Part shown: in pieces, positions 1-64,000 of the stretch
How the letters are laid out: each line of letters starts with the position of its first letter
Numbering within the stretch: position 1 is the stretch's first letter
Virus record (IMG/VR): IMGVR_UViG_3300024344_000004
Location: 237-64,236 of that record
Reading direction: 5' to 3' (one strand)
Length of the DNA stretch: 64,000 bases
Source of the DNA: a virus
Notes under the pieces: generated by a model
What the model was told of the DNA's origin: nothing
The model's database searches: none
What the model saw: the letters and a program-made list of their open reading frames with translations, nothing else
Translations under genes and position numbers: made by a program

Positions 1-408
1 ATTTTCTTGTTGATACAAATTGTTACCATCTTCAGATGTTTGATGGTATGCAGCTAGAGTTGGGCGTGTATTAGAATTGTCTGGGAGAGTTATATCACCC
101 TCTCTAATAGGATAATCGTCTTGTAAACCATATAATTTTATAGTGGGAGATACTCCTGTTTCTCCTACACTTGTGCCCGACACAAATGTACGCAAATAAC
201 CTCCAACCAAATCATATTGACCAGCTTTCACGTTTATATCAGTATTACCAGAGATAATTGAAAATACATTTCTATCTCCAGTAGATAATACTAAATTATT
301 ACCAGTAGCGGCTAAAGACAAATCAGGTAATTCTGCTACAACTGGAAGTGCTGCACCTGATGCAACGAGCTTTCTTTTATAGAAATGTTCCGGTTGCGTT
401 CTTATCAT
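1..408 (-). CDS. Tail protein downstream of tape measure (partial, runs off window edge)
   Basis: ATGA overlap with the tape-measure stop; frame open from 408 to the window edge (MIRTQPEHFYKRKLV...); not in ORF track. Confidence 0.65.
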   Translation of the reverse strand, partial: MIRTQPEHFYKRKLVASGAALPVVAELPDLSLAATGNNLVLSTGDRNVFSIISGNTDINVKAGQYDLVGGYLRTFVSGTSVGETGVSPTIKLYGLQDDYPIREGDITLPDNSNTRPTLAAYHQTSEDGNNLYQQEN

Positions 409-3005
409 GCCAATCCTCCAAAGGAATCCACTCCAATAGTAACATCTTTAAATACCACTTTACCACTTAACATATTTTCGGTTTGTGAATTATTTAAAAC
501 TTTGCCCGACTGAGTAGGCATAAAGAGTTCTGGTCCCATTTCTCCTACGAGATGAGGACGTCCACCACCCATACCACCACCAGCAGCCATACCCGGTATA
601 TATCCACCTGACTGTAAAACACCAGTGGCTTTAGCTATATCATAAGCTAACAAACCTCCCATAGCAACAGCACCTATACCAGTTCCACCAAGTAATGCAC
701 CAGCTAATAATCTTTTAGCACCCCATTGACCAGTTTTCTTAGCAATCATCTTACCACCCGTTGCTGTACCACCACGTTTTACAGCTTCTCTACCTGCTTT
801 ATTAAGTCCTCCACCAGCTAAAGTTACATTTTTAAGAGCTTTACCTCTAACACCTATAACACCCGTAGCTGTAGAAAGTTGCATACTTTGTGCTACCGCT
901 GCTGCTGTAGCTGCTGCGGCTAATCCCCTATAAACACGAGATAATGCCAAAACGGCGAGTGTTTGTACAGGTAAAATAACGTTTAAAGCTTTGAATATTA
1001 AAACCCATTTCATCAAATTAGGGTATTCTTTAAATAACATCGCTACTACTTTGAGAGGTGCTGCTATAATCTCTAGAAGTTGTGCGAAATCAACACCTGT
1101 TTTTTGTAATTCTACTATTCCTTCTATAAAATCTTGAATTAAATCTATAATTAATACCATCGAATCAGTAGCAAATGCTTGTAACGATGCTCCAAACTCT
1201 GTTAATTGTTGTACTCCGTTCTTTTCCTCTACAATTAAGTCCTTAAAACCTTGAATCTGAGTAACAATTGCTTCGTGGAAAGCGTTCATAAATTCAGTTC
1301 CTTCATATGAAGCATCTCTAAGTGCAAAAATAGAAAATATATTAGTTTTTAATATTTGTATTTGAGCTTGTAACGACTGATTCTGTATACGAACCATCTC
1401 ATCTAACTGACCACCTGCGTTCGTGGTATCTTCAACAGCTTGAGTAAACTCATCCGAAGCTTGAACTAAGTGGATAAACGCAGTAGCACCACGCACATTC
1501 AAGTCTTCAATTAAAGTTGTTAAAAGTTCAGTATTAGATATAGTTTCTGGCCCAACTGCGGCAGCGAACTGAGCAGCTATCTCAGTTAATTGCATCATTT
1601 CACCCTCAGCGTTTAATATCTCAACACCCATTTTACGGAATCCAGCTTCAGCATCCATAGCGCCTTCAGCAAATTCTGCTAATGCTTGTCTAAGACCCCT
1701 ACCAGCTATACCAGCCTCTAAAGCTCTATTAGTCAAGACCTGTAAAGCCCCTAACAATTGGTCAATAGATTGCCCTGTAGAGGTAAAGAAAGGTAGAGCA
1801 AACTTAACAGCGCTTGATAAATCTTGATATTCAATAAGAGATTTCTGTATAGCAAAGGCAAATTTATCGGTTAATAGAGCTGCTTGGTCCATTTCCATAC
1901 CAAAACCAAACAATGTCTGAGCAGTCAGTTTAGAAATAGTATTATGGTCTCCCTGAACAGCCATAGATAACTTTAAAGTCTCAGGTAAAATAGACATTGC
2001 TTCATTGGCTTCAAGACCTGCCGATGCAAGTTGGTATAAACCTTCTGCACCATTGTGAACCGCTATACCAAATTTGTTACCAAACTCTGTAACAGTGTTT
2101 CCTACCCTAAATAACTCGTCATTAGTCAAATTAAACACAGAATTGGCGTTTAATAGCTCTCTTTCGAATTCTATGAGCTCTTGTGTGTTTTGGTTAAGCT
2201 TGTACCCTACAACAGTTAAAAGCGACACAGACGTCCTTAAAGCCTCATTGAACTTATTTCGCATTGCATCTGCTGTTCCTAGTACTTTATCTCTAAAATC
2301 AGCAGCTTTAGTGTTCAAATCTCCATAGTCGCTTGTTATACCTGTTATTTCATTGTCAATATCTTCAAAATTTTGTTTGATATCTTTTTGTATCTGTAAT
2401 TCTTCTTGTAATTTACCAAGTTTTTCTCGTTGTGTTTTAGCTTCGGCGGCTTTCTTTTCGCCTTGTTTTTCTAATTCGATAAATTTTTCTTTTTCTATTG
2501 TTAATTCTCTTTCACTTTGTGCTATAACTTTTCCTTGATTTCTGATGACTTCGGCTCTACCGGCTGCGTCCATTTTTTGCATGTTTGCTGCAATTTGGAG
2601 CTGACCTTCCATACCACCCTTACCACCTACTCCACCAAAAAGAGAATCTCTCATTGGTTTAGACAGAACTGATTTTAATTTTCCATAATGTCCCTTTATT
2701 TTATTGAAATTATTAGCTACACTACTTGAAGTAGCTTTATTTAATGCTTCTAAATTTCTTTCTAAACGAATACGAACTTCGTTATTCATTTTATCCATAG
2801 CAGTAGTAGATTTATTGTTTAACCCTTGTAGACGGGCTGCATAATTTTCATTGAGACCTCCTCTGTTTTTAGCTAATTGTGCTTGTTTATAAATATCTTC
2901 TATACCTTTAGCTAATGCACCACCAGCTTTAGACATAGCCTGTGGACTCGGAACGGCTAAACCTATAGCGACACGCGCTGCAAACAGTTGTCCTGCAAAA
3001 CCCAT
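405..3005 (-). CDS. Tail tape measure protein (TP901-like core)
   Basis: 866 aa, helical; TMP-type core (FERELLNANSV...GLYQLASAG...LSSAVKFALP...AGIAGRGLRQ); follows tail chaperones. Confidence 0.92.
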   Translation of the reverse strand: MGFAGQLFAARVAIGLAVPSPQAMSKAGGALAKGIEDIYKQAQLAKNRGGLNENYAARLQGLNNKSTTAMDKMNNEVRIRLERNLEALNKATSSSVANNFNKIKGHYGKLKSVLSKPMRDSLFGGVGGKGGMEGQLQIAANMQKMDAAGRAEVIRNQGKVIAQSERELTIEKEKFIELEKQGEKKAAEAKTQREKLGKLQEELQIQKDIKQNFEDIDNEITGITSDYGDLNTKAADFRDKVLGTADAMRNKFNEALRTSVSLLTVVGYKLNQNTQELIEFERELLNANSVFNLTNDELFRVGNTVTEFGNKFGIAVHNGAEGLYQLASAGLEANEAMSILPETLKLSMAVQGDHNTISKLTAQTLFGFGMEMDQAALLTDKFAFAIQKSLIEYQDLSSAVKFALPFFTSTGQSIDQLLGALQVLTNRALEAGIAGRGLRQALAEFAEGAMDAEAGFRKMGVEILNAEGEMMQLTEIAAQFAAAVGPETISNTELLTTLIEDLNVRGATAFIHLVQASDEFTQAVEDTTNAGGQLDEMVRIQNQSLQAQIQILKTNIFSIFALRDASYEGTEFMNAFHEAIVTQIQGFKDLIVEEKNGVQQLTEFGASLQAFATDSMVLIIDLIQDFIEGIVELQKTGVDFAQLLEIIAAPLKVVAMLFKEYPNLMKWVLIFKALNVILPVQTLAVLALSRVYRGLAAAATAAAVAQSMQLSTATGVIGVRGKALKNVTLAGGGLNKAGREAVKRGGTATGGKMIAKKTGQWGAKRLLAGALLGGTGIGAVAMGGLLAYDIAKATGVLQSGGYIPGMAAGGGMGGGRPHLVGEMGPELFMPTQSGKVLNNSQTENMLSGKVVFKDVTIGVDSFGGLA

Positions 3006-3006
3006 T

Positions 3007-3297
3007 TTATATATCCTTAAACGTTAGTTTTTTACTCTTTCCAATCATATCATGATATCTTCTTTGCGTTTCTAAATACCTCGTGTAATTAGTTCTTACT
3101 TGAGGGTTCTCCTTTGCCATTTCACTGACTTGTTTATCCGTATAACCATCCATTGAATGGTATACTCTGTATTCATTGTACGCACTAAGTAAACCTCTCA
3201 GTTCGTGTTTGGGCGTATTCTTGATTTCACTCCAACTCATCCCTAAATGTTCCATTAGGGGCATATATATCAATACCGCATCAGGCGTGTCCAGCAT
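3007..3297 (-). CDS. Tail assembly chaperone, C-terminal (gpT-like) part reached by -1 frameshift
   Basis: Sits between chaperone and TMP, in the -1 frame relative to the upstream ORF and open through the slippery site. Confidence 0.75.
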   Translation of the reverse strand: MLDTPDAVLIYMPLMEHLGMSWSEIKNTPKHELRGLLSAYNEYRVYHSMDGYTDKQVSEMAKENPQVRTNYTRYLETQRRYHDMIGKSKKLTFKDI

Positions 3298-3659
3298 CAG
3301 TCGCGAAAATTTTCTGCGGCTTCTTCCTCGACACCTAATATTTTATTAGATATTGCATACCGAAGTGTTGTTGGGAGTAGTCCCCACTGTTCTTCAGTTA
3401 TTATTGGACCTTCTGGGTCTTTTTCATTTGCTTTTAATATCATTTTTAGAACTCGTTGATTACCAAGTTCTTGATACTTTAACATTTTCTCTTCTTCTGG
3501 TAAACTATCTGATATACCAGTGAACTTAGGTTCTTCTTTTTCTGCTAATTCACAAAAATGAAAGTGAACCATTCCATCTCTATACTCTACTTCTTCGTTT
3601 TGCACTTCATCAGTGAGTGCTACTAATTCATCCATCGACCAAATTTTCTTTTCTGTCAT
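3297..3659 (-). CDS. Tail assembly chaperone (gpG-like)
   Basis: 120 aa acidic protein between tail tube and TMP, ending in a slippery heptamer. Confidence 0.8.
   Translation of the reverse strand: MTEKKIWSMDELVALTDEVQNEEVEYRDGMVHFHFCELAEKEEPKFTGISDSLPEEEKMLKYQELGNQRVLKMILKANEKDPEGPIITEEQWGLLPTTLRYAISNKILGVEEEAAENFRD
3306..3312 (-). other. -1 ribosomal frameshift heptamer A AAT TTT
   Basis: Minus strand reads GAA AAT TTT CGC GAC TGA; the -1 frame gives TCG CGA CTG ATG CTG GAC (S-R-L-M-L-D), joining ORF 3007-3297. Confidence 0.8.
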
Positions 3660-3671
3660 TTTTTATCTCCT

Positions 3672-3693
3672 GAAGGGGACTCACGCCCCCCTC
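3672..3693 (-). terminator. GC-rich hairpin after tail tube genes
   Basis: GAGGGG...CCCCTTC stem on the minus strand just after the stop at 3710. Confidence 0.5.
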
Positions 3694-3709
3694 AAATTAA
3701 TTATTATAT

Positions 3710-4291
3710 CTATAAGTTAGTTATTAAAGTATTACCAGTGTAATTAGCACCGCTAATAATAGGAGTAACCATAGATGATAATTCTATTGTTTCTTCGCTT
3801 GTACCATCTGCGCTCATAGTAACAGTATGACCAGCTACTACACAGTTTGGAATACTCATAACTTCAGAAGTTCCTGATAGGTGTACATATACTCGGTATC
3901 CATACTCGACCGTAGGTTCAGACAAACCATCCATAAGTGCAGTATCGTCAACAGTTGTACCTGTAACTCCATATCTACATTTATCATAGACAAATTCGTA
4001 ATCAGGGGTACTCTTTTTCCTAGTTAAAGTAACCGTGGTTTCCTTTTTAATTTCAGCTTTTAAAGCTGTCCTCATACCAAAGTAGGTTATGTCTTCATCC
4101 ATAGCTCCTATACTTAAATCTACAGCTGTTAAATCTGATTGTTCTGTAGCTGTACCGTCTAACTGCGCTGCAAATGTGGCTGTTGCTGTATTTACAACAC
4201 TCGTACTTCCATCATCAACAGGCGTAACACCCAAGGTATCGTTTTCAGTAGTTAAAAATACTGCTACATCTTTTCCTAAGTAAAAAGCCAT
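3710..4291 (-). CDS. Tail tube protein, paralog 2
   Basis: 193 aa, beta-rich; shares MA(F/Y)(Y/F)LG(K/R)DV, DED..Y.G, EIKKE.TV.LTRKK and EET.E motifs with the upstream ORF. Confidence 0.8.
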   Translation of the reverse strand: MAFYLGKDVAVFLTTENDTLGVTPVDDGSTSVVNTATATFAAQLDGTATEQSDLTAVDLSIGAMDEDITYFGMRTALKAEIKKETTVTLTRKKSTPDYEFVYDKCRYGVTGTTVDDTALMDGLSEPTVEYGYRVYVHLSGTSEVMSIPNCVVAGHTVTMSADGTSEETIELSSMVTPIISGANYTGNTLITNL

Positions 4292-4293
4292 GC

Positions 4294-4986
4294 TTAGAAC
4301 CCCTCTAATAATGTTAATGAGCTATTTAATTCATTACCAGCTGCTCCGTAGACTGCTGGTTGATAAGAACTAAATTCTAATGTCTCTTCTTGAACGCCAT
4401 CAGCGTTAAGCGTAGTTGTGTAAGCGGTTATACAACAGTTTTTAATACATAGAACTTCTTCGTTACTATTACTTCCTGCTGTACCCGTTTTAAATTGTAA
4501 AGATACTCTATAACCATAACATGATTTGGTTGTTTCTGTACCATCTGCTATAGATTTAGGATTTACTAATCCAGTACCAAGACCTGCGTTACCGCTACTC
4601 ATACCGAATCTTGCTTTATTACCATTTTTATCTCCGTTATAAATTACATCCCAAAGATTGCTGTTTTTCTTTCTTGTTAAGGATACTGTGTATTCCTTTT
4701 TAATTTCAACCTTACCGGGTTGAGTCTGTCCAATATAAGAAGTGTCTTCATCCATGGTTCCTAGTGCTACATCTACTCCAACAATATCTGCATATGCAGT
4801 ATAGCCAGTCAAAGCTGTGCCCGAGTTCATATCGTCTGCAAACATGTTTGTATTTGCTGTTGCCGGGTCGCCTAGTGTTATAACTGGTGCTGTAACACCG
4901 TTTGCTAATACACCTATTGCTTTGTTAGTTACTCTTGTTTCGGTCGTAATGAAAACATTTACATCTCTTCCTAGAAAGTAAGCCAT
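4294..4986 (-). CDS. Tail tube protein, paralog 1
   Basis: 230 aa; preceded by AGGAGGTGA SD and its own promoter; canonical position before the chaperones. Confidence 0.8.
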   Translation of the reverse strand: MAYFLGRDVNVFITTETRVTNKAIGVLANGVTAPVITLGDPATANTNMFADDMNSGTALTGYTAYADIVGVDVALGTMDEDTSYIGQTQPGKVEIKKEYTVSLTRKKNSNLWDVIYNGDKNGNKARFGMSSGNAGLGTGLVNPKSIADGTETTKSCYGYRVSLQFKTGTAGSNSNEEVLCIKNCCITAYTTTLNADGVQEETLEFSSYQPAVYGAAGNELNSSLTLLEGF

Positions 4987-5109
4987 TAGAATTCACCTCC
5001 TTTTGCTATTTTATTGTGGGTATATACCATTTTTTCACCTTTTGTTTTTTTTGTGTCGACTTCCAGTACGTTACACTTCACTCGTTACCTTTAAATTAAC
5101 TCGTCTTAC

Positions 5110-5123
5110 TATATAAAGCTTTT
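5110..5123 (-). promoter_or_regulatory. Archaeal BRE-TATA promoter for tail tube operon
   Basis: Minus strand AAAAGCTTTATATA, same motif as the other promoters in this genome. Confidence 0.7.
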
Positions 5124-5125
5124 GC

Positions 5126-6808
5126 TTAATACTGATTAGCTCCTCCCCGTCTGAAAGCAGCAACACCAGCTCTACGCGAAGTTACTAAAGGAGATATAGA
5201 AAAGTTATAACCAGTCTCTGTCATACCTGTTCCTCTCCATGTATCGTCCATTACATCACTCCACACACCCAATAGATGTTTGCGTGGATTTCCTTTGTCA
5301 TCTCCAAATATCCATTCGCTAGAAATAGTAGTTCCTTGTCTATTACCTTTTGGTCCGGGACCAACTGCACGATACCAATCTTTTGTTAAATCATTACTTT
5401 GTTGTAATAATGCTTGATACCAATTAGCAAATGCCTGAGTAGATTGAGGGTTGTTATAATAGTCATTGATTTGTTGCCTTAGGTTTTCGGCTATTTGTGT
5501 AGTAGTTAAATGTATTTTTCCTCCAGTTCCTGCTATATTGAGTTGTATATTATTAAAAAAATCTAAAGCCAGACCAGCTGTAGAAAATTCTCCTGTTCTT
5601 TCTACCCTATCTAATGTAGAAACTGATACAGCATTAGCTTCGTTGTGAGCTAAAAAAGCGATTTCTGAAATTAAAGTTGCACCTACTGAGTTTTGGCTTA
5701 ACATCCAATCAGTAAAAGCATTTATAACATTTCCATCCAAAGCAGCTACAACTGCTACATTATCGCTATCAAAACCAATCTGAGGCATACCATTTTCATA
5801 CAGTGGATAAAATGTAGCAAAACCAATAGTACTTGGTGTTAAGGTAACTTGATAAACATGCCTGATAGGCTCTAATGCTCTACCTGCACTGTCCATCATA
5901 GTTTGACTTCTACCCACCCTATTTAAAAACTGTCTCATATCATAAGCGGCAGTGCCTCTAGTTGCAGAAGAAAACATGCCTTTAGCCATCTCAAAGTCTC
6001 TACCTGACATCGTAGCATTGTAACCAAAAGAAGTCCATTCATTAGCTATACGTGTATTCCATTCATTTATATTTTGTTGAATGTGTGTAGTCCATGTAGA
6101 CACAGCACTTGCTAAATCTGTTTCTGAAGTATCTATTTGTGCTAAAATCTTATGGCTAGCACTACCACCTGCATCTCTAGCAACTTCAGCACTTTGTATG
6201 TTTAGATTTTGTGGTAATTCTGATTGAATAAACCTTCTAAAGGAATCATGCTCTTCTAAAAATATATCGAAATCCTGAGACCGACCAAAGTCACCCGACC
6301 TATCAAATGCTTGGCCTGATTGGTCATCATTACCTTCAAGTGCTGAATATAAATTACTTAGCATACCTATTTCAATTTCATCTCTTATACGACTATTTAG
6401 AGCAACAGAACCGGGACGAGCACTTGCACTATCTAATAACTCTTGAAGTTGTTGTCCCATTATGTCTGAAGAAGCTTGACCAGCAATACCTCTAGCAGAA
6501 GCAAGAGCAACATCTTCTCTCGGCATCATAGCACTCATTATACGTGTACGACCTGCTCCTTTACCTTGATAAATCTGTCTTCTTAAAACATAAGGATATC
6601 CATCACGTTCATTATCACCCAAAGAAGAATCATCTTGAGGAGATAAATCGAAATAACCCTCACTTGAAGCTCCAGCTACTGTAGGTGTAGTACCTCTCAG
6701 TTGCATTGCATAAGCTTGTGTAAAAGGTAAGTAGGGTTGAAAACCAACTGAGATACTTCTGAATACATTTTGTTCACCAAACTGCTCAATCATTCTGACA
6801 TTAGGCAT
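5126..6808 (-). CDS. Uncharacterised virion/neck-region protein
   Basis: 560 aa between the putative terminator and the tail tubes; no motif recognised. Confidence 0.5.
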   Translation of the reverse strand: MPNVRMIEQFGEQNVFRSISVGFQPYLPFTQAYAMQLRGTTPTVAGASSEGYFDLSPQDDSSLGDNERDGYPYVLRRQIYQGKGAGRTRIMSAMMPREDVALASARGIAGQASSDIMGQQLQELLDSASARPGSVALNSRIRDEIEIGMLSNLYSALEGNDDQSGQAFDRSGDFGRSQDFDIFLEEHDSFRRFIQSELPQNLNIQSAEVARDAGGSASHKILAQIDTSETDLASAVSTWTTHIQQNINEWNTRIANEWTSFGYNATMSGRDFEMAKGMFSSATRGTAAYDMRQFLNRVGRSQTMMDSAGRALEPIRHVYQVTLTPSTIGFATFYPLYENGMPQIGFDSDNVAVVAALDGNVINAFTDWMLSQNSVGATLISEIAFLAHNEANAVSVSTLDRVERTGEFSTAGLALDFFNNIQLNIAGTGGKIHLTTTQIAENLRQQINDYYNNPQSTQAFANWYQALLQQSNDLTKDWYRAVGPGPKGNRQGTTISSEWIFGDDKGNPRKHLLGVWSDVMDDTWRGTGMTETGYNFSISPLVTSRRAGVAAFRRGGANQY

Positions 6809-6811
6809 TTA

Positions 6812-7360
6812 TCACGACCGTGTGTTTTTGAATACTATAACCATTGAAGCAACTGCTACCCAATGTTCTAATTTAGGGTCATATCCTATATCTTTAAAAC
6901 CACTAAAATGCCTCTCATCTACTTCAGTATCAGTCGTACTAAAATCAGTATCCATAAGTATATTAGCGCTATTAAGCATGAGATAATTAATCAAACGTCT
7001 CTGTTTATACTTAGTAGAGCCCCCTGTAGGAGTTAAAGAGCAATCTCTATCTACGATAAGATATATATTAAAGCCTACTCCATAGAGCTCCCCTATCTGC
7101 TCAGTAGCGCTTGTTCCATATGTTAACCTTTGTCCCATAAATTGAGTTTCTATTCCATTAGCTACCATTTCTGTAATTATTGCTGGATACTTAGTTTGGT
7201 CTGTGGTTGGAAATTGCCCAAATACTGTTACATCAGTACCGTCAGCAGCCCATGCATTAGCGGTGCCTTTAGTACCACCAGTTATTTTGTTATATTGTCC
7301 TGCTCTCAGTTGGTCTATAAGTTTTCTCTCTACGTTATTAAGGTGGTCTGGAGGTGCCAT
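6812..7360 (-). CDS. Putative tail terminator (gpU/gp17-like)
   Basis: 182 aa, YPAI motif, alpha/beta pattern, follows the head-closure gene. Confidence 0.6.
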   Translation of the reverse strand: MAPPDHLNNVERKLIDQLRAGQYNKITGGTKGTANAWAADGTDVTVFGQFPTTDQTKYPAIITEMVANGIETQFMGQRLTYGTSATEQIGELYGVGFNIYLIVDRDCSLTPTGGSTKYKQRRLINYLMLNSANILMDTDFSTTDTEVDERHFSGFKDIGYDPKLEHWVAVASMVIVFKNTRS

Positions 7361-8340
7361 TATTCAGCTCGCCTCCTTGCGTCATCGCGTCCTGCGGTTC
7401 TAACGCAATTAAAAATAATATATCCATCAGTCATGTCTTTTAAAGAATGGACGTGCCATGACACAGATTTATAAAATTCTATTTCTCTTAGTTTGATAGT
7501 ATTTGTTACCCCAGTATATCCTGTGTAGTGGAATACTATAGAAGTTAAGTTACTTTCATAATTAAATGTAGTAGCTGAAGAAGTTACAGGAGTAGCATAC
7601 CGAGCACCTGACTGATAAATACTGGTGTTGTCAGCTACTGTTCCTGAAACATAAGGTAAATCTAAAGTTAACCAAGCATCAGCTGTTACAGTTAATGCAG
7701 TGGGTGTATATGTAAGTGTTTGTGCTGCTGCGTTTGTAACAACAATTTTTGTTAGTCCCATAGCAAAATTAGGTTTAACTTTTAATCTTAATCTATCTGC
7801 TTCTAATATATTAACATTAGCTGCTGGAGCTGTGTATGTGGTGGTACCATTATTAGTTAAAGTGTTAGTAATTGATTCACCATCAGAAGTTATAGCTCCA
7901 TGAGATGCACTCCATCCAGTTGTACCGCTCGTTTCTGCGTATAAGATAGACCTGTAATTTGTTATTAATCTATCCCAGCCTTGTATTTCATTAAATTGTG
8001 CTGTACCAGTAAAATTACCTTGGTCAAAATTAGGATAGTTTTTTATAGTATTTATATTAGGAGTATAAATTCTTGCTGCTCCAACTATATTGTTGCCAGC
8101 TCTCTCTTGTTGATAATCTGCTGTAACGGCAGGTCTAATAATTGCAGGTAAATCTGGAAGTAATAGTTCTGGTGCAGCTTCATCACCATCAGGTACTCCA
8201 TAAGCATCTGTTTCATAAATAGGTAAACGATGATATGTTACATATTGAGCTTGTTCGCTCCTGTATCTCAATGCGCGAAAGATGCGGTTCATATTCAAAG
8301 CACCCGGACGGATACCTTGTGAACCAATCAACCCCGGCAT
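7360..8340 (-). CDS. Putative head-closure (stopper) protein with a large beta-rich insertion
   Basis: Stopper-like N-part (VTYHR...DAYG...ARIYT...GWDRLI) and C-part (WHVHS...YIIFNCVR) flank about 165 aa of Thr/Ser-rich sequence. Confidence 0.55.
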   Translation of the reverse strand: MPGLIGSQGIRPGALNMNRIFRALRYRSEQAQYVTYHRLPIYETDAYGVPDGDEAAPELLLPDLPAIIRPAVTADYQQERAGNNIVGAARIYTPNINTIKNYPNFDQGNFTGTAQFNEIQGWDRLITNYRSILYAETSGTTGWSASHGAITSDGESITNTLTNNGTTTYTAPAANVNILEADRLRLKVKPNFAMGLTKIVVTNAAAQTLTYTPTALTVTADAWLTLDLPYVSGTVADNTSIYQSGARYATPVTSSATTFNYESNLTSIVFHYTGYTGVTNTIKLREIEFYKSVSWHVHSLKDMTDGYIIFNCVRTAGRDDARRRAE

Positions 8341-8342
8341 TA

Positions 8343-8810
8343 TTATTCTCCCGTACCTCTTGGCCTTGGATACATATCTTTAGTAGAGTCGACACCAGTA
8401 ACGTTTTTATCCCAATTAACTTTTCCAAGATATGGGTCTGCGTTATAAGTTGTAGTTTTAATACTCAAAGCTTGTTTCATTACTAACTGTTGCTCTGCTA
8501 ATTCTTTAAAGTGTATAAATTGGTCATCTTCATAATAGACTGCCAAATCTCCGACTTGTATTCTTTCTATACCCATACCATTTTGAGCAATAGATGCTAA
8601 ATAACAAGTGTAGTAAGCTACTGCATTATCATAAGCAGCGGCAGCTGTGGCTACATCATATGCTGTACCAATTTGTTCTTCAAACCATTCTGTTGAAATA
8701 CTAATTAAAATATCTAGTGTATCATTATCTAATTCTTCTTGTTCTATTCCAGCTAAGAGTCTAATTCTATCTCTCAGTCCGGCGAGTGTTGTTATACTTG
8801 TTATTGCCAT
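8343..8810 (-). CDS. Head-tail adaptor (gp15/gp6-like)
   Basis: 155 aa; LRDRIRLLAG...LDNDTL..LI, AVAYYTCYL, ERIQVGDLAVYY pattern; canonical position. Confidence 0.65.
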   Translation of the reverse strand: MAITSITTLAGLRDRIRLLAGIEQEELDNDTLDILISISTEWFEEQIGTAYDVATAAAAYDNAVAYYTCYLASIAQNGMGIERIQVGDLAVYYEDDQFIHFKELAEQQLVMKQALSIKTTTYNADPYLGKVNWDKNVTGVDSTKDMYPRPRGTGE

Positions 8811-8811
8811 T

Positions 8812-9018
8812 TTACATCATCCCCATTGCACCTGCACCACCAGCGGCAGTAACAGCTATACCTACCCACCATCTCATTTGGCGGCGTAAATCATTCTCCC
8901 ACATTTCGTGATGGGCTAAGTGATTCGTAAAGAGTGTTTCGAATTTATCCATTTTAGTAAAAACGGTCTTGACGCGTTCGTCTATGCGAATCAATAGTTC
9001 TTTATCTGTTGCATCCAT
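8812..9018 (-). CDS. Small coiled-coil + C-terminal TM protein (XhlA/holin-like)
   Basis: LIRIDERV coiled coil followed by hydrophobic WWVGIAVTAAGGAGAM. Confidence 0.45.
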   Translation of the reverse strand: MDATDKELLIRIDERVKTVFTKMDKFETLFTNHLAHHEMWENDLRRQMRWWVGIAVTAAGGAGAMGMM

Positions 9019-9034
9019 ATTTAAACCTTTCTCC

Positions 9035-12000
9035 CTAAGAGTTAATCAACTCCGTATTTGCATCTAAATCTCTTGTAAGTCTTACATCCCTATCGTCTGC
9101 GGTATCAGCATCTAACTGTTGAGCGTGGTCAATTGTAGGGAAATATTGATGTATGTCTCCAGTACAATTTATAACCTGACCTGTAACCTTTAATTCTTCG
9201 TTTGTAACATCTAAGTTTTCTATTTTACCTACGACTGAATAGTTATTACCTGAAAAGAAACCAGACTTTGCTGCTACTCCAGTAATTGTAGCTCCGGGAC
9301 CTGCTGTAAATGTTCTTCCAGTATAGTCTCCTGTCAGCCCATTTGTATGAGAAAATATTAAACTACCTGCGTCTATATTGAATGTAGTATTTGCATAGTG
9401 TATTGAACGTGGAGTTGTTAATGTTTGATTTTTTAAATCGAACCCTTCACCACTACTTATCGCAAAATATCCTGTACAAGTTATATCTCCAGTAGTTAAT
9501 AAATCATTGTGTTGTGTAATTAAATATTGGTAAGTACCACCGGGCATATCTGTAGAGCTAGGCCAATAAGTAATATATAAACCTGATAAATTTGCTCCCG
9601 CAGTGTGTGAACCGGTACCGTAGAATGTTATATCTGCATTATTTATATCGGTCAGAGTTCCTCCACCGTGTGTCAATAAATTATTAATTCGTGGTCTTCT
9701 TTCAGAACTACCTACACTGTTTATAGTTGTAGTTTTACCAGATGCAGCAACCTTAACGTTGTAATAGTCTGTAGATGTATCAGATATAGCCCATTCGCCA
9801 TCACCAGTAAAATCAAGAGTAGAAGTACCCATAGTAAATGTTCCTGCTCCTACCCAAGTTACACTATTTACAAGAGTTCCATTATTACTTCCAACTTCAT
9901 CATCAACATCTGTGCCTGTTCCTTCATCAAACTCGTAAGCTATTGCACAGTCTGTATTAGACGCTAAATTAGCATAGGTAGCAAACATATTAGCTCTCAG
10001 TTCGGATTGTGTTCTTTCATCAGTCCATATTCTTAACATAGCAAGCTCCCCCTCAAAAATTGATTGACCTGTTCTTATGTTTGTAGAACCATCTTGTCTA
10101 TTAACTCCAAAGTCAGGGAAAGCACCTGAAGTAGCTAAGGATACTCCGCTACCTAATTCAGTTTGTCCTTCCAGTTTACCATTTATGTAAAGTTTAACAT
10201 CACCGCCTGCTCCTGTGCAGACTATAGCAACGTGACTCCATTTTCCAGTAGGGCACGTTACAGTTATACTTTTATTATTTTCGTGTGAGTAAAATGTTAA
10301 ATTGTTTGAAGTAGTTTGATAAAGTTGCCACCTATTAGCTACACTTGCTTTGTAACCATTTATGACACCTCTACTATTAGCGTTAGTATTAGCGTCTGCA
10401 TACATCCAAAATTCAATTGTAGCATCTCCAGTTAGATTAACTAAATCATAAGGTACATCTAAAGCGTTTCCTGCTCCAGAAGGACTATCGCCGCCATCAG
10501 GGAATGACAAAGCACTCTTACCAATAAGACCACCACTCATAGTTAAATCTCCTGTTGCTGTAACTGTTGATGAATTACCATCAAGTGTTCCACCAGTAGC
10601 AACTTGAATATTATTAAATGTAGTATCGTGAAGCACATCTAAATCTCCTGAACCAATCAAACAAGTCCCAAAGACATTTTGACCTGCCCAAGTATCAAAT
10701 GCCCCACCATTAAAGAAAGCCGTATTCCATCCTCCGCCAGTAGCTCCCCAATAAATATTTCCTGAACCTGTTAATATTAAATCACTTGCACCAGAAATAT
10801 TCCTTGTTGTTCCTGTGGTATCTATATTATTTAGAACTGCTAATGATTTGTTACCTCCATCTGTTAAACTACCTATAATATCTAATTTACCACTTGTTTC
10901 AATCCTCTGTCCATTCAAATCCAATTCTGCTCCACTACTTACTGTTACGGCATCAAACTCTGCATCTCCTCCTAGCTTTATGTTAGTAGTTCCCATAGTT
11001 AAAGTGCCATCCCAATTGGTATCTGTAAGATTTAAATATGCTGTAGCACCGCCAGTGTCTCCTGATGCTCCACTAATACTACCGTTGTAATCTATTAATG
11101 CAGGAAGAGTAGGCCCACCATTACCAGTAATATGTGTTTGACCGTTTGTTCCTAAATTTAAAGCGTCATTTATTTCAAACTCACCAGCTCTTACTCCTGC
11201 TTTACCAATGTAAATATGACCGTCATTGTTAAGATACCAAGTTTGACCTGCTTTAGTTTGTAATTTATTTTCTACAGTGTATTTCTCATAAGAATCTACA
11301 TAACCGGAACCATCTTGTGTAAGATTATAAAAATGAGTCCCTGTTGATGCCGTGCCTCCTCGTAGGATAGTATTGACACCACCCATTTTAACTGTTCCAT
11401 CGTTGTGAACAAATGAAGTCGTTGGGTCTGTGCCATTGTTATCAAAGGTACCAGTAATAGTAGTAGTTCCGCTTGTTGCTACAAATGTTCCTCCACTTTC
11501 TGTTGTAAGTGAATTGAATGAATAAGCTCCTGTCTGGTTTGTTACACCTAATGTCCCCCCATCTTCAATAGTTACACCCCCTGTTACAGTCAATTCGGAA
11601 TTATTATAGTCATACCCGTGTAGTGTTCCTTCTTCGATTGTTAGGTCTCCAGCTATTGTGGTATTACCATTGTATTGTATTACACCACTTCCATCTTCAT
11701 TGACTATTAAATTATTAAGTCCAACACCGCTTGAAGGAATTAAATCTAAAAGTTTGTCTCCAGTTACAGAAGTATCTATTTTGACAGTTCCACTATTGTG
11801 GGTAAAAAGTCCTGCTATTTGTATTATATAATTAGAACTATTCTTGTTAGTAATAGTAGTAGTTCCTTGTGTTGCTTCATAAGTTCCATCTCCTCCAATT
11901 GTAAGACTTCCAAAAGTTGCTGTTTTAGTACTACTTGCACTAAATTTTAAATTACTTACTTCTGAATCACTACCTACATCTACTTTTCCTACTACTTCTA

Positions 12001-13801
12001 AATTGTGATTAGAACCTGCATTTAATATTCCACGAGATACGGTTAAATCATTATCTACTTTAACGTCTGTTCCATTATCTATAGATAGTGTTCTTGAATC
12101 TCCATTCATTTGTATAATTAAATTATGAAACGCATTGTTAGCGTGGCTTTCACTTCTCATAGACATTCTTGTATCAAAACCATTAAAATTAAATCTAACC
12201 GTTCCATTAGCATTATCAAAAGTATCTCCACCGTATTCTACTCTCCAAGCTTTGTTTGCACTATTATTGTACCCATTTATGGTCATAACACCAGTTGTCA
12301 TAGTAGCTTTAGCATTAGCACTTTGAGCCATATAAAGGCTTCCAACGGTATGAGTTCCTGTGCCGCCTACAAACGTTCCACCTATTTCTATATTCAAAGC
12401 ATAATCTGCTTGTTGTCTTGTCGTGCCTAAACTAACTGCTGAAGCATTACAAGTTAATGTTGCTTGGTCTGCTGCACCACTGTCTGGTCCTATCGTTGTA
12501 GTTCCTGTTACTGTAAGTGCGTGGTTTGTAGCATTCGTCGTATTTGTATTCAATATTCCTGACGTTATTGTAAGGTCTGCTCCTACTTTAATATGAAATC
12601 CAACACTAGTTAAACCTTGTAAAGTAGAACTAGTTTTTTCAAGAGTTAAGTTGTTAAATTGTGTAAAATTATCTGCTTGTTGACCTGTGCTGTATAAATT
12701 CTGGTCATTTGAACTTGTAAATTTAACTGTTCCACTTCCATTAGAATATGTATTGTAACCATTTTGTGTGTCTAATCTAAAAGCCGTACCTGCTCCTGAA
12801 CCATTAACTGCTCCTGTTATTGAAGTAACACCTGATGAAAGTGTAACATCTGCTCCTACTAAAAAATTAATACCTTGATATGAATGAGTTCCTGTTCCAC
12901 CGTCGTAAATGGATTTAGGTGTATAATTGCTACCACCACTATTCCAAGTTCCTTGTGTTTCTAATTTACCACTAACATTTACAACTGAAGCATAAGAAGT
13001 AAATTCTGCTTTTACATCCGTACCAGCACTTGCTGAAGGATGAAGTAATAAATCTCCACCTACATCTAAATCACATTCTTCTACAGAAGAGTATTTAGTT
13101 AAAAATCTACCTCCCCTTATAGTTAAATTATTTGCGACAGTTAATTTTCTTCTTGGGCCTGTAGCACCATTACCCCATAATTGTAATTTATTAGCACTAG
13201 CAGTCGAGTCCAAATATACGTTATAAAGTGTAATATCGGCTCCGTATAATAAAATAATAGAATTGCTATAATTATCAACATCGAATATAACAGTTCCATT
13301 ACTATGTGCTAATGTTCCTGCTGAAGTCTTTTGTAAAATACCTGCTGAAGAAGATGTCTCTGCACCATTTAAAGTCATGGTTCCTTGTGTTAAATTACAA
13401 GTTCCGCCATTTACTTTGATACAACCAATAGTATGAAGACCATCTCCACCATTGAAAGTTCCATTTGTTACTTGAAGTGTATAAACAGCACTTGTAACTC
13501 CATCTCCTATTTTTACAGTAGAGCCATTTGCATTAAATACTCCAGAAGATTGAAGATACATTTGCTCATCAACTGTTAAAGCATAATCATTACTTGAGTC
13601 TGTATCTAAAGTTCCACCACCGTTAAAGGTGATTTTATCACAGCGTGCTGCTGCATTTAATGTTACAGTACCTGAATTACCATCAAAATAAACATCATCC
13701 CCATCAACGGGAACTGATTCACCAGTAGTCCCTCCTGAGGTAGCTGACCATGTAGAAGTGTCGTTCCAGTTGCCTGTGCCTACTGCATATCTATCTGCCA
13801 T
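9035..13801 (-). CDS. Giant beta-helical adhesin/fibre with a LamG (ConA-like) domain
   Basis: 1588 aa G/T/S/N-rich beta repeats; GNW..TSTW...VP..GDDV.F start; LamG motif TIEFWM...WSHVAIV...LYING...GELAMLRIW. Confidence 0.75.
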   Translation of the reverse strand: MADRYAVGTGNWNDTSTWSATSGGTTGESVPVDGDDVYFDGNSGTVTLNAAARCDKITFNGGGTLDTDSSNDYALTVDEQMYLQSSGVFNANGSTVKIGDGVTSAVYTLQVTNGTFNGGDGLHTIGCIKVNGGTCNLTQGTMTLNGAETSSSAGILQKTSAGTLAHSNGTVIFDVDNYSNSIILLYGADITLYNVYLDSTASANKLQLWGNGATGPRRKLTVANNLTIRGGRFLTKYSSVEECDLDVGGDLLLHPSASAGTDVKAEFTSYASVVNVSGKLETQGTWNSGGSNYTPKSIYDGGTGTHSYQGINFLVGADVTLSSGVTSITGAVNGSGAGTAFRLDTQNGYNTYSNGSGTVKFTSSNDQNLYSTGQQADNFTQFNNLTLEKTSSTLQGLTSVGFHIKVGADLTITSGILNTNTTNATNHALTVTGTTTIGPDSGAADQATLTCNASAVSLGTTRQQADYALNIEIGGTFVGGTGTHTVGSLYMAQSANAKATMTTGVMTINGYNNSANKAWRVEYGGDTFDNANGTVRFNFNGFDTRMSMRSESHANNAFHNLIIQMNGDSRTLSIDNGTDVKVDNDLTVSRGILNAGSNHNLEVVGKVDVGSDSEVSNLKFSASSTKTATFGSLTIGGDGTYEATQGTTTITNKNSSNYIIQIAGLFTHNSGTVKIDTSVTGDKLLDLIPSSGVGLNNLIVNEDGSGVIQYNGNTTIAGDLTIEEGTLHGYDYNNSELTVTGGVTIEDGGTLGVTNQTGAYSFNSLTTESGGTFVATSGTTTITGTFDNNGTDPTTSFVHNDGTVKMGGVNTILRGGTASTGTHFYNLTQDGSGYVDSYEKYTVENKLQTKAGQTWYLNNDGHIYIGKAGVRAGEFEINDALNLGTNGQTHITGNGGPTLPALIDYNGSISGASGDTGGATAYLNLTDTNWDGTLTMGTTNIKLGGDAEFDAVTVSSGAELDLNGQRIETSGKLDIIGSLTDGGNKSLAVLNNIDTTGTTRNISGASDLILTGSGNIYWGATGGGWNTAFFNGGAFDTWAGQNVFGTCLIGSGDLDVLHDTTFNNIQVATGGTLDGNSSTVTATGDLTMSGGLIGKSALSFPDGGDSPSGAGNALDVPYDLVNLTGDATIEFWMYADANTNANSRGVINGYKASVANRWQLYQTTSNNLTFYSHENNKSITVTCPTGKWSHVAIVCTGAGGDVKLYINGKLEGQTELGSGVSLATSGAFPDFGVNRQDGSTNIRTGQSIFEGELAMLRIWTDERTQSELRANMFATYANLASNTDCAIAYEFDEGTGTDVDDEVGSNNGTLVNSVTWVGAGTFTMGTSTLDFTGDGEWAISDTSTDYYNVKVAASGKTTTINSVGSSERRPRINNLLTHGGGTLTDINNADITFYGTGSHTAGANLSGLYITYWPSSTDMPGGTYQYLITQHNDLLTTGDITCTGYFAISSGEGFDLKNQTLTTPRSIHYANTTFNIDAGSLIFSHTNGLTGDYTGRTFTAGPGATITGVAAKSGFFSGNNYSVVGKIENLDVTNEELKVTGQVINCTGDIHQYFPTIDHAQQLDADTADDRDVRLTRDLDANTELINS

Positions 13802-13806
13802 CTAAC

Positions 13807-14175
13807 CTAAGCCTGTCTTAGCATTGCCCAATCATGGGATAAAGAAGCATGTGTAGCGTCAGGATTGATTGTAACTCCACACCAGTATAATCCAGTTGTA
13901 GAGATTGCTTTAAGTGAACTTGTTGAGCCACTTACTACAATATTATCTCCTATCTGCGTCCATTCTCCAGCATCTGCTAGAGTTCCGGATGTGGTAGCTA
14001 ATCTACCCCAAACTTGAATTACATCTGTATTACCACCTGTAGTATCATTATTTATAAATTGAAATGATAAACGGTCTTCGTTTTTAACGTTCACTGGACC
14101 TATGAGTTCTACTTGAGAAGTAGAGCTTCCTGTATAAGTGCCTGTGGTTAGTATTGCTGATTTAAAATTTGCCAT
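13807..14175 (-). CDS. Small beta-rich virion protein
   Basis: 122 aa beta-rich, between the collagen-like and adhesin genes. Confidence 0.45.
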   Translation of the reverse strand: MANFKSAILTTGTYTGSSTSQVELIGPVNVKNEDRLSFQFINNDTTGGNTDVIQVWGRLATTSGTLADAGEWTQIGDNIVVSGSTSSLKAISTTGLYWCGVTINPDATHASLSHDWAMLRQA

Positions 14176-14260
14176 ATTGTATACCTCACTTCGCTGGCTC
14201 GCGCCATACGTTGTATATATTATAAAAATAAACAGTAATAGTATTTAAAGGTTTCTATGA

Positions 14261-17200
14261 TTATGGTGACCATGAAGGCCAAGCACGTAAAGCACCGCCT
14301 ACTGTAGCAGTTAAATATCCATTAGGTACACCTACGGTTGCCATGTCATACATTTCTACAGGTGCTCCAGATGGGAAATATGTTATAGGACCTCCACCAA
14401 CGTCTGTTAGTGCTGAACCACCTGCACCTGCGTGTGAAATAGTAGTACCTCCACCACCACCGCCACCGGTTGCTCCTGTAGTTCCTTGATTACCTTGATT
14501 TCCAGTAGTTCCTGTACTTCCCTGAGTTCCTGTATTACCTGTAGTTCCTTGATTACCAGTACCTGTAGTTCCTTGTCTGCCTTGAACACCCTGACGTCCT
14601 TGTGTACCTTGACGACCTTGTGTGCCTTGTTCTCCAGTAGTTCCTTGGTTACCGGTATTACCTGTATTACCTGTATTACCAGTATCTCCCTTTTCTCCTT
14701 GAATACCTTGACGTCCTTGTACACCCTGACGACCTTGTTCACCTTGACGACCTTGTGTGCCTTGTTCTCCGTCAGTACCTTGTTCACCGGTAGTTCCTTG
14801 AGTACCACCACCACCACCGCCACCAGAATTACCTTGTCTTCCTTGTATTCCTTGTTCCCCATCAGTACCTTGATTTCCAGTACCAGTAGTTCCTTGATTA
14901 CCGATTGTACCTTGGTTACCTGTATTACCTGTAGTTCCTGTATTTCCTGTATCTCCCTTTTCTCCTTGCCTACCTTGTACACCCTGACGACCTTGTTCGC
15001 CTTGACGACCTTGTGTACCTTGTTCTCCAATAGTTCCTTGTCTACCCTGAGAACCTTGAGTACCACCACCACCGCCACCACCAGCAGTACCTTGTGTACC
15101 TTGGTTACCAGCTTGTACAAATGTTATAACACAATCATCACCATTACTAAAATAACTACTATTAGCTACATATTGAACTTGAACTTCTTCATAAGCAGTG
15201 GAACCACCACCACCTGCTACATTTGCACCCGTAATATTAAATGTAACCCATGTAGTAGAATCATCTGTTTTAAATATTCTTAAATGACCTCTCACTGCAC
15301 CTGTTCCATCATCTAATGAATCGTTCCAAGCACTAACATCTACAGAGTTAATATCTAAATCTGAAATACCTACTTTACTTATTAAACCATAATTAGGAAC
15401 ACCACCACCACCGGGTACCGCAAGGTTAAATCCAAAGTTAGTTGCACCGGGTGAACCAGCACTAATATCAAAACTACTATAATTAAATTCTATACTATTA
15501 CCACCAAACAATCCATCAGTACCTTGTGAACCTGTGTTACCTTGTCTACCTTGAACACCCTGACGTCCTTGTGTACCTTGTCGACCTTGTGTGCCTTGTT
15601 CTCCAGTAGTTCCTTGGTTTCCAGTACCACCATCAGAACCATCAGTACCTTGATTACCTGTAGTACCAACATTTCCTTGTCTACCTTGAACACCTTGACG
15701 ACCTTGTTCTCCTTGTCTTCCTTGTGCACCTTGTTCACCATCAGTACCTTGGTTTCCAGTACCACCATCAGAACCATCAGTACCTTGATTACCTGTAGTA
15801 CCAACATTTCCTTGTCTACCTTGAATACCCTGACGTCCTTGTGTACCTTGTTCACCATCAGTACCTTGTTCTCCATCAGTACCTTGATTACCTGTATTAC
15901 CTGTGTTACCAGTATCTCCTTTTTCTCCTTGAATACCTTGACGTCCTTGTTCACCTTGACGTCCTTGTATACCTTGTTCACCATCAGTACCTTGTTCTCC
16001 ATCCGTACCTTGATTACCAATTGTACCAGTAGTTCCTTGATTACCAGTTGTACCAGTAGTTCCTTGAGTACCAGTTGTACCTTGGTTACCTACACCTCCA
16101 GTATCACCAGTATCTCCCTTTTCTCCTTGAATACCTTGACGTCCTTGTTCACCTTGACGTCCTTGTTCTCCTTGTATACCTTGTTCTCCGTCAGTACCTT
16201 GTTCACCGGTAGTTCCTTGACTACCACCACCACCACCGCCACCAGCATTACCTTGTCTTCCTTGTATTCCTTGTTCCCCATCAGTACCTTGATTTCCAGT
16301 ACCAGTAGTTCCTTGATTACCGATTGTCCCATCAGTACCTTGTTCACCTATAGTTCCTTGATTACCAATTGTACCAACATCTCCTTGACGTCCCTGTACA
16401 CCTTGACGACCTTGTTCTCCTTGTCTTCCTTGTTCACCATCAGTACCTTGTTCTCCATCAGTACCTTGATTACCAATTGTACCAACATCTCCTTGACGTC
16501 CCTGTATACCCTGACGTCCTTGTTCACCTTGTCTTCCTTGTATACCTTGTTCTCCGTCAGTACCTTGTTCACCATCAGTACCTTGTTCTCCATCCGTACC
16601 TTGATTACCAATTGTACCAGTAGTTCCTTGATTACCAGTTGTACCAGTAGTTCCTTGATTACCAGCTTGTACAAATGTTATAACGCAATCATCACCATTA
16701 CTAAAGGTACCATTATTATCAACAAACTGTACTTGTACTTCTTCGTATGCTGTGACTCCTGTACCTCCAGCTACATTTGAACCTGTAATATTAAATGTAA
16801 TAAATACTGTAGAATCATCTGTTTTAAATATTCTTAAATGTCCGCGGGGAGAGCCTGAACCATCATCTAATGAATCATTCCAATCTGAAACATCCGTACC
16901 ATTAATATCAAAATCAGATATACCAACTTTAGTTGTTGAACTGTAACTTGGTATTCCTCCTCCTCCGGGTACTGGTATATTAAAACCAAAATTAGTTTGA
17001 CCCGGAGAACCAGCACTAATGTCAAAACTACTATAATTAAATTCTATACTGTTTCCACCAAATAATCCTGTAGTTCCCTGTATACCCTGACGTCCTTGTT
17101 CACCTTGTCTTCCTTGTATACCCTGACGTCCTTGTTCACCTTGTCTTCCTTGTATACCTTGTTCTCCGTCAGTACCTTGTTCACCTATAGTTCCTTGATT

Positions 17201-17575
17201 ACCAATTGTACCAACATCTCCTTGACGTCCCTGTACACCTTGACGACCTTGTTCTCCTTGTCTTCCTTGTTCACCATCAGTACCTTGTTCTCCATCAGTA
17301 CCTTGATTACCAATTGTACCAACATCTCCTTGACGTCCCTGTATACCCTGACGTCCTTGTTCACCTTGTCTTCCTTGTATACCTTGTTCTCCGTCAGTAC
17401 CTTGTTCACCTGTAGTTCCTTGATTACCAGTAGAACCTTGTGCACCGGTTCCTCCAGTACCTTGTCTACCTTGTGTACCTTGTGTTCCCTGAGTAATAGA
17501 TTCTATTTCTTGAATCCTCTTTTTTCCCACTGCATTGTGGGGTAAACTGTTTAGTACTCTACGGTAAGACGGCAT
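14261..17575 (-). CDS. Collagen-like (Gly-X-Y) fibre protein with two copies of a globular domain
   Basis: Long GTQ/GEQ/GRQ/GNQ/GTD triplet runs, poly-Gly hinges, duplicated GLFGGNSIEFNYSSFDISAGSPG...CVITFVQAG domain. Confidence 0.9.
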   Translation of the reverse strand: MPSYRRVLNSLPHNAVGKKRIQEIESITQGTQGTQGRQGTGGTGAQGSTGNQGTTGEQGTDGEQGIQGRQGEQGRQGIQGRQGDVGTIGNQGTDGEQGTDGEQGRQGEQGRQGVQGRQGDVGTIGNQGTIGEQGTDGEQGIQGRQGEQGRQGIQGRQGEQGRQGIQGTTGLFGGNSIEFNYSSFDISAGSPGQTNFGFNIPVPGGGGIPSYSSTTKVGISDFDINGTDVSDWNDSLDDGSGSPRGHLRIFKTDDSTVFITFNITGSNVAGGTGVTAYEEVQVQFVDNNGTFSNGDDCVITFVQAGNQGTTGTTGNQGTTGTIGNQGTDGEQGTDGEQGTDGEQGIQGRQGEQGRQGIQGRQGDVGTIGNQGTDGEQGTDGEQGRQGEQGRQGVQGRQGDVGTIGNQGTIGEQGTDGTIGNQGTTGTGNQGTDGEQGIQGRQGNAGGGGGGGSQGTTGEQGTDGEQGIQGEQGRQGEQGRQGIQGEKGDTGDTGGVGNQGTTGTQGTTGTTGNQGTTGTIGNQGTDGEQGTDGEQGIQGRQGEQGRQGIQGEKGDTGNTGNTGNQGTDGEQGTDGEQGTQGRQGIQGRQGNVGTTGNQGTDGSDGGTGNQGTDGEQGAQGRQGEQGRQGVQGRQGNVGTTGNQGTDGSDGGTGNQGTTGEQGTQGRQGTQGRQGVQGRQGNTGSQGTDGLFGGNSIEFNYSSFDISAGSPGATNFGFNLAVPGGGGVPNYGLISKVGISDLDINSVDVSAWNDSLDDGTGAVRGHLRIFKTDDSTTWVTFNITGANVAGGGGSTAYEEVQVQYVANSSYFSNGDDCVITFVQAGNQGTQGTAGGGGGGGTQGSQGRQGTIGEQGTQGRQGEQGRQGVQGRQGEKGDTGNTGTTGNTGNQGTIGNQGTTGTGNQGTDGEQGIQGRQGNSGGGGGGGTQGTTGEQGTDGEQGTQGRQGEQGRQGVQGRQGIQGEKGDTGNTGNTGNTGNQGTTGEQGTQGRQGTQGRQGVQGRQGTTGTGNQGTTGNTGTQGSTGTTGNQGNQGTTGATGGGGGGGTTISHAGAGGSALTDVGGGPITYFPSGAPVEMYDMATVGVPNGYLTATVGGALRAWPSWSP

Positions 17576-17598
17576 AAAAAATAATCCTAAATCTTAGT

Positions 17599-17619
17599 GA
17601 GGGGATTAAGGTTCCCCTC
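17599..17619 (-). terminator. Hairpin downstream of major capsid gene
   Basis: GAGGGGA/TCCCCTC 7-bp stem in the MCP-collagen intergenic region. Confidence 0.55.
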
Positions 17620-17651
17620 GGACCTTATCTATTAAAATTAAACAATTAACT

Positions 17652-18794
17652 TTAACTGATGACGATTTGACCGGCTTCTGGTCTAACGACCTTCAATCCG
17701 TATCTCATGGACATGTAAGAACCAACAATTCCGAATCCCGGATTTGCTTCTTCTACAGTCAATGGTCTTCTCTCTACGTAAGCCATTGGCTTAACGGAAA
17801 GGTCAAAGACACCAAATCTTCCGCTTGGAACCCATGCGTTCACTACAACGTTTAGACCGTAGAGATTTCCTACTAATCCTCCTGTTGATAGCATTTGACC
17901 GAATGGTCCACTTCCTGCGGCGGTAGGCATAACGTTTCCACCATCTGCTGCTGTAACTGATTGAGCTGTGGTGAATACACTAGCGAAATCTGCCATCTTC
18001 AACATATTCTCGTATTGAGCTGGATTAATGAACATGTGTGTTGCATTGTATCCGTGCTTAGACATACGTGAAATTGAAGCGGCGACGTCACTTAATGTAA
18101 ATGAGTCAGTTCCTGTGGATGTAGCTGCGTTGTATGAAGCTGCTCCAGATAGGATGGTTACGCCTTGATTTGCGTAGTCGTCTAATCTGCTTGCAGTTCC
18201 TGTCAATGTAGCTTTTGCTCCAAGGAAACCACCGTTTTCTGCCTTACTGAAATCAGATATGTTTGATTCGTCGGAAGTAGCTGCTGCGTATGAACCACCA
18301 GATTGTGGGGTAATTGTGGAGTAAGCTCCTCCAGACAATACACCAGTTTGTAGAGTTGCGTCACCGATACCAAATATTACGTTAGTAACGTGTTGGGTCA
18401 TGTGCCTGTCTACAGCTCTGCGGGCTTCATTCAAAGCCATTTCTACTTCGTTGAATCTTGAATCTTCAATCATTCTTCGGGTTACACCAATTGCTATACC
18501 CCACTCTTTAACTGCTACTCTCTCGGAGCGTAGTTTTGTGTGTTGGTATTGCGGAGTTGTACCTTCTTCTAGTTGTTCTAGCTTCATGCTAGGTTTGCCG
18601 AAAGTAATATCAATATTACCCCCTGTATCAGTAGACATTGGGTCTGCAAAGAATTGCATAACTGGAAGGTCTGCGACCTTGTAATCAATAATTGCGTCTT
18701 TGTAGTCAATGAGTACTCTTTCACCTGTTCCACCAGTGTTGGCGTAGGAACCTGTGTTCAGGGTTGTCAATAGACCGGGAGTTGCGTCGACCAT
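17652..18794 (-). CDS. Major capsid protein (HK97 fold)
   Basis: 380 aa after protease and decoration genes; EQLEEGTTPQY, VKEWGIAIGVTRRMIEDS, YMSMRYGLKVVRPEA patterns. Confidence 0.9.
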   Translation of the reverse strand: MVDATPGLLTTLNTGSYANTGGTGERVLIDYKDAIIDYKVADLPVMQFFADPMSTDTGGNIDITFGKPSMKLEQLEEGTTPQYQHTKLRSERVAVKEWGIAIGVTRRMIEDSRFNEVEMALNEARRAVDRHMTQHVTNVIFGIGDATLQTGVLSGGAYSTITPQSGGSYAAATSDESNISDFSKAENGGFLGAKATLTGTASRLDDYANQGVTILSGAASYNAATSTGTDSFTLSDVAASISRMSKHGYNATHMFINPAQYENMLKMADFASVFTTAQSVTAADGGNVMPTAAGSGPFGQMLSTGGLVGNLYGLNVVVNAWVPSGRFGVFDLSVKPMAYVERRPLTVEEANPGFGIVGSYMSMRYGLKVVRPEAGQIVIS

Positions 18795-18805
18795 AGTTTA
18801 TCTCC

Positions 18806-19201
18806 TTAGAGAGTCTGACACTTGGTCAGTCCTGCTCCACTGTTGTTTTCTAATGTGACGGCTTGAGCTTTTGGTGCAGTTGCTGCGTTTGTAGCTGTGA
18901 CCAATTCTCCGGGCGTTGCTGCCCCCATCATCATAATGATACCTGCATTGACGTTAGCACATGCAATGTTTAGAATTACTCCAACACCTGTTACTAGAGA
19001 CACTATTGCTCCAGCGTCGGCATCGACTAATGCTATTCCTGCGTATGCAAACTTAGCGGCGGCGTCACCTGTATCTGCTAGCTGCAATTTACCATTGGCA
19101 TCAACGGTACATGCAGAGCCGGCGGTTATTGCTTCAGCTGCTTCGTATGGTAAAATACGAGCTGGAGCTCCACCATCGTTAATTAAAATTTCTGTTGCCA
19201 T
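18806..19201 (-). CDS. Capsid decoration/cement protein
   Basis: 131 aa Ala/Gly-rich (AAEAITAGSAC...GIALVDADAG) between scaffold and MCP. Confidence 0.7.
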   Translation of the reverse strand: MATEILINDGGAPARILPYEAAEAITAGSACTVDANGKLQLADTGDAAAKFAYAGIALVDADAGAIVSLVTGVGVILNIACANVNAGIIMMMGAATPGELVTATNAATAPKAQAVTLENNSGAGLTKCQTL

Positions 19202-19203
19202 AT

Positions 19204-20460
19204 TTAATCACCTTTTAGATAGTAGTCTCTGTTCAATTTGATTTTTCCATCAACTACTTTCATACCGAACTCTCTTTTGGTTTCTGGTACTTCACCTTCG
19301 TCAGATGATTTACCTTTTCCGAAAGAACGTTCGACGTCGTTGCTTGGCTCAGGCATTGCTGCTAGAGCGTCGCTAAATCCAGTCAATCTGGATTCATCCC
19401 AAGCGGAAAGTTCTTCGACACGAGCATCCTTTTTGTCTTCTTCGATTGAACCGAATAAGATTTCTTTGGATATAATTGCTTCTACTGCTTCAACTTTTCT
19501 TGCTTCTGCTTCTTTGGTTAATCGGTCTTCTTCTGCTTTCTTGAAAGTTTCTAATTCTTTCATAGCTGCTTTGAATTCAGATTCGATTTCCTTTTTAGAT
19601 GCTTCTGCTTCTTCAAGTTGTGTGCGTAGAGAAGCGAACTCGCGTTCGACAATGCTTTCTGCGTCGGATTTTACAGTTGTTTCTTTTGTCTCTTCTGACA
19701 TATTTACCTCTGTTTGTTCTGACTCGCATCCACAATTTCCTTCTTGGCCACCACAACCACAGTCGTGGTCGTCTTCAGGTTCTTGTGAATCACATTTCGT
19801 TTCTATAGTACATTCTTTACAGACTGGGTCCATCTTTTCATTGTCAATGAAACTTACCTCTGTAGGACGAATATTAGTGGCATAATTGTCACCCATGACG
19901 TCAATATCATTTGAAAACCAATCAATACTAACATGTGTCATGTCTCCTTCCTTAACTTTATTCATTACCTCTTGACCGCGGCCATGTTTATTAGATACTG
20001 TTGCCAACATCTTGATTGCGGTCTTTCCATTGTCCATCTCGACCAACTCAGGTTTCGTTGCCATGCCGATTAGGTCCTCAGTTGTTCTCTGATGGTCTAC
20101 ATATATGGGGAGTTCTGAAAATTTAGTTAAACTATCTTTCAACATACCTCCTTCTATATAAACTTTATGTTCTTCTCCGTCAACCTCATATTCATGAGGT
20201 CCGGATGTAATAGCGATAACTGGGAATGATACAGAGTCGACTCCCTCATCGCTGGAAAATGTCATATCTTCACCGTCAGCCACTGCTAATGCGAATGACC
20301 TACGAACAGGTTCAGTACTTTTGCCCTCTGCAAATTCCCGCTCTACGCCATTCTCATGAGCCCACATGCTACACATGCCGGCTGCAATCTCTTCGGGGTT
20401 ATCAAAACCCCTTTTCTTCAGGTTAGCTTTTGTGTCTAACATACATTTGTCGAATGTCAT
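19204..20460 (-). CDS. Prohead protease-scaffold fusion
   Basis: YVDHQR, HVSIDW, EVSFID protease-like motifs, Cys-rich linker, C-terminal coiled coil. Confidence 0.82.
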   Translation of the reverse strand: MTFDKCMLDTKANLKKRGFDNPEEIAAGMCSMWAHENGVEREFAEGKSTEPVRRSFALAVADGEDMTFSSDEGVDSVSFPVIAITSGPHEYEVDGEEHKVYIEGGMLKDSLTKFSELPIYVDHQRTTEDLIGMATKPELVEMDNGKTAIKMLATVSNKHGRGQEVMNKVKEGDMTHVSIDWFSNDIDVMGDNYATNIRPTEVSFIDNEKMDPVCKECTIETKCDSQEPEDDHDCGCGGQEGNCGCESEQTEVNMSEETKETTVKSDAESIVEREFASLRTQLEEAEASKKEIESEFKAAMKELETFKKAEEDRLTKEAEARKVEAVEAIISKEILFGSIEEDKKDARVEELSAWDESRLTGFSDALAAMPEPSNDVERSFGKGKSSDEGEVPETKREFGMKVVDGKIKLNRDYYLKGD

Positions 20461-21764
20461 GCTCTATCTCCTGTTGCGTTTGCGGAGGGTTTATTTCCCC
20501 TATTTTGTGCTCTAGCGGATTCTTCTTTCTTATCTTCGTTTTTTCCGCCAGAAATATTAGCATTCTTATCACTTTGTTCTTGTTTGATTGGTGATGCCTT
20601 AATATCTTCAGAAGTTTCCATATCTAGTTCAGCTACTCCTTCAGGGTCAAGACCTCTTTCCTCTCTCACTTCACCGGGTGATAATACACCTTCTGACAAA
20701 TAAATCATATCTGTCTTAGCTTTAGTGAATGCGTCATCTGTATTAATTTGCCTAAACTTAAATTTAGCATCGCCTGACTCTAATTGAGGCATCAGCTGGG
20801 AATTAAGTGCTCCCTCTATCATTGTTTGTAGGTATCTAACGTAAGGTTCAAATATTGGACGAGCCTTTTCAGGGTCTGTCCACATTGTTTTTGGTGTTTT
20901 TAATGCTAAATGAATTTTATCTAATATATCATCTGTATATTTACCATATTCAAAAGCACGTTGTGTACCTTGTAACTCTTTGATAGTTATGTCGTTTCCA
21001 TGGATTATATCTTCACCGGGCGCTAAAGTATTAAAAGCATCTACAATTTCATTAATTTTATCTGGACCATATGGCATATCTGGTAAACCACATGATACAT
21101 CAAATCGACTAGATGCATATTTATTAAGGGCTGCACCAATATCTCTTTCTGCATAATCTTTTAAATCCACTAAATAGAGAATAGGATGTATATCTGATAA
21201 ACCATAAGCAAAATCATCGAATTGATTATTTTTCAACTCTATAATCTCACTTTCTTCAAACCTAACGTTTTCTTCATCATCACCTATTTTTTGATAATAA
21301 TATTCTATTTGTCCGTGCTCATTTCTTTTAACAAACATATTTTGACTAGAACGTACAATTAAATTATCTCCTGTCCATTCTAAATACCCTGTACCAAAAA
21401 TACGAGCATTTCTTATCCATCCATATAAAATATGTTCAATATTTATATCACGGAACATTTCTTCTAACTCTTCCCTTACATTGTCATCGGCTGTAACTAT
21501 ATCAAAATTATCTTTGACAGCATACAAGCAAGGTAAATCAATTAGACTTCTTACAATAGGGTCTGATAGGTAAACATTCATATAAGTTCTATTTTTACCA
21601 ATGTGTGGCTCATAGTCCTTATTTTGTGCAAATCCACCGAATCCCTTATTTATTTTAAGTCTTTGAATTACTCCCGCACCGTAACTTCGTGGGTCGTCTT
21701 TTTTATACGCAGGATTGCCACCAACTCGGGCAAAAGTGCGTCTAACTCTATCTATAAACGACAT
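20457..21764 (-). CDS. Portal protein
   Basis: 435 aa; IFGTGYLEW, YGLSDI, GVLSPGEVREERG motifs; between TerL and protease. Confidence 0.88.
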   Translation of the reverse strand: MSFIDRVRRTFARVGGNPAYKKDDPRSYGAGVIQRLKINKGFGGFAQNKDYEPHIGKNRTYMNVYLSDPIVRSLIDLPCLYAVKDNFDIVTADDNVREELEEMFRDINIEHILYGWIRNARIFGTGYLEWTGDNLIVRSSQNMFVKRNEHGQIEYYYQKIGDDEENVRFEESEIIELKNNQFDDFAYGLSDIHPILYLVDLKDYAERDIGAALNKYASSRFDVSCGLPDMPYGPDKINEIVDAFNTLAPGEDIIHGNDITIKELQGTQRAFEYGKYTDDILDKIHLALKTPKTMWTDPEKARPIFEPYVRYLQTMIEGALNSQLMPQLESGDAKFKFRQINTDDAFTKAKTDMIYLSEGVLSPGEVREERGLDPEGVAELDMETSEDIKASPIKQEQSDKNANISGGKNEDKKEESARAQNRGNKPSANATGDRA

Positions 21765-21790
21765 GGCTATTTATAATTAACTCTGATGGG

Positions 21791-21803
21791 TATATAAAGT
21801 TTT
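21791..21803 (-). promoter_or_regulatory. BRE-TATA promoter of the portal-capsid operon
   Basis: Minus strand AAAACTTTATATA about 26 nt before the portal ATG. Confidence 0.7.
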
Positions 21804-21805
21804 TG

Positions 21806-23476
21806 TTAGATTCCCCTTAAGGATTGCTTTAAAAGTCTAGGATTGCGTCTAGTTGTCGCAAAAAGTGGCCGTTTACTATAGGTTCCTGCGTTATTAGCGT
21901 TATTTCTACTTATTGGTCTAGATACAACACCTGCACCATAGTTTCCTGTCATAGGTAGCATACTTAAAGTAGCATGTAACCCCATTGCAGAACTATCACA
22001 ATAATCATCGTGTTTACCACTTGGTGCTGAAATCTTTTCAGTTTTATCAGCAGCATCCATTGTATATTCTAAATCAATATGTTCTCTTGTCCACTTGTGA
22101 ATTAACTTAGCTTCATTAGCAGGTAAGTTTTCAGGATTAGGTACTCTTACTCTTCCTTGTTGAATATATGATTGGAAATCTCTGTACATCTGAGTTTTAG
22201 TCCCTTTGGGACCACCTGTAAAAACAAACGCCACAAAATGTATATTAGCATCTAAACACCCTATCCGTAAGTCTTGTTCAACCGCACCACCAATACCAGT
22301 ACAGTCCACAATGAGACGAGTAGCCCCAAGACCAAGGGCAACATCCATAATACGTTTACGTTGGTATGGAATATCATGTCCACCAGTTCTGGGGTTGATT
22401 TCTTCAACGTAAATAAGTCGTGCAATATTTTCTTTGTCAGATTTATCAAGGGACCATGCACTAATGACAGTAGAATTAACAGATTTGCCAATGTCAACAC
22501 TAACATTAATATTGCTTCCTCCCGACTGTCCATCCCCATCCAACCTAGTAAGTTTGTAATCATCATAACACCTTTTTATTTTTTCTGCATTAAACACATT
22601 CGATACCGACTCTACAAATTCACATTCATATTCAGTTCGCCAATGTATGGAGTCTTCTCCCCACTCCATCATTTTATCTAACATTTCTTCGTCTGTGTAA
22701 GGTGCTGAATAAGCTTCACCTTTGTTCACTGCATCTCTCCATGTATAGTGTAATCTTTTAAAAGTATCTGCATAGCCGTCGTCATATAAATATTTATACA
22801 TGTGGTTATCTTTAGACTTAGGTGTACCCAAATTAATAAAAGGAGCTTTATTAGCAACAATAGAAGGCTCTACATTATCAATGAACAACTTATCGTCGAT
22901 GAGTGGAGACTCATCAACAACTAAGAAAGTAGGGTGTTGCCCTCGTATAGCTTGACCTTGGTTACTAGGCGCTAATGGAGCTCTACGCATTATTGTGCCC
23001 CCCTTAAGTGTTATATTGGGCTTGTTATGAAAACGATAATTCTTAACTAAGCCATTCAAAAAAGGGTTATCAGCAAAATGTCTATAACAATAATTAAATA
23101 TTAAAGCTGCTTGGTCTTCTGTAGGAGCAAGTATAAATACTAAATCTCTAAATCTATTAAAAAACATATATATAGTTACCGCTACAGACAATGCGAACGA
23201 TTTCCCACTGCCTCGTGGAGCTAAGATAGCTAATTTGGTTTGTTTACCATCATCTCTTTCCATTAAACATTCTAATACTATATCTTCTTGTAGTGGTCTT
23301 AATTTTAAAGGACGTTGTTTACCATCAATTAAATATGTTGTACAAAAAGCTCTAAGCAATTTGCGCATTTTTTCTTTATCTCGTCTACAACTTTTGAATA
23401 TATTCTCTAAAGAGCGTGAATCTAATCCACCTTTACCTGTCAACAGGCTCTTCAGAGGGCTTTTGGGTTTCGTCAT
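21806..23476 (-). CDS. terL: Terminase large subunit
   Basis: Walker A APRGSGKS, Walker B LVVDES, LGTP coupling motif, RNase H-like VSVDIG...IVDCTGIG...HDDYCDS. Confidence 0.95.
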   Translation of the reverse strand: MTKPKSPLKSLLTGKGGLDSRSLENIFKSCRRDKEKMRKLLRAFCTTYLIDGKQRPLKLRPLQEDIVLECLMERDDGKQTKLAILAPRGSGKSFALSVAVTIYMFFNRFRDLVFILAPTEDQAALIFNYCYRHFADNPFLNGLVKNYRFHNKPNITLKGGTIMRRAPLAPSNQGQAIRGQHPTFLVVDESPLIDDKLFIDNVEPSIVANKAPFINLGTPKSKDNHMYKYLYDDGYADTFKRLHYTWRDAVNKGEAYSAPYTDEEMLDKMMEWGEDSIHWRTEYECEFVESVSNVFNAEKIKRCYDDYKLTRLDGDGQSGGSNINVSVDIGKSVNSTVISAWSLDKSDKENIARLIYVEEINPRTGGHDIPYQRKRIMDVALGLGATRLIVDCTGIGGAVEQDLRIGCLDANIHFVAFVFTGGPKGTKTQMYRDFQSYIQQGRVRVPNPENLPANEAKLIHKWTREHIDLEYTMDAADKTEKISAPSGKHDDYCDSSAMGLHATLSMLPMTGNYGAGVVSRPISRNNANNAGTYSKRPLFATTRRNPRLLKQSLRGI

Positions 23477-23768
23477 CGGATAATTCTCCTAAAAACGAAG
23501 CAAATGCTTCAGTATTTTTCTCTACAGTTGTTGGCACTTCAATATTTAATGCTCTGAATTCAGTATGTATGTCTTTAACGATTGTATTTCTTTGACGCAA
23601 GAGCTCTGTTCTCGCGTTAACATCCCGAATACATACAAGAATTTCTTCCCACAATATATCTTCAAGAGCAAGATTGCGCGCCAGAAGACGGACAAGCTCT
23701 TTATGACGTTCATATTCAGCTTCTCCTACCCTCTGACGTAATCTTTGCTCGTATTCCTCTACGTTCAA
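23433..23768 (-). CDS. Putative terminase small subunit
   Basis: 111 aa helical protein directly upstream of and overlapping TerL. Confidence 0.6.
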   Translation of the reverse strand: MNVEEYEQRLRQRVGEAEYERHKELVRLLARNLALEDILWEEILVCIRDVNARTELLRQRNTIVKDIHTEFRALNIEVPTTVEKNTEAFASFLGELSDDETQKPSEEPVDR

Positions 23769-24193
23769 AGCGCTTTGCCTTCATCAAGACTAGCCTTGAC
23801 TTTGGACTTTACTAAGGCAGCAAGTTCATCGTCTTTTTCATCCCAAGCAGTAATTAAAACATTACGAACTAAAGAATCTTTAACGTGTTTTTGTGCTGTC
23901 TCGTCTAGCTTTTCAAAAGCTTTTATCTGGGCTTTTGTTAGATTTTTATCAAGTAAATCCATCAATTCAGCTTCATTGTTCTTTAAGTATTTAAAGACTA
24001 ACTCTTTAACTGCTGGTACGGTATAGGCTACATAAGCTCCTAGACCTAATACTAAAGCAGCTAAGGCTGCTAATAATGGTTCATCCATTAATGCATCTAA
24101 CATTCCAGATTCTTCTACAGTCTCGAGAATTGCAGTTATGTTTCCATCATCTGCTGTCTCATTTGCGGCTGTGTTATTATTTGTTTCATTCAT
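23765..24193 (-). CDS. Single-TM helical protein (first gene of packaging operon)
   Basis: Start moved to ATG 24193 because 24213-24274 is a leader hairpin; hydrophobic LLAALAALVLGLGAYVAYTV. Confidence 0.55.
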   Translation of the reverse strand: MNETNNNTAANETADDGNITAILETVEESGMLDALMDEPLLAALAALVLGLGAYVAYTVPAVKELVFKYLKNNEAELMDLLDKNLTKAQIKAFEKLDETAQKHVKDSLVRNVLITAWDEKDDELAALVKSKVKASLDEGKAL

Positions 24194-24212
24194 ATATTGA
24201 TATTTCCATATT

Positions 24213-24304
24213 GGGACTCTCACGTGGCACTTGCGATAAGAACCTGTGAGGCAATGGCCCTAAGGCGAGAGCCCATACATAATTAGAAGCTCTACCTATA
24301 TAAA
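24213..24304 (-). promoter_or_regulatory. TATA promoter (24297-24304) plus 5-prime leader stem-loop (24213-24274)
   Basis: AAGCTTTATATA; 23 nt later GGGCTCTCGC...GTGAGAGTCCC closes a 62-nt structure. Confidence 0.65.
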
Positions 24305-24306
24305 GC

Positions 24307-24594
24307 TTACCATTTAACTTTATTAGCCCAGTATGCAGCAGACATCTTTCCCCTTTTAATATTCTTAGCGTGACGCGCTTTAAAACTCTTTCTTCGGGCT
24401 TTGGATTTCTTGTCTGTTTTCTTACCTGCTGTAGTAACGCCTTGTTGACCGAACCTAATTAGTTTAGTTTTGGTTCCTTCTTTAGCTACAACTACGTGGG
24501 ATTTTTTAGGATGATTAGGGGTTCTTTTAGGTTTGTTATAACCTGATACTCCTGCTCTAGTTAATTTAGCATCTTTTTTCTTTTTAGGTGCCAT
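24307..24594 (-). CDS. Highly basic small protein (marine-phage RRKSF.ARH...SA.YW type)
   Basis: 95 aa, very K/R-rich; motif recalled from marine phages. Confidence 0.6.
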   Translation of the reverse strand: MAPKKKKDAKLTRAGVSGYNKPKRTPNHPKKSHVVVAKEGTKTKLIRFGQQGVTTAGKKTDKKSKARRKSFKARHAKNIKRGKMSAAYWANKVKW

Positions 24595-24866
24595 TATTTC
24601 TTTTTTCCTTTCTTTGGTCTTAAACTTGGATATTTCTTATATACAGCTCGTTTAATTCCAGCAGGACGTGGAGCATTGTGAGCTAACTTAAGAGCTGATT
24701 TAGCTCTCTTTAGTGTATTGATAGGAAAACTACCTTTGGGAGCTCCCCCTGAAGGTCCAGCAAATGCTATACCTTTTTTATACTTTCCTACGTTAGAACC
24801 ACCCTTTCTCTTACGTGCTGCTGCTTGTTTCTTTTTAACTGCTGTTGTTTTCTTCTTAGGTGCCAT
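24594..24866 (-). CDS. Highly basic small protein
   Basis: 90 aa K/R-rich; FPINT.KRAKSAL..AH motif. Confidence 0.6.
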   Translation of the reverse strand: MAPKKKTTAVKKKQAAARKRKGGSNVGKYKKGIAFAGPSGGAPKGSFPINTLKRAKSALKLAHNAPRPAGIKRAVYKKYPSLRPKKGKKK

Positions 24867-25036
24867 TATTTCTTCTTCCTTTTGTAAGTCCTCTTCTTGG
24901 CAGTCTTAGCTGCTCTTTTGAACTGTTTTTTAGTAGGCGCACCTTTAGTTCCGGGTTTTCTCATTTTTTCCTTAGAACCTTTTTTGATGCGTCGACGTTT
25001 AGCATGTATGTTAGCATATAAACCTTTTTTAGCCAT
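24866..25036 (-). CDS. Highly basic 56-aa protein (MAKKGLYANIHAKRRRIKKGSKEKMRKPG...)
   Basis: Translated by hand, absent from track; TAATG coupling to the next gene; resembles a common marine-phage family. Confidence 0.75.
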   Translation of the reverse strand: MAKKGLYANIHAKRRRIKKGSKEKMRKPGTKGAPTKKQFKRAAKTAKKRTYKRKKK

Positions 25037-25044
25037 ACTAACTC

Positions 25045-25287
25045 CTATTTGTATTTATTTTTAGAATGTTGCTTTTTGCCTATGTGGTGACCGTGTCTTT
25101 CTCTTATTTCTATTTCAGTTACGTCTCTGATTTGTTTGAGAGCTTCTTTTTTAGATATAGCTTTCTTTTCTAAAGCGTGGGTCTTACCACCTACATGGCT
25201 AAAAACTTTTTCCCCAGAACCACTCTTACGCATTGTAAGAGTCTTGTCAATGTTCTCTTTTTTATTTGTTTTATATACACTTGCCAT
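25045..25287 (-). CDS. Basic hypothetical protein
   Basis: 80 aa in the co-oriented operon. Confidence 0.55.
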   Translation of the reverse strand: MASVYKTNKKENIDKTLTMRKSGSGEKVFSHVGGKTHALEKKAISKKEALKQIRDVTEIEIRERHGHHIGKKQHSKNKYK

Positions 25288-25294
25288 GGTTGAC

Positions 25295-25567
25295 CTATTG
25301 TGTGTTCCTATCTGAGTTTTTTACTCTTGGTGCGTCATCTGCAAAGTTGACGTTAGGTGTTTGATTCTCGTAACCACCCATATACATTTCTTCTGTGCTA
25401 GGTTTATTTGCTGGTATAGCTTCTTTAAAAGATGTAATAGGCTTGTGATAAGCCATTTCATCTATTTCAGCTTTTGTTGGTTTAGCAAAATCTAACTCCA
25501 TGTCTGGGTTGTTTCCGTGAAAATGTTCACCTGCTTCTATTGATTTGTATTGTTTTTCTGTAGGCAT
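25295..25567 (-). CDS. Hypothetical protein
   Basis: 90 aa in the co-oriented operon. Confidence 0.55.
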   Translation of the reverse strand: MPTEKQYKSIEAGEHFHGNNPDMELDFAKPTKAEIDEMAYHKPITSFKEAIPANKPSTEEMYMGGYENQTPNVNFADDAPRVKNSDRNTQ

Positions 25568-25569
25568 GT

Positions 25570-25641
25570 TTATTCCTCGTCTTTACAGCAGTCACAACTG
25601 CATGTGCTGTCACAGCATCCGTTTATTGTATGTTCTATCAT
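25570..25641 (-). CDS. 23-aa Cys-rich metallothionein-like micropeptide
   Basis: MIEHTINGCCDSTCSCDCCKDEE; ATGA overlap with the upstream stop; fills the gap exactly. Confidence 0.6.
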   Translation of the reverse strand: MIEHTINGCCDSTCSCDCCKDEE

Positions 25642-26168
25642 TTTTTTGTCTCCATTTTATGTTCTTGTTCTTGTGCCTTAGTTTCTATCATTTGGTCTTG
25701 TTTCTGAGCAGCATCGTTATAATCGATAACAGCTTGTGCTTTTATCTTATAGAATGCAGTCTTCTCAGCTTGTTCTTGTTTCCAAACATCTAAAGCATCT
25801 TTAATAATCAGAAGGGCTGGCCCACCTAATATAGCTATCAAAGTTGTATATGCTTCAATGTTTTCAAGGACGGCTGAATTGTTAAGTCCTGTGTGTATAA
25901 CAAATCCAGCAAACCCAACCCAAAGTAAAACTAAAGGTACAGCAATCATAAACATAAAAATATCGTTGAAGGTTACTCCTTCTCCTTTTTCTTTACTCAT
26001 TCTTGGTATCTCCTTTTTTGTTTTTTCTTTTGGCACTTCTACTAGTTGAGGTTTTCTTTTTCTTAATGCGTGGCGCGCAAAATTCACAAGTACCCCGAAA
26101 GCAAGCACAACGGCCAATAAAGCCATTAGAACTGCTAATATTTCTAGTATTACAATCCATTCAATCAT
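25638..26168 (-). CDS. Three-TM membrane protein (possible holin-like)
   Basis: Three hydrophobic segments plus a charged C-tail. Confidence 0.55.
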   Translation of the reverse strand: MIEWIVILEILAVLMALLAVVLAFGVLVNFARHALRKRKPQLVEVPKEKTKKEIPRMSKEKGEGVTFNDIFMFMIAVPLVLLWVGFAGFVIHTGLNNSAVLENIEAYTTLIAILGGPALLIIKDALDVWKQEQAEKTAFYKIKAQAVIDYNDAAQKQDQMIETKAQEQEHKMETKK

Positions 26169-26352
26169 TCCTCCTCATCCACTCCACTGTAGTTGTCTAA
26201 AAAGGATTCGTTTACTGAATCTCTAATCATTGCTTTTAAGTCATCTACTTCTGATATAAGTTTAGCTAACATGTTGGTTAGAATGAGCATTTGTGGTGCT
26301 TTCACTCTTCTTCCTCCCCTATAGCTTCTAAAAGTTTCTTATATCGTTTCAT
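26165..26352 (-). CDS. Two coupled micro-ORFs (16 aa 26302-26352; 46 aa 26165-26305)
   Basis: ATGA and GTGA start/stop overlaps chain the flanking genes without gaps. Confidence 0.5.
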
Positions 26353-27299
26353 GGTTCCTCCAGTGTTATATCAGTCGCCCACCAAGAGCTAACGTATTCA
26401 TACGTTCCATTTCTTCCCCAATCTGCATACAAGCTAGTATAAATAGTATACCACCCAGTATAAGGTGAGGTAAAATATTCTGGACCAGAACTTAACTGAT
26501 GTTCGTTCTCTTCCCATCCAGTAATATTAAAAAAGTAATTGTTATACATATAACCGTTCCATACTGTTTCATTATCTTCTACCTTTATATGACCTACGTC
26601 ATACCATATCATTACAGGTAGTGTATCTTGGTCACAGTTGGTGTCTATATCTACTGTAATATTTAAAGAGTTGTCTTCTCTAGAATAGTTTCCATATTGT
26701 AAACCATTGTAATAATAAGTTTGGTTAGATGTACATTCGTATTCTTCATACTCACAACTACCGTCATCTTCTTCAGCTCGGTCGTTGTAGTTCTGTGCTT
26801 CTATATCCATACAACCATAAACTGTTTCATTGGTTTGTGTTTGATTACCAGTGCCATTGTCTATTGGTCCGCCAAGGAACTGACACCTACCATTATCATG
26901 AGTAGCTTGTGGGTTATAATTATCTGCATCGGGGTTAGTACATCCATACACAACAGGAGGAGGGAATACACAACTACCATTGTCAAAAGTTGCATCTTTT
27001 TTATAATTGACAGCTGAAACGTCCATACATCCACCCTTTGATATGGGCTCTTCCTCTCCTCCGAAAATGTCTTCAAACGCACTTAAATCTCCTCCGCCTC
27101 CAAAAAAGGCTATAATTAAAACTGTAAGAATTGAACCAAGTTTTTTACCTAGTTGTGTCTCACCAAGTTTATCTCCAGCCTTTCCGATAGTCTCAAAAAG
27201 ACCTTCATCATCTTCATCAGGTTTTCTACCTCCTATCCCTAATGCTTCTCTTTCTTCATCAGAGATTACAGAGATAGCTCCATAATCATCGCGCGCCAT
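26349..27299 (-). CDS. Membrane-anchored surface protein with three GC(M/T)x..A.NY...A..D(D/N)G.C repeats
   Basis: One TM (LGSILTVLIIAFFGG); GCMDVSAVNY..DNGSC, GCTNPDADNY..DNGRC, GCMDIEAQNY..DDGSC; own leaderless promoter at 27322-27329. Confidence 0.75.
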   Translation of the reverse strand: MARDDYGAISVISDEEREALGIGGRKPDEDDEGLFETIGKAGDKLGETQLGKKLGSILTVLIIAFFGGGGDLSAFEDIFGGEEEPISKGGCMDVSAVNYKKDATFDNGSCVFPPPVVYGCTNPDADNYNPQATHDNGRCQFLGGPIDNGTGNQTQTNETVYGCMDIEAQNYNDRAEEDDGSCEYEEYECTSNQTYYYNGLQYGNYSREDNSLNITVDIDTNCDQDTLPVMIWYDVGHIKVEDNETVWNGYMYNNYFFNITGWEENEHQLSSGPEYFTSPYTGWYTIYTSLYADWGRNGTYEYVSSWWATDITLEEP

Positions 27300-27337
27300 G
27301 TATTTATTTACATGACGCTGGTATTTAAAGATTGTCC

Positions 27338-28312
27338 TTAATCGAAGTCAGGAAACTGTGATTGCGATTCTACATCTAACTCTTTTTTCAAAGATGTATC
27401 AATGTCTGAATAGTTTTCTTTTTTACGTTTCTTAAACTTAGGTTCCCACTTAGGTACTTCAGCGTCACAAGGCCCACCGTTACTTTTATGGAAAGAACAC
27501 CACTTACATAAATTCTGAGGCTTTTGCTCATATCTATCTTCGTACTCTTCGCGTTCCTTTATACAGTCATGTACCATCTTAATTAAGTCTTTAGCTTCAT
27601 CAAGCACTTCTTGATTAACCTTAACGAAAAAGGTATCATCAAAGCGGAGGTAATTAACGCCTACGAATGTCGGCATCTCGCCCATCTCTAATGTGTATAA
27701 GAAAGCATAGATAATCAACTGGCGATAATATTCCTCTGGTAAGTATGCTCCGTAGCGCTTACTCGTTTTATAATCGAGCAATGTAGTACCACCATCAAAG
27801 TCACTACATACAACATCAATGACTCCTACTATTGCATACTCTTTTGACTTAACCCATTTCTCAGCATACTTAGGTGCTACTGCGTTCCATGCTTGTTGTT
27901 TATTCTTATATATCTTCCACGAAACCATCTCAGTTAGTTTCTTGTCGACGGAGTCGACGAAGTTCTGTAGTAGAGCTTCAGTTTCTTTGTACATCGCATC
28001 CATCTCTTCGTTAGTGTGTACTTCCCATAACCATTTATGTTTAGCTATCTTTTCTTCCCATCCATCTTCAAACTGTCTTTGTACCCAAAGTTTAGGGACT
28101 CCTTTCTCCCACTGAGGTAATGTCTTGAATTGTTTCTTAAACAAGTCTTCTAATACTTGGTGGACTAGTGTACCTCTAAATAAATGTATAGTTTTCTTTT
28201 GAGGTAACTTAGCTATATAATTATAATAGAACTCTCTAGGACATTTAAGGTATGTATTAATCTTAGAGGGACTTAACCTCATGTGACTGGCAGTCCATTT
28301 AGTGCTCGACAT
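27338..28312 (-). CDS. Cas4/AddB-like PD-(D/E)XK exonuclease with four Fe-S-type Cys
   Basis: LSPSKINTYLKCP, GTLVH, GVIDVV, LLDYKTS, QLIIYA, CKWCSF...C. Confidence 0.9.
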   Translation of the reverse strand: MSSTKWTASHMRLSPSKINTYLKCPREFYYNYIAKLPQKKTIHLFRGTLVHQVLEDLFKKQFKTLPQWEKGVPKLWVQRQFEDGWEEKIAKHKWLWEVHTNEEMDAMYKETEALLQNFVDSVDKKLTEMVSWKIYKNKQQAWNAVAPKYAEKWVKSKEYAIVGVIDVVCSDFDGGTTLLDYKTSKRYGAYLPEEYYRQLIIYAFLYTLEMGEMPTFVGVNYLRFDDTFFVKVNQEVLDEAKDLIKMVHDCIKEREEYEDRYEQKPQNLCKWCSFHKSNGGPCDAEVPKWEPKFKKRKKENYSDIDTSLKKELDVESQSQFPDFD

Positions 28313-29045
28313 TGTCTTCCTCCCTTTCTAGGTTAAAGAAAAATAATTGAAATAGTCTACTATTATGAATATTATCTCCAAAGTAAGCAGATGCTGAGTG
28401 TACTTTTCTAGCATCCCAGATTACTAACCTATTGTATATGTTTGCTACTTCATCTGTTTTTTCCCACTCAGTACCATCTAAGAAGTTTGCTTCATTATCT
28501 TCGTATTTACCAAACATTAAATTATGTACTTCTTGCCAAGACCGTCCCATGTATTTTTGACACTCTTCATCTGTTTGTGGCATCCAGTCTAAACCTGTAG
28601 TTTTGTGTCTCCAAAAGCTAGTTCCTCCTTCTCTAGGTGCATCTGGAGTTAAAAATATAGCTCCTGCGTATTGTTGACTATCTGCATGATAAACAATAGG
28701 TGTTCCAGCTGGGCACCATTGGAAACAACCATTAGTACTATAGTCCCAACCACCGTGTTGAGAACCAGAAACTATTTTACCATTCATAATCTTTTCTATA
28801 CATTCTTTTGTGTTGTCGAATATTTTTCTTCCTTCTTCGCTCCTATAACCCACAGCTCCGTGGTCTTCAGGATTTTTAAATTTACATTCCCCAATAGCCC
28901 AGTTTCTTACCTCGTCTGGGTCGTTAAAGAAATGGTCTACTACTACAATAGAGGGTGTTCTAACTGTAGCTGCTCTAATTTGTCCGGTATGTAATTTTTC
29001 CATACCATCTTCTGTGTATACTTTTTCATAGAATTCGTCTTTCAT
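28299..29045 (-). CDS. 2OG-Fe(II) oxygenase (DUF6445-like)
   Basis: VVVDHFF.DPD.VR, HAD facial motif, GGTSF, YNRLVIWDA..VHS, SRLFQLFFF; start set at ATG 29045 (ATGA overlap). Confidence 0.8.
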   Translation of the reverse strand: MKDEFYEKVYTEDGMEKLHTGQIRAATVRTPSIVVVDHFFNDPDEVRNWAIGECKFKNPEDHGAVGYRSEEGRKIFDNTKECIEKIMNGKIVSGSQHGGWDYSTNGCFQWCPAGTPIVYHADSQQYAGAIFLTPDAPREGGTSFWRHKTTGLDWMPQTDEECQKYMGRSWQEVHNLMFGKYEDNEANFLDGTEWEKTDEVANIYNRLVIWDARKVHSASAYFGDNIHNSRLFQLFFFNLEREEDNVEH

Positions 29046-29692
29046 TGTTTCTCCTTGTGTGCTATATACATTTCTAATGAAGATGCACTGGATATAGTAT
29101 ATCCCATATCTTTTAAAAATGCCCATAGTCTTTCTTTTAGTTCTGGAATGTCCCAACACTCAAATATAATAGGTGGGTATTCGTTTTGTATTATAGTTCT
29201 TTTTGCTCCTTGTAGTACTTCGTACTCGTGTCCTTCGACATCTATTTTAATTAAACCTATATTTTCTATTATGTAACTATCAAGAGTTTGAGTTTCTAAT
29301 TTATAAGAATCATAACTCTCTGTTAAGTAGGGTGTGTTCAATCCGTTTGTACCACCATCGTCAGCTCTTTCATGAAATGAAACTTCTTTAGATTGATAAG
29401 ATAAAGGAACATTATAAGTAGTTACTTTATGTGATAGCTGTGATAATGCAATGTTACCACAGAGTATATTATAAATATGTTTAGTCGGTTCGAACGCAAT
29501 TACTTCTTTACAATAAGGGGCAACTGACCATGTGTATGTACCAACATGAGCACCTATGTCTATAAAACATTTTGAACTATCTATATTATTTTTACACCAT
29601 TCTATAACAGTACTTTCTGGAAGCTCATTGTTAGCTCCTAGGTATTGTTCCATATTGTCTGGTATATAAAATTTATTATCTATAAGTTTCAT
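29042..29692 (-). CDS. FkbM-family SAM methyltransferase
   Basis: FIDIGAHVG, VIAFEP, LIKIDVEGHE..VLQGA. Confidence 0.92.
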   Translation of the reverse strand: MKLIDNKFYIPDNMEQYLGANNELPESTVIEWCKNNIDSSKCFIDIGAHVGTYTWSVAPYCKEVIAFEPTKHIYNILCGNIALSQLSHKVTTYNVPLSYQSKEVSFHERADDGGTNGLNTPYLTESYDSYKLETQTLDSYIIENIGLIKIDVEGHEYEVLQGAKRTIIQNEYPPIIFECWDIPELKERLWAFLKDMGYTISSASSLEMYIAHKEKQ

Positions 29693-30372
29693 CTACCCAT
29701 GTTCCTCCCTTTATTCTTTATAAGATTAGATAGATTATTTTCAATCAACTTTTGTATACTTTTAGGATAATCGTTTCTCTTTAATATTTCCTCAAATAAC
29801 TCACGAGATTCATCACATCTACCAACCCACCATAATGTTACTGCTTGTTGAAACAAAAAGAAATGAGAACCATAGTAATCTATATCACTCTGGAGTGGTT
29901 GGTGTTTATTGTCTGCGACAGATTCCCCTATGCATGCATAAGTGTAGGAATCCCACCATCTCTGATTATCTTCACTGTGAGCTATTCTTTCATAAACTAA
30001 TGATAAAAGAAAATAAGCTTCTGGTCTATCTGGTATCAAAGCAATAGCCATTAGTAAAGAATTCTTTTCGTGTGCTTTCCTATCTCCTTGTTCTCTATAA
30101 CAAATAGACATTCTTAGTAAACACTCATAACTTAAATTGTTATTATCAGTTCTTTCAGCACATTGGTGATAGAAACCTATAGCTGAGGCTGTCTGACCAA
30201 AAGCTTCGTACTCTTGGGCCACATAAAACATATTCTCTGGTGTTGGGTCGTCTATATAGTTTTTTAGATTCCTTATGTGTGGTGTAGGGTGATATTGTAG
30301 TTCAGGTCTATTATCTAACTCTTTTTGGAGTTCTATCACTTGTTGTTTTAATTCGTCGTAAGTAGGTTTCAT
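29689..30372 (-). CDS. TPR-repeat protein
   Basis: FYVAQEY..GQ..SAI.FY, P.RPEAYF.LS helical repeats. Confidence 0.7.
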   Translation of the reverse strand: MKPTYDELKQQVIELQKELDNRPELQYHPTPHIRNLKNYIDDPTPENMFYVAQEYEAFGQTASAIGFYHQCAERTDNNNLSYECLLRMSICYREQGDRKAHEKNSLLMAIALIPDRPEAYFLLSLVYERIAHSEDNQRWWDSYTYACIGESVADNKHQPLQSDIDYYGSHFFLFQQAVTLWWVGRCDESRELFEEILKRNDYPKSIQKLIENNLSNLIKNKGRNMGR

Positions 30373-31400
30373 AATTTCTCCTTAGGTAAGCTATCCATAA
30401 ATTTGAATGGTACTCTAAATAAATACGCTGAATTATCTTGATAACCAAACGTTATATACATTATATCATCCTCTATGACTAACCCACATACAAATTCTAT
30501 TTTACCATGCATAAATTTCCACGGTTGTGTTATACTAACTAAATTCCAATCTTTATCCCATACTATCATTCTATGGTTGTAGTGACCATCTCTATCTCCT
30601 TTTTCACTTTGCCATGGGTCTACACTGTGTGTAATAGCTACTCTGTAGTCTCCATGTGTTACTACTTGAGAACCTCCTCTAGGGTCAATAGTTTTAAATG
30701 GTAATTCTTTACCTAGGTGAATTTGTTCTGCTTTATCATTAACAAGGTCTACTTTAACTATTTCTAAAGGGTTCATCCACTTTACAAAGTGAAATGGCAT
30801 ATCTAGAATAGGCATCCAGTTCTTTTCACAGTATGATGATTTATCGGGTACCTCAATTATATGCCTCTCTTGTTCTGTAACTGCATTATTTGTGAGTTGT
30901 AACCTAGACATTTGCATTCTACCTTTACCGTCTGGTGCATGTCTTCTAACACCAGCAAACCACAATTGGTCATCCCATTTCATAAGTCTACCATCCTCAT
31001 GCCCTATAAATTCCCAATCAGGCATTTTAGGAAACTTATCAGTATTAATCTTATGATATCTTTCTATACCCCATCCAAGATTTAAATAACCTACATAGTT
31101 ATCTGTTCTAAGGTATGGGTCGTTGTCAGGTCTTACATAGTTCAAAGGTCCCCATGGTGTTTGGAATTTACCATCTTGATTATCTCCTTCTATGTATTCA
31201 GGGTCACAATGATGTAAAGTATAGGAAACATTACGAACATTGACAATCCAATCGTCGCCATCTTTTAAGATAGAAGGATTCATTAATCCTAACCCGCCCG
31301 TCAGGGCGGCGTCTATTATCAAAGGCGTTACAACACCTTCTTCACCAGCATCTCTAATCACTGAAGTCGTACATAATTTCTCAAACATATTAAGCTCCAC
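30369..31400 (-). CDS. Five-bladed beta-propeller glycoside hydrolase/phosphorylase-like protein
   Basis: NPSI, GHEDGRL, CEKNWMP, RGGSQ, IEFVCGL...YITFGYQD motifs. Confidence 0.75.
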   Translation of the reverse strand: MELNMFEKLCTTSVIRDAGEEGVVTPLIIDAALTGGLGLMNPSILKDGDDWIVNVRNVSYTLHHCDPEYIEGDNQDGKFQTPWGPLNYVRPDNDPYLRTDNYVGYLNLGWGIERYHKINTDKFPKMPDWEFIGHEDGRLMKWDDQLWFAGVRRHAPDGKGRMQMSRLQLTNNAVTEQERHIIEVPDKSSYCEKNWMPILDMPFHFVKWMNPLEIVKVDLVNDKAEQIHLGKELPFKTIDPRGGSQVVTHGDYRVAITHSVDPWQSEKGDRDGHYNHRMIVWDKDWNLVSITQPWKFMHGKIEFVCGLVIEDDIMYITFGYQDNSAYLFRVPFKFMDSLPKEKL

Positions 31401-31807
31401 TAATCACTGCTTTTTTCGAACACCGTAACCTTTGCATCCTTTGGTAGCTCTAAGCTCCATGGAGGTACGTACCCTGTATCGCATTCACAATTATGCCACC
31501 CGTGTTCACAATTGCACGTGGTCCATACAGTCTCCTTGCTGCCGCTACGCTCCCGCGAAACTTTGAGCAAGATTAAATATCCTATGAGGTCATCAAGTGT
31601 GTCCTCTGTGTTGTCATCAAGCCCTACATTCTTTATTCTGCTGAGCTTGTCATCGATTCGTGCACAGATAGCCTGTGCATTGTCGAGCTTACTAAAAATG
31701 TTGTCAGGTTCTAACGCACTATCGCCATAAGCTTTGTTCTTAGCTAATAGCAAATCCCTGATTTCATTACATGTCCATTTAATGGAGTTTTGCGTTTTCT
31801 TTGTCAT
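31400..31807 (-). CDS. Nucleotide-modification-associated domain (DUF1599/Nmad-like) protein
   Basis: LLLAKNKAYGDS...RIDDKLSRI...DTLDDLIGYLIL. Confidence 0.7.
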   Translation of the reverse strand: MTKKTQNSIKWTCNEIRDLLLAKNKAYGDSALEPDNIFSKLDNAQAICARIDDKLSRIKNVGLDDNTEDTLDDLIGYLILLKVSRERSGSKETVWTTCNCEHGWHNCECDTGYVPPWSLELPKDAKVTVFEKSSD

Positions 31808-31832
31808 ACAATTATATTTTAACCTTTGACCC

Positions 31833-32130
31833 TATATAAAGGTTACTGTTCCCAAACTGAGGAGTGCTATATAGAGCTTAGTATTGTTATTAATAGTAGC
31901 TTACCTATTATATCTATATATAGCTATATAATGACTTTCAAAATTTCACTCGATTTGTTTAAAGGGGTAGTCAAAGAAAATAGACGATGTGCCTTATAAT
32001 TTTAGACGGGGGGCTGAGATACTGAGAGACTACGCGAGAAGCTGAGAATATGAGCCTTAACCGGTGTTCTTTTTGGAGCTATAGATTAGAGAGCTAAGCA
32101 CGGATTGACCTAAAATCTTTATAAGTAGGT
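31833..32130. promoter_or_regulatory. Divergent promoter region (minus TATA 31833-31840; plus TATA about 32118-32125) with AT-rich core
   Basis: Coding-strand switch; two outward TATA boxes, each about 20-25 nt from an ATG. Confidence 0.7.
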
Positions 32131-32145
32131 TGCTATTCTCACATT

Positions 32146-32358
32146 ATGGTAAAAAACCATTTATCCGACAGCGAGTTAATCCAAATAGGATTTGAAGAGG
32201 ACACTATAAGCGGTGACCTCTATAGAGACGAAATGTCTAAAGACATCGAGATTTTTTGTGAACCATGTTTTGACCTTTTTAAAGAAAAAGTCGAAGCATC
32301 ACACGAAAGCCATAATGTAGAAATGTGTTATGATTGTTATATGGAGTTCAATGAATAA
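32146..32358 (+). CDS. Small acidic CxxC protein
   Basis: CEPC...CYDC; leaderless after TATA. Confidence 0.6.
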   Translation: MVKNHLSDSELIQIGFEEDTISGDLYRDEMSKDIEIFCEPCFDLFKEKVEASHESHNVEMCYDCYMEFNE

Positions 32359-32686
32359 TCAAAAGTATTTTGTGTATCGATTAGCCCAACAATCAGAAAA
32401 GACTTCATATCATTTTGTAGGTGCTGACTTCGGCAGTGAAGCCACTAAGGAAGCCGTGTATTACGGTATCACCTCAGACCCTCAAAGCCGTCTATCTAAG
32501 CACCGACCTAAAAAGGGTCAAGATATCAGCCTAATAGTTATGGCTGAATTTGAAAATGTTTTTGAGGGCTTAGCTCATGAAGCTAACTTAGTTTGGGAGC
32601 ATATCAAGAAATACGGTAAAGAACCAAAGTTTCAAGGTATGGCCGGTATAGGTAACAAAGGTTATACTTACGGGGGTAACAAGTAA
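32351..32686 (+). CDS. GIY-YIG-like nuclease domain protein
   Basis: YFVY...YYGITSDPQSRLSKH...E pattern. Confidence 0.65.
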   Translation: MNNQKYFVYRLAQQSEKTSYHFVGADFGSEATKEAVYYGITSDPQSRLSKHRPKKGQDISLIVMAEFENVFEGLAHEANLVWEHIKKYGKEPKFQGMAGIGNKGYTYGGNK

Positions 32687-32754
32687 ACTGATAGGTGACC
32701 TTAGCTCTCCGGAGCTAGGGCACTAAATATCAAATACTGATATAGGAAAAAAAT

Positions 32755-33339
32755 ATGAACGTAAAAACATATATGAAAAGGGCATACGCAACAACGGACA
32801 TGAATAGGGCAAACTATCATGAATCGAACGCATTACACCATTTAATGGGGCAATTAATGTATCTCTCAGATACTGCCGGCATGAAGGGTCATGAATTGAA
32901 TAAATACGGTCGTCATGTAATCGAGCGATTACAAACCATCGTTAAAGAATTCGAGACAGGTAAAAACGAAGGAATCAATACAAAGGGAGGTGAATAAGTG
33001 AAATTCGAAATAGAATTAAATAAGTATGATATCGACCAAATGAATAAAAATCGATATGGACATGATGATGTGATAACTTATGGCTATATGTTAGACATAC
33101 TACATAACATCGTCGACCAAATACACGACCAACAATAAAGGCCGTGTGGGGGGTATGGGAGGGCTCCGGCCCTCTCAACCTATACCTAATACATGGAGGT
33201 AACTAAAATGGATAACAAAACATCAATAGCTGTAATTAGTGCATTGAAATATAAACTTCAAAACGAAGATTGTAAAATCAATTTACCAAAAGCAACTTAT
33301 GCAAAAGCATTAAGAAATAGTCTTATCAGACTAAGATAA
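32755..33339 (+). CDS. Three small hypothetical ORFs (32755-32997, 32998-33138, 33208-33339)
   Basis: Co-oriented; GGAGG(T) SD before the second and third. Confidence 0.55.
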
Positions 33340-33370
33340 ATATCTAAGGCCCTTAAATACGAGGGATTTT

Positions 33371-33442
33371 AACCTGCGTAGGTGAGAACCTGCGTGGGTG
33401 AGAAACAGCATGAGTGAGAAACAGCATGAGTGAGAAAGTGAG
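33371..33442 (+). repeat. Tandem 16-bp repeats ending in GTGAG
   Basis: aacctgcgtaggtgag, aacctgcgtgggtgag, aaacagcatgagtgag x2, then aaagtgag. Confidence 0.9.
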
Positions 33443-33443
33443 A

Positions 33444-33474
33444 TTTTCCACTCGTGTGAAAAAACCTTTATATA
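33444..33474 (+). promoter_or_regulatory. Palindrome TTTTCCAC-N4-GTGAAAA + BRE-TATA, copy 1
   Basis: ttttccactcgtgtgaaaaaacctttatata; ATG at 33496. Confidence 0.85.
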
Positions 33475-33495
33475 GGGTAGTGTTCTTGGTATATT

Positions 33496-33618
33496 ATGAG
33501 CAGAGGAGAACCATTTGGCAGTTGCGAGGACTGCGGGCTTGATGAGGTCGAACTATTCGGCGGACTATGTGAAGATTGCGAGTGTGAGATGTTTGCAACA
33601 TTCTGGACAGGAGACTGA
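33496..33618 (+). CDS. 40-aa Zn-finger microprotein
   Basis: MSRGEPFGSCEDCGLDEVELFGGLCEDCECEMFATFWTGD; leaderless. Confidence 0.7.
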   Translation: MSRGEPFGSCEDCGLDEVELFGGLCEDCECEMFATFWTGD

Positions 33619-33654
33619 GAGAAACCCTTATATAGGGTCACTCTATGGTATAGT

Positions 33655-33771
33655 ATGGCAAAACACCCGTGGGCGCATTTATCTTTAAAACAGATTTATG
33701 CCAATACAGAAAAACTAAAAAGAATACGCAAAGAAATGGAAAAGGAATTAGAAGGTGAATTAACTATTTAG
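33655..33771 (+). CDS. 38-aa hypothetical protein with own promoter
   Basis: aaacccttatatagg about 20 nt upstream; MAKHPWAHLSLKQIY... Confidence 0.65.
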   Translation: MAKHPWAHLSLKQIYANTEKLKRIRKEMEKELEGELTI

Positions 33772-33780
33772 ATTCCATGA

Positions 33781-33999
33781 GTCCCCAACACTGTAAGATG
33801 TGGCCGTAGGAGTAGGTGCACCATTTGGAAGTGGCAAGTGTATGAGTGAGTTTAATAAACTTTCCAGCATGGGGACAAGAGGAGACGCCTGACAAGTGAT
33901 GGCGAAGGGCCAGTGGCATAAGTCCGCCCGAGCGTTAAACGTAGCGACGCATCTCCAGCCCAGTGAGCCGGCCTACTACGGTGGGACAGCTGGGCGCCC
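33781..33999 (+). ncRNA. Candidate structured ncRNA A
   Basis: Stems GTCCCCA/TGGGGAC, GGAGACGC/GCATCTCC, GCCCAG/CTGGGC; crossing pairing 33804-33817 with 33971-33981. Confidence 0.6.
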
Positions 34000-34030
34000 T
34001 TTTCCACTCATGTGAAAAAACCTTTATATA
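34000..34030 (+). promoter_or_regulatory. Palindrome + BRE-TATA, copy 2
   Basis: ttttccactcatgtgaaaaaacctttatata; ATG at 34051. Confidence 0.85.
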
Positions 34031-34050
34031 GACACACCCGTTGGTAATAT

Positions 34051-34458
34051 ATGACTAGAAAACATTTTGTAGCAATAGCTCAGTTATTAGCCAAGCATGA
34101 CGCAGACCTTAACATGGTCCGAGACTTTGCCGGTATGTGTGCCGAACACAACCCACGCTTCGACAGAGAAACCTTTATAAAGGCCTGCTCAATGGAGTAA
34201 TATGAGCAAAATACAAGACATGAGAAACACCCACCGTTTCCGCAGAGTAGCACGCAGAACCATAACCAAAAACAAGATTGACTTAGGAGTCCATGAGCAA
34301 CTTATGGCTATCCGTTTGGGTCTTGCTGAGGATGTGAGAAATTGAAAAGCATCTTAGATATTTTAGATGACATGGTCATCTCTGGTATAAGCGAAGCAGG
34401 GGACTACATTGTTCTCTGCGGGTGTGAAGACGCACCTTGCTGTGGGTGCAACCTGTGA
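34051..34458 (+). CDS. Three coupled micro-ORFs (34051-34200 MTRKHFVAIA...NPRFDRETF; 34202-34345; 34342-34458 ending CGCEDAPCCGC)
   Basis: Translated by hand; short or overlapping junctions. Confidence 0.6.
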
Positions 34459-34576
34459 GCTACGACAAACCACTCAAACGCAGTTGGAAAAAAGAAACAA
34501 ATAAGATTATCAAAAAGGCCAGCCAATAGCTCGTTTGTTTTTCGGACACCTCCGGGGGGTAGGGCCTCCCCCCACC

Positions 34577-34607
34577 TTTTCCACTTGCGTGAAAAAACCT
34601 TTATATA
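34577..34607 (+). promoter_or_regulatory. Palindrome + BRE-TATA, copy 3 (preceded by a G6/C6 hairpin)
   Basis: ttttccacttgcgtgaaaaaacctttatata; ATG at 34628. Confidence 0.85.
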
Positions 34608-34627
34608 GACATACTCATTAGTATATT

Positions 34628-34864
34628 ATGAGCAAAAACTTATGTGGTAAGACACGCAAGACTGATGACCCTTATGAGGTCTGGACTGGCCCACGTGGCT
34701 TTGAATGGAGAGTATTAAAAAAATACCAGAACGCTGAGAACGAAGCAAAGAATCCTCACGCCAGATGGTTCTGTGCTGTTAAGTCAGACTTTACCTATGG
34801 TTCTTTTGAACTTGGTGATGTGTATGTCAGTGAGATTAAGAGCATGGGGGAAAAGCTTATATAG
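34628..34864 (+). CDS. Small conserved-looking phage protein (PYEVW...WRVLKKYQ...RWFCAVKS...ELGDVY)
   Basis: 78 aa, leaderless. Confidence 0.7.
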   Translation: MSKNLCGKTRKTDDPYEVWTGPRGFEWRVLKKYQNAENEAKNPHARWFCAVKSDFTYGSFELGDVYVSEIKSMGEKLI

Positions 34865-34886
34865 GGATACCCTATTGGTTATTATC

Positions 34887-35294
34887 GAGTGGGGAGCCCA
34901 AATTACCCCCACTCACTTATGGTTATCGGCCATAACACGTGACCTGAACTTAAAGACAAGAATAGACCATACGCCAACATACGACAAGCAATAACAAACT
35001 CAAGCTGAACAAGTGCTGACCAATCCCTTTCCGGTCGATGCGCATCTTAGTTGATTAACGACGTGTAGCTAAAATTTTGTATCACCTTTTGCCTCACTGA
35101 TTCCCTGTTATAAACTTAAGCGTATACAGCTATGAAGGAATTCTCTTTATCTTTTAGTGTCTCCGTCTCCTGACCGTTCGCGGTTTGACTCGGAGCAGGT
35201 CACACCCTAATGGACAAAACCTAGTTTGTCCTGTGGCAACCGCTCCTCAAGGTAGGCTTTAAATTCTAATTAGAGCCTTGGGTGAAGTTGCCAC
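34887..35294 (+). ncRNA. Candidate structured ncRNA B with its own promoter
   Basis: TATA 34857-34863; starts with GAGTGGGG/CCCCACTC stem; ends with GTGGCAAC/GTTGCCAC stem + T5; no credible ORF. Confidence 0.7.
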
Positions 35295-35295
35295 T

Positions 35296-35326
35296 TTTTC
35301 CACTCTTGTGAAAAAAGCTTTATATA
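35296..35326 (+). promoter_or_regulatory. Palindrome + BRE-TATA, copy 4
   Basis: ttttccactcttgtgaaaaaagctttatata; ATG at 35348. Confidence 0.85.
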
Positions 35327-35347
35327 GGGGTAGCCCCTTGGTAATAC

Positions 35348-35587
35348 ATGAGCCAAGCAACTCAGACTAAGACCAATCTTCCTTGGAAGAATGGAAGCAA
35401 GGAGGTCGACTACTACGTAGAAATCGGCACGACTCCGTATGGAAAATACGGATTATACAAAGAAATGATTCCTGTCGGCACAGGGAGCAGAGGAAGACAC
35501 ATGGAACTCGCTCGTGAGATTCGTCTGTCCAATCCAGAAATCTTTGAGGATTTAGAACTAAGACAAGTTGTCAGTAGGAGCAGATAA
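35348..35587 (+). CDS. Hypothetical protein
   Basis: 79 aa, leaderless. Confidence 0.65.
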   Translation: MSQATQTKTNLPWKNGSKEVDYYVEIGTTPYGKYGLYKEMIPVGTGSRGRHMELAREIRLSNPEIFEDLELRQVVSRSR

Positions 35588-35616
35588 GCTTATAAAGGCA
35601 CACCTATTGGTATAGT

Positions 35617-35949
35617 ATGACTAAAGCAAAGATGGATTACCTTTGGGCTCCAAAGGATGAAAAACTCGTGAGTTCTTTATTGGACTCGCTGGGATTTGCT
35701 CGTGTTGGTGTATCTCAACGATACCCAACCGGAGTAAAGTATGACTGCCTTGTAGCTATATGTGATGTTATCGGTTCAAACGATAAAACAGCATCTATGG
35801 TTGCATCTCGCACTCATGAACTGCAATCCAAACGGAAAGCAACAGGTAAGGCACCTTCAGTTGATTCAGTCGTTTCTGCACTTGCATCTGGTAAGATGTC
35901 AGAAGCTGATTTGAAGAAAGCAATGAAGAAAGCTGGACTATTGAAATAG
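35617..35949 (+). CDS. Hypothetical protein with own promoter
   Basis: 110 aa; aagcttataaagg about 20 nt upstream. Confidence 0.65.
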   Translation: MTKAKMDYLWAPKDEKLVSSLLDSLGFARVGVSQRYPTGVKYDCLVAICDVIGSNDKTASMVASRTHELQSKRKATGKAPSVDSVVSALASGKMSEADLKKAMKKAGLLK

Positions 35950-35965
35950 ATAGATAATAAGCACC

Positions 35966-36260
35966 TGAGCAAGTCAGAAAACTGCTCACCTTATATTTAT
36001 GGAAGTAGCTCTTCCGTAATCGGGTATGGCCGAACAAGTCCGCCACGGACTAAGGCACAGGACTGCGCAAACCGAGAAGCGACTGCTGGAGGAATGCAAA
36101 ACTGGTATGGGTTCTACTATGTAGTGGCATAAACCCATTGGAGGTATACATTAAATCCTCCTACCCATCCTTACATTGACGCCCCTTGACTTCCGTTATC
36201 GAATGCAAAAACATCGAGGAAGGAATGCTTTACCACCGGTGGTATATAAGTCAGGGGCTC
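35966..36260 (+). ncRNA. Candidate structured ncRNA C
   Basis: Serial hairpins TGAGC/GCTCA, GGAAG/CTTCC, AGTCC/GGACT, ATGGGTT/AACCCAT, GGAGG/CCTCC and terminal GCCCCTTGACTT/AAGTCAGGGGC before a T-run. Confidence 0.6.
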
Positions 36261-36268
36261 ATCTCTTT

Positions 36269-36286
36269 TTTTCCACTCAAGTGAAA
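36269..36286 (+). promoter_or_regulatory. Palindrome copy 5, not followed by a TATA box
   Basis: ttttccactcaagtgaaa. Confidence 0.6.
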
Positions 36287-36299
36287 CTTTTTCAAGATG

Positions 36300-36790
36300 C
36301 CTCAGCTCAACAAACCCCTCCTCCTCAGTTCGCTCTACAGAGCTCGTGAGAAATCGTTATCGGGCAGTGAGAAACTGCGCTCTCAGTTCAGGTTCAAACC
36401 AGAACCAATGGTCAGTAGGGCCAGATGAGAAAATAGTCTCAGTTAAGCACAAGCTCTACTAAGATTTTCGGTAGGCTACAATGAGAAAATGCTTAATGGA
36501 GCTTAGTTCGACACGTAATGTGTTCGTGCTCGAACTGTAGTAGTAATAGTTATCAGCCTATATTATCTCAGTTAAGCTTTATTATAATGCTCTACTACGC
36601 AAAGCTCTACTGAGTAATTAAGCTTTACTTAGTTAAGCTTTACTAAGCTCTTTACTTACAGCAATAATATGCATAACTAAGCTATATCTTAATATAGTTA
36701 ATATAGGGAACACGAACTATATAAAGTTTTGCATGAAAAAGCACCCCGTTTTTTATCTCAGTATAAAATCCGTGCGGGGCTCTCAGTCCA
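36300..36790. repeat. Non-coding region dense in CTCAG, TGAGAAA and AAGCT(C/T)TAC short repeats
   Basis: tctcagtt x3, (g/a)tgagaaa x4, aagctctac/aagctttac several times; AT-rich right part. Confidence 0.7.
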
Positions 36791-36832
36791 CAAAGGGAAA
36801 CGCTTATATAGGGGTATATTGATGTAGATACG

Positions 36833-37508
36833 ATGACTATGACCGACATCGACACATTAGCAATACAACTAAAAAGCATGACTGCCAAACAGTTACAACA
36901 ACTGTTAAGTGCAACCCCGAACCGAGACGGTTCCGCAATCAAAGCCCGTAAGATACGTGCAACTGAGACATACTTCAGGAATGTAAAGAACAATGGATTA
37001 TATCCACATAACTTTGAGTCCTTCCCTCAGTTCAGAGAGGTCTTACCTTGAGTGACGTAATCGTTAAGTTCAATAACTACATGACTCAGCACACAGACAA
37101 AGTCCCTTTGTTAAGTGTTCAGTCAACTGATGATAAACGTTTCACAGTGCTGAGGGAATTATTAAATTCCGTCTTCGATGATGTAGAAGACAATGCTTGG
37201 TCAGTATCAGTGAACTTAGGAAAGTTCGTAGATGCCCTCAGCACAATGGAACAAAAAGATATAGATACTATATCACGAACAGTGAAGAAGTATCAAGTCA
37301 AAGGCACTTCGAGTGGTATCTCAGGTGAGAGAACCTATGGATATGACCGAAGCCGTGTTGACCGTAAGATGATTAGAAGAAGGAGAGCCAACTGATGAAC
37401 TGCGTAGATTGTGGTGAATACAGTTGGACTGATAATGGTGGACATGAAATAAATAAATCATGTTGTGAACACTGTTTAGTAAATGATTATATAACAGGTG
37501 AACTATGA
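36833..37508 (+). CDS. Three small early ORFs (36833-37051, 37048-37395, 37395-37508 Zn-finger)
   Basis: Promoter aaacgcttatatagg near 36800; overlapping junctions; last ORF MNCVDCGE...CCEHC. Confidence 0.6.
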
Positions 37509-38683
37509 GTAGAAGAGAAGGAAGACCATCACCAACTGAGTCAGCTACTGAGTTCCCTCTACACTATGAACGTGTAGGCGGAGACGGTAGATATTGGCAC
37601 GTAAGTGAAGACAAGCGTGGAGTAAGAAGATGGAAGAAGGGATTATATCATGGTTCAGATGAGGATAAACTTCTCAGTTCAACAACCGAAACGCTTATAA
37701 AGGATGATATATCTGGAGATACAATGGAAGACAAAACCGACCACAGAGGACTCGACAGTCTATTCGACCGAGACAGTCCCATGCCAGCAGAGGAACCTAC
37801 CCCCGAAGAAGTGGTAGAAGTAGAGAAAGACACAGTGATGTCTAAACTAAGAGGGTCAGTCAATGTGCCCGAAGAGTTTAAATTCGCTGATGACATGACA
37901 TTCTATACTATGTTGAGAAACATATTTAGAGGTAAGAACATTCTTATCACAGGTCCCTCAGGATGTGGTAAGTCAAGTCTCGGTAAGATATTAGCTGATA
38001 TCACTGCAAAAGACTTTTATAGTTTTAACTTCGGTGACACTATGAATCCCTCAGCTAAGTTATTGGGTGACACTAAGTATGATAAAGAAGCCGGAACATG
38101 GTTCAAACCATCTCGGTTCGTCAATGCAATACAAGGTGATTCATTCATTATGTTAGATGAGGTAACACGTGACCGAACAGGTGACTTAGCTAACATTCTC
38201 ATGCCGGTATTAGATGGTCAAAAGTATTTAGCTCTCGATGAGAGTGAAGATAGTGATACTGTCTCAGTTAGTAAAGGTGCGTTCTTTTACGCTACTGCTA
38301 ACATAGGTAGAGAGTATCTCGGTGCATCTCATGATTTAGACCGAGCATGGAAAGATAGATTCACAGGTGGTATATATGAATTAGAATACTTACCACCACA
38401 GAAAGAGAAAGAACTGATACAGAACAGAAACCCTCAGCTTACAGACTACGATGCTGATAAGATTGTAGACTTTGCTAAGAGAGTGCGTGACTTACATTCT
38501 TCAGACGAACTCAATACTGCTGTTTCAACACGTATGTGTTTAGCATCAGCTGAGTTAGTTGTTGATGGGATGCCTTTAGTCGATGCACTGAAACACACCT
38601 GTTTACCGTTCTACCCTGTTCAGGGTGGTGACGATACTGAGAGAGTTCGTATTATACAAGTTATTCAATCAATGGGTGAATAG
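37505..38683 (+). CDS. MoxR/CbbQ-NirQ-NorQ-type AAA+ ATPase with an N-terminal extra domain
   Basis: GPSGCGKS, IMLDEVTR, FYATANIGREY, LDRAWKDRF, STRMCL; internal TATA 37695-37701 and ATG 37724. Confidence 0.88.
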   Translation: MSRREGRPSPTESATEFPLHYERVGGDGRYWHVSEDKRGVRRWKKGLYHGSDEDKLLSSTTETLIKDDISGDTMEDKTDHRGLDSLFDRDSPMPAEEPTPEEVVEVEKDTVMSKLRGSVNVPEEFKFADDMTFYTMLRNIFRGKNILITGPSGCGKSSLGKILADITAKDFYSFNFGDTMNPSAKLLGDTKYDKEAGTWFKPSRFVNAIQGDSFIMLDEVTRDRTGDLANILMPVLDGQKYLALDESEDSDTVSVSKGAFFYATANIGREYLGASHDLDRAWKDRFTGGIYELEYLPPQKEKELIQNRNPQLTDYDADKIVDFAKRVRDLHSSDELNTAVSTRMCLASAELVVDGMPLVDALKHTCLPFYPVQGGDDTERVRIIQVIQSMGE

Positions 38684-39070
38684 ATGGTTAAGAAGAAAGT
38701 ATTACGTAGAAAGCACACATATTGGCATCAGTTGGCTAAGTTCCTTATACTGAATGGTTACAAACCAACAATGATAGGAAAGATAATCAAGGATGTATTT
38801 CCCGAGACTGAGGTCAATGGTAGACACGTAGGTGCATACAAACGTAGATTGATACAAGATGAGGATATTCTCATCCCAAACAAACCAACTATGAATATCA
38901 ATGAAGTAAGAGAAATAGCTGAAGGCTTAGTTACTAACGAAGATATGTTTATATATAAATGTGTTATCGGTTCAGCTAAGAGAAGTCTTAAGTGCTTCGA
39001 GTATAAGTTCCGTAGTGAGGATAAAGATTTAGTAAGTGAGGTAGATAAATGGATTATGGCGATTCAATAG
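38684..39070 (+). CDS. Hypothetical, possible HTH protein
   Basis: 128 aa between AAA and vWA genes. Confidence 0.5.
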   Translation: MVKKKVLRRKHTYWHQLAKFLILNGYKPTMIGKIIKDVFPETEVNGRHVGAYKRRLIQDEDILIPNKPTMNINEVREIAEGLVTNEDMFIYKCVIGSAKRSLKCFEYKFRSEDKDLVSEVDKWIMAIQ

Positions 39071-41163
39071 ATGAATGGACTGAGGACAGTGAAAATGATT
39101 TCTGTTATGCGTGTGACGATTGGACTGATGCCGACGGTCATGGCAACTGTAAAGATTGTGGCAACAGTTACACTACAGTAGACCCATTCGTCAGTCCGAC
39201 TATAGCAAAGACATACAGTTCACCCGCACCTACTGTCTCAGCACATGGTGACCTTTGGAATAGGGGTTCGGGTTTCACATGGGGTGGTAGTTCATATTGG
39301 TCCGGTGGTGGAGCTACATCATGGGGTGGTTGGTCTCAGTCTACAAACGACAGTGCTCGTATGCTTAAACATAAAAGACATTTAGATTCTCTTTGTAAAG
39401 TAGTAGACCCAACTGTAAAGCATTCATTACATTTCGCAACTGAGTCGAAGAACTATTCGAACATGTCTAATGGAACTATATATGTAGATGGGACTCTCAT
39501 TGAACACGATGATGACAAACTCGACATATTAGCTGGTCTCTCAATACATGAGAAGTTACACTTAGTTCATACTCAACCATTAACTAAATGGGAACGTGAG
39601 TATAGTCACCAAAACAATCTTAGTTCAGCACAGGAAAGATTACTACATAACATATGTAATATCATAGAAGATGAATATATAGAATCTCAGTTAGCTAAGA
39701 CTCATGCCGGATACACTATGTATATTGAGAAGGTTAAACAACACTTCTTTGGTAAGCATGGTCACAAGATAGATGAGTTCAACGGTAATCCTATCGCTGA
39801 CATAATGAATACATTGTTAGCTATGGTAAGATATCCACAATCTATCTCAGCTGACCGTAGAAAGAAACACGCTAAGCATATTCAGTTCTTTGCCCGTGCG
39901 TTAACAGATGCATTAACTGATAGACATTCAACCTTTATGGCTATGGATAGTATTTATTGTTATATGAATCAACTCGCTAAAGAAGAAGCAGAGAAGCATG
40001 AAGGCACCGACGAAGAAGAAATACTACGACGTGCTGATGACAGGCTCAAAGACCTTTTAGGTGAGTGGGGTGAATCAGTTGGTGAAGAAATGTCAGCTGA
40101 AGACATGGAACGTATCAAAGATAGACTTATAGAAAAAGAACGTGACGAAGCTGAACGTGGTGATAGATATGACCGTAAAGAGAAATTGTCTCGAGCTTTG
40201 GATAAGTTCGCAAAAGAACTCGCTGATTATGGTTTAGATAGAGACACTATTTCAGATGCACTCGGTAGAGATATAGATGAGTTAGCTGACAGTGACTATA
40301 CTGAAGAGAAGTGGGATGTGTCCCGTGCTCTCGGTTTGAAACAAGGTGGTAAAGTTACATGGCGTAATCAAAGAGCCTCTTCAGACTATGATAAGAGTAA
40401 ATACACTGAGGCTGAAAGAAATATGAAATCAGCAATTGGTCAACTAAAGAGAAAGATACAACTATATGGTGACACACGTATTAACACCATTCGTAACCAA
40501 CGAAGAGGTAAGTTAGATAAACGTATGCTACATAAGATACCTCTCGGTCGACCCGACTTATTCAAGAATGTAATTATTGACGAAGACAAGCCACTCGATG
40601 TATGTCTCTTAGTCGATGAGTCAGGTAGTATGGGTTCATGGAAGATGGCTAAAGCACGTGAGACTGCGATTGCTTTACGTGAATCACTCAAAGATAATCA
40701 AGCTCTCAACTTATGGGTGTTTGGTCACACAGCTGACGGTTATGAATGGGATGGTAAAGGTGACACTAATATGTCAGTATATTGGTCACCTACATATAAA
40801 TCAGATATAAAGGCTATGGGTGCTATGACAGCACGTAGTGAAAACAGAGATGGTATGGCTATTCTCGCATCAGCTGAAAGAGTCAAAGCTGAGTCACCAT
40901 CAATGGGTAGCAATAAACTTATGATTGTTATCTCAGACGGTGAACCATCAGCAGACAAATACAGATTCCCAATCAGTGTGCCACATACTAAGAAGTGTGT
41001 CAGACACATTGAGGGACAGGGATGGAATGTAATTCAAATAGGCATCTCAGGTGCACGTGAATATATTATGAAAGATATGTTTACTAATTACATCCTGTGT
41101 GATGATACAGCTGACTTACCAACTAAGGTAAGTAAAGTAATTAGAAGGGTGATAAAAGTATGA
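39049..41163 (+). CDS. vWA-domain protein with HExxH motif and N-terminal CxxC pair (CobT-like partner of the AAA)
   Basis: HEKLH; MIDAS LLVDESGSM; LMIVISDGEP; CYAC...CKDC. Confidence 0.85.
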   Translation: MDYGDSIDEWTEDSENDFCYACDDWTDADGHGNCKDCGNSYTTVDPFVSPTIAKTYSSPAPTVSAHGDLWNRGSGFTWGGSSYWSGGGATSWGGWSQSTNDSARMLKHKRHLDSLCKVVDPTVKHSLHFATESKNYSNMSNGTIYVDGTLIEHDDDKLDILAGLSIHEKLHLVHTQPLTKWEREYSHQNNLSSAQERLLHNICNIIEDEYIESQLAKTHAGYTMYIEKVKQHFFGKHGHKIDEFNGNPIADIMNTLLAMVRYPQSISADRRKKHAKHIQFFARALTDALTDRHSTFMAMDSIYCYMNQLAKEEAEKHEGTDEEEILRRADDRLKDLLGEWGESVGEEMSAEDMERIKDRLIEKERDEAERGDRYDRKEKLSRALDKFAKELADYGLDRDTISDALGRDIDELADSDYTEEKWDVSRALGLKQGGKVTWRNQRASSDYDKSKYTEAERNMKSAIGQLKRKIQLYGDTRINTIRNQRRGKLDKRMLHKIPLGRPDLFKNVIIDEDKPLDVCLLVDESGSMGSWKMAKARETAIALRESLKDNQALNLWVFGHTADGYEWDGKGDTNMSVYWSPTYKSDIKAMGAMTARSENRDGMAILASAERVKAESPSMGSNKLMIVISDGEPSADKYRFPISVPHTKKCVRHIEGQGWNVIQIGISGAREYIMKDMFTNYILCDDTADLPTKVSKVIRRVIKV

Positions 41164-41263
41164 ATGATGATAATAATATGAAAGAAGCTCAGTGGTTTAT
41201 ATTAATCGCTGGGTTCATGATGTTATGGATGGTCATGATTATGATGCTGGGTTAAGGGTGACA

Positions 41264-41675
41264 GGTAATAAGTTGAGAATTTATTTTACTTAGTCGGTTT
41301 TGCTCATAGCTCAGCTTATTACCCACCAAACGCACGAAGACTTTGAACTTTGAAGCTCAGTTTGTTTATCAGGCCACGCTGACCGCTCCCTCATTAGAGG
41401 CAACGTCAGTAGTAGGACAGTATAAACAGAGAGGTAGCTATCGGTATGGTGATAGCTGAATACAAAGGAACCAAATATATCGTTTAGCCTAATCATTATG
41501 GCGACGAGTATATGTCAAGCATACCTCAGTATACCCCTGTAAATCTATCGTGACAGTTATGTCAGATGAGTTTGGAATGCTACATAGTAGCGTGGTATAC
41601 GAAAAAAGAAAGAGCACGATAGTTTCAGTTGCGAAGCTACACGACTCTTACTGAGAAGTCGTTCTCTCTTCGTGC
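41264..41675 (+). ncRNA. Candidate structured ncRNA D
   Basis: 14-bp stem 41264-41277/41310-41323; long-range helix GCACGAAGA (41332)/TCTTCGTGC (41667); crossed helices GTATACC/GGTATAC and CTATCGTG/CACGATAG. Confidence 0.7.
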
Positions 41676-41736
41676 ACCACAACCTTTATATAGGATAATC
41701 AAATATATTGAAATATAATCAAAAGGAATTGAAAAT

Positions 41737-42174
41737 ATGCAAACATTTTTACCAACAAAAAACTTTAGAACATCAGCCAAACTATTAGACTATCGTCGTC
41801 TCGGTAAGCAAAGAGTGGAAGGGCTTCAGCTCATCAACTCACTTAGTCCGGACTACGATAAAAAAGGTTGGCTCAACCACCCCGCACGTTTGATGTGGGT
41901 TGGTTACGAAAACGCTTTGAAACATTACACTAACGTAATGATAGAAGAGTGGGTTGCACGTGGATATAACAACACGATGCAATTATATAAAATAGAAGGG
42001 CCGATAGTATACCCTCAATGGTTAGGCTATCCGGAACTGCATAAGTCACATCGAATGAACCTACTTCGTAAGGATTACGACTTTTATAAACAGCACTTCG
42101 ATGACGATGCACAAACGGACCTCACAATCATAAACGAGTATGAATACTATTGGCCACCGGAGAAAGAAAGATGA
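41737..42174 (+). CDS. Pyrimidine-dimer DNA glycosylase (DenV/MSMEG_6728-like)
   Basis: MQTFLP...LDYRRLGKQRVEGLQL...HPARLMWVGYE...SHRMNLLRKD. Confidence 0.88.
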   Translation: MQTFLPTKNFRTSAKLLDYRRLGKQRVEGLQLINSLSPDYDKKGWLNHPARLMWVGYENALKHYTNVMIEEWVARGYNNTMQLYKIEGPIVYPQWLGYPELHKSHRMNLLRKDYDFYKQHFDDDAQTDLTIINEYEYYWPPEKER

Positions 42175-42268
42175 TAAGAGAATTATTAGTGTGGATAGAT
42201 AAGAAGTTTGGTTTGAACCGAACTAAGAAACTTATGATAAGACCACGTAAATACGGAGCAAAGAAAAA

Positions 42269-42726
42269 ATGAACTTAGAACAAGAGAACATGGAACTCAA
42301 AGAGATGTTAGCTGGTGCACAGTTAACTGAGGAAAACTTAAAGGATTACCTTTTCGAGATTTGTGATTATATTCACTACGAGATGCCACTCAAGGAACAG
42401 GACCGATGGCTTGAGAGGATGATTGAACTCGGACTATACACACCGGAGTTTGACTAATGGTCACAACTACAGGCGACGCAGTTCACTTTATGAAGATTGT
42501 TTTAGATTGGTGTTCACCGAAGGTAGCCCGAATGATGATGGATGATTTAGATTTCTACATCGCTGAGACTACTGATAACGAATCAGTTCGTGATTCTATT
42601 AAGATGGTTAGAGAGTTAATCTATGCGAGAGCAGAAGAGAACTTAGAGTTAGAAGCTGAAGAAGCAGAATGGCAAACAGCTCAAGAAATTATAGACGAAC
42701 AGAGAAAGATAGGCAAACCAGAATGA
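42269..42726 (+). CDS. Two small acidic hypothetical proteins (42269-42457, 42457-42726)
   Basis: Coupled ORFs from track. Confidence 0.55.
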
Positions 42727-42940
42727 AGTGTCTCAATAAAAAGTGTAGAGAGAATCTTTATGATATGCCCCCACTTAAACAAGTAACCTGTCCCTACTGT
42801 GGACTAACACAGGTGCACCCTCCAGAATATTAATGTCATTAGCATGGACTGAGTGTAGGAAATGTGGCAAACGTATCTCAATAGGTGAAGATGGTTTGTT
42901 AGACGGAAGATGTTTCCTATGCTCTATAAAGACATTATAA
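42723..42940 (+). CDS. Two Zn-finger microproteins (42723-42833, 42833-42940)
   Basis: MKCLNKKC...CPYCG; MSLAWTECRKCG...CFLC; ATGA/TAATG coupling. Confidence 0.65.
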
Positions 42941-43056
42941 GCTCCACTTAGCAAAGCTTTATATATCTCTAAAGGGGAGATATAATAGAGCATGGTTTAT
43001 AGAGCATGATTAATTAAGCAATTAAGTAGCTCTATACTTACCTCAATATTTGCTCA

Positions 43057-43572
43057 GTGAGGCCCATTATGGGAAGAAAGGATACAGGAAAGAATTTCGA
43101 AAACGAAATAAGAAGAAGCTTGAAAAGCAGTCGCCACATATGGTGGTTTAGAATACAAGATACCAATGACATTAACAGATTCGTCAAAGTCGCAGTCGCT
43201 GAGAAGCAACCCGCCGATTTCTTTACAGTCTACAGAAGTAGACCAATTATGCTTGAGGCTAAAACTTCTCGGAATCTTACTTCTTTTCCTTTACATTATG
43301 GTAATACCCCTGCTATCGCTAAGCATCAGATAAGAGAGGGAGCTAAGTTGGAGAGAGCTGGTGGACTAAGTTTTATCTTGATAAGAAGAGAAGAATACAG
43401 AAACAAAAAGACATATGCAATTACACCATCACAGGCTAAGTATTTATACAGTAAGTCTTTCAAAAGAAAGTCAGTTAAATGGAGCTGGTTTGATGAACAC
43501 GCATACATTGTCGAAAGATTAAAAGCACCCTTGAGGTGGAATTTACAAAAACTATATGAAGAAGCAATATGA
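43057..43572 (+). CDS. Holliday-junction resolvase (RecU/Hjc-like PD-(D/E)XK)
   Basis: GKNFENEI, PADF, LEAKTS, HQ motif. Confidence 0.8.
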   Translation: MRPIMGRKDTGKNFENEIRRSLKSSRHIWWFRIQDTNDINRFVKVAVAEKQPADFFTVYRSRPIMLEAKTSRNLTSFPLHYGNTPAIAKHQIREGAKLERAGGLSFILIRREEYRNKKTYAITPSQAKYLYSKSFKRKSVKWSWFDEHAYIVERLKAPLRWNLQKLYEEAI

Positions 43573-43702
43573 AGAAAAGAGCAACTAAAATACCCTACGA
43601 AGGATATACTCTACCCCCATCAGCTGAGAAGGGTGGTATGTTTGTAGACTTCAATAAGATTATACAGAGAAAACCTGTTAAAAAAGTAAGGATAAAAAAG
43701 AA

Positions 43703-44302
43703 ATGAAAGACATAATGAAAGAATACAGCACAACATTCTACGAATGTTTAGATGCGTGGCCAGATGATATCAAAGAAGATATATACAAACTATATGCATA
43801 CCTCAGAGTGTGTGATGAGATGGTCGAAGGTGAGAAGACACTACATGACTTCAAGAATTGGAGAGATGTTATAGAACAGTTCTATGAAGTTAGTGATAAG
43901 TATCAGTTCGATGGTCAATGGTTAGCTGACTTCCACGTCAGTATGTATCAAGATATGGTAAAGAAAGAACACACAATTGTATCTATGTTAGATTACTGTA
44001 AAGGTTCAGCTGAATCAGTTGGTATGATGATGTCTAAGATATTAGGATGTAACCCACGTTGTGAGATACACGCAAGGGCTCTCGGCAGAGCTTATCAGAT
44101 TATTAACTTCATAAGAGATTATGATGAGGATGTAGCCAATGGTTATCATTACATCACTGATAACTTCAGTGCATACTTAGAGATATTTTATCAAGACATA
44201 GATAATGGTATGGATGGTTTAAATTATATTCCAGAAGAGTTACAAGAGCCTATCATAATGGCTACTAAAAAATATATGGAAGTAGCGGGTGAATTCAACT
44301 AA
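43703..44302 (+). CDS. Compact phytoene/squalene synthase-family protein (CrtB-like)
   Basis: YSTTFY, LYAYLRVCDEMVE, SMYQDM, YCKGSAESVGMMM, ALGRAYQIINFIRDYDED. Confidence 0.8.
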   Translation: MKDIMKEYSTTFYECLDAWPDDIKEDIYKLYAYLRVCDEMVEGEKTLHDFKNWRDVIEQFYEVSDKYQFDGQWLADFHVSMYQDMVKKEHTIVSMLDYCKGSAESVGMMMSKILGCNPRCEIHARALGRAYQIINFIRDYDEDVANGYHYITDNFSAYLEIFYQDIDNGMDGLNYIPEELQEPIIMATKKYMEVAGEFN

Positions 44303-44644
44303 ACCGCCATATTACAAAGCTCTGTGGCACAACTGCAACATCTGTAGGATACATTATATGAGTGAAGAACCTCATTTGAGAGCTTATCTTTGTAATGAGT
44401 GTTGGAATAAGACACCTCAGTTTGTTGTGAAAACACCTAAAAAAGAAATAAAAAAGAAAAACGATATAAATATGAAGACAATAATATTATATACTATAGG
44501 TAATCTATTATGTTTAGGGGTAATCGCATATTATTTGTGGTTTAATTAATTATGAGTGAATGTAATAGATGTTTTAAGAGAGCGTTCTTCGTCGGTATAG
44601 ATGGAAGAAAAAGGTGTGTTCACTGCTCACCATATAAAGAATAG
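44289..44644 (+). CDS. Zn-finger + TM protein (44289-44549) and 30-aa Zn-finger (44552-44644)
   Basis: CNIC...CNEC plus C-terminal TM; MSECNRC...CVHC. Confidence 0.6.
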
Positions 44645-44761
44645 ATGGATATAATACCGTTAGAAATACCAATACGAGACCAACTGAGAGTGTATGCTAT
44701 ACAAGTCTCAGTTTACATTACCATAACCTTTATATAGGGAGGTGGTTTTGGATAAATTACA

Positions 44762-45076
44762 GTGATTAAAATGGATAGAACAAAACAAATCAACGCATTG
44801 ATGGATGCTGTAAAGCATTATCAAAAGACAGGAAAGCACAAACAGGTTAGTATTCAATACAACCCTGTAAACAGAACACAGTTTGACTTCGCTTCATGGA
44901 AGCACAGTTCAGACAGTGACTCTGTAAGGAAAATCCTACCCGAAGACATTAGAATGTCCTCAGAAGGAAACTTCTATGTAGTAGGTAAAGATAACAGATA
45001 CAATCTAAAACAATATGCGTCTCAGTTCGCACAGAGACCACGTGCATATAGATTAGATAGGCTGGTAGTAAAATGA
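44762..45076 (+). CDS. Stand-alone WYL-like domain protein
   Basis: SIQY...RKILP...YVVGKD...RAYRLDRL; own TATA about 44730. Confidence 0.6.
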   Translation: MIKMDRTKQINALMDAVKHYQKTGKHKQVSIQYNPVNRTQFDFASWKHSSDSDSVRKILPEDIRMSSEGNFYVVGKDNRYNLKQYASQFAQRPRAYRLDRLVVK

Positions 45077-45240
45077 AACAAGTAAGTAGTATAAAAAGAA
45101 TAAGTGAATACAAGTCAGTATATATTCCAGATGTAATTTTGGAAGATATGAACATGGGCAGTGGCGACAATGTCGTTTGGTTCCAGAATGATGATGGTCA
45201 TTACCTCATCAAAAAAGTTCAAGTGGATATATTGGATTAA
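45073..45240 (+). CDS. AbrB/SpoVT-like swapped-hairpin DNA-binding microprotein (55 aa)
   Basis: MKQVSSIKRISEYKSVYIPDVILEDMNMGSGDNVVW...YLIKKV; ATGA overlap; not in track. Confidence 0.65.
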   Translation: MKQVSSIKRISEYKSVYIPDVILEDMNMGSGDNVVWFQNDDGHYLIKKVQVDILD

Positions 45241-45242
45241 AC

Positions 45243-46418
45243 ATGAATGAAATGTTAGAAGGCTTTCTAAGTAAAGCTAAAGATAATGAGTCAGCATTAG
45301 ATTTGAAAGAACTTATGACAGCTGACGAATCTCTTCAGTGGGAAATATTAGTAAAAGCTATGGACTCTATCGATATTATGAATATAGGTAGAGACCTTGA
45401 AAAGATTACTAAAACATATCAGTTAGAGAAATGGCAAGAAATGTCTATCTTAGCTTATGTTAAAGTATTAGAGATGATGGTTAGACAGGCAAAAGAGAAT
45501 ACACCAGAAGCTTTCTCACCCGAAGCCCCACAACCACCTCAACACGATTCATACACAGGAAGTATGTTCGGATGAACTGTGGCCTTTGTAAGTGGGAGTT
45601 GGCTCCAGAATATATTAGATATAGAGACGTCAATGGTAATCCATACTGTCAACAATGTTATCAAATCATTGGAGGTCAGATATGAATGAAAGATGGGGAG
45701 CCTTTGACCGTATATGGGCTAAGGGTAAAACAGGTAAGATGGTTCAACGTCTCAAAGAGAAATGCATAATGAGGGGTTTAGAACCAACTGAGGAAAACTG
45801 TCGTGACTATTGGATGGGATATATTCGATATTATGTTGATGGTTGGACAGGACAGGGTCATCATGTGAACCCACGTAAAAACAAAATACTCATGAAACAA
45901 CTAAAAAGGAATCAAAACAGTGACAATAGAAGAAGACAGAAAGGCGGAAGAAAACCACCACACAAGATGGGCGGAAGAAATTCGCAAAAGAAACGCAAGG
46001 TATAGTGAAGAAAGTAATTGGTTTCCATTTGTTCAAAATATAGAAGATGTCTTATCTAGAATAGATAAGATGTCAGAACGCTTTGATGATTTGGAAAACA
46101 AAATAGGAGAGACACAAGGTATGATAAAGAACCTAAGAAAAATATTAATTAAGTTGGAGGTTATCGATGACAGATTCATCTTCTGAGCCCGACATGGGTG
46201 AGATGGCTGGTCAGTTAATGATGGCTAAAATGGATGCGAGTAAGATGACACATCTTTTACGCATCGGGACATTTCAATTAGAGATAAATCCTACATCAGA
46301 AGTTGATGTAGAAAAATTCTTTAGTGAAACATTAGATAAATTAATCTCAGCATATGGTGAAAAACTATTAGAGATTGATATCAAAACCGCTTCTGTGCAC
46401 GGCACAATGCATGGATAA
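45243..46418 (+). CDS. Run of small hypothetical ORFs (45243-45575, Zn-finger 45572-45685, 45682-46005, 45920-46186, 46167-46418)
   Basis: Co-oriented coupled ORFs; MNCGLC...CQQC translated by hand. Confidence 0.55.
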
Positions 46419-46436
46419 TGAAAGGAGGAAATAAAT

Positions 46437-46643
46437 ATGGCAGAAAAAAATAGCTTAGAACTAACAGCCGGATTGTTCCGGAACACTGATAAGAACGGAA
46501 ACATCTACTACTCAGGTAAGTCCGAAGGTGGAGATGAATATGTTATGTTCAGGAATACCTATTGGAAAGAAGGAAGTAACAAACCATACTTCAGACTAAT
46601 GAAAAGAACTGATGGAGCATCTACTCCAACAGTGGAGGACTAA
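46437..46643 (+). CDS. Small beta protein, possibly ssDNA-binding (DUF736-like)
   Basis: GLFRNTDKNGNIYYSG...VMFRN...KPYFRL pattern; GGAGG SD. Confidence 0.45.
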   Translation: MAEKNSLELTAGLFRNTDKNGNIYYSGKSEGGDEYVMFRNTYWKEGSNKPYFRLMKRTDGASTPTVED

Positions 46644-46644
46644 A

Positions 46645-47016
46645 ATGTATGGAAGAGATGCAGACCGTATGATGGATATGTGGTTGGACTTACTATCACA
46701 GATAGAACAAGTTCCCTCAGGCCGTCATGCCCTATCTACACTAAGTAGAAAGGATGTCTCAGTAAATGTAGAGAATGGCACCATAACAATCACAGCTGAA
46801 TTAGCTGGTTTGGATAAAGAACAGGTTGATGTGGAAGTCAGTAGTAGAACAGTCACTATCGTAGCCAACTCAGAGAGAAAGAACTTCAAATGGGAAGAGA
46901 CTTTTCTATTTGAGTTAGACCCAGAGTCTACAAAAGCTACTATGGTGAATGGTATACTAGACTTAGTCATAGAAAAGAAAGTGAAGACATCAGCTAAGAA
47001 AGTAGAGATAGAATGA
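46645..47016 (+). CDS. Small heat-shock protein (HSP20/alpha-crystallin)
   Basis: ITAELAGLDKEQVDVEV...DPESTKATMVNGILDL. Confidence 0.88.
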   Translation: MYGRDADRMMDMWLDLLSQIEQVPSGRHALSTLSRKDVSVNVENGTITITAELAGLDKEQVDVEVSSRTVTIVANSERKNFKWEETFLFELDPESTKATMVNGILDLVIEKKVKTSAKKVEIE

Positions 47017-47684
47017 GTAGAGACACAGATTGGTGCCAATCTACTAAAAGCGAGAGAGTTTGGTTATTAGACTCAATGACTGCTTTAGGACAATTTGCAT
47101 TCATAGCCCCTATACACAGGGTAAAACATTGGAACCCCACTACCAAGAAAAGAAATAAATGCTGGGCAAAAGAAGGTGAGTGTGTGTTTTGTAAGAATAG
47201 CACACCTAAGATAAATGAATTCACCTATGGGTTATACATATCGTCAGATAAGACTATTAAATATCTCACGCTTACAGTAGCATCTCATACACAAGCACAA
47301 CGTATTTTTTCTTCTTTGATAGAGAAAGGCATCAATCCTACTGATGTAGTCTTTGAATTTTCTTTTGGAAAAGTTAAGACTTCTTTCGGTAAGAGTGTCA
47401 ATGGTTATCAGATAGAACAAACTGAGAACGAAGTATTCGTAGCTGAGAAGTTCAGACCAAGTCTAACTAACAGCGAAGAACAATCATATACATGGACTGT
47501 GCCAGAAGAGATAGTAGAGTATCTGAAAGATAAAGATGGAGAACCAATAACAATGATAGATTTATTTTTATTGATGAAAGAACAATTCCCAGCAATAGAA
47601 GAGAAAGAACTTAAAAAGTATGCAGTAAAGTTATGTGAACATAATGTTCTCAACTTATTAAATGCGAGGCAGAAATGGATTTGA
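47013..47684 (+). CDS. Putative Zn-binding single-strand DNA-binding protein
   Basis: H...C...CVFC plus beta-rich core; upstream of the helicase. Confidence 0.45.
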   Translation: MSRDTDWCQSTKSERVWLLDSMTALGQFAFIAPIHRVKHWNPTTKKRNKCWAKEGECVFCKNSTPKINEFTYGLYISSDKTIKYLTLTVASHTQAQRIFSSLIEKGINPTDVVFEFSFGKVKTSFGKSVNGYQIEQTENEVFVAEKFRPSLTNSEEQSYTWTVPEEIVEYLKDKDGEPITMIDLFLLMKEQFPAIEEKELKKYAVKLCEHNVLNLLNARQKWI

Positions 47685-47763
47685 TAGAGTATATAACAAT
47701 AATGATGATTGTAGATGGCCCTATACTAGGTGCCTTTTACTTTTTATATAGGAAAATAACAAA

Positions 47764-49236
47764 ATGAAAAAATATGAAATATACGATTTGCTAAGATATT
47801 TTCACAATGCAAAGAAAAAAGACGGAACACTTTTCCCTATACTAGGAGAGGATTCGTTAGCTCTAACTACAAGTCTATCTTACTTGTTAGAAGATACTAA
47901 CTTCTGTATTAAAGCATACAGTGGAACAGGTAAGACTGTATTGATGGAAGCTGTGGCAAACCTACTTCCAGAGGAGTATGTCTACTCAGTAGAACATATG
48001 TCAGAGACAGCAATATGGTATGATGAGGATAAAATCAACAAAGCTAGATTTGTTTTTATTCCAGAAGCACAAAAGATACCAGAGGGTGTCATGGAAATCA
48101 TTAAAACATGGGCAGACGGGCGAACAGCCCAACGTAAAAAGACAGATGTTACTATCAAGATGGCAGTAACACAGTGGTTAAAACCTAAATATGTTTTGAT
48201 GGCAGTAGCAGTAGAGAATGATAAAGGTTCAGCTATGTTTGATGCTGAGTTAGAACGTAGATGTATGATTATGCATACAAACCCTACAGTCAAACAGACA
48301 GAAAGAGTTATCAAACATAAACTTTTACATTCAGCTTCACCAAAAGCCTCTATGTCTTCAATGTCAGATAAAGAAATAAAAGATTTAAAGAAACACATAC
48401 TAACTACATTGAGAGAAAGAGACGAAGATGATGCGACTGTATTAAAGAATCCATGCGCCCCATTTCTATTTGACGCAATACCATCAGCATTCCCTGTATC
48501 ACGGTCGAAGGTTCAGTATCTATTGAAGTTGATTAATGCTATAGCAAGGTTTTATCCAGATGAGATAGTTAAAGTCAAACAAGATGGTATACAATATGGA
48601 CTAGTATCACCTAAACATAACTGGCTCGGACTGAGAATATATCTTAACTCATTTGTAGAAGAATGCTTACATATGCCAAGTCATGGAACAGACATACTTA
48701 AACTATTTCCCGAAACTAGATTAGATAGGTTTGGTTTTGCAGATAGTGAGACAGTTAAGATGTCAGAGAATGAATTGAAAAAGGCTGCTAAATCAGCTGG
48801 TCTACCATTTACCAAATTAAGACCAGTTATAGCAGGTTTAATGATGACAGGGTTCTTAGAGTGTGATGAAGAAGGAAGTAAAAAACTTTACTATAAGAGC
48901 CCACTCATTACAGAACCAGTATCAAAAATAAATTGGAGTGATTTAATTGAAGAAACGAAAGAGTTTATACGAAAAGAGTGGCCTAAAGTATCTGATGAAT
49001 ACATTGGGCGCAGTTGTAGCAGTATCAGGATTGTTGACCCGTTTAGTGGGGACAACATTGAACTGGGTGCGAGAGCAGAGACAGCGGTAGAAGTTGACAC
49101 TGGTGATTATCCGTCAGTGTTCAAGTCTTCTAGTGACGCTAAGATTAAAGACTACGAGTCTTTTCTACTAAATGCAGAGGGAGATTACAATGACGAAGAA
49201 GACAAAGCAGTCAGAGAATACTTTCAGAAGAAGTAG
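47764..49236 (+). CDS. MCM-like AAA+ P-loop NTPase/replicative helicase
   Basis: AYSGTGKT Walker A, FIPEAQK variant Walker B, ELERR arginine finger. Confidence 0.7.
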   Translation: MKKYEIYDLLRYFHNAKKKDGTLFPILGEDSLALTTSLSYLLEDTNFCIKAYSGTGKTVLMEAVANLLPEEYVYSVEHMSETAIWYDEDKINKARFVFIPEAQKIPEGVMEIIKTWADGRTAQRKKTDVTIKMAVTQWLKPKYVLMAVAVENDKGSAMFDAELERRCMIMHTNPTVKQTERVIKHKLLHSASPKASMSSMSDKEIKDLKKHILTTLRERDEDDATVLKNPCAPFLFDAIPSAFPVSRSKVQYLLKLINAIARFYPDEIVKVKQDGIQYGLVSPKHNWLGLRIYLNSFVEECLHMPSHGTDILKLFPETRLDRFGFADSETVKMSENELKKAAKSAGLPFTKLRPVIAGLMMTGFLECDEEGSKKLYYKSPLITEPVSKINWSDLIEETKEFIRKEWPKVSDEYIGRSCSSIRIVDPFSGDNIELGARAETAVEVDTGDYPSVFKSSSDAKIKDYESFLLNAEGDYNDEEDKAVREYFQKK

Positions 49237-49504
49237 ACTTCCTAAGCGAGATGAGATGTTTGCAGTAGTCATAGAGATGTCAGGGGGTTCTAGAATGAGA
49301 GCCCTCTGTGCAGACAGTAAAACCCGCATGATTAGAATCGGTGGTAAACTGAAGAAAAGAATGTGGTGTAGAGAGAATGATTTAATTATAGTTAAGCCTT
49401 GGGTTATACAGAGTGACCAAAAGGCAGACTTAGTTTATAGGTATCTCCCTACTGAGAGAAAGAATATAAGTAAAAAAATACCAGAGGAGTTAAACATATG
49501 GTGA
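49190..49504 (+). CDS. eif1a: Archaeal translation initiation factor aIF-1A (eIF1A)
   Basis: RLPKR.EMFAVV.EMSGGSRMRALC.D.KTRMIRIGGKLKKRMW.RE.DLIIVKPW..Q.DQKADLVYRY. Confidence 0.93.
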   Translation: MTKKTKQSENTFRRSRLPKRDEMFAVVIEMSGGSRMRALCADSKTRMIRIGGKLKKRMWCRENDLIIVKPWVIQSDQKADLVYRYLPTERKNISKKIPEELNIW

Positions 49505-49818
49505 AAGGAATAGAAGCTACCTATTTGGATTTTACTCGCAAGACAGCGAAATATCCAAAGCGTAGAGAGAAAGAATACCTAATGATAGGTTTGATGAATG
49601 AGGCCGGAGAAGTCGGTGGTGCATTCAAAAAAGAAATACGAGATAGAGTAGACAACACAGAACTCATTATAGATGAGATGGGTGATGTTTTATGGTATCT
49701 CCAGAGATTGTGTGATGTTTATGATATAAAGTTATCAGAACTCATGGTCAACAATATGGACAAACTATTTAATAGAATGTCACCGGAAGAAGCTGAAGCA
49801 TTCAGAGAAGGTCAATGA
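49498..49818 (+). CDS. MazG-like nucleotide pyrophosphohydrolase
   Basis: GLMNEAGEVGGAFKK...DEMGDVLWY. Confidence 0.88.
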   Translation: MVKGIEATYLDFTRKTAKYPKRREKEYLMIGLMNEAGEVGGAFKKEIRDRVDNTELIIDEMGDVLWYLQRLCDVYDIKLSELMVNNMDKLFNRMSPEEAEAFREGQ

Positions 49819-50081
49819 CCAAAATACAAACAGCTGCATCTTCCAACCCCTCACTAACAGTGAGCACAGAAGATGAGAAAGAACAATGGATTCAAATACT
49901 TACAGCAGCTGCTAACTACCATTGGGATATGTCAGGTCAATTTGAACCTGATATTAAAACCTCAGACCAGAGTGGTGAGATGGAACAGGTAGCTAAGGTT
50001 CACAGAGGGTGGGCCAGAGCTATCCAAGAATCAGTTCAATTGATAAGATTTTGGAAAGCTGAGAAGGAAGAAGAAGAATGA
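49815..50081 (+). CDS. Hypothetical protein
   Basis: 88 aa coupled ORF. Confidence 0.55.
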   Translation: MTKIQTAASSNPSLTVSTEDEKEQWIQILTAAANYHWDMSGQFEPDIKTSDQSGEMEQVAKVHRGWARAIQESVQLIRFWKAEKEEEE

Positions 50082-52312
50082 AAGTTCCCCTCATAGCTAG
50101 TATTAACAAACGCACAATCAACTTAACAGATAAATCTTTGATGGTCAAGATGTATAGGAATGGTGAAGTCGACGCAGTTAAGTCACCTTACACACCATAC
50201 TTCTATACTGAGGACGAAACGGGAGAAACGAAGAAACTCGTTGGTTCAGACAAAACAGTGAACCTAAAGAAACACACCTACACACCGGGTAGAGACCACG
50301 TTCCTACCCACGCACTCTTTGATGGTGGAAGGGAAGCATTACTCGAAAGGTTATGCATAGAACATCCTAAGTTCTTTGCAGACTATCCTAACGACAAAGA
50401 TGTAAAATGCCTAGTGTTCGATATAGAAACACACTCCCCAGATGGGACATTTCCTTTTGGAGAAAAGTATCCCATTGTTGCCATTGGCATTGTAACTTCT
50501 ACTGGAGAGCGCAAAGTGTTCTTATGGGATAATGAGAAAGAAGATGATAAACAACTATTATGGGACTTCGCTAATTATATACAAGATTATGACCCTGACA
50601 TTATTACGGGGTGGAATCTTGTGGGTTATGATATTCCACAGATTCTCCACAGGGTTCGTTACAATCATATAAATGAGTCTCAGTATAAGAAACACCTGAA
50701 CCGAGATGGTTCGGACTGGGGGTATGAACCACCCAAAGACAACAGAGAACTTAAGATGAACGCTGGTGGTAGAGTCATACTAGACCTACTACGATGGGCT
50801 AGATTAGATTATAGTCTATCAGGATTACCACGCGGTCTCAAGCAAGTATCACAAGCATTCGGACTAGACCCTATCGAGCTCGACTTCGCACACAAAACTC
50901 TGATGGACTACTCACTACAAGAAATCGAAGACTACGTTCTGTCTGATGTGGACTGCACAATGTTTATGTATAACCACTACTTTCCACAAATACAATACGT
51001 AGCAGAGGTTCTCTGTGTCCCCTTAGCGACCTATATAAACGCCCCCAGTAGCTACATTACGAAAATTCTACAGGGCAGGTCTCTCTATGAGCAGGGCATA
51101 GTAGCGCTTGATAGAAATAGAGAGCGACATCCAGATATATTTAGATTTGATAAAGGTAATTATCAAGCTGCACATATCCAATTGTATAAACCGGGCTTCG
51201 AAGCTAAGAACTTCAAGATTGATTTCAGTTCGTATTATCCCTCTATAGCGATGGCTCTCAACTTAGGGCCTGATACGACTAGAATCGTAGGCTATGACGA
51301 CTATACACCAGACATAGAGTTTAAGGATGGAATCCTCTATGTTCCCGATAATAAAGTAGATAAAAGATTGATGGTCAAGATTGATAGAAGTAAGAACAGT
51401 TGTTTGTATGATATGTGTTCTACATTTAAAGAGATGCGTAAACCTTATAAACTTGGAAAGACTAAAGAGGACAAGAGTAAATCCGATGCTCTTAAAATAA
51501 TGGTGAATACATTCTATGGTGCAAATGCTAATCCTTATATTTCTTACGGCGACATGGCTGTGGGTATTACTATCACCGCGATGGCAAGGTTCCTCATTCT
51601 TTCAGCGGTCGATATCATCCGTGGCAGATATGGAAAAGATGCTGTGGTATATGTTCATACAGATGGGATTAATACTAATGTGGATGTGGACGAAAGATGG
51701 TTAACTAATAGGCTACGTAAACTTTTAGATTATAAATTAAATAGTCAGTGTGAATCAGTTCATATAGATATGGATAAAGATGAATACCTCGAAGGAGTAT
51801 GGATTCAGGTTGGTAATTATATATTACGTAACTTGGATGGTAGTGTTACGAAGCATGGAAGCACGTTTAAATCTAAGAGCCGCTCTATATTCTATAATAA
51901 GGTGTTAGATAGGTTATCCGACGCTCGGTTAAATAACACCGTTACAAATTCATTTGTAGATAAATTATATAACTTAGATGGATATGTATTAGAAGATTTT
52001 ATTATGCGTAGGTCAACTAATAGAGGGTATGATGATTATAAATCAGATACCGATTTAACAGTTCAACTAATGAATCTAGGTATACAAATAGGAATGGAAC
52101 CAGCAGAAGGAACTACTTACTTCTATGCTAAGACAAAGGAAGGTTATCGTCTTAAAGAACAAATCAAATCAGTTGATGAAATAGATATTACATACTATTG
52201 GGACACAATATCTAACCTATTAATTAAATTTAATTTAAAAGATTATGTAAAGAAGAAGCCACCTTTAACATTATTAGATAAAAAACAACAATCACTAGCG
52301 GAGTGGATATAA
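50078..52312 (+). CDS. polB: Family B DNA polymerase
   Basis: DIETH (ExoI), WNLVGYD (ExoII), YVLSD (ExoIII), DFSSYYPS, KIMVNTFYG, YVHTDG. Confidence 0.96.
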   Translation: MKVPLIASINKRTINLTDKSLMVKMYRNGEVDAVKSPYTPYFYTEDETGETKKLVGSDKTVNLKKHTYTPGRDHVPTHALFDGGREALLERLCIEHPKFFADYPNDKDVKCLVFDIETHSPDGTFPFGEKYPIVAIGIVTSTGERKVFLWDNEKEDDKQLLWDFANYIQDYDPDIITGWNLVGYDIPQILHRVRYNHINESQYKKHLNRDGSDWGYEPPKDNRELKMNAGGRVILDLLRWARLDYSLSGLPRGLKQVSQAFGLDPIELDFAHKTLMDYSLQEIEDYVLSDVDCTMFMYNHYFPQIQYVAEVLCVPLATYINAPSSYITKILQGRSLYEQGIVALDRNRERHPDIFRFDKGNYQAAHIQLYKPGFEAKNFKIDFSSYYPSIAMALNLGPDTTRIVGYDDYTPDIEFKDGILYVPDNKVDKRLMVKIDRSKNSCLYDMCSTFKEMRKPYKLGKTKEDKSKSDALKIMVNTFYGANANPYISYGDMAVGITITAMARFLILSAVDIIRGRYGKDAVVYVHTDGINTNVDVDERWLTNRLRKLLDYKLNSQCESVHIDMDKDEYLEGVWIQVGNYILRNLDGSVTKHGSTFKSKSRSIFYNKVLDRLSDARLNNTVTNSFVDKLYNLDGYVLEDFIMRRSTNRGYDDYKSDTDLTVQLMNLGIQIGMEPAEGTTYFYAKTKEGYRLKEQIKSVDEIDITYYWDTISNLLIKFNLKDYVKKKPPLTLLDKKQQSLAEWI

Positions 52313-52701
52313 TGCCAGCAAGAAAATATAAAGACCCGTTTGGTAGATTATGGTATAATGTAAAGAAGAGTGCAGACTATGGACCTAAGGGTTATGCAGG
52401 TCAAAAGAAATTAAAACCTAACTATAAACCAAAGAAGATAGATTTCGATGCAGATGATTTAAAAGATATATTTTTTAATAAACAGAATGGTAAGTGTTAT
52501 TGGTTGAACATACCGTTAGACCCAGAATGGACTAATGTGTCATGGCACCCACTTGCATTAAGTGTAGATAGAATCCGTTGCGGAGAAGATTACACCAAAG
52601 ACAATATTGTGATATGTTCTCGTATGTCCAATGTTGGTAGAAGTAAATATGACGAGGAAAAATTTAAGGAAGTAATATCTTATATCAAGGCAAATCTTTA
52701 A
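52303..52701 (+). CDS. HNH-like endonuclease domain protein
   Basis: GKCYW...LSVDRI...YTKDNIVICS..N. Confidence 0.65.
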   Translation: MDIMPARKYKDPFGRLWYNVKKSADYGPKGYAGQKKLKPNYKPKKIDFDADDLKDIFFNKQNGKCYWLNIPLDPEWTNVSWHPLALSVDRIRCGEDYTKDNIVICSRMSNVGRSKYDEEKFKEVISYIKANL

Positions 52702-52772
52702 ATACTTCTGTAGGTAATAATTATATTAAGGACAGCTCGTTGCTGCTCCTTACCCCCGTGGGAAGTGATATA

Positions 52773-52967
52773 ATGGATGAAAAAGAAAGTAAACCGTTGT
52801 CAGCCTTTTTGTCTGACGCAGAAGTCAAAGTGGTTTGGCGTGAAGAAGAAAGAACTAAAGTAGGAAGAGGAATGATAACGAATGATGATGAAAATTTTGT
52901 ATACCTTACTGGAGAAAAGGGAACCGTTATTGTTAATAAAAGAGATATTATTGCTATAAAACAATAG
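52773..52967 (+). CDS. Sm/LSm-like small beta protein
   Basis: VKVVW...RGMITNDDENFVYL...VIVNKRDIIAIK; own promoter and 5-prime hairpin 52737-52760. Confidence 0.5.
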   Translation: MDEKESKPLSAFLSDAEVKVVWREEERTKVGRGMITNDDENFVYLTGEKGTVIVNKRDIIAIKQ

Positions 52968-52972
52968 AGGAA

Positions 52973-54463
52973 TTGATGAATACAGAGACAACAGTAGGTC
53001 GTAGAGACATTGAATTAAAGTGGGAACACCCTAAAAAAGGTAAGTTAAGAATAATGCCAATATCAGATAGCCCTTGGGCTCCAACTGGTTTTGGAACTAA
53101 CACAAAAAATCTAAGTTGTGTATTGCATAACGAGGGTCATCACATAGGTTTTGCAGGATGTCAGAACCCTGCACACGCTAAGTGGTGGACACCATGGCCT
53201 TTAGGTCAAACTGAGAAAGAATCTTACTTTGAGTTATTACCATTAATGCATCCGGGCCAAGAGAAGTTTGGAGAAAAATCTTTTCCAACATGGGTTAAAA
53301 ACTTTAAACCAGATTTAATATTAGGACATTTAGATTTTCAGATGTTTAAACATATCACAGATTCTAAAGCTCCTACTCATGTTCAGTTTCCTTTAGTCAA
53401 TGAAAAAGGAGATTTGTTATCAAGAACAGAGAGAGTAAAACTTTTAAATAAAGCATATAAAGATTATGCTAAAGGGACTCCATGGAAATTAGGTGTAATA
53501 ATACCTTATGATGGTGAACCTTCTATGCCTAGTTGGAAGCTACAATTGAATCAGATTGATTATCCTATAGCTATGTCTCGTTATGGTCAACAAGGACTAC
53601 TTAAAGACTTCGACGTAGAGGCTACATATATACCTCATGGTGTAGATACTAATCTCTTTAAACCTATTCTCAATCCTACTTATGAATTTAATGGTAAAAC
53701 AATTACTAGACCTAAATCGTTTGTAGTAGGTTGTGTAGCTAGAAACCAACATAGAAAGAACATACCTAGGTTAATCAAAGGATTTGCTCAGTTTGTAAAG
53801 GAGCATAATCTCAGTCCAGATGATGCTAAGTTATTATTGCATATGGATTGGAGTGATTATATGGGTTGGAAGTTCCCTGAGTTTGCTGCCCAATATGGTG
53901 TAGCCGAATATCTTATGGAACCAACTATGGGAACTCTAGATACAGGACAAGCACTTACTGAAGAAGGAATGGCAAATCTCTACAATATGATGGATGTGTT
54001 TGTATTACCTACAGCTGGTGAAGGTTTTGGTATACCTACTCTGGAGGCGATGTCGTGTGGTGTCCCTATTTGTGTAACAAACTATACTACAGGGTGGGAA
54101 TTAGTAAAGAGTGACGACCCTGAGAAAGAAGACATACCTATGTATCCTTTGGGTGGTCATCACAATGACGCATCACCAAATGGTAGAGACCATCTAGAAG
54201 AAGAAGATATTTGTGAAAGAGGTATATTATTACCTTATAAAGATATGTGGTGGGATACACCACAGAGAGCAGCTCCACAAAGAGCTATATGTAGTGAAAA
54301 TGCTATAAGTCAAGCATTAACACACTACTACAAAGATATATCTGCTAAACTAAATGCAGGTAAAGCAGCCAGAAAACATGCAGTAAAACACTATAGTTGG
54401 GAAGTTATAGGGCAGAAATGGATAGATTGGGCTGAAAAAGTAACAGAGGAAATAAAGAAATGA
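52973..54463 (+). CDS. GT-B (GT4-like) glycosyltransferase
   Basis: TGFG, YIPHGVD, VGCVARNQHRKN, DVFVLPTAGEGFGIPTLEAMSCG. Confidence 0.92.
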   Translation: MMNTETTVGRRDIELKWEHPKKGKLRIMPISDSPWAPTGFGTNTKNLSCVLHNEGHHIGFAGCQNPAHAKWWTPWPLGQTEKESYFELLPLMHPGQEKFGEKSFPTWVKNFKPDLILGHLDFQMFKHITDSKAPTHVQFPLVNEKGDLLSRTERVKLLNKAYKDYAKGTPWKLGVIIPYDGEPSMPSWKLQLNQIDYPIAMSRYGQQGLLKDFDVEATYIPHGVDTNLFKPILNPTYEFNGKTITRPKSFVVGCVARNQHRKNIPRLIKGFAQFVKEHNLSPDDAKLLLHMDWSDYMGWKFPEFAAQYGVAEYLMEPTMGTLDTGQALTEEGMANLYNMMDVFVLPTAGEGFGIPTLEAMSCGVPICVTNYTTGWELVKSDDPEKEDIPMYPLGGHHNDASPNGRDHLEEEDICERGILLPYKDMWWDTPQRAAPQRAICSENAISQALTHYYKDISAKLNAGKAARKHAVKHYSWEVIGQKWIDWAEKVTEEIKK

Positions 54464-54825
54464 ATTTAGTATTTGGAATGGATGGAGTCATATGTACTCC
54501 ATGTAAAGACTACAGTGATGTAGAAAGAGCTAAACCATTAGCTAACGTAAAAGATTTTATGACATGGTTAATGAAGAATGAACACCACATAACTATATGG
54601 TGTAAAAGACCTAACTCTTTAGATTGGGTTATGGCAACAAAAGAATGGTTAGCTGACAATGCTATACCTTACAGTCGTTTGTTATTTGACAGACCTTACA
54701 ATCCTGTAATGGTAAGTGAAACCCCAAGTAATGCTAAATATTATAAGCATGAAGGTGATTTAGGTATTGTTTCTCAATTGTTCGAGGAGTGGAAAGATGA
54801 CTACGTTGCACAACAAAAAAGTTAA
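54460..54825 (+). CDS. HAD-fold protein with degenerate catalytic motif
   Basis: FGMDGVIC (DxD lost), ITIW, TKEWL....IPY..L.FDRP. Confidence 0.65.
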   Translation: MNLVFGMDGVICTPCKDYSDVERAKPLANVKDFMTWLMKNEHHITIWCKRPNSLDWVMATKEWLADNAIPYSRLLFDRPYNPVMVSETPSNAKYYKHEGDLGIVSQLFEEWKDDYVAQQKS

Positions 54826-55198
54826 TACTAGAAACGGACAGATGTTAGATAACACTAAGAGAAAGGGTGAAACCTTAGGTAGTGTTGGTCCGTTTGTAAA
54901 GGTAACTTGGAACGATGCAGCTAGCACTTTTAAAACATATGTAATAAATGGAGACAATCCATCAGAACACCTTACAATATGTGAAACAGTAGGTGAATTA
55001 GTTGCTAAAGATGATAAAGCAATAGTTGTGATAATGCACGGCTCACAGTGTGATGGGTGTGATATCATGGCGATACCAACAGATTGGTGTCAAAAGATAG
55101 AAGTATTAGAAAAGGTAGGAGAATGTATTTCAGAGAATTTGGAATCCCAGCAAGAATTGGAAGATGCTACAACATCGACCAACTTGAAGAAAGAGTAA
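54767..55198 (+). CDS. Hypothetical, Sm-like beta fold likely
   Basis: VKVTWNDA...CETVGELV...IP..W; true start probably 54797 or later. Confidence 0.45.
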   Translation: MFLNCSRSGKMTTLHNKKVNTRNGQMLDNTKRKGETLGSVGPFVKVTWNDAASTFKTYVINGDNPSEHLTICETVGELVAKDDKAIVVIMHGSQCDGCDIMAIPTDWCQKIEVLEKVGECISENLESQQELEDATTSTNLKKE

Positions 55199-56196
55199 AA
55201 GAATTTAACGGTCAAAAGAATTGCTATACTAGTGTATATGTTTTTGATGATACTAAAGACAGAGTAGAAGGTAAAACTAATTACGACTCTGCTGTATTAA
55301 ACACTATATGGTTTGATTTTGATGATGAAAAGAATGTGAAAAAATGTTTAATGGACGTAAGAAGATTTATAAGAGTGTTCTGCAAACCTCGAGAAATTAC
55401 CCCAAGGATATATCTTACAGGGGGGAAGGGCTTTCAAATGAATATAGACCTATACTCCCACGTGGACTTATCGGATGGTATCAAGAGAGACATGTTAAGA
55501 AATTACTTAACATCTATAAAGAAAGATTATAAACTTAAAACACTAGACCAAGCATGTATCAACAACAGCGTAGCTTGTCTACGAAGAATACCAAACACAA
55601 AGTATATATCTAAATTAACTCAAGAACCTACAGGAGTGTGGTGTATACAACTTACGGTAGAGGAAGTAATGAAGATGTCTATCGAAGAAATATATGGTAT
55701 GGCTGCGGAGCCACGAACTGATAAGTTTGAATCAACCAAAAGTAAAAAAGCATATAGACACTTTGTTGAGTTTATGTGTGACGAATTAGATATAGAGCAT
55801 AATGTATCATTAAGCGTTAATTATCTTTTAGATAAGATTAATAATGCAACAATAAGCTCTACTAAGCATAAAGGCTCTATAGAGAGTGATTATATAATGC
55901 CCTTAAGGGGGTGTATAATAGAGCTCATAGAGCGTAATATAGAGCGTGGACATAGCAGTCACGAAGAAAATAAAATAATAGGTATGGAGTTAATCAATGC
56001 TGGTTACTCCAACGCTGACATTCACTTTGTATTCGCTAGTATATACAACGAGCCCGGCCGAGACTGGGGTTGGTATACTGAGAATCCTAACACAGCTGGA
56101 CACATAATACACAACATGAGAGAGAAAGCTTTAAATAGGTATTCAAAGGATAAATTAATACAAATGAAAATATGCAGGGACGATTGTCCTTGCTAG
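55123..56196 (+). CDS. Archaeo-eukaryotic primase, PriS-PriL-like fusion
   Basis: WFDFD, TGGKGFQ, D-containing RRIPNT region, C-terminal Cys-containing domain. Confidence 0.85.
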   Translation: MYFREFGIPARIGRCYNIDQLEERVKEFNGQKNCYTSVYVFDDTKDRVEGKTNYDSAVLNTIWFDFDDEKNVKKCLMDVRRFIRVFCKPREITPRIYLTGGKGFQMNIDLYSHVDLSDGIKRDMLRNYLTSIKKDYKLKTLDQACINNSVACLRRIPNTKYISKLTQEPTGVWCIQLTVEEVMKMSIEEIYGMAAEPRTDKFESTKSKKAYRHFVEFMCDELDIEHNVSLSVNYLLDKINNATISSTKHKGSIESDYIMPLRGCIIELIERNIERGHSSHEENKIIGMELINAGYSNADIHFVFASIYNEPGRDWGWYTENPNTAGHIIHNMREKALNRYSKDKLIQMKICRDDCPC

Positions 56197-56208
56197 GAAA
56201 GGTCAAAT

Positions 56209-56950
56209 ATGGCAACATTGAAAAGAATAGAGAAACGTATGAACGATGTAGAAGCATGGGTAAAAGAATTTGAGAAAGGCACTGGTCCTGCTCAAGTTAT
56301 GGATAATATAAGTTGGTTATTAACACAGCTACGTATGACTGGAGAAAGGCTGCAAAGCACTGAACAGAACCTAATGCAACTACAACAAGGTATGCAAAGT
56401 AATACTGAAATAGTTCAAGGCTTTGTTGAGAAGAATGATTTAGTTCATGATTGGCAAGCACACCTTGCAGAAATACAAAAGGAGAACGAAGATGCCCTTC
56501 AAGAGCAAGAAACAGAGAGCTTGGATGCACAAGAACAAGCCGGCGATGGCGAAGAGATGGGAGAAGGAGACGCCTAAAGGCGCTAAACTTCCAACTAAAG
56601 TCAAACGTAAGGCAAAAAGAAAAACTACGGGACGCCGTAAAAAGAAAAAGTGATATCATGGTAGATAAAAAAGCTAGCAAAAAAGACGTTGACGTCAAAG
56701 AAGAAGTAAAACCTAAGACCGTCATGAAGATGATTGGTGGTAGGATGAGAGAGATAGAGGTAGAATAATGGCCAAGAAAGAAGTAAAGAAAGAAACTAAA
56801 AAGGCTGCGCCTAAAAAGAAAGAAGTAGTAGCTAATCCATGGGATGGGTTAGAAGGACCTACTAAACATCCTGACCACAGAGGAAAGGATATATATCTTA
56901 AAGATGGTGTTCACGGATATTTCGTGGATGGTGTCTTTAAAAAAGTGTGA
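56209..56950 (+). CDS. Coiled-coil protein (56209-56577) and small basic proteins (56492-56653 MPFKSKKQRAWM..., about 56657-56768, 56768-56950)
   Basis: Coupled ORFs, K/R-rich. Confidence 0.55.
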
Positions 56951-56964
56951 GTTTATTAACTTCA

Positions 56965-57031
56965 CAAAGTCGATGTAAGTGTGATTCACCAAAGAATTGC
57001 ACTTGCGCTCGGCGTGTCTTAACAGACTTTA
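56965..57031 (+). ncRNA. Compact structured element upstream of the RNR promoter
   Basis: AAAGTC/GACTTT enclosing a 13-bp stem GTAAGTGTGATTC/GAATTGCACTTGC with three G-U pairs. Confidence 0.45.
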
Positions 57032-57109
57032 AATAGTATTTTTTAAAATTAGAAAAAAGCTTATATAGTAGCTCAAACTATAAAATGAAACCGCAATTGG
57101 AGTGGTAAA

Positions 57110-58975
57110 ATGTTTAAGAACGAAGTAGCAGAATTTATATATAAAAGAACGTATTCACGTTGGTTAGAAGAAGAGAACAGGCGAGAAGATTGGCCTGAGA
57201 CGATAGAAAGATTTATTGGTTTTATAATTTCAGAAAGACCAGATATACCAGATAAGACTATTAACAAGATTAGAAAGTATATGTTAGAGTTTGCGGTAAT
57301 GCCATCGATGCGTTTCTTATGGGCAGCAGGTCCAGCAGCTAAAGCAGATAATACTTGCATATACAACTGCTCCTTTGCGAAAATTAATTCTGTTGAAGCA
57401 TTTGCAGAATGTTTATATGTATTAATGTGTGGTACTGGTTTTGGTTTCTCAGTTGAGAAAGAAGAAGTATCTAAATTACCAGAAGTACCAGAAATTAAAT
57501 CAGCACAAGGTAATGCTAAGTTTGTTATTGAAGATTCAAAAGCAGGTTGGGCAGACTCAGTTAAAGATTTAATGGGAAGTTTATACAAAGGACAAAATAT
57601 TTATTTTGATTATTCTAAAATAAGAGGTGAAGGAGCTAGACTTATGACTATGGGTGGTCGTGCATCTGGTCCTGCACCATTAGTTAAACTACACGATTTT
57701 ATTCGTGAAACTATGCACAACGCTCAAGGTAGAAAAATGACTACACTAGAAGCTCACGACATCTGTAACCAGATAGCTGAGATAGTTGTAGTAGGTGGAG
57801 TAAGACGTAGCTCCCAGATATCCTTGAGTGATTTAACTGATAAAGAAATGAGGCACGCAAAGGAATGGCCCTTTCCTATTAAGAGAGCAATGGCAAACAA
57901 CAGTGCTATCTACAGAGAAAAACCATCCGCAGCAGATTTTTTAATTGAATGGGGTGCGTTAGCTAAATCAGGAACAGGTGAGAGAGGTATATTTAATCTC
58001 TCCTCAGCTCAAGCTAAAGCCCCTGCACGTCGTTACGCTCCACTCATACAGGGTACAAATCCTTGTGGAGAAATAATGTTACGAGATATGCAATTTTGTA
58101 ACCTTTCGGAAGTAGTAGTAAGAGAAGACGATGACCTTGATACGTTGTTAGACAAGGTTGAGACAGCAACATGGCTTGGTGTTATACAAAGTTCTTTCAC
58201 AAATTTTCCATATCTCAGAAAAGAGTGGAAAAAGAATTGTGACGTAGAAGCGCTTCTAGGTGTCAGTTTGACAGGTCAGATGGATAACCCTTCGATATTA
58301 ACATCAGAGGCATTAGCGGCCCTTAAAAGCCGTGTTTTACGTATATCTCGTAAATCATCTGGTATACTAGGAACTAAAATGCCAGCAGCGACCACTTGTG
58401 TAAAGCCATCAGGAACTGTTTCACAGCTTGTAGACTCAGCGTCTGGAGTTCACCCAAGATATTCTCAGTATTATATCCGTCGTTACAGAATTGCGGCTCG
58501 TGACCCACTGTTTAATTTAATGAAAGATAGTGGTATAAAATGTAACCCAGAGAATGGACAGAATAAAAAAGACGCTAGTACATGGGTACTAGAATTCCCA
58601 GTCAAATCACCAGACGGTTGTGTTACTAGAAAGGATGTGTCTGCTTTAGACCAATTAAAACATTATAAAAACTTACAACACAATTGGTGTGAACACAATG
58701 CTAGTATGACTGTATATGTTAGAGATGATGAATGGTTCGAAGTTGGTAATTGGGTGTATCAAAATTGGGAAATTATAAACGGAGTATCTTTCTTACCTTA
58801 CTCAGGTGGTAAGTATAAATTAGCTCCATATGAAGAAATTGACCACAGAACCTACGAAAGGCTTATAAAGGCTCAACCCGTAATTGATTATAAGCAATTG
58901 TCACAATATGAGACTCAAGACAATACCCAAGGTAAGTCTGAGTTTGCTTGTGTTGGAGATAAGTGTGAAATCTAA
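57110..58975 (+). CDS. nrdJ: Class II (B12-dependent) ribonucleotide reductase
   Basis: RTYSRW, PSMR, YNCSF, TNPCGEI, FCNLSEV, TCVKPSGT, C-terminal CVGDKC; no beta subunit gene. Confidence 0.93.
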   Translation: MFKNEVAEFIYKRTYSRWLEEENRREDWPETIERFIGFIISERPDIPDKTINKIRKYMLEFAVMPSMRFLWAAGPAAKADNTCIYNCSFAKINSVEAFAECLYVLMCGTGFGFSVEKEEVSKLPEVPEIKSAQGNAKFVIEDSKAGWADSVKDLMGSLYKGQNIYFDYSKIRGEGARLMTMGGRASGPAPLVKLHDFIRETMHNAQGRKMTTLEAHDICNQIAEIVVVGGVRRSSQISLSDLTDKEMRHAKEWPFPIKRAMANNSAIYREKPSAADFLIEWGALAKSGTGERGIFNLSSAQAKAPARRYAPLIQGTNPCGEIMLRDMQFCNLSEVVVREDDDLDTLLDKVETATWLGVIQSSFTNFPYLRKEWKKNCDVEALLGVSLTGQMDNPSILTSEALAALKSRVLRISRKSSGILGTKMPAATTCVKPSGTVSQLVDSASGVHPRYSQYYIRRYRIAARDPLFNLMKDSGIKCNPENGQNKKDASTWVLEFPVKSPDGCVTRKDVSALDQLKHYKNLQHNWCEHNASMTVYVRDDEWFEVGNWVYQNWEIINGVSFLPYSGGKYKLAPYEEIDHRTYERLIKAQPVIDYKQLSQYETQDNTQGKSEFACVGDKCEI

Positions 58976-58977
58976 AC

Positions 58978-59232
58978 ATGGAATTCGAAACAGATATTAC
59001 TGGATACGGCCGCAAGATGGGTCGAGACGCAGGACTTACTTCTGAAGGTAGAATAGATTCCGTCGTTAAAGTAGGTGGTGGAGAATTTGAAGGTATGCAA
59101 CCAGCAGGAACCATATCTGCCAGAACTATGAACCCCGGTGGTTCTGAAGTATCTGGTGGTGGAGCAAACGCTGGAGACTACGCACCTACCAAAGCTAGAA
59201 ACGATGGAATTATTGGTAATCCAAGAGACTAA
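58978..59232 (+). CDS. Gly-rich hypothetical protein
   Basis: 84 aa, converges on the tail genes. Confidence 0.5.
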   Translation: MEFETDITGYGRKMGRDAGLTSEGRIDSVVKVGGGEFEGMQPAGTISARTMNPGGSEVSGGGANAGDYAPTKARNDGIIGNPRD

Positions 59233-60281
59233 TTATCTTGTTGTGCTATAAACTCTGCTAACGTTGGTGGTTTTCTATTTATATTTAATCCTATAGCAAA
59301 ACCCCCGGGTGTAAATGCAATCTTTTTACCCCTTACCCTATAGTTACCAGAGAACTCAGGGTCATCTGTTTTAATAGTTATAACATCATTTTCTTCTAAG
59401 TATACTCCTTCGAAAGAATCTATACCATATTCATATTGAGTTTCTAAATTAGCTCTAAATACTTTTTGTGCAAAATCTTTACAAGCAGCAGGGGATTGTA
59501 ATTTATCATTATTTACTTCTAGATATGTTTTATCAAATGCATCTACGGCTGTTTGATGGGAATACTGACCCTTTACTCCATTAGCTCCATTAACTATTAT
59601 AATAGTCGGTACCTTTTTATTAATTATCTTTAGGCTTGTTATATTATCATACTCAGTAAACACCATAGTAGGAGCAGTAGTTTTTAAATCACTTTCTAAT
59701 TCTATTACGAACTGAGACTTACCCCCATCATCTATTAACTTAGCAATATTAGGCCTTGGTAAATCACCACTATCATCAACAGCTCTACCTAACAAATCTT
59801 TTATTATATCTTCTAAGCTCATCGTACCTCTCAAGGGGGGTCTAGAAGAGCTAATCAAAGGCGTAGTATCGCCTATACAATCAGTTCCTATTTTATCACT
59901 CAGTTCAGCTATACTGATTGCTTTACGAATAGCGTTACCTACAGTTAAACCATCTATATTATTTCTATCATCTAGTGGTACCATTGCTTTAGATACATCA
60001 CCAGCTAATTTTAAATAGCCCAAAGCATCTTGTGCAAAAACTTCTATATAATCAAATGTCTCTTTTAACCTTCTTATGTAACCTCTAAACAAAGGTGAGC
60101 CTTCAAAATCATTAAAGTACATAAGAACCTCTTGATTCCATAGAGCCATATTACCGGCTTCTGTTAATGGTAATTTAAACTGTAAACTTGCAGCAGTTAG
60201 TCCACCGGTAGAAGTTAGAGCACCATCTAAAAAATCTACATCTCTTCCATTAATAGATATTCTAGGTGTAAGCTTTCTCAT
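59229..60281 (-). CDS. Baseplate hub/Tal-like tail tip protein
   Basis: 350 aa; LFRGYI, DALGYL, DVITI...GNYRVRG hub-type pattern. Confidence 0.65.
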   Translation of the reverse strand: MRKLTPRISINGRDVDFLDGALTSTGGLTAASLQFKLPLTEAGNMALWNQEVLMYFNDFEGSPLFRGYIRRLKETFDYIEVFAQDALGYLKLAGDVSKAMVPLDDRNNIDGLTVGNAIRKAISIAELSDKIGTDCIGDTTPLISSSRPPLRGTMSLEDIIKDLLGRAVDDSGDLPRPNIAKLIDDGGKSQFVIELESDLKTTAPTMVFTEYDNITSLKIINKKVPTIIIVNGANGVKGQYSHQTAVDAFDKTYLEVNNDKLQSPAACKDFAQKVFRANLETQYEYGIDSFEGVYLEENDVITIKTDDPEFSGNYRVRGKKIAFTPGGFAIGLNINRKPPTLAEFIAQQDN

Positions 60282-63200
60282 GCTGTAAGCCTCCTAGAGG
60301 ATAAATGTCTGTCATTAAGTTACCAGAGGAATCTATCAAAGCTATATTTTCTACTCCTAAAGTAAATGTAAAGTCTACTACTCTACGAGGTCCTTGAGGT
60401 CTAGCGACTTCACTTACGTTTTGAACTACACCAAACAACCGTACAAATGTACCATCCTTCTGTGGTTCATCCCAATAAACTCTACAATCCTCTGCTTGTA
60501 TTTTACGTAGAGTGTGTAAATGTCCATATAATGTGTCTGGACCGTGGTCATCAAAAGCAGTAGATGAATTCTCATCACCTAAAGCTACACTACTAAACCC
60601 AACTTCTTCCATAGCAATACCAGTTTTAGTTATAAATACCTTTCCTTTGCGGGTTATTGCTTTAAAGTATTGCCCTGTTCTTCCTATACTAATACTACTT
60701 GTAATAGCCAAAGAGTTAAGATTGTAAGCAGAGTTATCTACGACATCAATAATATTATGATATCCCTTACTTGCATCATATATGTTCCACAATTCAGGAT
60801 ATAGATTAATAGGTGTACCACCAGAAGTATTATCTGCGGTTCCTGAAATAGAAATTTTCACAGCATATTTTTCCTGTCCTTGCCATAATCCTTTAAGAGC
60901 ATCTGCTGCATCTGCACCTCCTATATTAAAATCATTATCCCAACCTGTAACTGGGTAATAATTATCTACTGAAGGTAATTTATTATTAGTACCTCCACTT
61001 GGTAAATAAATTTTACTAAACCCATCTATGGCATCATAACCATTAATACGCTGTATAGTAAACTTTAAATCACCACCTAACCTTTCTGCTCCCCCTCTCA
61101 TGAAGCTACCAGTATCTCCTATGTGGAAATACAAAGCATCATCAGCTTCTTTATAACCATCTTCACCATCTTTACTAATCCAGAAAGCGTTACCACTGGC
61201 TGAACTATACATAGTATACATCAATACAGCACTTGTAGTATCTATGGCAGCATTAGCTGCATTAAATAAATACAATCGTTCATCTGTAGAGAAAGGTCCT
61301 CCTGTTGTCATTGGTCCCCATACAGTTTCTCCATTCGTACCAGACACAGAATCTATTCTCATTACCTTGGAAGCTGAACCATAGGTAGCATTATTTGTTA
61401 ATTGATTTGTAGCTACTGGGTTAGAACTAAATGTGGCATCATAGGTTAACATAGTGTATTGACTACCTGAAAAGGGTAATGCTATATATTTAAATGAACC
61501 TATATCTTCATCATTAGTACCTGATAAAGGAGTTGTTATCTTACCAGCAGTTGCACCCGTTATAGTAAAGTAGTCTCCATATAAACTACCGGCAGTTGCA
61601 TTAGAACCTACTGTTCCCGACACACTACCCGTAATAACACCAAAACCATAATCTCCAGCAGTTTCTGGTATAGTAGTTGTGTTTATTCTACCTCCATATA
61701 GATTTTCTAATTTTATAGACTCCCACCCAGCAGGTGGATTAAAGGACACAACACCACTTTTAGATAGACTATACTCATAACTATCATAAGTATCGTTGGT
61801 TGTGTTCCTGCGTTCCCGTACAACAGAGGTACCATCCTCAAACTCTACAGGTTCCCAATGTACACTTTGCACATTAGTTCCTGAATTTTCTATCATCAAC
61901 ACTGAAACATCATTTATACCATATGGGGGTGCAGTCGTTGTAGCAGACTGAATACCCTTAGCATAGTTAGTCATGTTAAAAAACAATTTGTCAGGTTTTT
62001 CATCAAATAATAATAATAAATACTCATTAAGGTTAGTGGCTCTAGTGTTCCCACCCATGTCCTTTTGAGTTCCAACATTAACATCTTCTAAACTAATAGC
62101 ACTTCCACTACTGTTACTCATGTTTTTAGTAGAGTAGTCAGTAGAGTGTGTGGTATTACTTCCACTGCTTAATATTTTAGTAGGAAAATCTCTAGCGTTA
62201 GCTTCACTAGCTGTTCCTCCAGCTGCGTTTTGATTCCAAGATTTAGCTGGTGTTATTCTAAAAACACATGGAACATCTAAATCACTTCTATAACTATTAG
62301 CAGAGCTTGGTTCTGTTTGTAATCTAACGATGTGTGATTGAGGTACTAGACGTCCGAAGTCATCCATCAAGAATTGGTCCATAACTATACTACCTGATGT
62401 ATATGTATTAGATAAAGCATTAGTTGTAGTCCAAGGAGAATCGTAAGTAGTGCCTGTTTTAAATGGCATTGCTTTATGAGATAAAGATTTACCATAAGGA
62501 TTTACTAAATATGTATAAGATACAGAACGTTGCTTGTTTGTTTGATATGCTCTGTCTTTTCCTATACCTTTGAGTTGCCAATACTCACGTTGTTGAGTTG
62601 CGTTAAAAAAGAAACCTACATTGACATTACTTCCATCTGCATGAGTACTAGCTGTTGAACTAGCGAATCCTCTAGTACAATTTAAAAAAGATGTAGCAGT
62701 TATATTTGTATAATGAACCATCTCCGAGCCTACATGCATAGTACCACTTGCTGGAAATTGTGCAGTAGAAACCACAGGTATACTTGTGGCAGCAGCAGAT
62801 AATGTACCACCATTATTTACAGTAGTAGGGTTTGCCCCTCCATCACCAGCATTCCACGGAAAAGCAGGTGAAAAATACATTTTACCATTGTCATAGTAAT
62901 ATTTACTCATACTGACATTCGATGCAGCTGCACGACTCTGAGAGAAATCCATAATCAATTGTCTTTCTATATCATCAGCTTTTTTAATTGGGTCTCCCGG
63001 TGTAATATAACATATGGGATAACCAGTAGCACTGAGTTGACCGGGTACACCAGCCACAAAGAAACCTACTTTAAGTCTATTGTAAACTTCATTAGCAGTG
63101 TAGTCAGTAGCACCAGAAGCTCCTACGTATTTAGGATTTTTATATTTGACTTCTAACACTTTTCTAACAGTAGCTCCTGATAATAAAGCAGTTCTATTAT

Positions 63201-63873
63201 TAGCACCATCTTGAAGTACATTTACTAAAAAATTCAAAGATGGAGTTGTAACATAAGTACCAGACAACACCACTTCTACCTTTTCTATACTACTACCACC
63301 ACCCCCACTAGCATCGATAGAATCAACACTATCACTAGCCCCAGATAATAATACATTATCAACTAAAAGGGTAAGGTCTATTTTAATAGGTAAAGCATAT
63401 TCTATTTCGGTGTTGGTAAGTGTAGGAAATATTGAAACATATAGTTCTTGAGAACCATACACGTCAAACAGAGAATTGTCTATACCTGATTTTAATGTTT
63501 TGTTCTGAGTTCTCATTACAGAGGTAGATGTAAAATCTGTAACAGGAAGAGAAGCTATATTAGTATCTTGGCTAAAAGGTCTTACATCTGACTCAGTAGC
63601 GTTTGCACTATAATAACGAGAAGCTATTCCTTCTGAATTAATTGTTTGTATAATAGGTTTGAAGGTACCCGTTGCATTGTATGTGTGAGTAGCCGTAGCA
63701 CCACTTACTGGTTCTGTAAATTGTAACCATTGATAATTAGATTCTTCTTTTTTATTAGATGAACCATCATCCCAGTCAATGTAAACTGCTCTTACATTAT
63801 TATCTTGGAAACTTAAAGTCCCTGTAACTTCAGTGTTAGCTGTTCCTGTTGTTGTATTCCACGTTAAACTCAT
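60262..63873 (-). CDS. Large tail-tip protein (N-terminal PKD-like domain, C-terminal Dit-like domain)
   Basis: IDWDDGS...THTYNATGTF PKD motif; Thr/Ser/Gly-rich; C-terminal LFGVVQNVSE...FTFTLGVE. Confidence 0.65.
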   Translation of the reverse strand: MSLTWNTTTGTANTEVTGTLSFQDNNVRAVYIDWDDGSSNKKEESNYQWLQFTEPVSGATATHTYNATGTFKPIIQTINSEGIASRYYSANATESDVRPFSQDTNIASLPVTDFTSTSVMRTQNKTLKSGIDNSLFDVYGSQELYVSIFPTLTNTEIEYALPIKIDLTLLVDNVLLSGASDSVDSIDASGGGGSSIEKVEVVLSGTYVTTPSLNFLVNVLQDGANNRTALLSGATVRKVLEVKYKNPKYVGASGATDYTANEVYNRLKVGFFVAGVPGQLSATGYPICYITPGDPIKKADDIERQLIMDFSQSRAAASNVSMSKYYYDNGKMYFSPAFPWNAGDGGANPTTVNNGGTLSAAATSIPVVSTAQFPASGTMHVGSEMVHYTNITATSFLNCTRGFASSTASTHADGSNVNVGFFFNATQQREYWQLKGIGKDRAYQTNKQRSVSYTYLVNPYGKSLSHKAMPFKTGTTYDSPWTTTNALSNTYTSGSIVMDQFLMDDFGRLVPQSHIVRLQTEPSSANSYRSDLDVPCVFRITPAKSWNQNAAGGTASEANARDFPTKILSSGSNTTHSTDYSTKNMSNSSGSAISLEDVNVGTQKDMGGNTRATNLNEYLLLLFDEKPDKLFFNMTNYAKGIQSATTTAPPYGINDVSVLMIENSGTNVQSVHWEPVEFEDGTSVVRERRNTTNDTYDSYEYSLSKSGVVSFNPPAGWESIKLENLYGGRINTTTIPETAGDYGFGVITGSVSGTVGSNATAGSLYGDYFTITGATAGKITTPLSGTNDEDIGSFKYIALPFSGSQYTMLTYDATFSSNPVATNQLTNNATYGSASKVMRIDSVSGTNGETVWGPMTTGGPFSTDERLYLFNAANAAIDTTSAVLMYTMYSSASGNAFWISKDGEDGYKEADDALYFHIGDTGSFMRGGAERLGGDLKFTIQRINGYDAIDGFSKIYLPSGGTNNKLPSVDNYYPVTGWDNDFNIGGADAADALKGLWQGQEKYAVKISISGTADNTSGGTPINLYPELWNIYDASKGYHNIIDVVDNSAYNLNSLAITSSISIGRTGQYFKAITRKGKVFITKTGIAMEEVGFSSVALGDENSSTAFDDHGPDTLYGHLHTLRKIQAEDCRVYWDEPQKDGTFVRLFGVVQNVSEVARPQGPRRVVDFTFTLGVENIALIDSSGNLMTDIYPLGGLQHEKAYT

Positions 63874-64000
63874 TCTTCATCCTCTTCTATACTGTCTTCA
63901 TAATACACATAATCATCTTCTGACCTTTTATAAACATGAGGGCATACACCCGTTCTAATTATATAGTTTGCATATTTATTATCAGCTTTGCACCTTGGGC
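63870..64000 (-). CDS. Partial small ORF (3-prime end only)
   Basis: ...PRCKADNKYANYIIRTGVCPHVYKRSEDDYVYYEDSIEEDEE*; ATGA overlap with 63873. Confidence 0.5.
   Translation of the reverse strand, partial: PRCKADNKYANYIIRTGVCPHVYKRSEDDYVYYEDSIEEDEE

Follow-up and report, generated by a model that had tools for sequence, protein, structure and literature searches.

The large ornate RNAs ROOL and GOLLD, of phages and prophages, and the manA RNA motif are virus-encoded and non-coding, and combine many covarying helices and conserved loops with a variable periphery; manA RNAs have recently been reported to form RNA-only cages (bioRxiv 10.64898/2026.07.01.735769). Y RNAs with Ro60/Rsr, exemplified by Salmonella rsr-yrlBA, lie directly 3′ of a vWA-domain gene on the same strand and carry a variable module on top of a long stem that pairs the RNA ends and contains conserved internal loops. 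Archaeal rRNA and tRNA processing stems use a long-range helix to join the ends of a domain and have small loops on either side of a 4-bp helix. T4-type PeSL cassettes and REP-like hairpins sit at gene junctions, where a stem-loop stands right in front of a promoter and a variable insert lies between conserved flanks. Structured non-coding RNAs have hardly been explored in archaeal viruses, and the viruses of Marine Group II are not culturable. Here we describe an RNA element of a marine virus that shares features with each of these systems.

An element at the junction of an operon and a promoter

The window, by which we mean the whole 64-kb stretch of DNA analysed, is part of a 69,348-bp IMG/VR virus record and has a G+C content of 38%. 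Gene direction switches at about 32 kb, from leftward to rightward. The element occupies a gap of about 480 nt between a 31-amino-acid ORF and a DenV-like gene, in the following setting:

37505–38683: MoxR-AAA+ gene, the first listed gene of the operon upstream of the element
Between the MoxR and vWA genes: gene for a 128-amino-acid protein, a member of the same operon
39049–41163: vWA gene, NorD/CobT-like
41160–41255, plus strand: hydrophobic small ORF of 31 amino acids, last cistron of the MoxR/vWA operon and conserved in relatives
41676–41693, plus strand: ACCACAAC then CTTTATATAG, the BRE/TATA-like promoter of the DenV-like unit and the 3′ limit of the element
41737–42174: DenV-like pyrimidine-dimer glycosylase, to the right of the gap, in the next unit

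The gap contains one copy (41683–41693) of the promoter motif (A)AAC-CTTTATATAG, which occurs 16 times in the window when one mismatch is allowed, against 2.5 expected, and lies on the coding strand of the genes. In four cassettes an ATG stands about 20 nt downstream of the motif, the distance that separates an archaeal BRE/TATA promoter from the start codon of a leaderless mRNA. The genome encodes a protein with an eIF-1A/aIF-1A domain and also PolB, a head–tail structural module, a GT4 glycosyltransferase and a CobT-type vWA protein, a gene content described for group-E viruses of Poseidoniales (PMC11706807). Related DNA came from marine samples in every case, and a phage database searched with the DNA returned no match. 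Because a PolB search for named relatives gave distant matches only (21–24% identity), assignment of the host rests on the promoter form, the aIF-1A-like gene and the gene content, from which the virus is probably one of Marine Group II (Poseidoniales) archaea. The same genome carries a manA RNA (RF01745) 5 kb upstream of the element; hairpins precede other promoters in it too, and stem-loop-plus-promoter cassettes are present elsewhere, at 33.4–35.3 kb.

A hairpin precedes a three-helix stalk

The plus strand of 41256–41736 folds with a minimum free energy of −134.7 kcal/mol (z = −4.6 versus shuffled sequences). The original prediction had placed here a 344-nt domain closed by a perfect long-range helix and preceded by a 14-bp hairpin, and both pairings are confirmed: GCACGAAGA (41332–41340) is the exact reverse complement of TCTTCGTGC (41667–41675), the hairpin pairs 41264–41277 with 41310–41323, and each is present in the unconstrained fold. 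Imposing the comparative helices on 41257–41683 does not alter the structure obtained without constraints, which already contains the first hairpin (P1) and all three helices of the stalk (H1, H2 and H3). The parts of the element are as follows, all on the plus strand:

41257–41327: hairpin P1, the first part, before the stalk
41257–41260 and 41324–41327: basal pairs of P1, GGUG/CACC
41261–41263: 3-nt bulge of P1, ACA (A-N-A across relatives)
41264–41277 and 41310–41323: 14-bp stem of P1, in the minimum-free-energy fold
Apical loop of P1: conserved GUCGGU...GCUCAU
41332–41340: H1 5′ arm, GCACGAAGA, 9 bp, pairing with 41667–41675
41341–41344: L1 5′ side, CUUU (CUU or CCU in most relatives), unpaired and conserved
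41345–41348: H2 5′ arm, GAAC, 4 bp, pairing with 41661–41664
41349–41355: L2 5′ side, UUUGAAG (UUUGAA near-invariant in subtype I)
41356–41361: H3 5′ arm, CUCAGU, 6 bp, pairing with 41650–41655
41362–41649: variable crown of 288 nt, on the tip of H3
41650–41655: H3 3′ arm, ACUGAG
41656–41660: L2 3′ side, AAGUC (consensus (A)AGYC)
41661–41664: H2 3′ arm, GUUC
41665–41666: L1 3′ side, UC, identical in every correctly fitted subtype-I sequence and found also in subtype II
41667–41675: H1 3′ arm, UCUUCGUGC

P1 starts 2 nt past the stop codon of the 31-amino-acid ORF, or 6 nt past the vWA stop in some relatives. The element ends 8 nt upstream of the BRE/TATA box in the window and 4–8 nt upstream of it across relatives, in which the promoter motif keeps a fixed distance from the element. 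Taken alone, the 9-bp H1 helix is within chance expectation, because Markov shuffling of the 481-nt gap yields at least one perfect 9-bp inverted repeat in 35% of cases; its significance comes from homologues, which keep the pairing through compensatory changes.

Compensatory changes define the conserved core

We assembled homologues as 18 viral loci found through the DenV protein and, through alignment of the vWA protein, 24 viral and 80 metagenome loci, the latter from Tara and many JGI and ENA marine samples. A pattern scan of viral contigs gave one match (L025), a chance one. Throughout this marine virus clade the element stands behind the MoxR-AAA+/vWA operon. The downstream gene varies, being DenV in many loci and another gene elsewhere, and one lineage has DenV upstream, indicating that the element travels with the vWA gene and small ORF. 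A first alignment revealed that the ends of the gap are conserved (the first approximately 110 nt and the last approximately 85 nt) around a hugely variable middle, and both H1 arms fall within these conserved flanks.

The long-range pairing of 41332 with 41667, central to the original prediction, is not lost in homologues but kept through compensatory changes, with GCACGAAGA/UCUUCGUGC replaced by GUGUGAAGU/ACUUCACAC, GCACAAAGG/CCUUUGUGC or GCAACAAAGA/UCUUUGUUGC. H2 varies as GAGU/GCUC, GGAU/AUCC, AGAU/GUCU and UGAU/GUCA, and H3 as CUUAG/CUAAG and CUCG/CGAG. A diverged subtype (II), in which the vWA genes have 46–50% identity, has the same architecture built from wholly different helix sequences, including GUGGUAGAGA/UCUCUACCAC as H1.

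Across 29 distinct stem sets of the stalk, with registers fitted by a search that favours pairing, 98.6% of pairs are standard and two-sided changes occur in 16 of the 17 pairs. Pairing scores are 16.8 out of 17 for cognate stalk arms and 12.9 for non-cognate ones, and permuting the 3′ arms 10,000 times never gave the observed total. P1 is present in 81 loci, whose arms form 42 distinct pairs; standard pairs again make up 98.6%, 9 of 12 pairs change on both sides and no permutation out of 10,000 reaches the score, and one U–G pair of P1 is nearly invariant. As an independent count, we derived a covariance model from eight short members and aligned 17 full-length members with it (alignment A5). 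In this alignment, itself fitted to the model, 98.7% of cells are paired and two-sided changes affect 15 of 32 pairs, against 9.1 ± 1.3 after shuffling (0/500), and pairing falls to 35–46% when partners are slid by 1–3 columns. Another covariance-model alignment (A4), into which partial matches were mixed, was left out of the counts.

Wobble pairs reveal the strand under selection. The stalk has 40 G–U against 4 A–C, and P1 has 79 against 1 (together 119 to 5), indicating selection on a plus-strand RNA rather than on double-stranded DNA or the minus strand. Conservation extends to unpaired nucleotides, namely UC of L1, CUU, UUUGAA, (A)AGYC and GUCGGU...CAU of the P1 loop. Compensatory substitutions in both stalk and P1 exceed the permutation and shuffle controls, as is expected generically of a conserved structured RNA. 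Comparative analysis thus shows that 41257–41675 encodes a plus-strand structured RNA under evolutionary conservation. Its conserved core, as modelled from the alignments, is P1 together with a stalk whose three stacked helices clamp both ends of the domain and which contains near-invariant internal loops.

The interior is variable and modular

The 344-nt domain first proposed is indeed closed and structured, but it is not the conserved unit, which consists of P1 and the stalk. The crowns of relatives measure 5 nt at the shortest and about 650 nt at the longest. Minimal elements of 113 nt (L068, L033 and L065) have no crown, their H3 being capped by a loop of 5–7 nt, and other relatives have intermediate crowns of 35, 60 and 85 nt. 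Because the crown can be reduced to 5 nt in relatives, the interior in the window is, judged by these comparisons, a lineage-specific expansion and not conserved core. Crowns are mosaics of hairpin modules patchily common to different lineages, and no repeats of the crown modules were found elsewhere in the genome. In the window the crown comprises:

41362–41429: M1, UUGUUUAU/AUAAACAG enclosing CAGGCCACGC...GUAGGACAG
41438–41459: M2, hairpin AGCUAUC/GAUAGCU, with a tail ...AAAGGAACC
41486–41501: M3, hairpin GCC/GGC with loop UAAUCAUUAU
41529–41600: M5, domain closed by GUAUACC/GGUAUAC
41610–41614 and 41645–41649: helix AAGAG/CUCUU, an extension of the stalk
41620–41639: hairpin UAGUUUC/GAAGCUA

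Several interior stems of the original prediction survive comparison with relatives. The stem TGTTTAT/ATAAACA is kept in five close relatives with one compensatory change, and AGCTATC/GATAGCT, the stem of M2, covaries across lineages as GACUAAC/GUUAGUC, GUCUAUC/GAUAGAC and GGUAGC/GCUACC, with loop RRUWUGGU and tail AAGAGAACC. In M3 a freely variable, covarying stem of 3–5 bp carries an invariant 10-nt loop, UAAUCAUWAU. RNAalifold analysis of the five closest relatives retained the UAGUUUC/GAAGCUA hairpin with compensatory changes, as well as GUAUAC/GUAUAC and the AAGAG/CUCUU stalk extension. The loops of M2 and M3 are mutually complementary.

Other proposed pairings fare less well. GCTGAC/GTCAGT and CCTC/GAGG form in the fold of the window, but the region is replaced in relatives. 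As read from the alignments, ACGACT/AGTCGT competes with the covarying H2 and H3 and has an uncompensated mismatch in the closest (94%-identical) relative. The proposed pseudoknot is not supported: GTATACC/GGTATAC is kept, in part as a GTATAC palindrome, but two-sided changes are absent from the helix that would cross it, CTATCGTG/CACGATAG, three of whose eight pairs are broken in relative L028, and in other lineages the 5′ arm CTATCGTG lacks a partner and lies in a local hairpin.

The element differs from catalogued RNA classes

Rfam 15, whose families cover group I and II introns, RNase P, SRP, GOLLD, ROOL, OLE, HEARO, small ribozymes, Y RNA and manA, gave no match in the region at gathering score. 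Relaxing the search of 41100–41800 to E up to 10 produced two noise matches (17–18 bits versus thresholds of 35–45), and the 13 relatives with the largest crowns had none at E up to 1. None of these tests points to a large ribozyme, with no Rfam ribozyme or intron match and no joints in short RNA contigs; a scaffold RNA is possible. ARAGORN, applied to the window and to 45 relatives, detected neither tRNA nor tmRNA. We rejected a tRNA- or tmRNA-like end, considered for the ACCA that follows H1 in many members, as ACCA is absent in the GUGC-AAAC group (about 10 sequences) and ARAGORN was negative.

No conserved ORF was found in the element, and a coding reading was discarded because the 61-amino-acid minus-strand ORF at 41311–41496 is frame-shifted in relatives L028 and L054. 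Nor was a terminator-like site found on the plus strand of 40900–42300, and the longest U run of the conserved core is U3–U4, inside loop L2, short of the five or more U expected directly after a terminator stem. The view that this is a closed multi-domain RNA and not a terminator is therefore upheld by strong covariation, plus-strand wobble asymmetry and the lack of a U-tail or conserved ORF. Manual inspection found the loop consensus unfit for kink-turn, sarcin–ricin-like and C/D-box readings: read off the consensus, the unbulged strand beside H2 and H1 is YC or UC rather than the GA of a kink-turn, and at P1 the ACA bulge is followed by G–C pairs.

A Ro/Y-RNA particle, suggested by the vWA gene directly upstream, was rejected because the protein lacks a TROVE domain and its fold resembles NorD/MIDAS. 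TROVE was found in 0 of 41 vWA homologues, for which Pfam reports VWA and CobT_C; a PDB profile search with the vWA protein matches NorD, and its AlphaFold model (pLDDT 78.6) has the vWA domain of NorD and the MIDAS domains of Rea1/MDN1 as top Foldseek matches. The NorD and Rea1 MIDAS vWA domains are partners of MoxR ATPases.

The element is single-copy, occurring once in the window and, out of five related complete or near-complete genomes, once in each of the four that the model matched, and no repeats of its flanks were found elsewhere in the genome. With one copy and an insert that has no conserved ORF, it departs from PeSL-type cassettes. To the extent covered by Rfam 15 and full-text literature searches, the RNA family is undescribed, although P1 might be among the 29–151-nt candidates of a 2023 IMG/VR structured-RNA screen (PMC10690425).

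A proposed stable RNA derived from a 3′ untranslated region

The space between the stop codon and P1 leaves no room for a promoter, so the element has none of its own, and its RNA is most simply explained as the 3′ end of the operon transcript rather than the product of a free-standing gene. In locus L122, a Shine–Dalgarno-like AAAGGAG and an ATG directly follow H1. Metatranscriptome contigs from three runs in two studies cover parts of 41348–41649; these contigs are short and strandless, with DNA carry-over possible, and are compatible with transcription of the element, to which they lend slight support. X16, from the same search of RNA runs, had no contig on the element at ≥90% identity. Metatranscriptome runs contain small shares of the sequence only, and rare joints are beyond the reach of short contigs.

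Our preferred reading, with a probability of roughly 0.55, is that the element yields a stable structured RNA, or an RNA–protein particle, derived from the 3′ UTR. The RNA would be made as the 3′ end of the MoxR/vWA operon mRNA, and the stalk and P1 would hold its ends in helices and protect them from exonucleases. The invariant unpaired nucleotides could serve as a docking or processing platform for a protein, and the crown may add lineage-specific functions or contacts. We favour such a particle over an end-protecting hairpin because the invariant loops and three-part architecture are kept over divergence, and because covarying modules with invariant loops are unexpected for a mere end-protecting hairpin. 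In a more ambitious and distinctly speculative form, the element would be the first large modular structured non-coding RNA family of archaeal viruses, a stable particle released from the 3′ UTR whose stalk docks a host or viral protein, or whose conserved loops make RNA–RNA contacts (for example between the complementary M2 and M3 loops), as a counterpart of the self-assembling ROOL, GOLLD and manA.

A purely cis-acting mRNA element is a possible, if less probable, alternative, and one compatible with a stable RNA rather than exclusive of it. P1 and the stalk would mark and shield the operon transcript at its 3′ end, or else halt or insulate transcription ahead of the next promoter, as a counterpart of stabilising intercistronic hairpins or T4-type PeSL cassettes, and the crown would be tolerated or stabilising baggage. 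Such a role suits an element that begins 2 nt after a stop codon, ends 8 nt before BRE/TATA and has neither promoter nor terminator of its own; the 113-nt minimal form, two hairpins between stop codon and promoter, fits equally well, hairpins also precede other promoters of the genome, and the AAAGGAG and ATG after H1 in L122 suggest a place inside a polycistronic mRNA. However, 3′-end hairpins do not as a rule retain invariant loops, bulges and three-part organisation when identity of the adjacent protein drops to 46%, and crown modules, with their invariant loops, are themselves under structural selection. The element also has no archaeal-type oligo-U tract or terminator-like site in 41256–41683, and is found at one junction only per genome.

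We consider it unlikely that the element is an excised and possibly circular RNA, in which H2 would act as a relaxed bulge–helix–bulge where the host splicing endonuclease cuts and RtcB ligates, the stalk being likened to the stems that process archaeal rRNA and tRNA introns. Nearly every member has an H2 of exactly 4 bp with a 3-nt CUU loop on its 5′ strand, H1 joins both ends and the host is probably archaeal. The geometry is nonetheless not that of a canonical bulge–helix–bulge, in which exactly 4 bp lie between 3-nt bulges on opposite strands: two extra nucleotides (UC) lie opposite CUU in L1, L2 is an internal loop of 7 by 5 nt rather than a 3-nt bulge, and H2 is irregular in the diverged subtype. 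Homodimeric endonucleases of Thermoplasmata-type archaea mainly accept canonical sites, which further weakens the case for excision. Least probable of all is a DNA-level element (replication origin, protein-binding site or recombination cassette) or chance inverted repeats, since the frequency of 9-bp repeats in shuffles (35%), the variable insert between conserved flanks, like that of recombination cassettes, and the 3′ arm abutting the promoter are outweighed by compensatory changes in 25 of the 29 P1 and stalk pairs, which exclude chance, by the 119-to-5 excess of G–U over A–C, unexpected for double-stranded DNA sites or the minus strand, by arm spacings of 5 to about 650 nt, unfit for a dimeric DNA-binding site, and by flanks without repeats elsewhere in the genome.

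Relation to known systems

The element is widespread in ocean metagenomes, including Tara and many JGI samples, and its covariation is unusually clean. Its natural series from a 113-nt core to about 750 nt defines the essential parts and is tractable for probing, cryo-EM and protein pull-downs. The occurrence of the element and a manA RNA in one genome suggests a whole set of ornate RNAs in these viruses. Should the stalk be a processing or protein-docking platform, it would provide a new route to stable RNAs from the 3′ ends of archaeal-virus mRNAs.

Among described systems, T4-type PeSL cassettes and REP-like hairpins share with the element a stem-loop right before a promoter and a variable insert between conserved flanks. 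Unlike PeSLs, which are repeated within a genome and flank ORFs, the element is single-copy, its insert is non-coding and its flanks covary as one helix. The archaeal processing stems have a similar long-range helix joining the domain ends and a similar 4-bp helix between small loops, but the loops of the element lack canonical bulge–helix–bulge geometry, and no cleavage or circular junction was seen in short contigs, which are blind to rare ones. Y RNAs resemble it both in position, directly 3′ of a vWA-domain gene on the same strand, and in form, with ends paired in a long stem, conserved internal loops and a variable module on top; by contrast, the neighbouring protein here is NorD/Rea1-like and has no TROVE domain (0 of 41 homologues), and the RNA has no Y RNA model match or tRNA-like module. 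With ROOL, GOLLD and manA the element has in common that it is virus-encoded and non-coding and has many covarying helices, conserved loops and a variable periphery. It differs from them in having no sequence or structure match to their Rfam models, in its plan of hairpin, stalk and crown with a 113-nt minimal form and in its probably archaeal host, from a domain in which RNAs of this sort are barely known. We regard the element as most likely a new family of virus-encoded ornate structured RNA, a kind already known in general, embedded in this case in a 3′ UTR.

Crown modules and a second subtype of the element

The variable crown of the structured RNA carries two covarying hairpin modules, M2 and M3, whose loops are complementary to each other:

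41257-41675 (+), the structured RNA element
41445-41453, conserved M2 loop, UAUGGUGAU
41492-41500, invariant M3 loop, AUCAUUAUG

These loops pair in the energy-minimum fold of the window element, and the modelled pairing could represent a loop–loop contact formed either within one molecule or between molecules. Among the related viral and metagenome loci, L044, L046, L117, L118, L122, L125, L130 and L131 constitute a diverged second subtype located 3′ of vWA genes with 46-50% identity. The plan of the element is unchanged in this subtype and its helix sequences are different.

Helices of the second subtype
Helix H1: GUGGUAGAGA/UCUCUACCAC
Helix H3: CCCNAAA/UUUNGGG
Additional helix: CUGAG/CUCAG

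Proteins and promoters encoded in the window

The vWA protein encoded directly upstream of the element (39049-41163, +) has a four-Cys zinc-ribbon-like motif at its N terminus and an invariant HExxH (IHEKLH) inside a long helical domain that matched nothing in Pfam; the protein may join a metalloprotease-like module to a vWA domain of the NorD type. The virus also encodes a 199-aa squalene/phytoene synthase family protein (43703-44302, +; Pfam SQS_PSY, E = 3e-23). An eIF-1A/IF-1 domain (E = 1.8e-15) is present in the product of a 110-aa ORF (49172-49504, +) that overlaps two genes, a 490-aa one at its end and a MazG gene at its start. Tailed viruses do not usually encode a translation initiation factor.

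Four near-identical TTTTCCACTCNTGTGAAAAAAC-CTTTATATAG promoter cassettes lie within 33444-35330 (+), each with an ATG about 20 nt 3′ of the TATA-like box and followed by short ORFs or stretches without an ORF; a GC hairpin and T run precede some of them. At 44683-44737 (+), the hairpin ACUGAGA...UCUCAGU is followed immediately by another promoter, ACCAUAAC-CTTTATATAG. Hairpin then promoter may be a general junction design of this genome.

A manA RNA in the same genome

The window contains a full-length manA RNA (RF01745; 35997-36171, +; 62.8 bits, E = 1.3e-13), in a genome that looks like that of an archaeal (Marine Group II) virus. Known sources of the manA family are Photobacterium and cyanophages. 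Recently, manA RNAs were reported to form RNA-only cages (bioRxiv 10.64898/2026.07.01.735769).

Follow-up and report, generated by a model that had tools for sequence, protein, structure and literature searches.

A compact virus-encoded protein of the squalene/phytoene synthase family in marine tailed viruses with archaeal hallmarks

The virus record IMGVR_UViG_3300024344_000004 encodes a 199-aa protein of the squalene/phytoene synthase family (SQS_PSY). This protein belongs to a compact viral family, the members of which share an invariant set of catalytic residues and are encoded by an optional gene of their viral lineage. We tentatively interpret it as an active, Mg-dependent head-to-head prenyl-diphosphate synthase that would be virus-specific and minimized and may serve as auxiliary metabolic gene product. 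The IMG/VR record is 69,348 bp long (100% complete according to CheckV), and most of it is covered by the window, the stretch of 64,000 nucleotides analyzed here, to which all virus coordinates refer.

Results

Family assignment and predicted fold

The original prediction, which was made from the nucleotide sequence alone, had placed a virus-encoded compact phytoene/squalene synthase at 43703-44302 and we recovered an ORF of 199 aa on the plus strand at exactly this position (ATG start, stop codon included). When we compared the protein with the Pfam profile SQS_PSY (PF00494), a match covering profile positions 2-172 of 263 was obtained (E 3.3e-23, 83.2 bits, cut-off 26), which is far beyond chance, and this match was confirmed in a profile search of the whole virus record. 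The motifs on which the prediction was based are all present and in order: S9-TTFY, L30-YAYLRVCDEMVE42, SMYQDM, Y98-CKGSAESVGMM, and L127-GRAYQIINFIRDYDED143. Similarly, the protein was correctly described as shorter than cellular CrtB, since the viral forms comprise 194-206 aa and the cellular relatives 259-323 aa (median 280, n=110).

Curated NCBIfam models scored much lower. The CrtB models NF042419, NF045921, and NF045686 gave 34.4, 34.1, and 30.8 bits (cut-offs 480, 500, and 550) and for HpnC, HpnD, and squalene synthase we obtained 48.2, 48.9, and 15.8 bits (cut-offs 250.45, 278.6, and 286.75). Thus, the protein stays below every one of these equivalog cut-offs, including those of its best-scoring models HpnD and HpnC. 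The order of the scores (HpnD > HpnC > CrtB) was considered as a clue to function and was rejected, because carotenoid-type archaeal relatives rank the models in the same way and the order does not discriminate. In PHROGs, no family was found for the protein.

Structure prediction with AlphaFold2 (56-row alignment) yielded a confident model of ten helices (pLDDT 93.6, pTM 0.90). The predicted fold is that of an all-helical class I prenyl synthase and corresponds to the helical core of CrtM/CrtB. When this model was compared with solved structures by Foldseek, Staphylococcus aureus CrtM (PDB 2ZCO, 3AE0, and others) matched with TMq values of 0.83-0.86, the whole group of CrtM and CrtM-like structures with 0.75-0.86, and HpnC (4HD1) with 0.83. 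Weaker matches were YisP (3we9, TMq 0.71), human squalene synthase, and the carbazole prenyltransferases CqsB4 (TMq 0.66) and LvqB4 (7vwt, 7vws). A phmmer search of solved structures returned CrtM and CrtM-like proteins at E 2e-8. CrtM and the CrtM-like protein 8IS6 are the best solved matches in both structure and sequence. HpnC, HpnD, and YisP have the same fold as the viral protein and show that this fold can stop at an intermediate or merely hydrolyze its substrate. The structural search of BFVD gave no match at E <= 1e-3, and the ESM Atlas contains a 50-member cluster of 201-aa proteins (TM 0.95) that is labeled 100% viral.

Conservation of the compact form

A search of 5.8 billion proteins returned 243 relatives of the 199-aa protein. 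The best 120 of these share 59-86% identity with it, are nearly all 194-206 aa long, are encoded on contigs of up to 74 kb and originate from ENA, JGI, NCBI, Tara, and Logan. Altogether, about 170 distinct compact relatives (194-206 aa) are located on marine viral contigs of 57-74 kb, and IMG/VR contributes 29 contigs with the compact form (41-93% identity). In an exhaustive HMMER search, the viral family (E 1e-64 to 1e-44) was separated by a sharp drop from the full-length cellular proteins (E 1e-23 and weaker). The length of 194-206 aa is common to two deep subclades of the viral family, between which identity is only 41-44%. Sequencing runs of 13 studies contained near-identical DNA, and the name 'phytoene synthase' is already given to these proteins by annotation pipelines.

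Comparison with relatives of 83-93% identity gave dN/dS ratios of 0.035-0.08 and these data indicate strong purifying selection on the gene. In agreement with this result, comparison with an environmental contig of 93% identity showed 23 of the 28 listed differences to be at third codon positions.

Active-site residues and compaction

For comparison at the residue level, we aligned 168 distinct members of the viral family with S. aureus CrtM and 110 cellular relatives. Here, we found that 11 positions (the equivalents of CrtM Y41, R45, D48, Y129, Q165, N168, R171, D172, D176, Y183, and Y248) are 100% invariant among the 168 viral sequences. The Tyr, Arg, Gln, and Asn residues of this list and the second Asp-rich motif are common to CrtM and the viral protein, and the first Asp-rich motif differs at its last position (see below). 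The two catalytic tyrosines (CrtM Y129 and Y248) correspond to Y98 and Y191, and the second Asp-rich motif with its preceding Q..N..RD corresponds to Q132, N135, R138, D139, and D143, all of them conserved in 168/168. For CrtM, a 2026 modeling paper assigns a role in catalysis or Mg binding to Y129, Q165, and N168 and names R45, R171, and R265 as anchors of the diphosphates (PMC13304436). In the first Asp-rich motif, D38 is invariant. The last position of this motif is Glu in 153 and Asp in 15 of the 168 viral sequences (DExxE) versus Asp in 107/110 cellular relatives, and this Glu could still bind Mg.

On the other hand, the viral protein is only 21-25% identical to CrtM and 88 residues shorter. 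It lacks CrtM residues 186-209 and 257-287 (including R265), and carries Tyr in place of R181 and Glu in place of D52. It can be seen from the alignment that these differences are properties of the family. The R181 position is Tyr in 138 and Phe in 30 of the 168 viral sequences versus Arg in 105/110 cellular relatives, and the 24 residues that follow the second Asp motif (CrtM 186-209) are deleted. In CrtM numbering, the viral chain stops at position 256, and the last ~31 residues with R265 and the terminal helix are absent in 168/168. In PSY, the C-terminal helix was described as an amphipathic surface helix (PMC13304436). The last 48 residues of the 199-aa protein were aligned to those CrtM helices on which Y248 is located. 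In addition, the family has gained residues of its own: K100, next to Y98, is invariant and replaces a Tyr conserved in 84% of the cellular relatives, and H90, Y131, and Y140 are further family-specific invariant residues near catalytic residues. At the chain-length position F26 of CrtM, the 199-aa protein carries Leu and most of the viral family Val or Met.

As judged from this alignment, the viral family has kept the ionization machinery and has lost part of the diphosphate-binding and lid apparatus. The assignment as virus-encoded compact phytoene/squalene synthase stands insofar as Pfam match, fold and selection identify a genuine member of the family. However, and beyond what the original prediction took into account, a lid-like segment and two conserved arginines that bind diphosphate were removed or replaced in the course of compaction and, therefore, unchanged CrtB chemistry is uncertain.

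Cellular relatives and origin of the gene

The nearest cellular sequences are 27-37% identical to the viral protein and all of them comprise 264-323 aa. They originate from Thermoplasmatota (including an MGIII Poseidoniia genome), Sulfolobales, Bathyarchaeia, other archaea, and Patescibacteria, and some of them (archaeal, carotenoid-type) adjoin CrtI-like desaturase genes. Phytoene synthases of the archaeal/CPR type share with the viral protein the motifs STT(F/Y), LYA(F/Y)xRxxD, YGSAE(V/S)VG(L/M)MM, and LGRA(M/Y)QxxNFIRD. However, they keep DDxxD, the Arg of GRxY(L/F)P, the following helix-turn segment, and a C-terminal KVKP... tail, which set them apart from the viral form. As part of our preferred explanation, we consider it possible that the viral gene descends from this archaeal/CPR-type CrtB branch.

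In phylogenetic trees, the viral sequences were monophyletic (SH-aLRT 100), and their stem had a length of 1.6-2.5 substitutions per site. Trees were built with and without CrtM; both left the viral clade on a long stem and did not resolve its attachment. Thus, phylogeny sets the viral clade apart from the cellular genes and indicates an old capture, for which no donor stands out.

Within the class Poseidoniia, full-length SQS_PSY genes were detected in 70 of the 71 sampled genomes, with 1-4 genes per genome that frequently form tandem pairs. The carotenoid-type copy to which the viral clade is closest was found only in nine genomes, and these nine are also included in the sample of the order to which the MGIII locus belongs. 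In the MGIII Poseidoniia contig (L093:1546-4855), the closest cellular phytoene synthase gene shares a block with the genes of a CrtI-like desaturase and of a CarH-like protein that contains two B12-binding domains, and this block suggests light-regulated carotenoid synthesis in MGIII archaea. Larger Poseidoniia genomes (~1.3-2.2 Mb) outside the order sample of this locus carry tandem long SQS_PSY paralogues of ~350 and ~430 aa, as at L162:1390-3861. One such paralogue reached 246 bits on the HpnD model, just under the cut-off, and these archaea may therefore use a squalene route of the HpnC/HpnD type.

Genome organization and host

The genes for terminase, portal, major capsid, collagen-repeat, and tape-measure proteins are located on the left arm of the genome (minus strand). 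The right arm (plus strand) encodes a CobS-like AAA ATPase, a CobT-like VWA protein, a family B DNA polymerase, a class II ribonucleotide reductase, a glycosyltransferase, a RecU resolvase, and a pyrimidine-dimer glycosylase. The aIF-1A-like protein of the virus is 45-56% identical to sequences of the phylum sampled around a Poseidoniia genome versus at most 46% in the phylum sampled around a Sulfolobales genome. This gene and the BRE/TATA-like motif described below are archaeal hallmarks of this tailed virus. When the GenBank phage collection was searched, the capsid protein gave no match and terminase and PolB returned only sequences of 21-24% identity, none of which is a named relative of the virus. 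Taken together, the host is probably an archaeon of the Thermoplasmatota/Poseidoniia; MGII, to which the original prediction pointed, is a narrower candidate.

The collagen-repeat gene (14261-17575, minus strand) encodes a 1104-aa protein of the structural module with seven stretches of collagen triple-helix repeats (Pfam Collagen E 1e-88) and coincides with a local rise in G+C to ~0.43. The CobS-like AAA ATPase and the CobT-like VWA protein are encoded as a pair at 37505-41163, and the class II (B12-dependent) ribonucleotide reductase is located elsewhere in the genome; the pairing of CobS/CobT with this reductase in archaeal tailed viruses has been discussed (PMC8651126).

Locus of the PSY-like gene and its transcription

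The PSY-like gene is part of a tightly packed unit, the first gene of which encodes a RecU-type Holliday-junction resolvase (43069-43572, plus strand; Pfam RecU E 2.6e-11, PHROG 843 E 6.6e-26). Relatives of this resolvase align from query residue 4-5 onward, and its start is likely the ATG at 43069 rather than the GTG at 43057 given in the ORF list. A 45-aa basic ORF follows (43569-43706, plus strand), which is connected by ATGA overlaps with the RecU-like stop and the PSY-like start; in relatives, one or two small ORFs (36-55 aa) are found at this position. Downstream, the gene of an 86-aa zinc-ribbon membrane protein (44289-44549, plus strand) overlaps the PSY-like stop by 14 nt. This protein consists of a CxxC...CxxC motif, a Lys-rich linker, and a C-terminal membrane helix, and its residues C16, C19, C35, and C38 are invariant in 17 relatives. 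A second small zinc-ribbon ORF, coding for a CxxC...CxxC peptide of ~30 aa, lies behind it (44553-44645). The order VWA protein, ligase, RecU, small ORFs, PSY-like gene, zinc-ribbon gene, ..., HSP20 recurs on contigs of 58-74 kb.

Upstream of this block, we found an archaeal BRE/TATA-like promoter motif (CTTTATATA; 42957-42965, plus strand). Twelve copies of it are present in the window versus 1.8 expected, and none of 100 shuffles reached this number. Except for the copy at 36718-36726, all of them are located on the strand of the local genes. The next copy lies at 44728-44736, and between 42965 and 44728 there is neither a TATA-like motif nor a plus-strand terminator-like site. Since promoter-like motifs flank the block and the stretch between them is free of such signals, the RecU-like gene, the 45-aa ORF, the PSY-like gene, and the zinc-ribbon gene are probably transcribed together as one unit of the replication module. 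ATAGAGC repeats (ATAGAGCATGGTTTATAGAGCATGA ... GCTCTAT) are clustered at 42970-43050, downstream of the TATA-like motif and ahead of the RecU-like start, and could form a regulatory or origin-like element.

As to transcription itself, a 919-nt contig of a 93%-identical relative in a metatranscriptomic cDNA library spans 43566-44398, and a 151-nt contig in another RNA library covers 43811-43960 with a single mismatch. These are assembled contigs, from which strand, ends, and level cannot be read and in which uncovered parts mean nothing. For this reason, and since DNA carry-over is possible, they are a weak hint that the PSY-like gene is transcribed.

The original prediction had noted a nearby UV-repair glycosylase as consistent with a sunlit niche. 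A pyrimidine-dimer DNA glycosylase (Pfam Pyr_excise PF03013, E 6.6e-22) is indeed encoded 1.5 kb upstream (41737-42174, plus strand). However, this link is loose, since the glycosylase gene has its own TATA-like motif at 41684 and forms a separate promoter-like unit, and in relatives it is located downstream of the PSY-like gene. The zinc-ribbon protein was considered as an obligate membrane anchor of the PSY-like protein. This idea was dropped because the zinc-ribbon gene, a frequent neighbor, is also present in relatives without a PSY-like gene and in two loci precedes the PSY-like gene. A complex prediction of the PSY-like family with the zinc-ribbon protein gave a score of 0.02, which counts neither for nor against binding.

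Accessory distribution and pathway context

Members of the viral lineage were identified via the adjacent RecU-like protein and presence of the PSY-like gene was scored within 3.5 kb. It was present in 17 of 30 loci, and one relative carries it ~6 kb away from the RecU-like gene. In contrast, whole-record searches of six relatives that are 92-100% complete (64.7-81.2 kb) detected no SQS_PSY gene at all. Being absent from these near-complete genomes and present in others, the gene is optional in its lineage, as expected for an auxiliary metabolic gene. The proposed auxiliary role also agrees with the full-length homologues in Poseidoniia, the probable hosts, and with the low dN/dS: the gene has cellular counterparts, is dispensable for the virus core, and is kept under selection.

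In the virus genome, we searched for and did not find a polyprenyl synthase, a CrtI-type oxidase, or a UbiA gene. Thus, the substrate and all further steps must come from the host. A rhodopsin search gave no match in the virus, but the control was silent in every genome as well and, therefore, this search is uninformative. Since the likely hosts already carry 1-4 full-length paralogues, the benefit of an additional copy is not obvious.

Discussion

Possible catalytic function

Our preferred explanation, which we advance tentatively, is an active head-to-head synthase. A lineage of 57-81-kb marine tailed archaeal viruses (probably infecting Thermoplasmatota/Poseidoniia) would keep the gene as an optional auxiliary metabolic gene. 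In the replication module, an archaeal-type promoter probably drives cotranscription of this gene and the RecU resolvase gene. The soluble ten-helix core would bind a host-made prenyl diphosphate (GGPP or FPP) via Mg2+ held by D38/E42 and N135/D139/D143 as well as via R35 and R138. The substrate would then be ionized and, with the help of Y98 and Y191, two molecules would most likely be coupled head to head. A phytoene- or dehydrosqualene-type hydrocarbon, or a cyclopropyl diphosphate intermediate, may be the product. In this scenario, the virus would supply only the committing step of the pathway, and the host isoprenoid pool, which is shared with the archaeal membrane lipids, might be pulled toward carotenoid/retinal or apolar polyprenes during infection. 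Retinal supply with its connection to proteorhodopsin, photoprotection, and diversion of lipid precursors, all part of the original prediction, may each follow downstream from this scheme, and the present data do not distinguish among them. Several findings count against an active head-to-head synthase: loss of the R181 equivalent, the 24-residue deletion, the missing C-terminus, the DExxE motif, the equivalog scores below cut-off, and the host paralogues. Moreover, we know of no active head-to-head synthase as short as 199 aa.

The same losses can be read as a change in chemistry, which we regard as a serious though less probable alternative. Here, fold and substrates would be the same and FPP/GGPP would still be ionized in a remodeled, more open active site, but the two diphosphates would no longer be joined. 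The outcome might be a prenol released by YisP-like hydrolysis, the cyclopropyl diphosphate as HpnD-like end point, or a prenyl group transferred to another acceptor, for which the SQS-fold carbazole prenyltransferases are a model. For the host, any of these outcomes would mean that the GGPP/FPP pool is drained or re-routed and that no pigment is made. Such a change would be in line with the two missing diphosphate-facing arginines (R181 to Tyr/Phe, R265 deleted), with the deletion of 24 residues beside the active-site mouth, and with the clustering of the invariant replacements K100, H90, Y131, and Y140 near catalytic residues. The SQS_PSY fold is known to host altered reactions, and YisP and CqsB4/LvqB4 are among the structural matches of the viral model. 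However, the TMq values of YisP and CqsB4 are lower than the 0.86 of CrtM, and no candidate acceptor emerged. YisP is not known to possess a second Asp motif, whereas the viral protein has retained this motif and, as DExxE, the first one together with Y98 and Y191, and these tyrosines would be needless for hydrolysis alone. Peptide prenylation is one of the transfer options and is kept only within this alternative. As a role in its own right it was rejected, because the known peptide prenyltransferases are trans-IDS-like enzymes (ComQ type) with a repurposed second motif (PMC13290415), unlike the 199-aa protein.

It is conceivable, although we consider it unlikely, that the viral clade is functionally a class of its own among proteins with the squalene/phytoene synthase fold, in which the host's GGPP/FPP is ionized and the prenyl cation is quenched or transferred differently. 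According to this reading, the second diphosphate would no longer be held, as both arginines and the lid are lost, and the invariant Lys, His, and Tyr residues near the catalytic Tyr would have been gained. If true, this would be a one-gene drain on the membrane-lipid precursor of the host or the source of a virus-specific isoprenoid.

Even less probable is a non-catalytic protein, which would bind prenyl diphosphate or a host synthase as partner without turnover and act as decoy or inhibitor that shuts down carotenoid/squalene or lipid synthesis of the host. Viruses often carry minimized mimics, and both the loss of lid elements with two diphosphate-binding arginines and the several full-length enzymes of the likely hosts would suit such a role. 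However, a pure binder does not need invariant Mg-binding and acid/base residues across sequences of only 41% identity, and no candidate partner emerged. Finally, the incomplete Pfam coverage and the fact that databases do hold short SQS_PSY fragments might suggest a functionless truncated remnant of a captured host crtB or an assembly/annotation artefact, but this reading is effectively refuted by the conservation of stop position and length in ~170 distinct sequences from many studies, by the low dN/dS, by the compact and confident model, by the C-terminal match to the CrtM helices with Y248, and by the downstream DNA, which encodes an unrelated conserved protein.

Significance and related viral genes

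If the viral protein is active, no smaller natural enzyme would exist in the squalene/phytoene synthase family, and it would define the minimal catalytic core of a fold that is targeted by drugs and by engineering (CrtM, human SQS, plant PSY). Borrowed metabolic genes as such are common in marine viruses. According to the searchable literature, however, the gene described here would be the first isoprenoid or carotenoid auxiliary gene reported for archaeal or tailed viruses. Archaea use GGPP for membrane lipids as well as for carotenoid/retinal. Thus, a viral enzyme at this branch point is relevant to the reprogramming of abundant ocean archaea by infecting viruses, and it may also bear on the light-driven energy supply via rhodopsins.

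Literature searches for phytoene synthase in magroviruses, in archaeal viruses, and among auxiliary metabolic genes retrieved the giant ChoanoVirus (PMC6789865) as the only viral case. Two recent surveys of magroviruses and Poseidoniales viruses contain no phytoene, squalene, crtB, or terpene term, and one paper lists a 'terpenoids' category of auxiliary genes with no detail. The statement that carotenoid genes are known from giant but not from tailed archaeal viruses is thus borne out by the searchable literature, in which no described archaeal virus was found to carry such a gene. ChoanoVirus also encodes a phytoene synthase homologue and originates from a sunlit marine setting (PMC6789865). 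However, its synthase is full length and part of a multi-gene pathway with a rhodopsin, and its host is a eukaryote, whereas the gene described here is single and minimized, with no other pathway gene, in a tailed virus with archaeal hallmarks.

Two GenBank 'UNVERIFIED_ORG' records of Staphylococcus phages (OR844999.1, 75668-76990, our locus L042; and OR849911.1), the only matches of the 199-aa protein in the GenBank phage collection, were considered as viral relatives and rejected. They carry an intact S. aureus crtM, which is most likely host DNA in the assembly and not a phage gene. In IMG/VR, the GVMAG contigs L040 and L041 (two giant-virus bins) encode SQS_PSY homologues with ~35% identity over query residues 56-143, and this observation is consistent with carotenoid genes in giant viruses.

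Follow-up and report, generated by a model that had tools for sequence, protein, structure and literature searches.

Giant viruses (Klosneuvirinae, Bodo saltans virus) encode eIF1A, a protein of the same a/eIF1A family as the viral copy described here but set among eukaryotic hosts, megabase genomes and scanning initiation. Huge bacteriophages, with genomes of >200 kb and large translation gene sets, carry bacterial IF1 together with IF3, which have been proposed to redirect translation (Al-Shayeb 2020, PMC7162821); as here, these are tailed viruses equipped with a universal A-site initiation factor. Haloarchaeal tailed viruses, archaeal Caudoviricetes that like this virus have translation genes, carry L21e, Trm112 and tRNAs (Liu 2021, PMC8651126), and no translation initiation factor appears in the text or supplements of that study. 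Magroviruses, the marine archaeal head-tail viruses of 65-100 kb, hold PolB, AEP primase and MCM in a replication block, and every genome also has a sliding clamp, RadA and a clamp loader (Philosof 2017, PMC5434244). The magrovirus and marine-virus literature examined, Vik 2017 included, makes no mention of aIF1A, and in the papers searched we found no earlier report of this factor in an archaeal virus.

Here we report an intact aIF1A gene in the replication block of a tailed virus. IF1 in huge phages and eIF1A in giant viruses are already known; aIF1A in an archaeal virus appears to be new. The window, the whole 64,000-nucleotide stretch analysed out of a 69,348-bp record, encodes an MCP, portal, TerL and tape measure, and the Caudoviricetes markers (major head protein, portal, terminase large subunit) are all present within it. 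Unlike the huge phages, this virus family has the archaeal-eukaryal form of the factor as a near-core gene in 65-81 kb genomes, with no aIF1/SUI1 in five complete genomes and no tRNAs in the window. Like Magrovirales, it has PolB, an AEP primase and an MCM-like ATPase. No PCNA or chaperonin was detected in it, and its host signs point to Marine Group III (MGIII); PCNA_N was not found in the five complete genomes by our searches, and for magroviruses profile-profile searches had been needed (Philosof 2017). A search of a phage collection, with Magrovirales exemplars outside it, gave no MCP match and PolB matches of only 21-24%. The features of the locus are as follows.

47764..49236, + strand: MCM-like AAA+ ATPase, putative replicative helicase (phrog_12057); its last 47 nt overlap aIF1A
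49176..49183, + strand: Shine-Dalgarno-like (SD) motif of aIF1A (AGAGGGAG), GGAG at -10..-7, inside the ATPase tail
49190..49504, + strand: aIF1A; five-strand OB fold with a helix, preceded by a short Lys-rich N-tail and followed by a C-terminal helical subdomain; acidic extension absent
49484..49489, + strand: SD-like GAGGAG of MazG, encoded by conserved P-E-E codons near the aIF1A C-terminus
49498..49818, + strand: MazG-like pyrophosphatase; its first 7 nt overlap aIF1A
50078..52312, + strand: family B DNA polymerase (PolB), used as an independent marker for prevalence and for dN/dS comparison

The sequence-only reading had placed the factor at these aIF1A coordinates, in a replication operon and overlapping both neighbouring genes, and all of this holds: it sits in the replication block, and the overlaps are 47 nt with the ATPase and 7 nt with MazG. 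The gene had been called near-complete; the ORF is in fact complete, intact and full-length at 104 aa. An alternative start at 49172 was ruled out by homologue length and SD spacing. An SD-like motif precedes aIF1A in about 37 of the 40 viral rows, and MazG is absent from this position in basal viral lineages that still have aIF1A. Since the upstream ATPase (490 aa) has a Walker A motif and its model finds MCM subunits as best fold matches, with low TM-scores, the label of helicase is reasonable.

Several further features of this block were seen. The ATPase motif AEGDY (window 49163-49189) and the aIF1A ending PEELNIW (49481-49504) are both conserved, and part of that conservation may act at the RNA level because in each case the SD and the start codon of the following gene fall at the same place. 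Two conserved unannotated ORFs ahead of the helicase (46437-46643 and 47013-47684, both +), the second with a Cys/His cluster, are candidate ssDNA-binding proteins. Between relatives the Hsp20 gene at 46645-47016 (+) ranges from 24% to 92% identity independently of PolB, which suggests allele exchange. A 64-aa ORF at 52773-52967 (+), at 95-100% in close relatives, is one of the best-conserved genes of the block; it has no Pfam match, its Atlas neighbour is MM0924/DUF6897, and it looks Sm-like by eye, possibly an RNA chaperone.

The identification of aIF1A is supported by comparisons of sequence and fold. The protein scores 56.9 bits against Pfam eIF-1a (PF01176, cut-off 30.2) and 107.5 against the NCBIfam archaeal IF-1A model (PRK04012.1-3, NF003084; cut-off 91); with TIGR00523 it scores 88.9, below that model's own cut-off of 102.9. 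Its closest PDB sequences are archaeal aIF1A (1jt8, E 4e-23; 5jb3/4mno). An AF2 model (pLDDT 84) lies within an rmsd of 1.5-1.7 A of P. abyssi aIF1A, has archaeal aIF1A as its top Foldseek matches, and places helices at 52-57 and 87-92 in addition to five strands. The C-terminal helical subdomain that bacterial IF1 lacks is present in the model. Fold, subdomain and the conserved residues contacting rRNA and aIF5B are common to the viral copy and cellular archaeal aIF1A (P. abyssi, PDB 4MNO/7ZAI).

Near-invariant positions defined from 95 Thermoplasmatota aIF1A sequences were checked in the crown viral clade, which keeps G32, R35, C40, D42, R46, R49, I50, G52, K53, R57, W59, R61, D64, P70, W71, Q74, K78, D80, R84 and Y85. 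C40, D42 and W59 are invariant across viral copies. The first two form the C-x-D loop (beta2-beta3), which in aIF1A contacts aIF5B domain IV (Kazan 2022, PMC9226500), and W59 is the counterpart of P. abyssi W60, which lies at the edge of the A/P codons (PMC7005279). Judged by this alignment, the predicted ribosome- and aIF5B-contact residues are retained. At four sites conserved in hosts the crown clade differs (P51G, F73V/I, T86L, Q89E), which could mean an altered function.

The tails are where the viral copies and the cellular proteins part. MGII copies (named MED-G36 and Poseidoniaceae) have acidic C-tails of 39-137 aa and MGIII-order copies an acidic N-extension, whereas the viral copies have neither; their net charge is +9 to +18, against +6/+7 for the MGIII type and -27/-52 for the MGII type. 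The comparison of tails and contact residues proposed from the sequence thus gives contacts kept and host acidic tails absent. The Lys-rich N-tail may be partly incidental, since it is read in the +1 frame of the acidic tail of the ATPase. The very acidic MGII C-tail resembles the eukaryotic eIF1A C-tail, which archaeal aIF1A is said to lack. In the MGIII order the cellular gene has a leaderless look, a conserved GTG and the acidic N-extension, features that may reflect autoregulation like that of infC or eIF1.

A strongly basic OB fold, held in all carriers at a fixed position overlapping the helicase, might also be an exapted nucleic-acid binder (for ssDNA, or an RNA chaperone) serving the MCM-like helicase and PolB and not the ribosome. 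We consider this quite improbable: an SSB would not need the aIF5B-contact loop, W59 or the a/eIF1A-specific helical subdomain, all of which are kept, and the replication block also gathers unrelated middle genes (Hsp20, MazG, a glycosyltransferase, RNR).

The gene is widespread in one virus family. A protein search found 328 homologues, the best 120 of them at 66-90% identity and mostly 103-108 aa long; automatic JGI annotation already names some. IMG/VR relatives were collected three ways (by aIF1A, by ATPase and by PolB), and among 47 distinct contigs whose sequence covers or reaches the locus, 40 carry aIF1A, always directly after the ATPase. Carriers extend down to 48% PolB identity, and five distant ones are near-complete viruses of 65-81 kb with the same MCP (56-59%). 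The remaining seven contigs, in two lineages, have no aIF1A at the locus, which makes the gene dispensable; on the PolB tree its presence changes state twice, and midpoint rooting reads these changes as two losses. Beyond this family we found no aIF1A among 50,697 GenBank phages and no PHROGs match. A host-agnostic motif scan of IMG/VR gave 39 matches, 34 in this family and five by chance in other frames, the scan being exact-match and so missing divergent copies, basal family members included. These searches bear out the expected rarity of such a factor in tailed viruses. When genome contigs were scanned, the only match was viral and had been placed in a MAG of Maricaulis. NZMJ01000097.1, which belongs to this virus family, is contamination in a Maricaulis bin and could mislead host prediction.

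Selection has acted on aIF1A much as on its neighbours. Pairwise dN/dS, for unsaturated pairs outside the overlaps, is 0.05-0.15, compared with medians of 0.11 for PolB and 0.12 for the ATPase, and gives no sign of relaxed or accelerated evolution. In a phylogeny of the kind that the sequence-only reading had proposed, the viral copies form a single clade among Thermoplasmatota sequences (support 100/99, stem 0.77), nested in neither MGII, the Poseidoniales, nor MGIII; their identity to any cellular copy is only about 50-55%. As far as the tree can tell, a single old capture would fit. Neither donor is rejected by AU tests (p=0.29 for virus+MGIII, p=0.14 for virus+MGII).

Sporadic presence under relaxed selection had been named as the mark of a recent passive capture. 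What we find is one locus shared by 40 of 47 contigs and dN/dS of about 0.1, like that of PolB. To passive capture or host contamination we give practically no credence: no supporting point was found, and the identity to cellular copies, the 328 homologues, the purifying selection and the lack of the RIO1-KH neighbours seen at cellular aIF1A loci all refute it. Thermoplasmatota aIF1A heads a RIO1-KH operon, whereas the viral gene has an SD and ATG inside a replication operon.

One contig, IMGVR_UViG_3300037195_000659 (11424-11759), has a host-like aIF1A (RIPGKMKRRMWIR) that occupies the usual locus yet falls outside the viral clade. It is perhaps a later replacement or a second capture; the contig (L075), on which two different viruses lie back to back, may be chimeric.

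Close relatives exchange alleles of aIF1A (for one PolB clade, AU p=0.005). Together with the long stem, the virus-specific surface changes and the adjoining MazG, this exchange could suggest a counter-defence role, either as a spare for a host aIF1A attacked by abortive infection or as a dominant-negative A-site blocker or decoy. Such a role is very improbable. Since PolB is in conflict with the ATPase tree as well, the exchange reflects general mosaicism; relaxed or accelerated evolution is not seen; and a blocker would stop late viral translation too. We know of no defence that targets aIF1A.

The presence of aIF1A supports an archaeal host, as had been proposed, and its affinities support, at the sequence level, one within or near Thermoplasmatota. 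In GTDB the class of candidate hosts comprises a large group and a 45-genome order, mostly with genomes of 0.7-1.6 Mb; we take the 45-genome order to be MGIII, the sister order of MGII, and one of its members is labelled 'Poseidoniales archaeon' by NCBI. An LPYxPxxE motif occurs in 37 of 39 MGIII and 5 of 6 basal viral sequences and in none of 27 MGII or 29 other Thermoplasmatota sequences. A GC content near 36% counts for MGIII, a TTTATA-type leaderless promoter is common to the virus and MGIII, and codon-use correlation is 0.91-0.94 with MGIII against -0.63 to 0.75 with MGII, a comparison confounded by GC. Hsp20 matches occur in 38 of 45 MGIII and 0 of 46 MGII genomes; because other Thermoplasmatota match equally, they argue only against MGII.

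The earlier link to Poseidoniales, as host or donor, is therefore not supported, with the clade not nested in MGII and with motif, GC, codon use and promoter type all pointing to MGIII. On these sequence signals MGIII is probably the host, and its being more likely than Poseidoniales is unproven. No provirus or co-binned ATPase was found in 401 Poseidoniia genomes, and RNR was uninformative as a host signal. One MGIII-order MAG encodes a class II RNR 48% identical to the viral one (G036:C24:14298-16217), absent from 60 other Poseidoniia genomes; this MAG perhaps contains a co-binned virus.

Start signals divide the genome. Gene starts were chosen without using the SD, and the TATA window was set at -25..-31. 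Nearly all leaderless-looking genes lie in one block:

32000..37300, + strand: early block, with a TTTATA-type box 26-30 nt before the ATG

TATA boxes precede 7 of 13 early-block, 0 of 30 middle and 1 of 33 late genes, and SD motifs precede 8%, 53% and 64% of them, respectively, over a background of 13-14%. Among 319 middle genes of 11 relatives, 47% have an SD and 2% a TATA box. The genome thus changes cleanly from leaderless starts in its early genes to SD-led starts in the middle and late ones. The viral aIF1A gene is itself SD-led with an ATG start. In the MGIII order, by comparison, 34 of 36 aIF1A genes have a TATA box at about -28, and 32 of those start with GTG; start picking used the TATA box, and the GTG position is conserved and agrees with the deposited 135-aa product. 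The anti-SD GGATCACCTCC is present in 22 of the 45 candidate-host genomes.

The sequence-only reading had held that many viral genes look leaderless and that a viral aIF1A could bias initiation toward such mRNAs. The first point stands for the early block and fails for middle and late genes. To the second we attach very little credence. The early block does have promoters of the leaderless type, in 7/13 genes, but these genes are probably expressed before aIF1A is made, judging from gene order; by the same timing, the mRNAs present when it is made would be SD-led, coming from the SD-rich middle and late genes, and the aIF1A gene is itself SD-led. In S. solfataricus, moreover, aIF1A has no clear effect on initiation-complex toeprints, and none was observed on leaderless complexes (PMC11698992). 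A bias toward leaderless mRNA is unlikely, and any bias would run the opposite way.

That opposite direction is the basis of another explanation, in which a smaller and more basic viral aIF1A outcompetes that of the host at the A site and tilts initiation to SD-led viral mRNAs, away from leaderless or weak-SD host mRNAs. It draws on the charge difference, on the virus-specific substitutions and on the SD share of 53-64% in viral middle and late genes against 23% in MGIII-order genes run through the same pipeline (10% leaderless), where host start calls are noisy. Yet no role in SD recognition is known for aIF1A, the choice between mRNA classes depends on the 16S anti-SD and initiator tRNA (PMC7531240), and the Lys-rich N-tail may be an overlap by-product. 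We regard it as rather unlikely. Its fuller form, a deregulated basic aIF1A of an MGIII virus family that displaces the host factor and, at the early-to-late switch, redirects ribosomes to SD-led viral mRNAs, is unlikely.

Based on these observations, we favour, with a probability of about 0.6, a functional aIF1A that is produced alongside the replication genes and keeps SD-led viral initiation going independently of host control. The virus would produce it from the SD-led overlapping cistron, probably by translational coupling. Like cellular aIF1A, it would bind the A site on the 30S subunit, here that of the host, and work together with the host's aIF2, aIF1 and aIF5B, supporting aIF5B-dependent joining and adding initiation capacity for polycistronic, SD-led mRNAs of the middle and late viral genes. 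Because, relative to the version of the likely host, it has lost the acidic extension and exchanged a leaderless GTG for an SD and ATG, the viral factor is probably expressed free of the limits on its host counterpart. The idea that it replaces a host factor survives as replacement or supplement, with host aIF1A perhaps becoming limiting during infection.

Haloferax infected with HFTV1 maintains its own aIF1A, aIF1 and aIF5B as most translation genes fall (bioRxiv 10.64898/2026.09.13.751334), which, by analogy, would fit a demand for aIF1A. Extra copies may nevertheless add little, given the toeprint result in S. solfataricus (PMC11698992), and the virus supplies aIF1A alone, with neither aIF1 nor tRNAs, which counts against a supply role.

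The role that aIF1A has on leadered as against leaderless mRNAs is a question raised in the literature (PMC7531240), and very little is known of how archaeal viruses take over translation. Hundreds of natural, soluble 104-aa variants are available in this family, in which host-conserved contacts are intact and host regulatory tails removed. The gene is also a marker of a large family of marine viruses that may infect Marine Group III, a group for which we found no described virus in the literature examined. An intact, trimmed aIF1A has long been kept by a whole family of small ocean archaeal viruses, most likely for translation late in infection.
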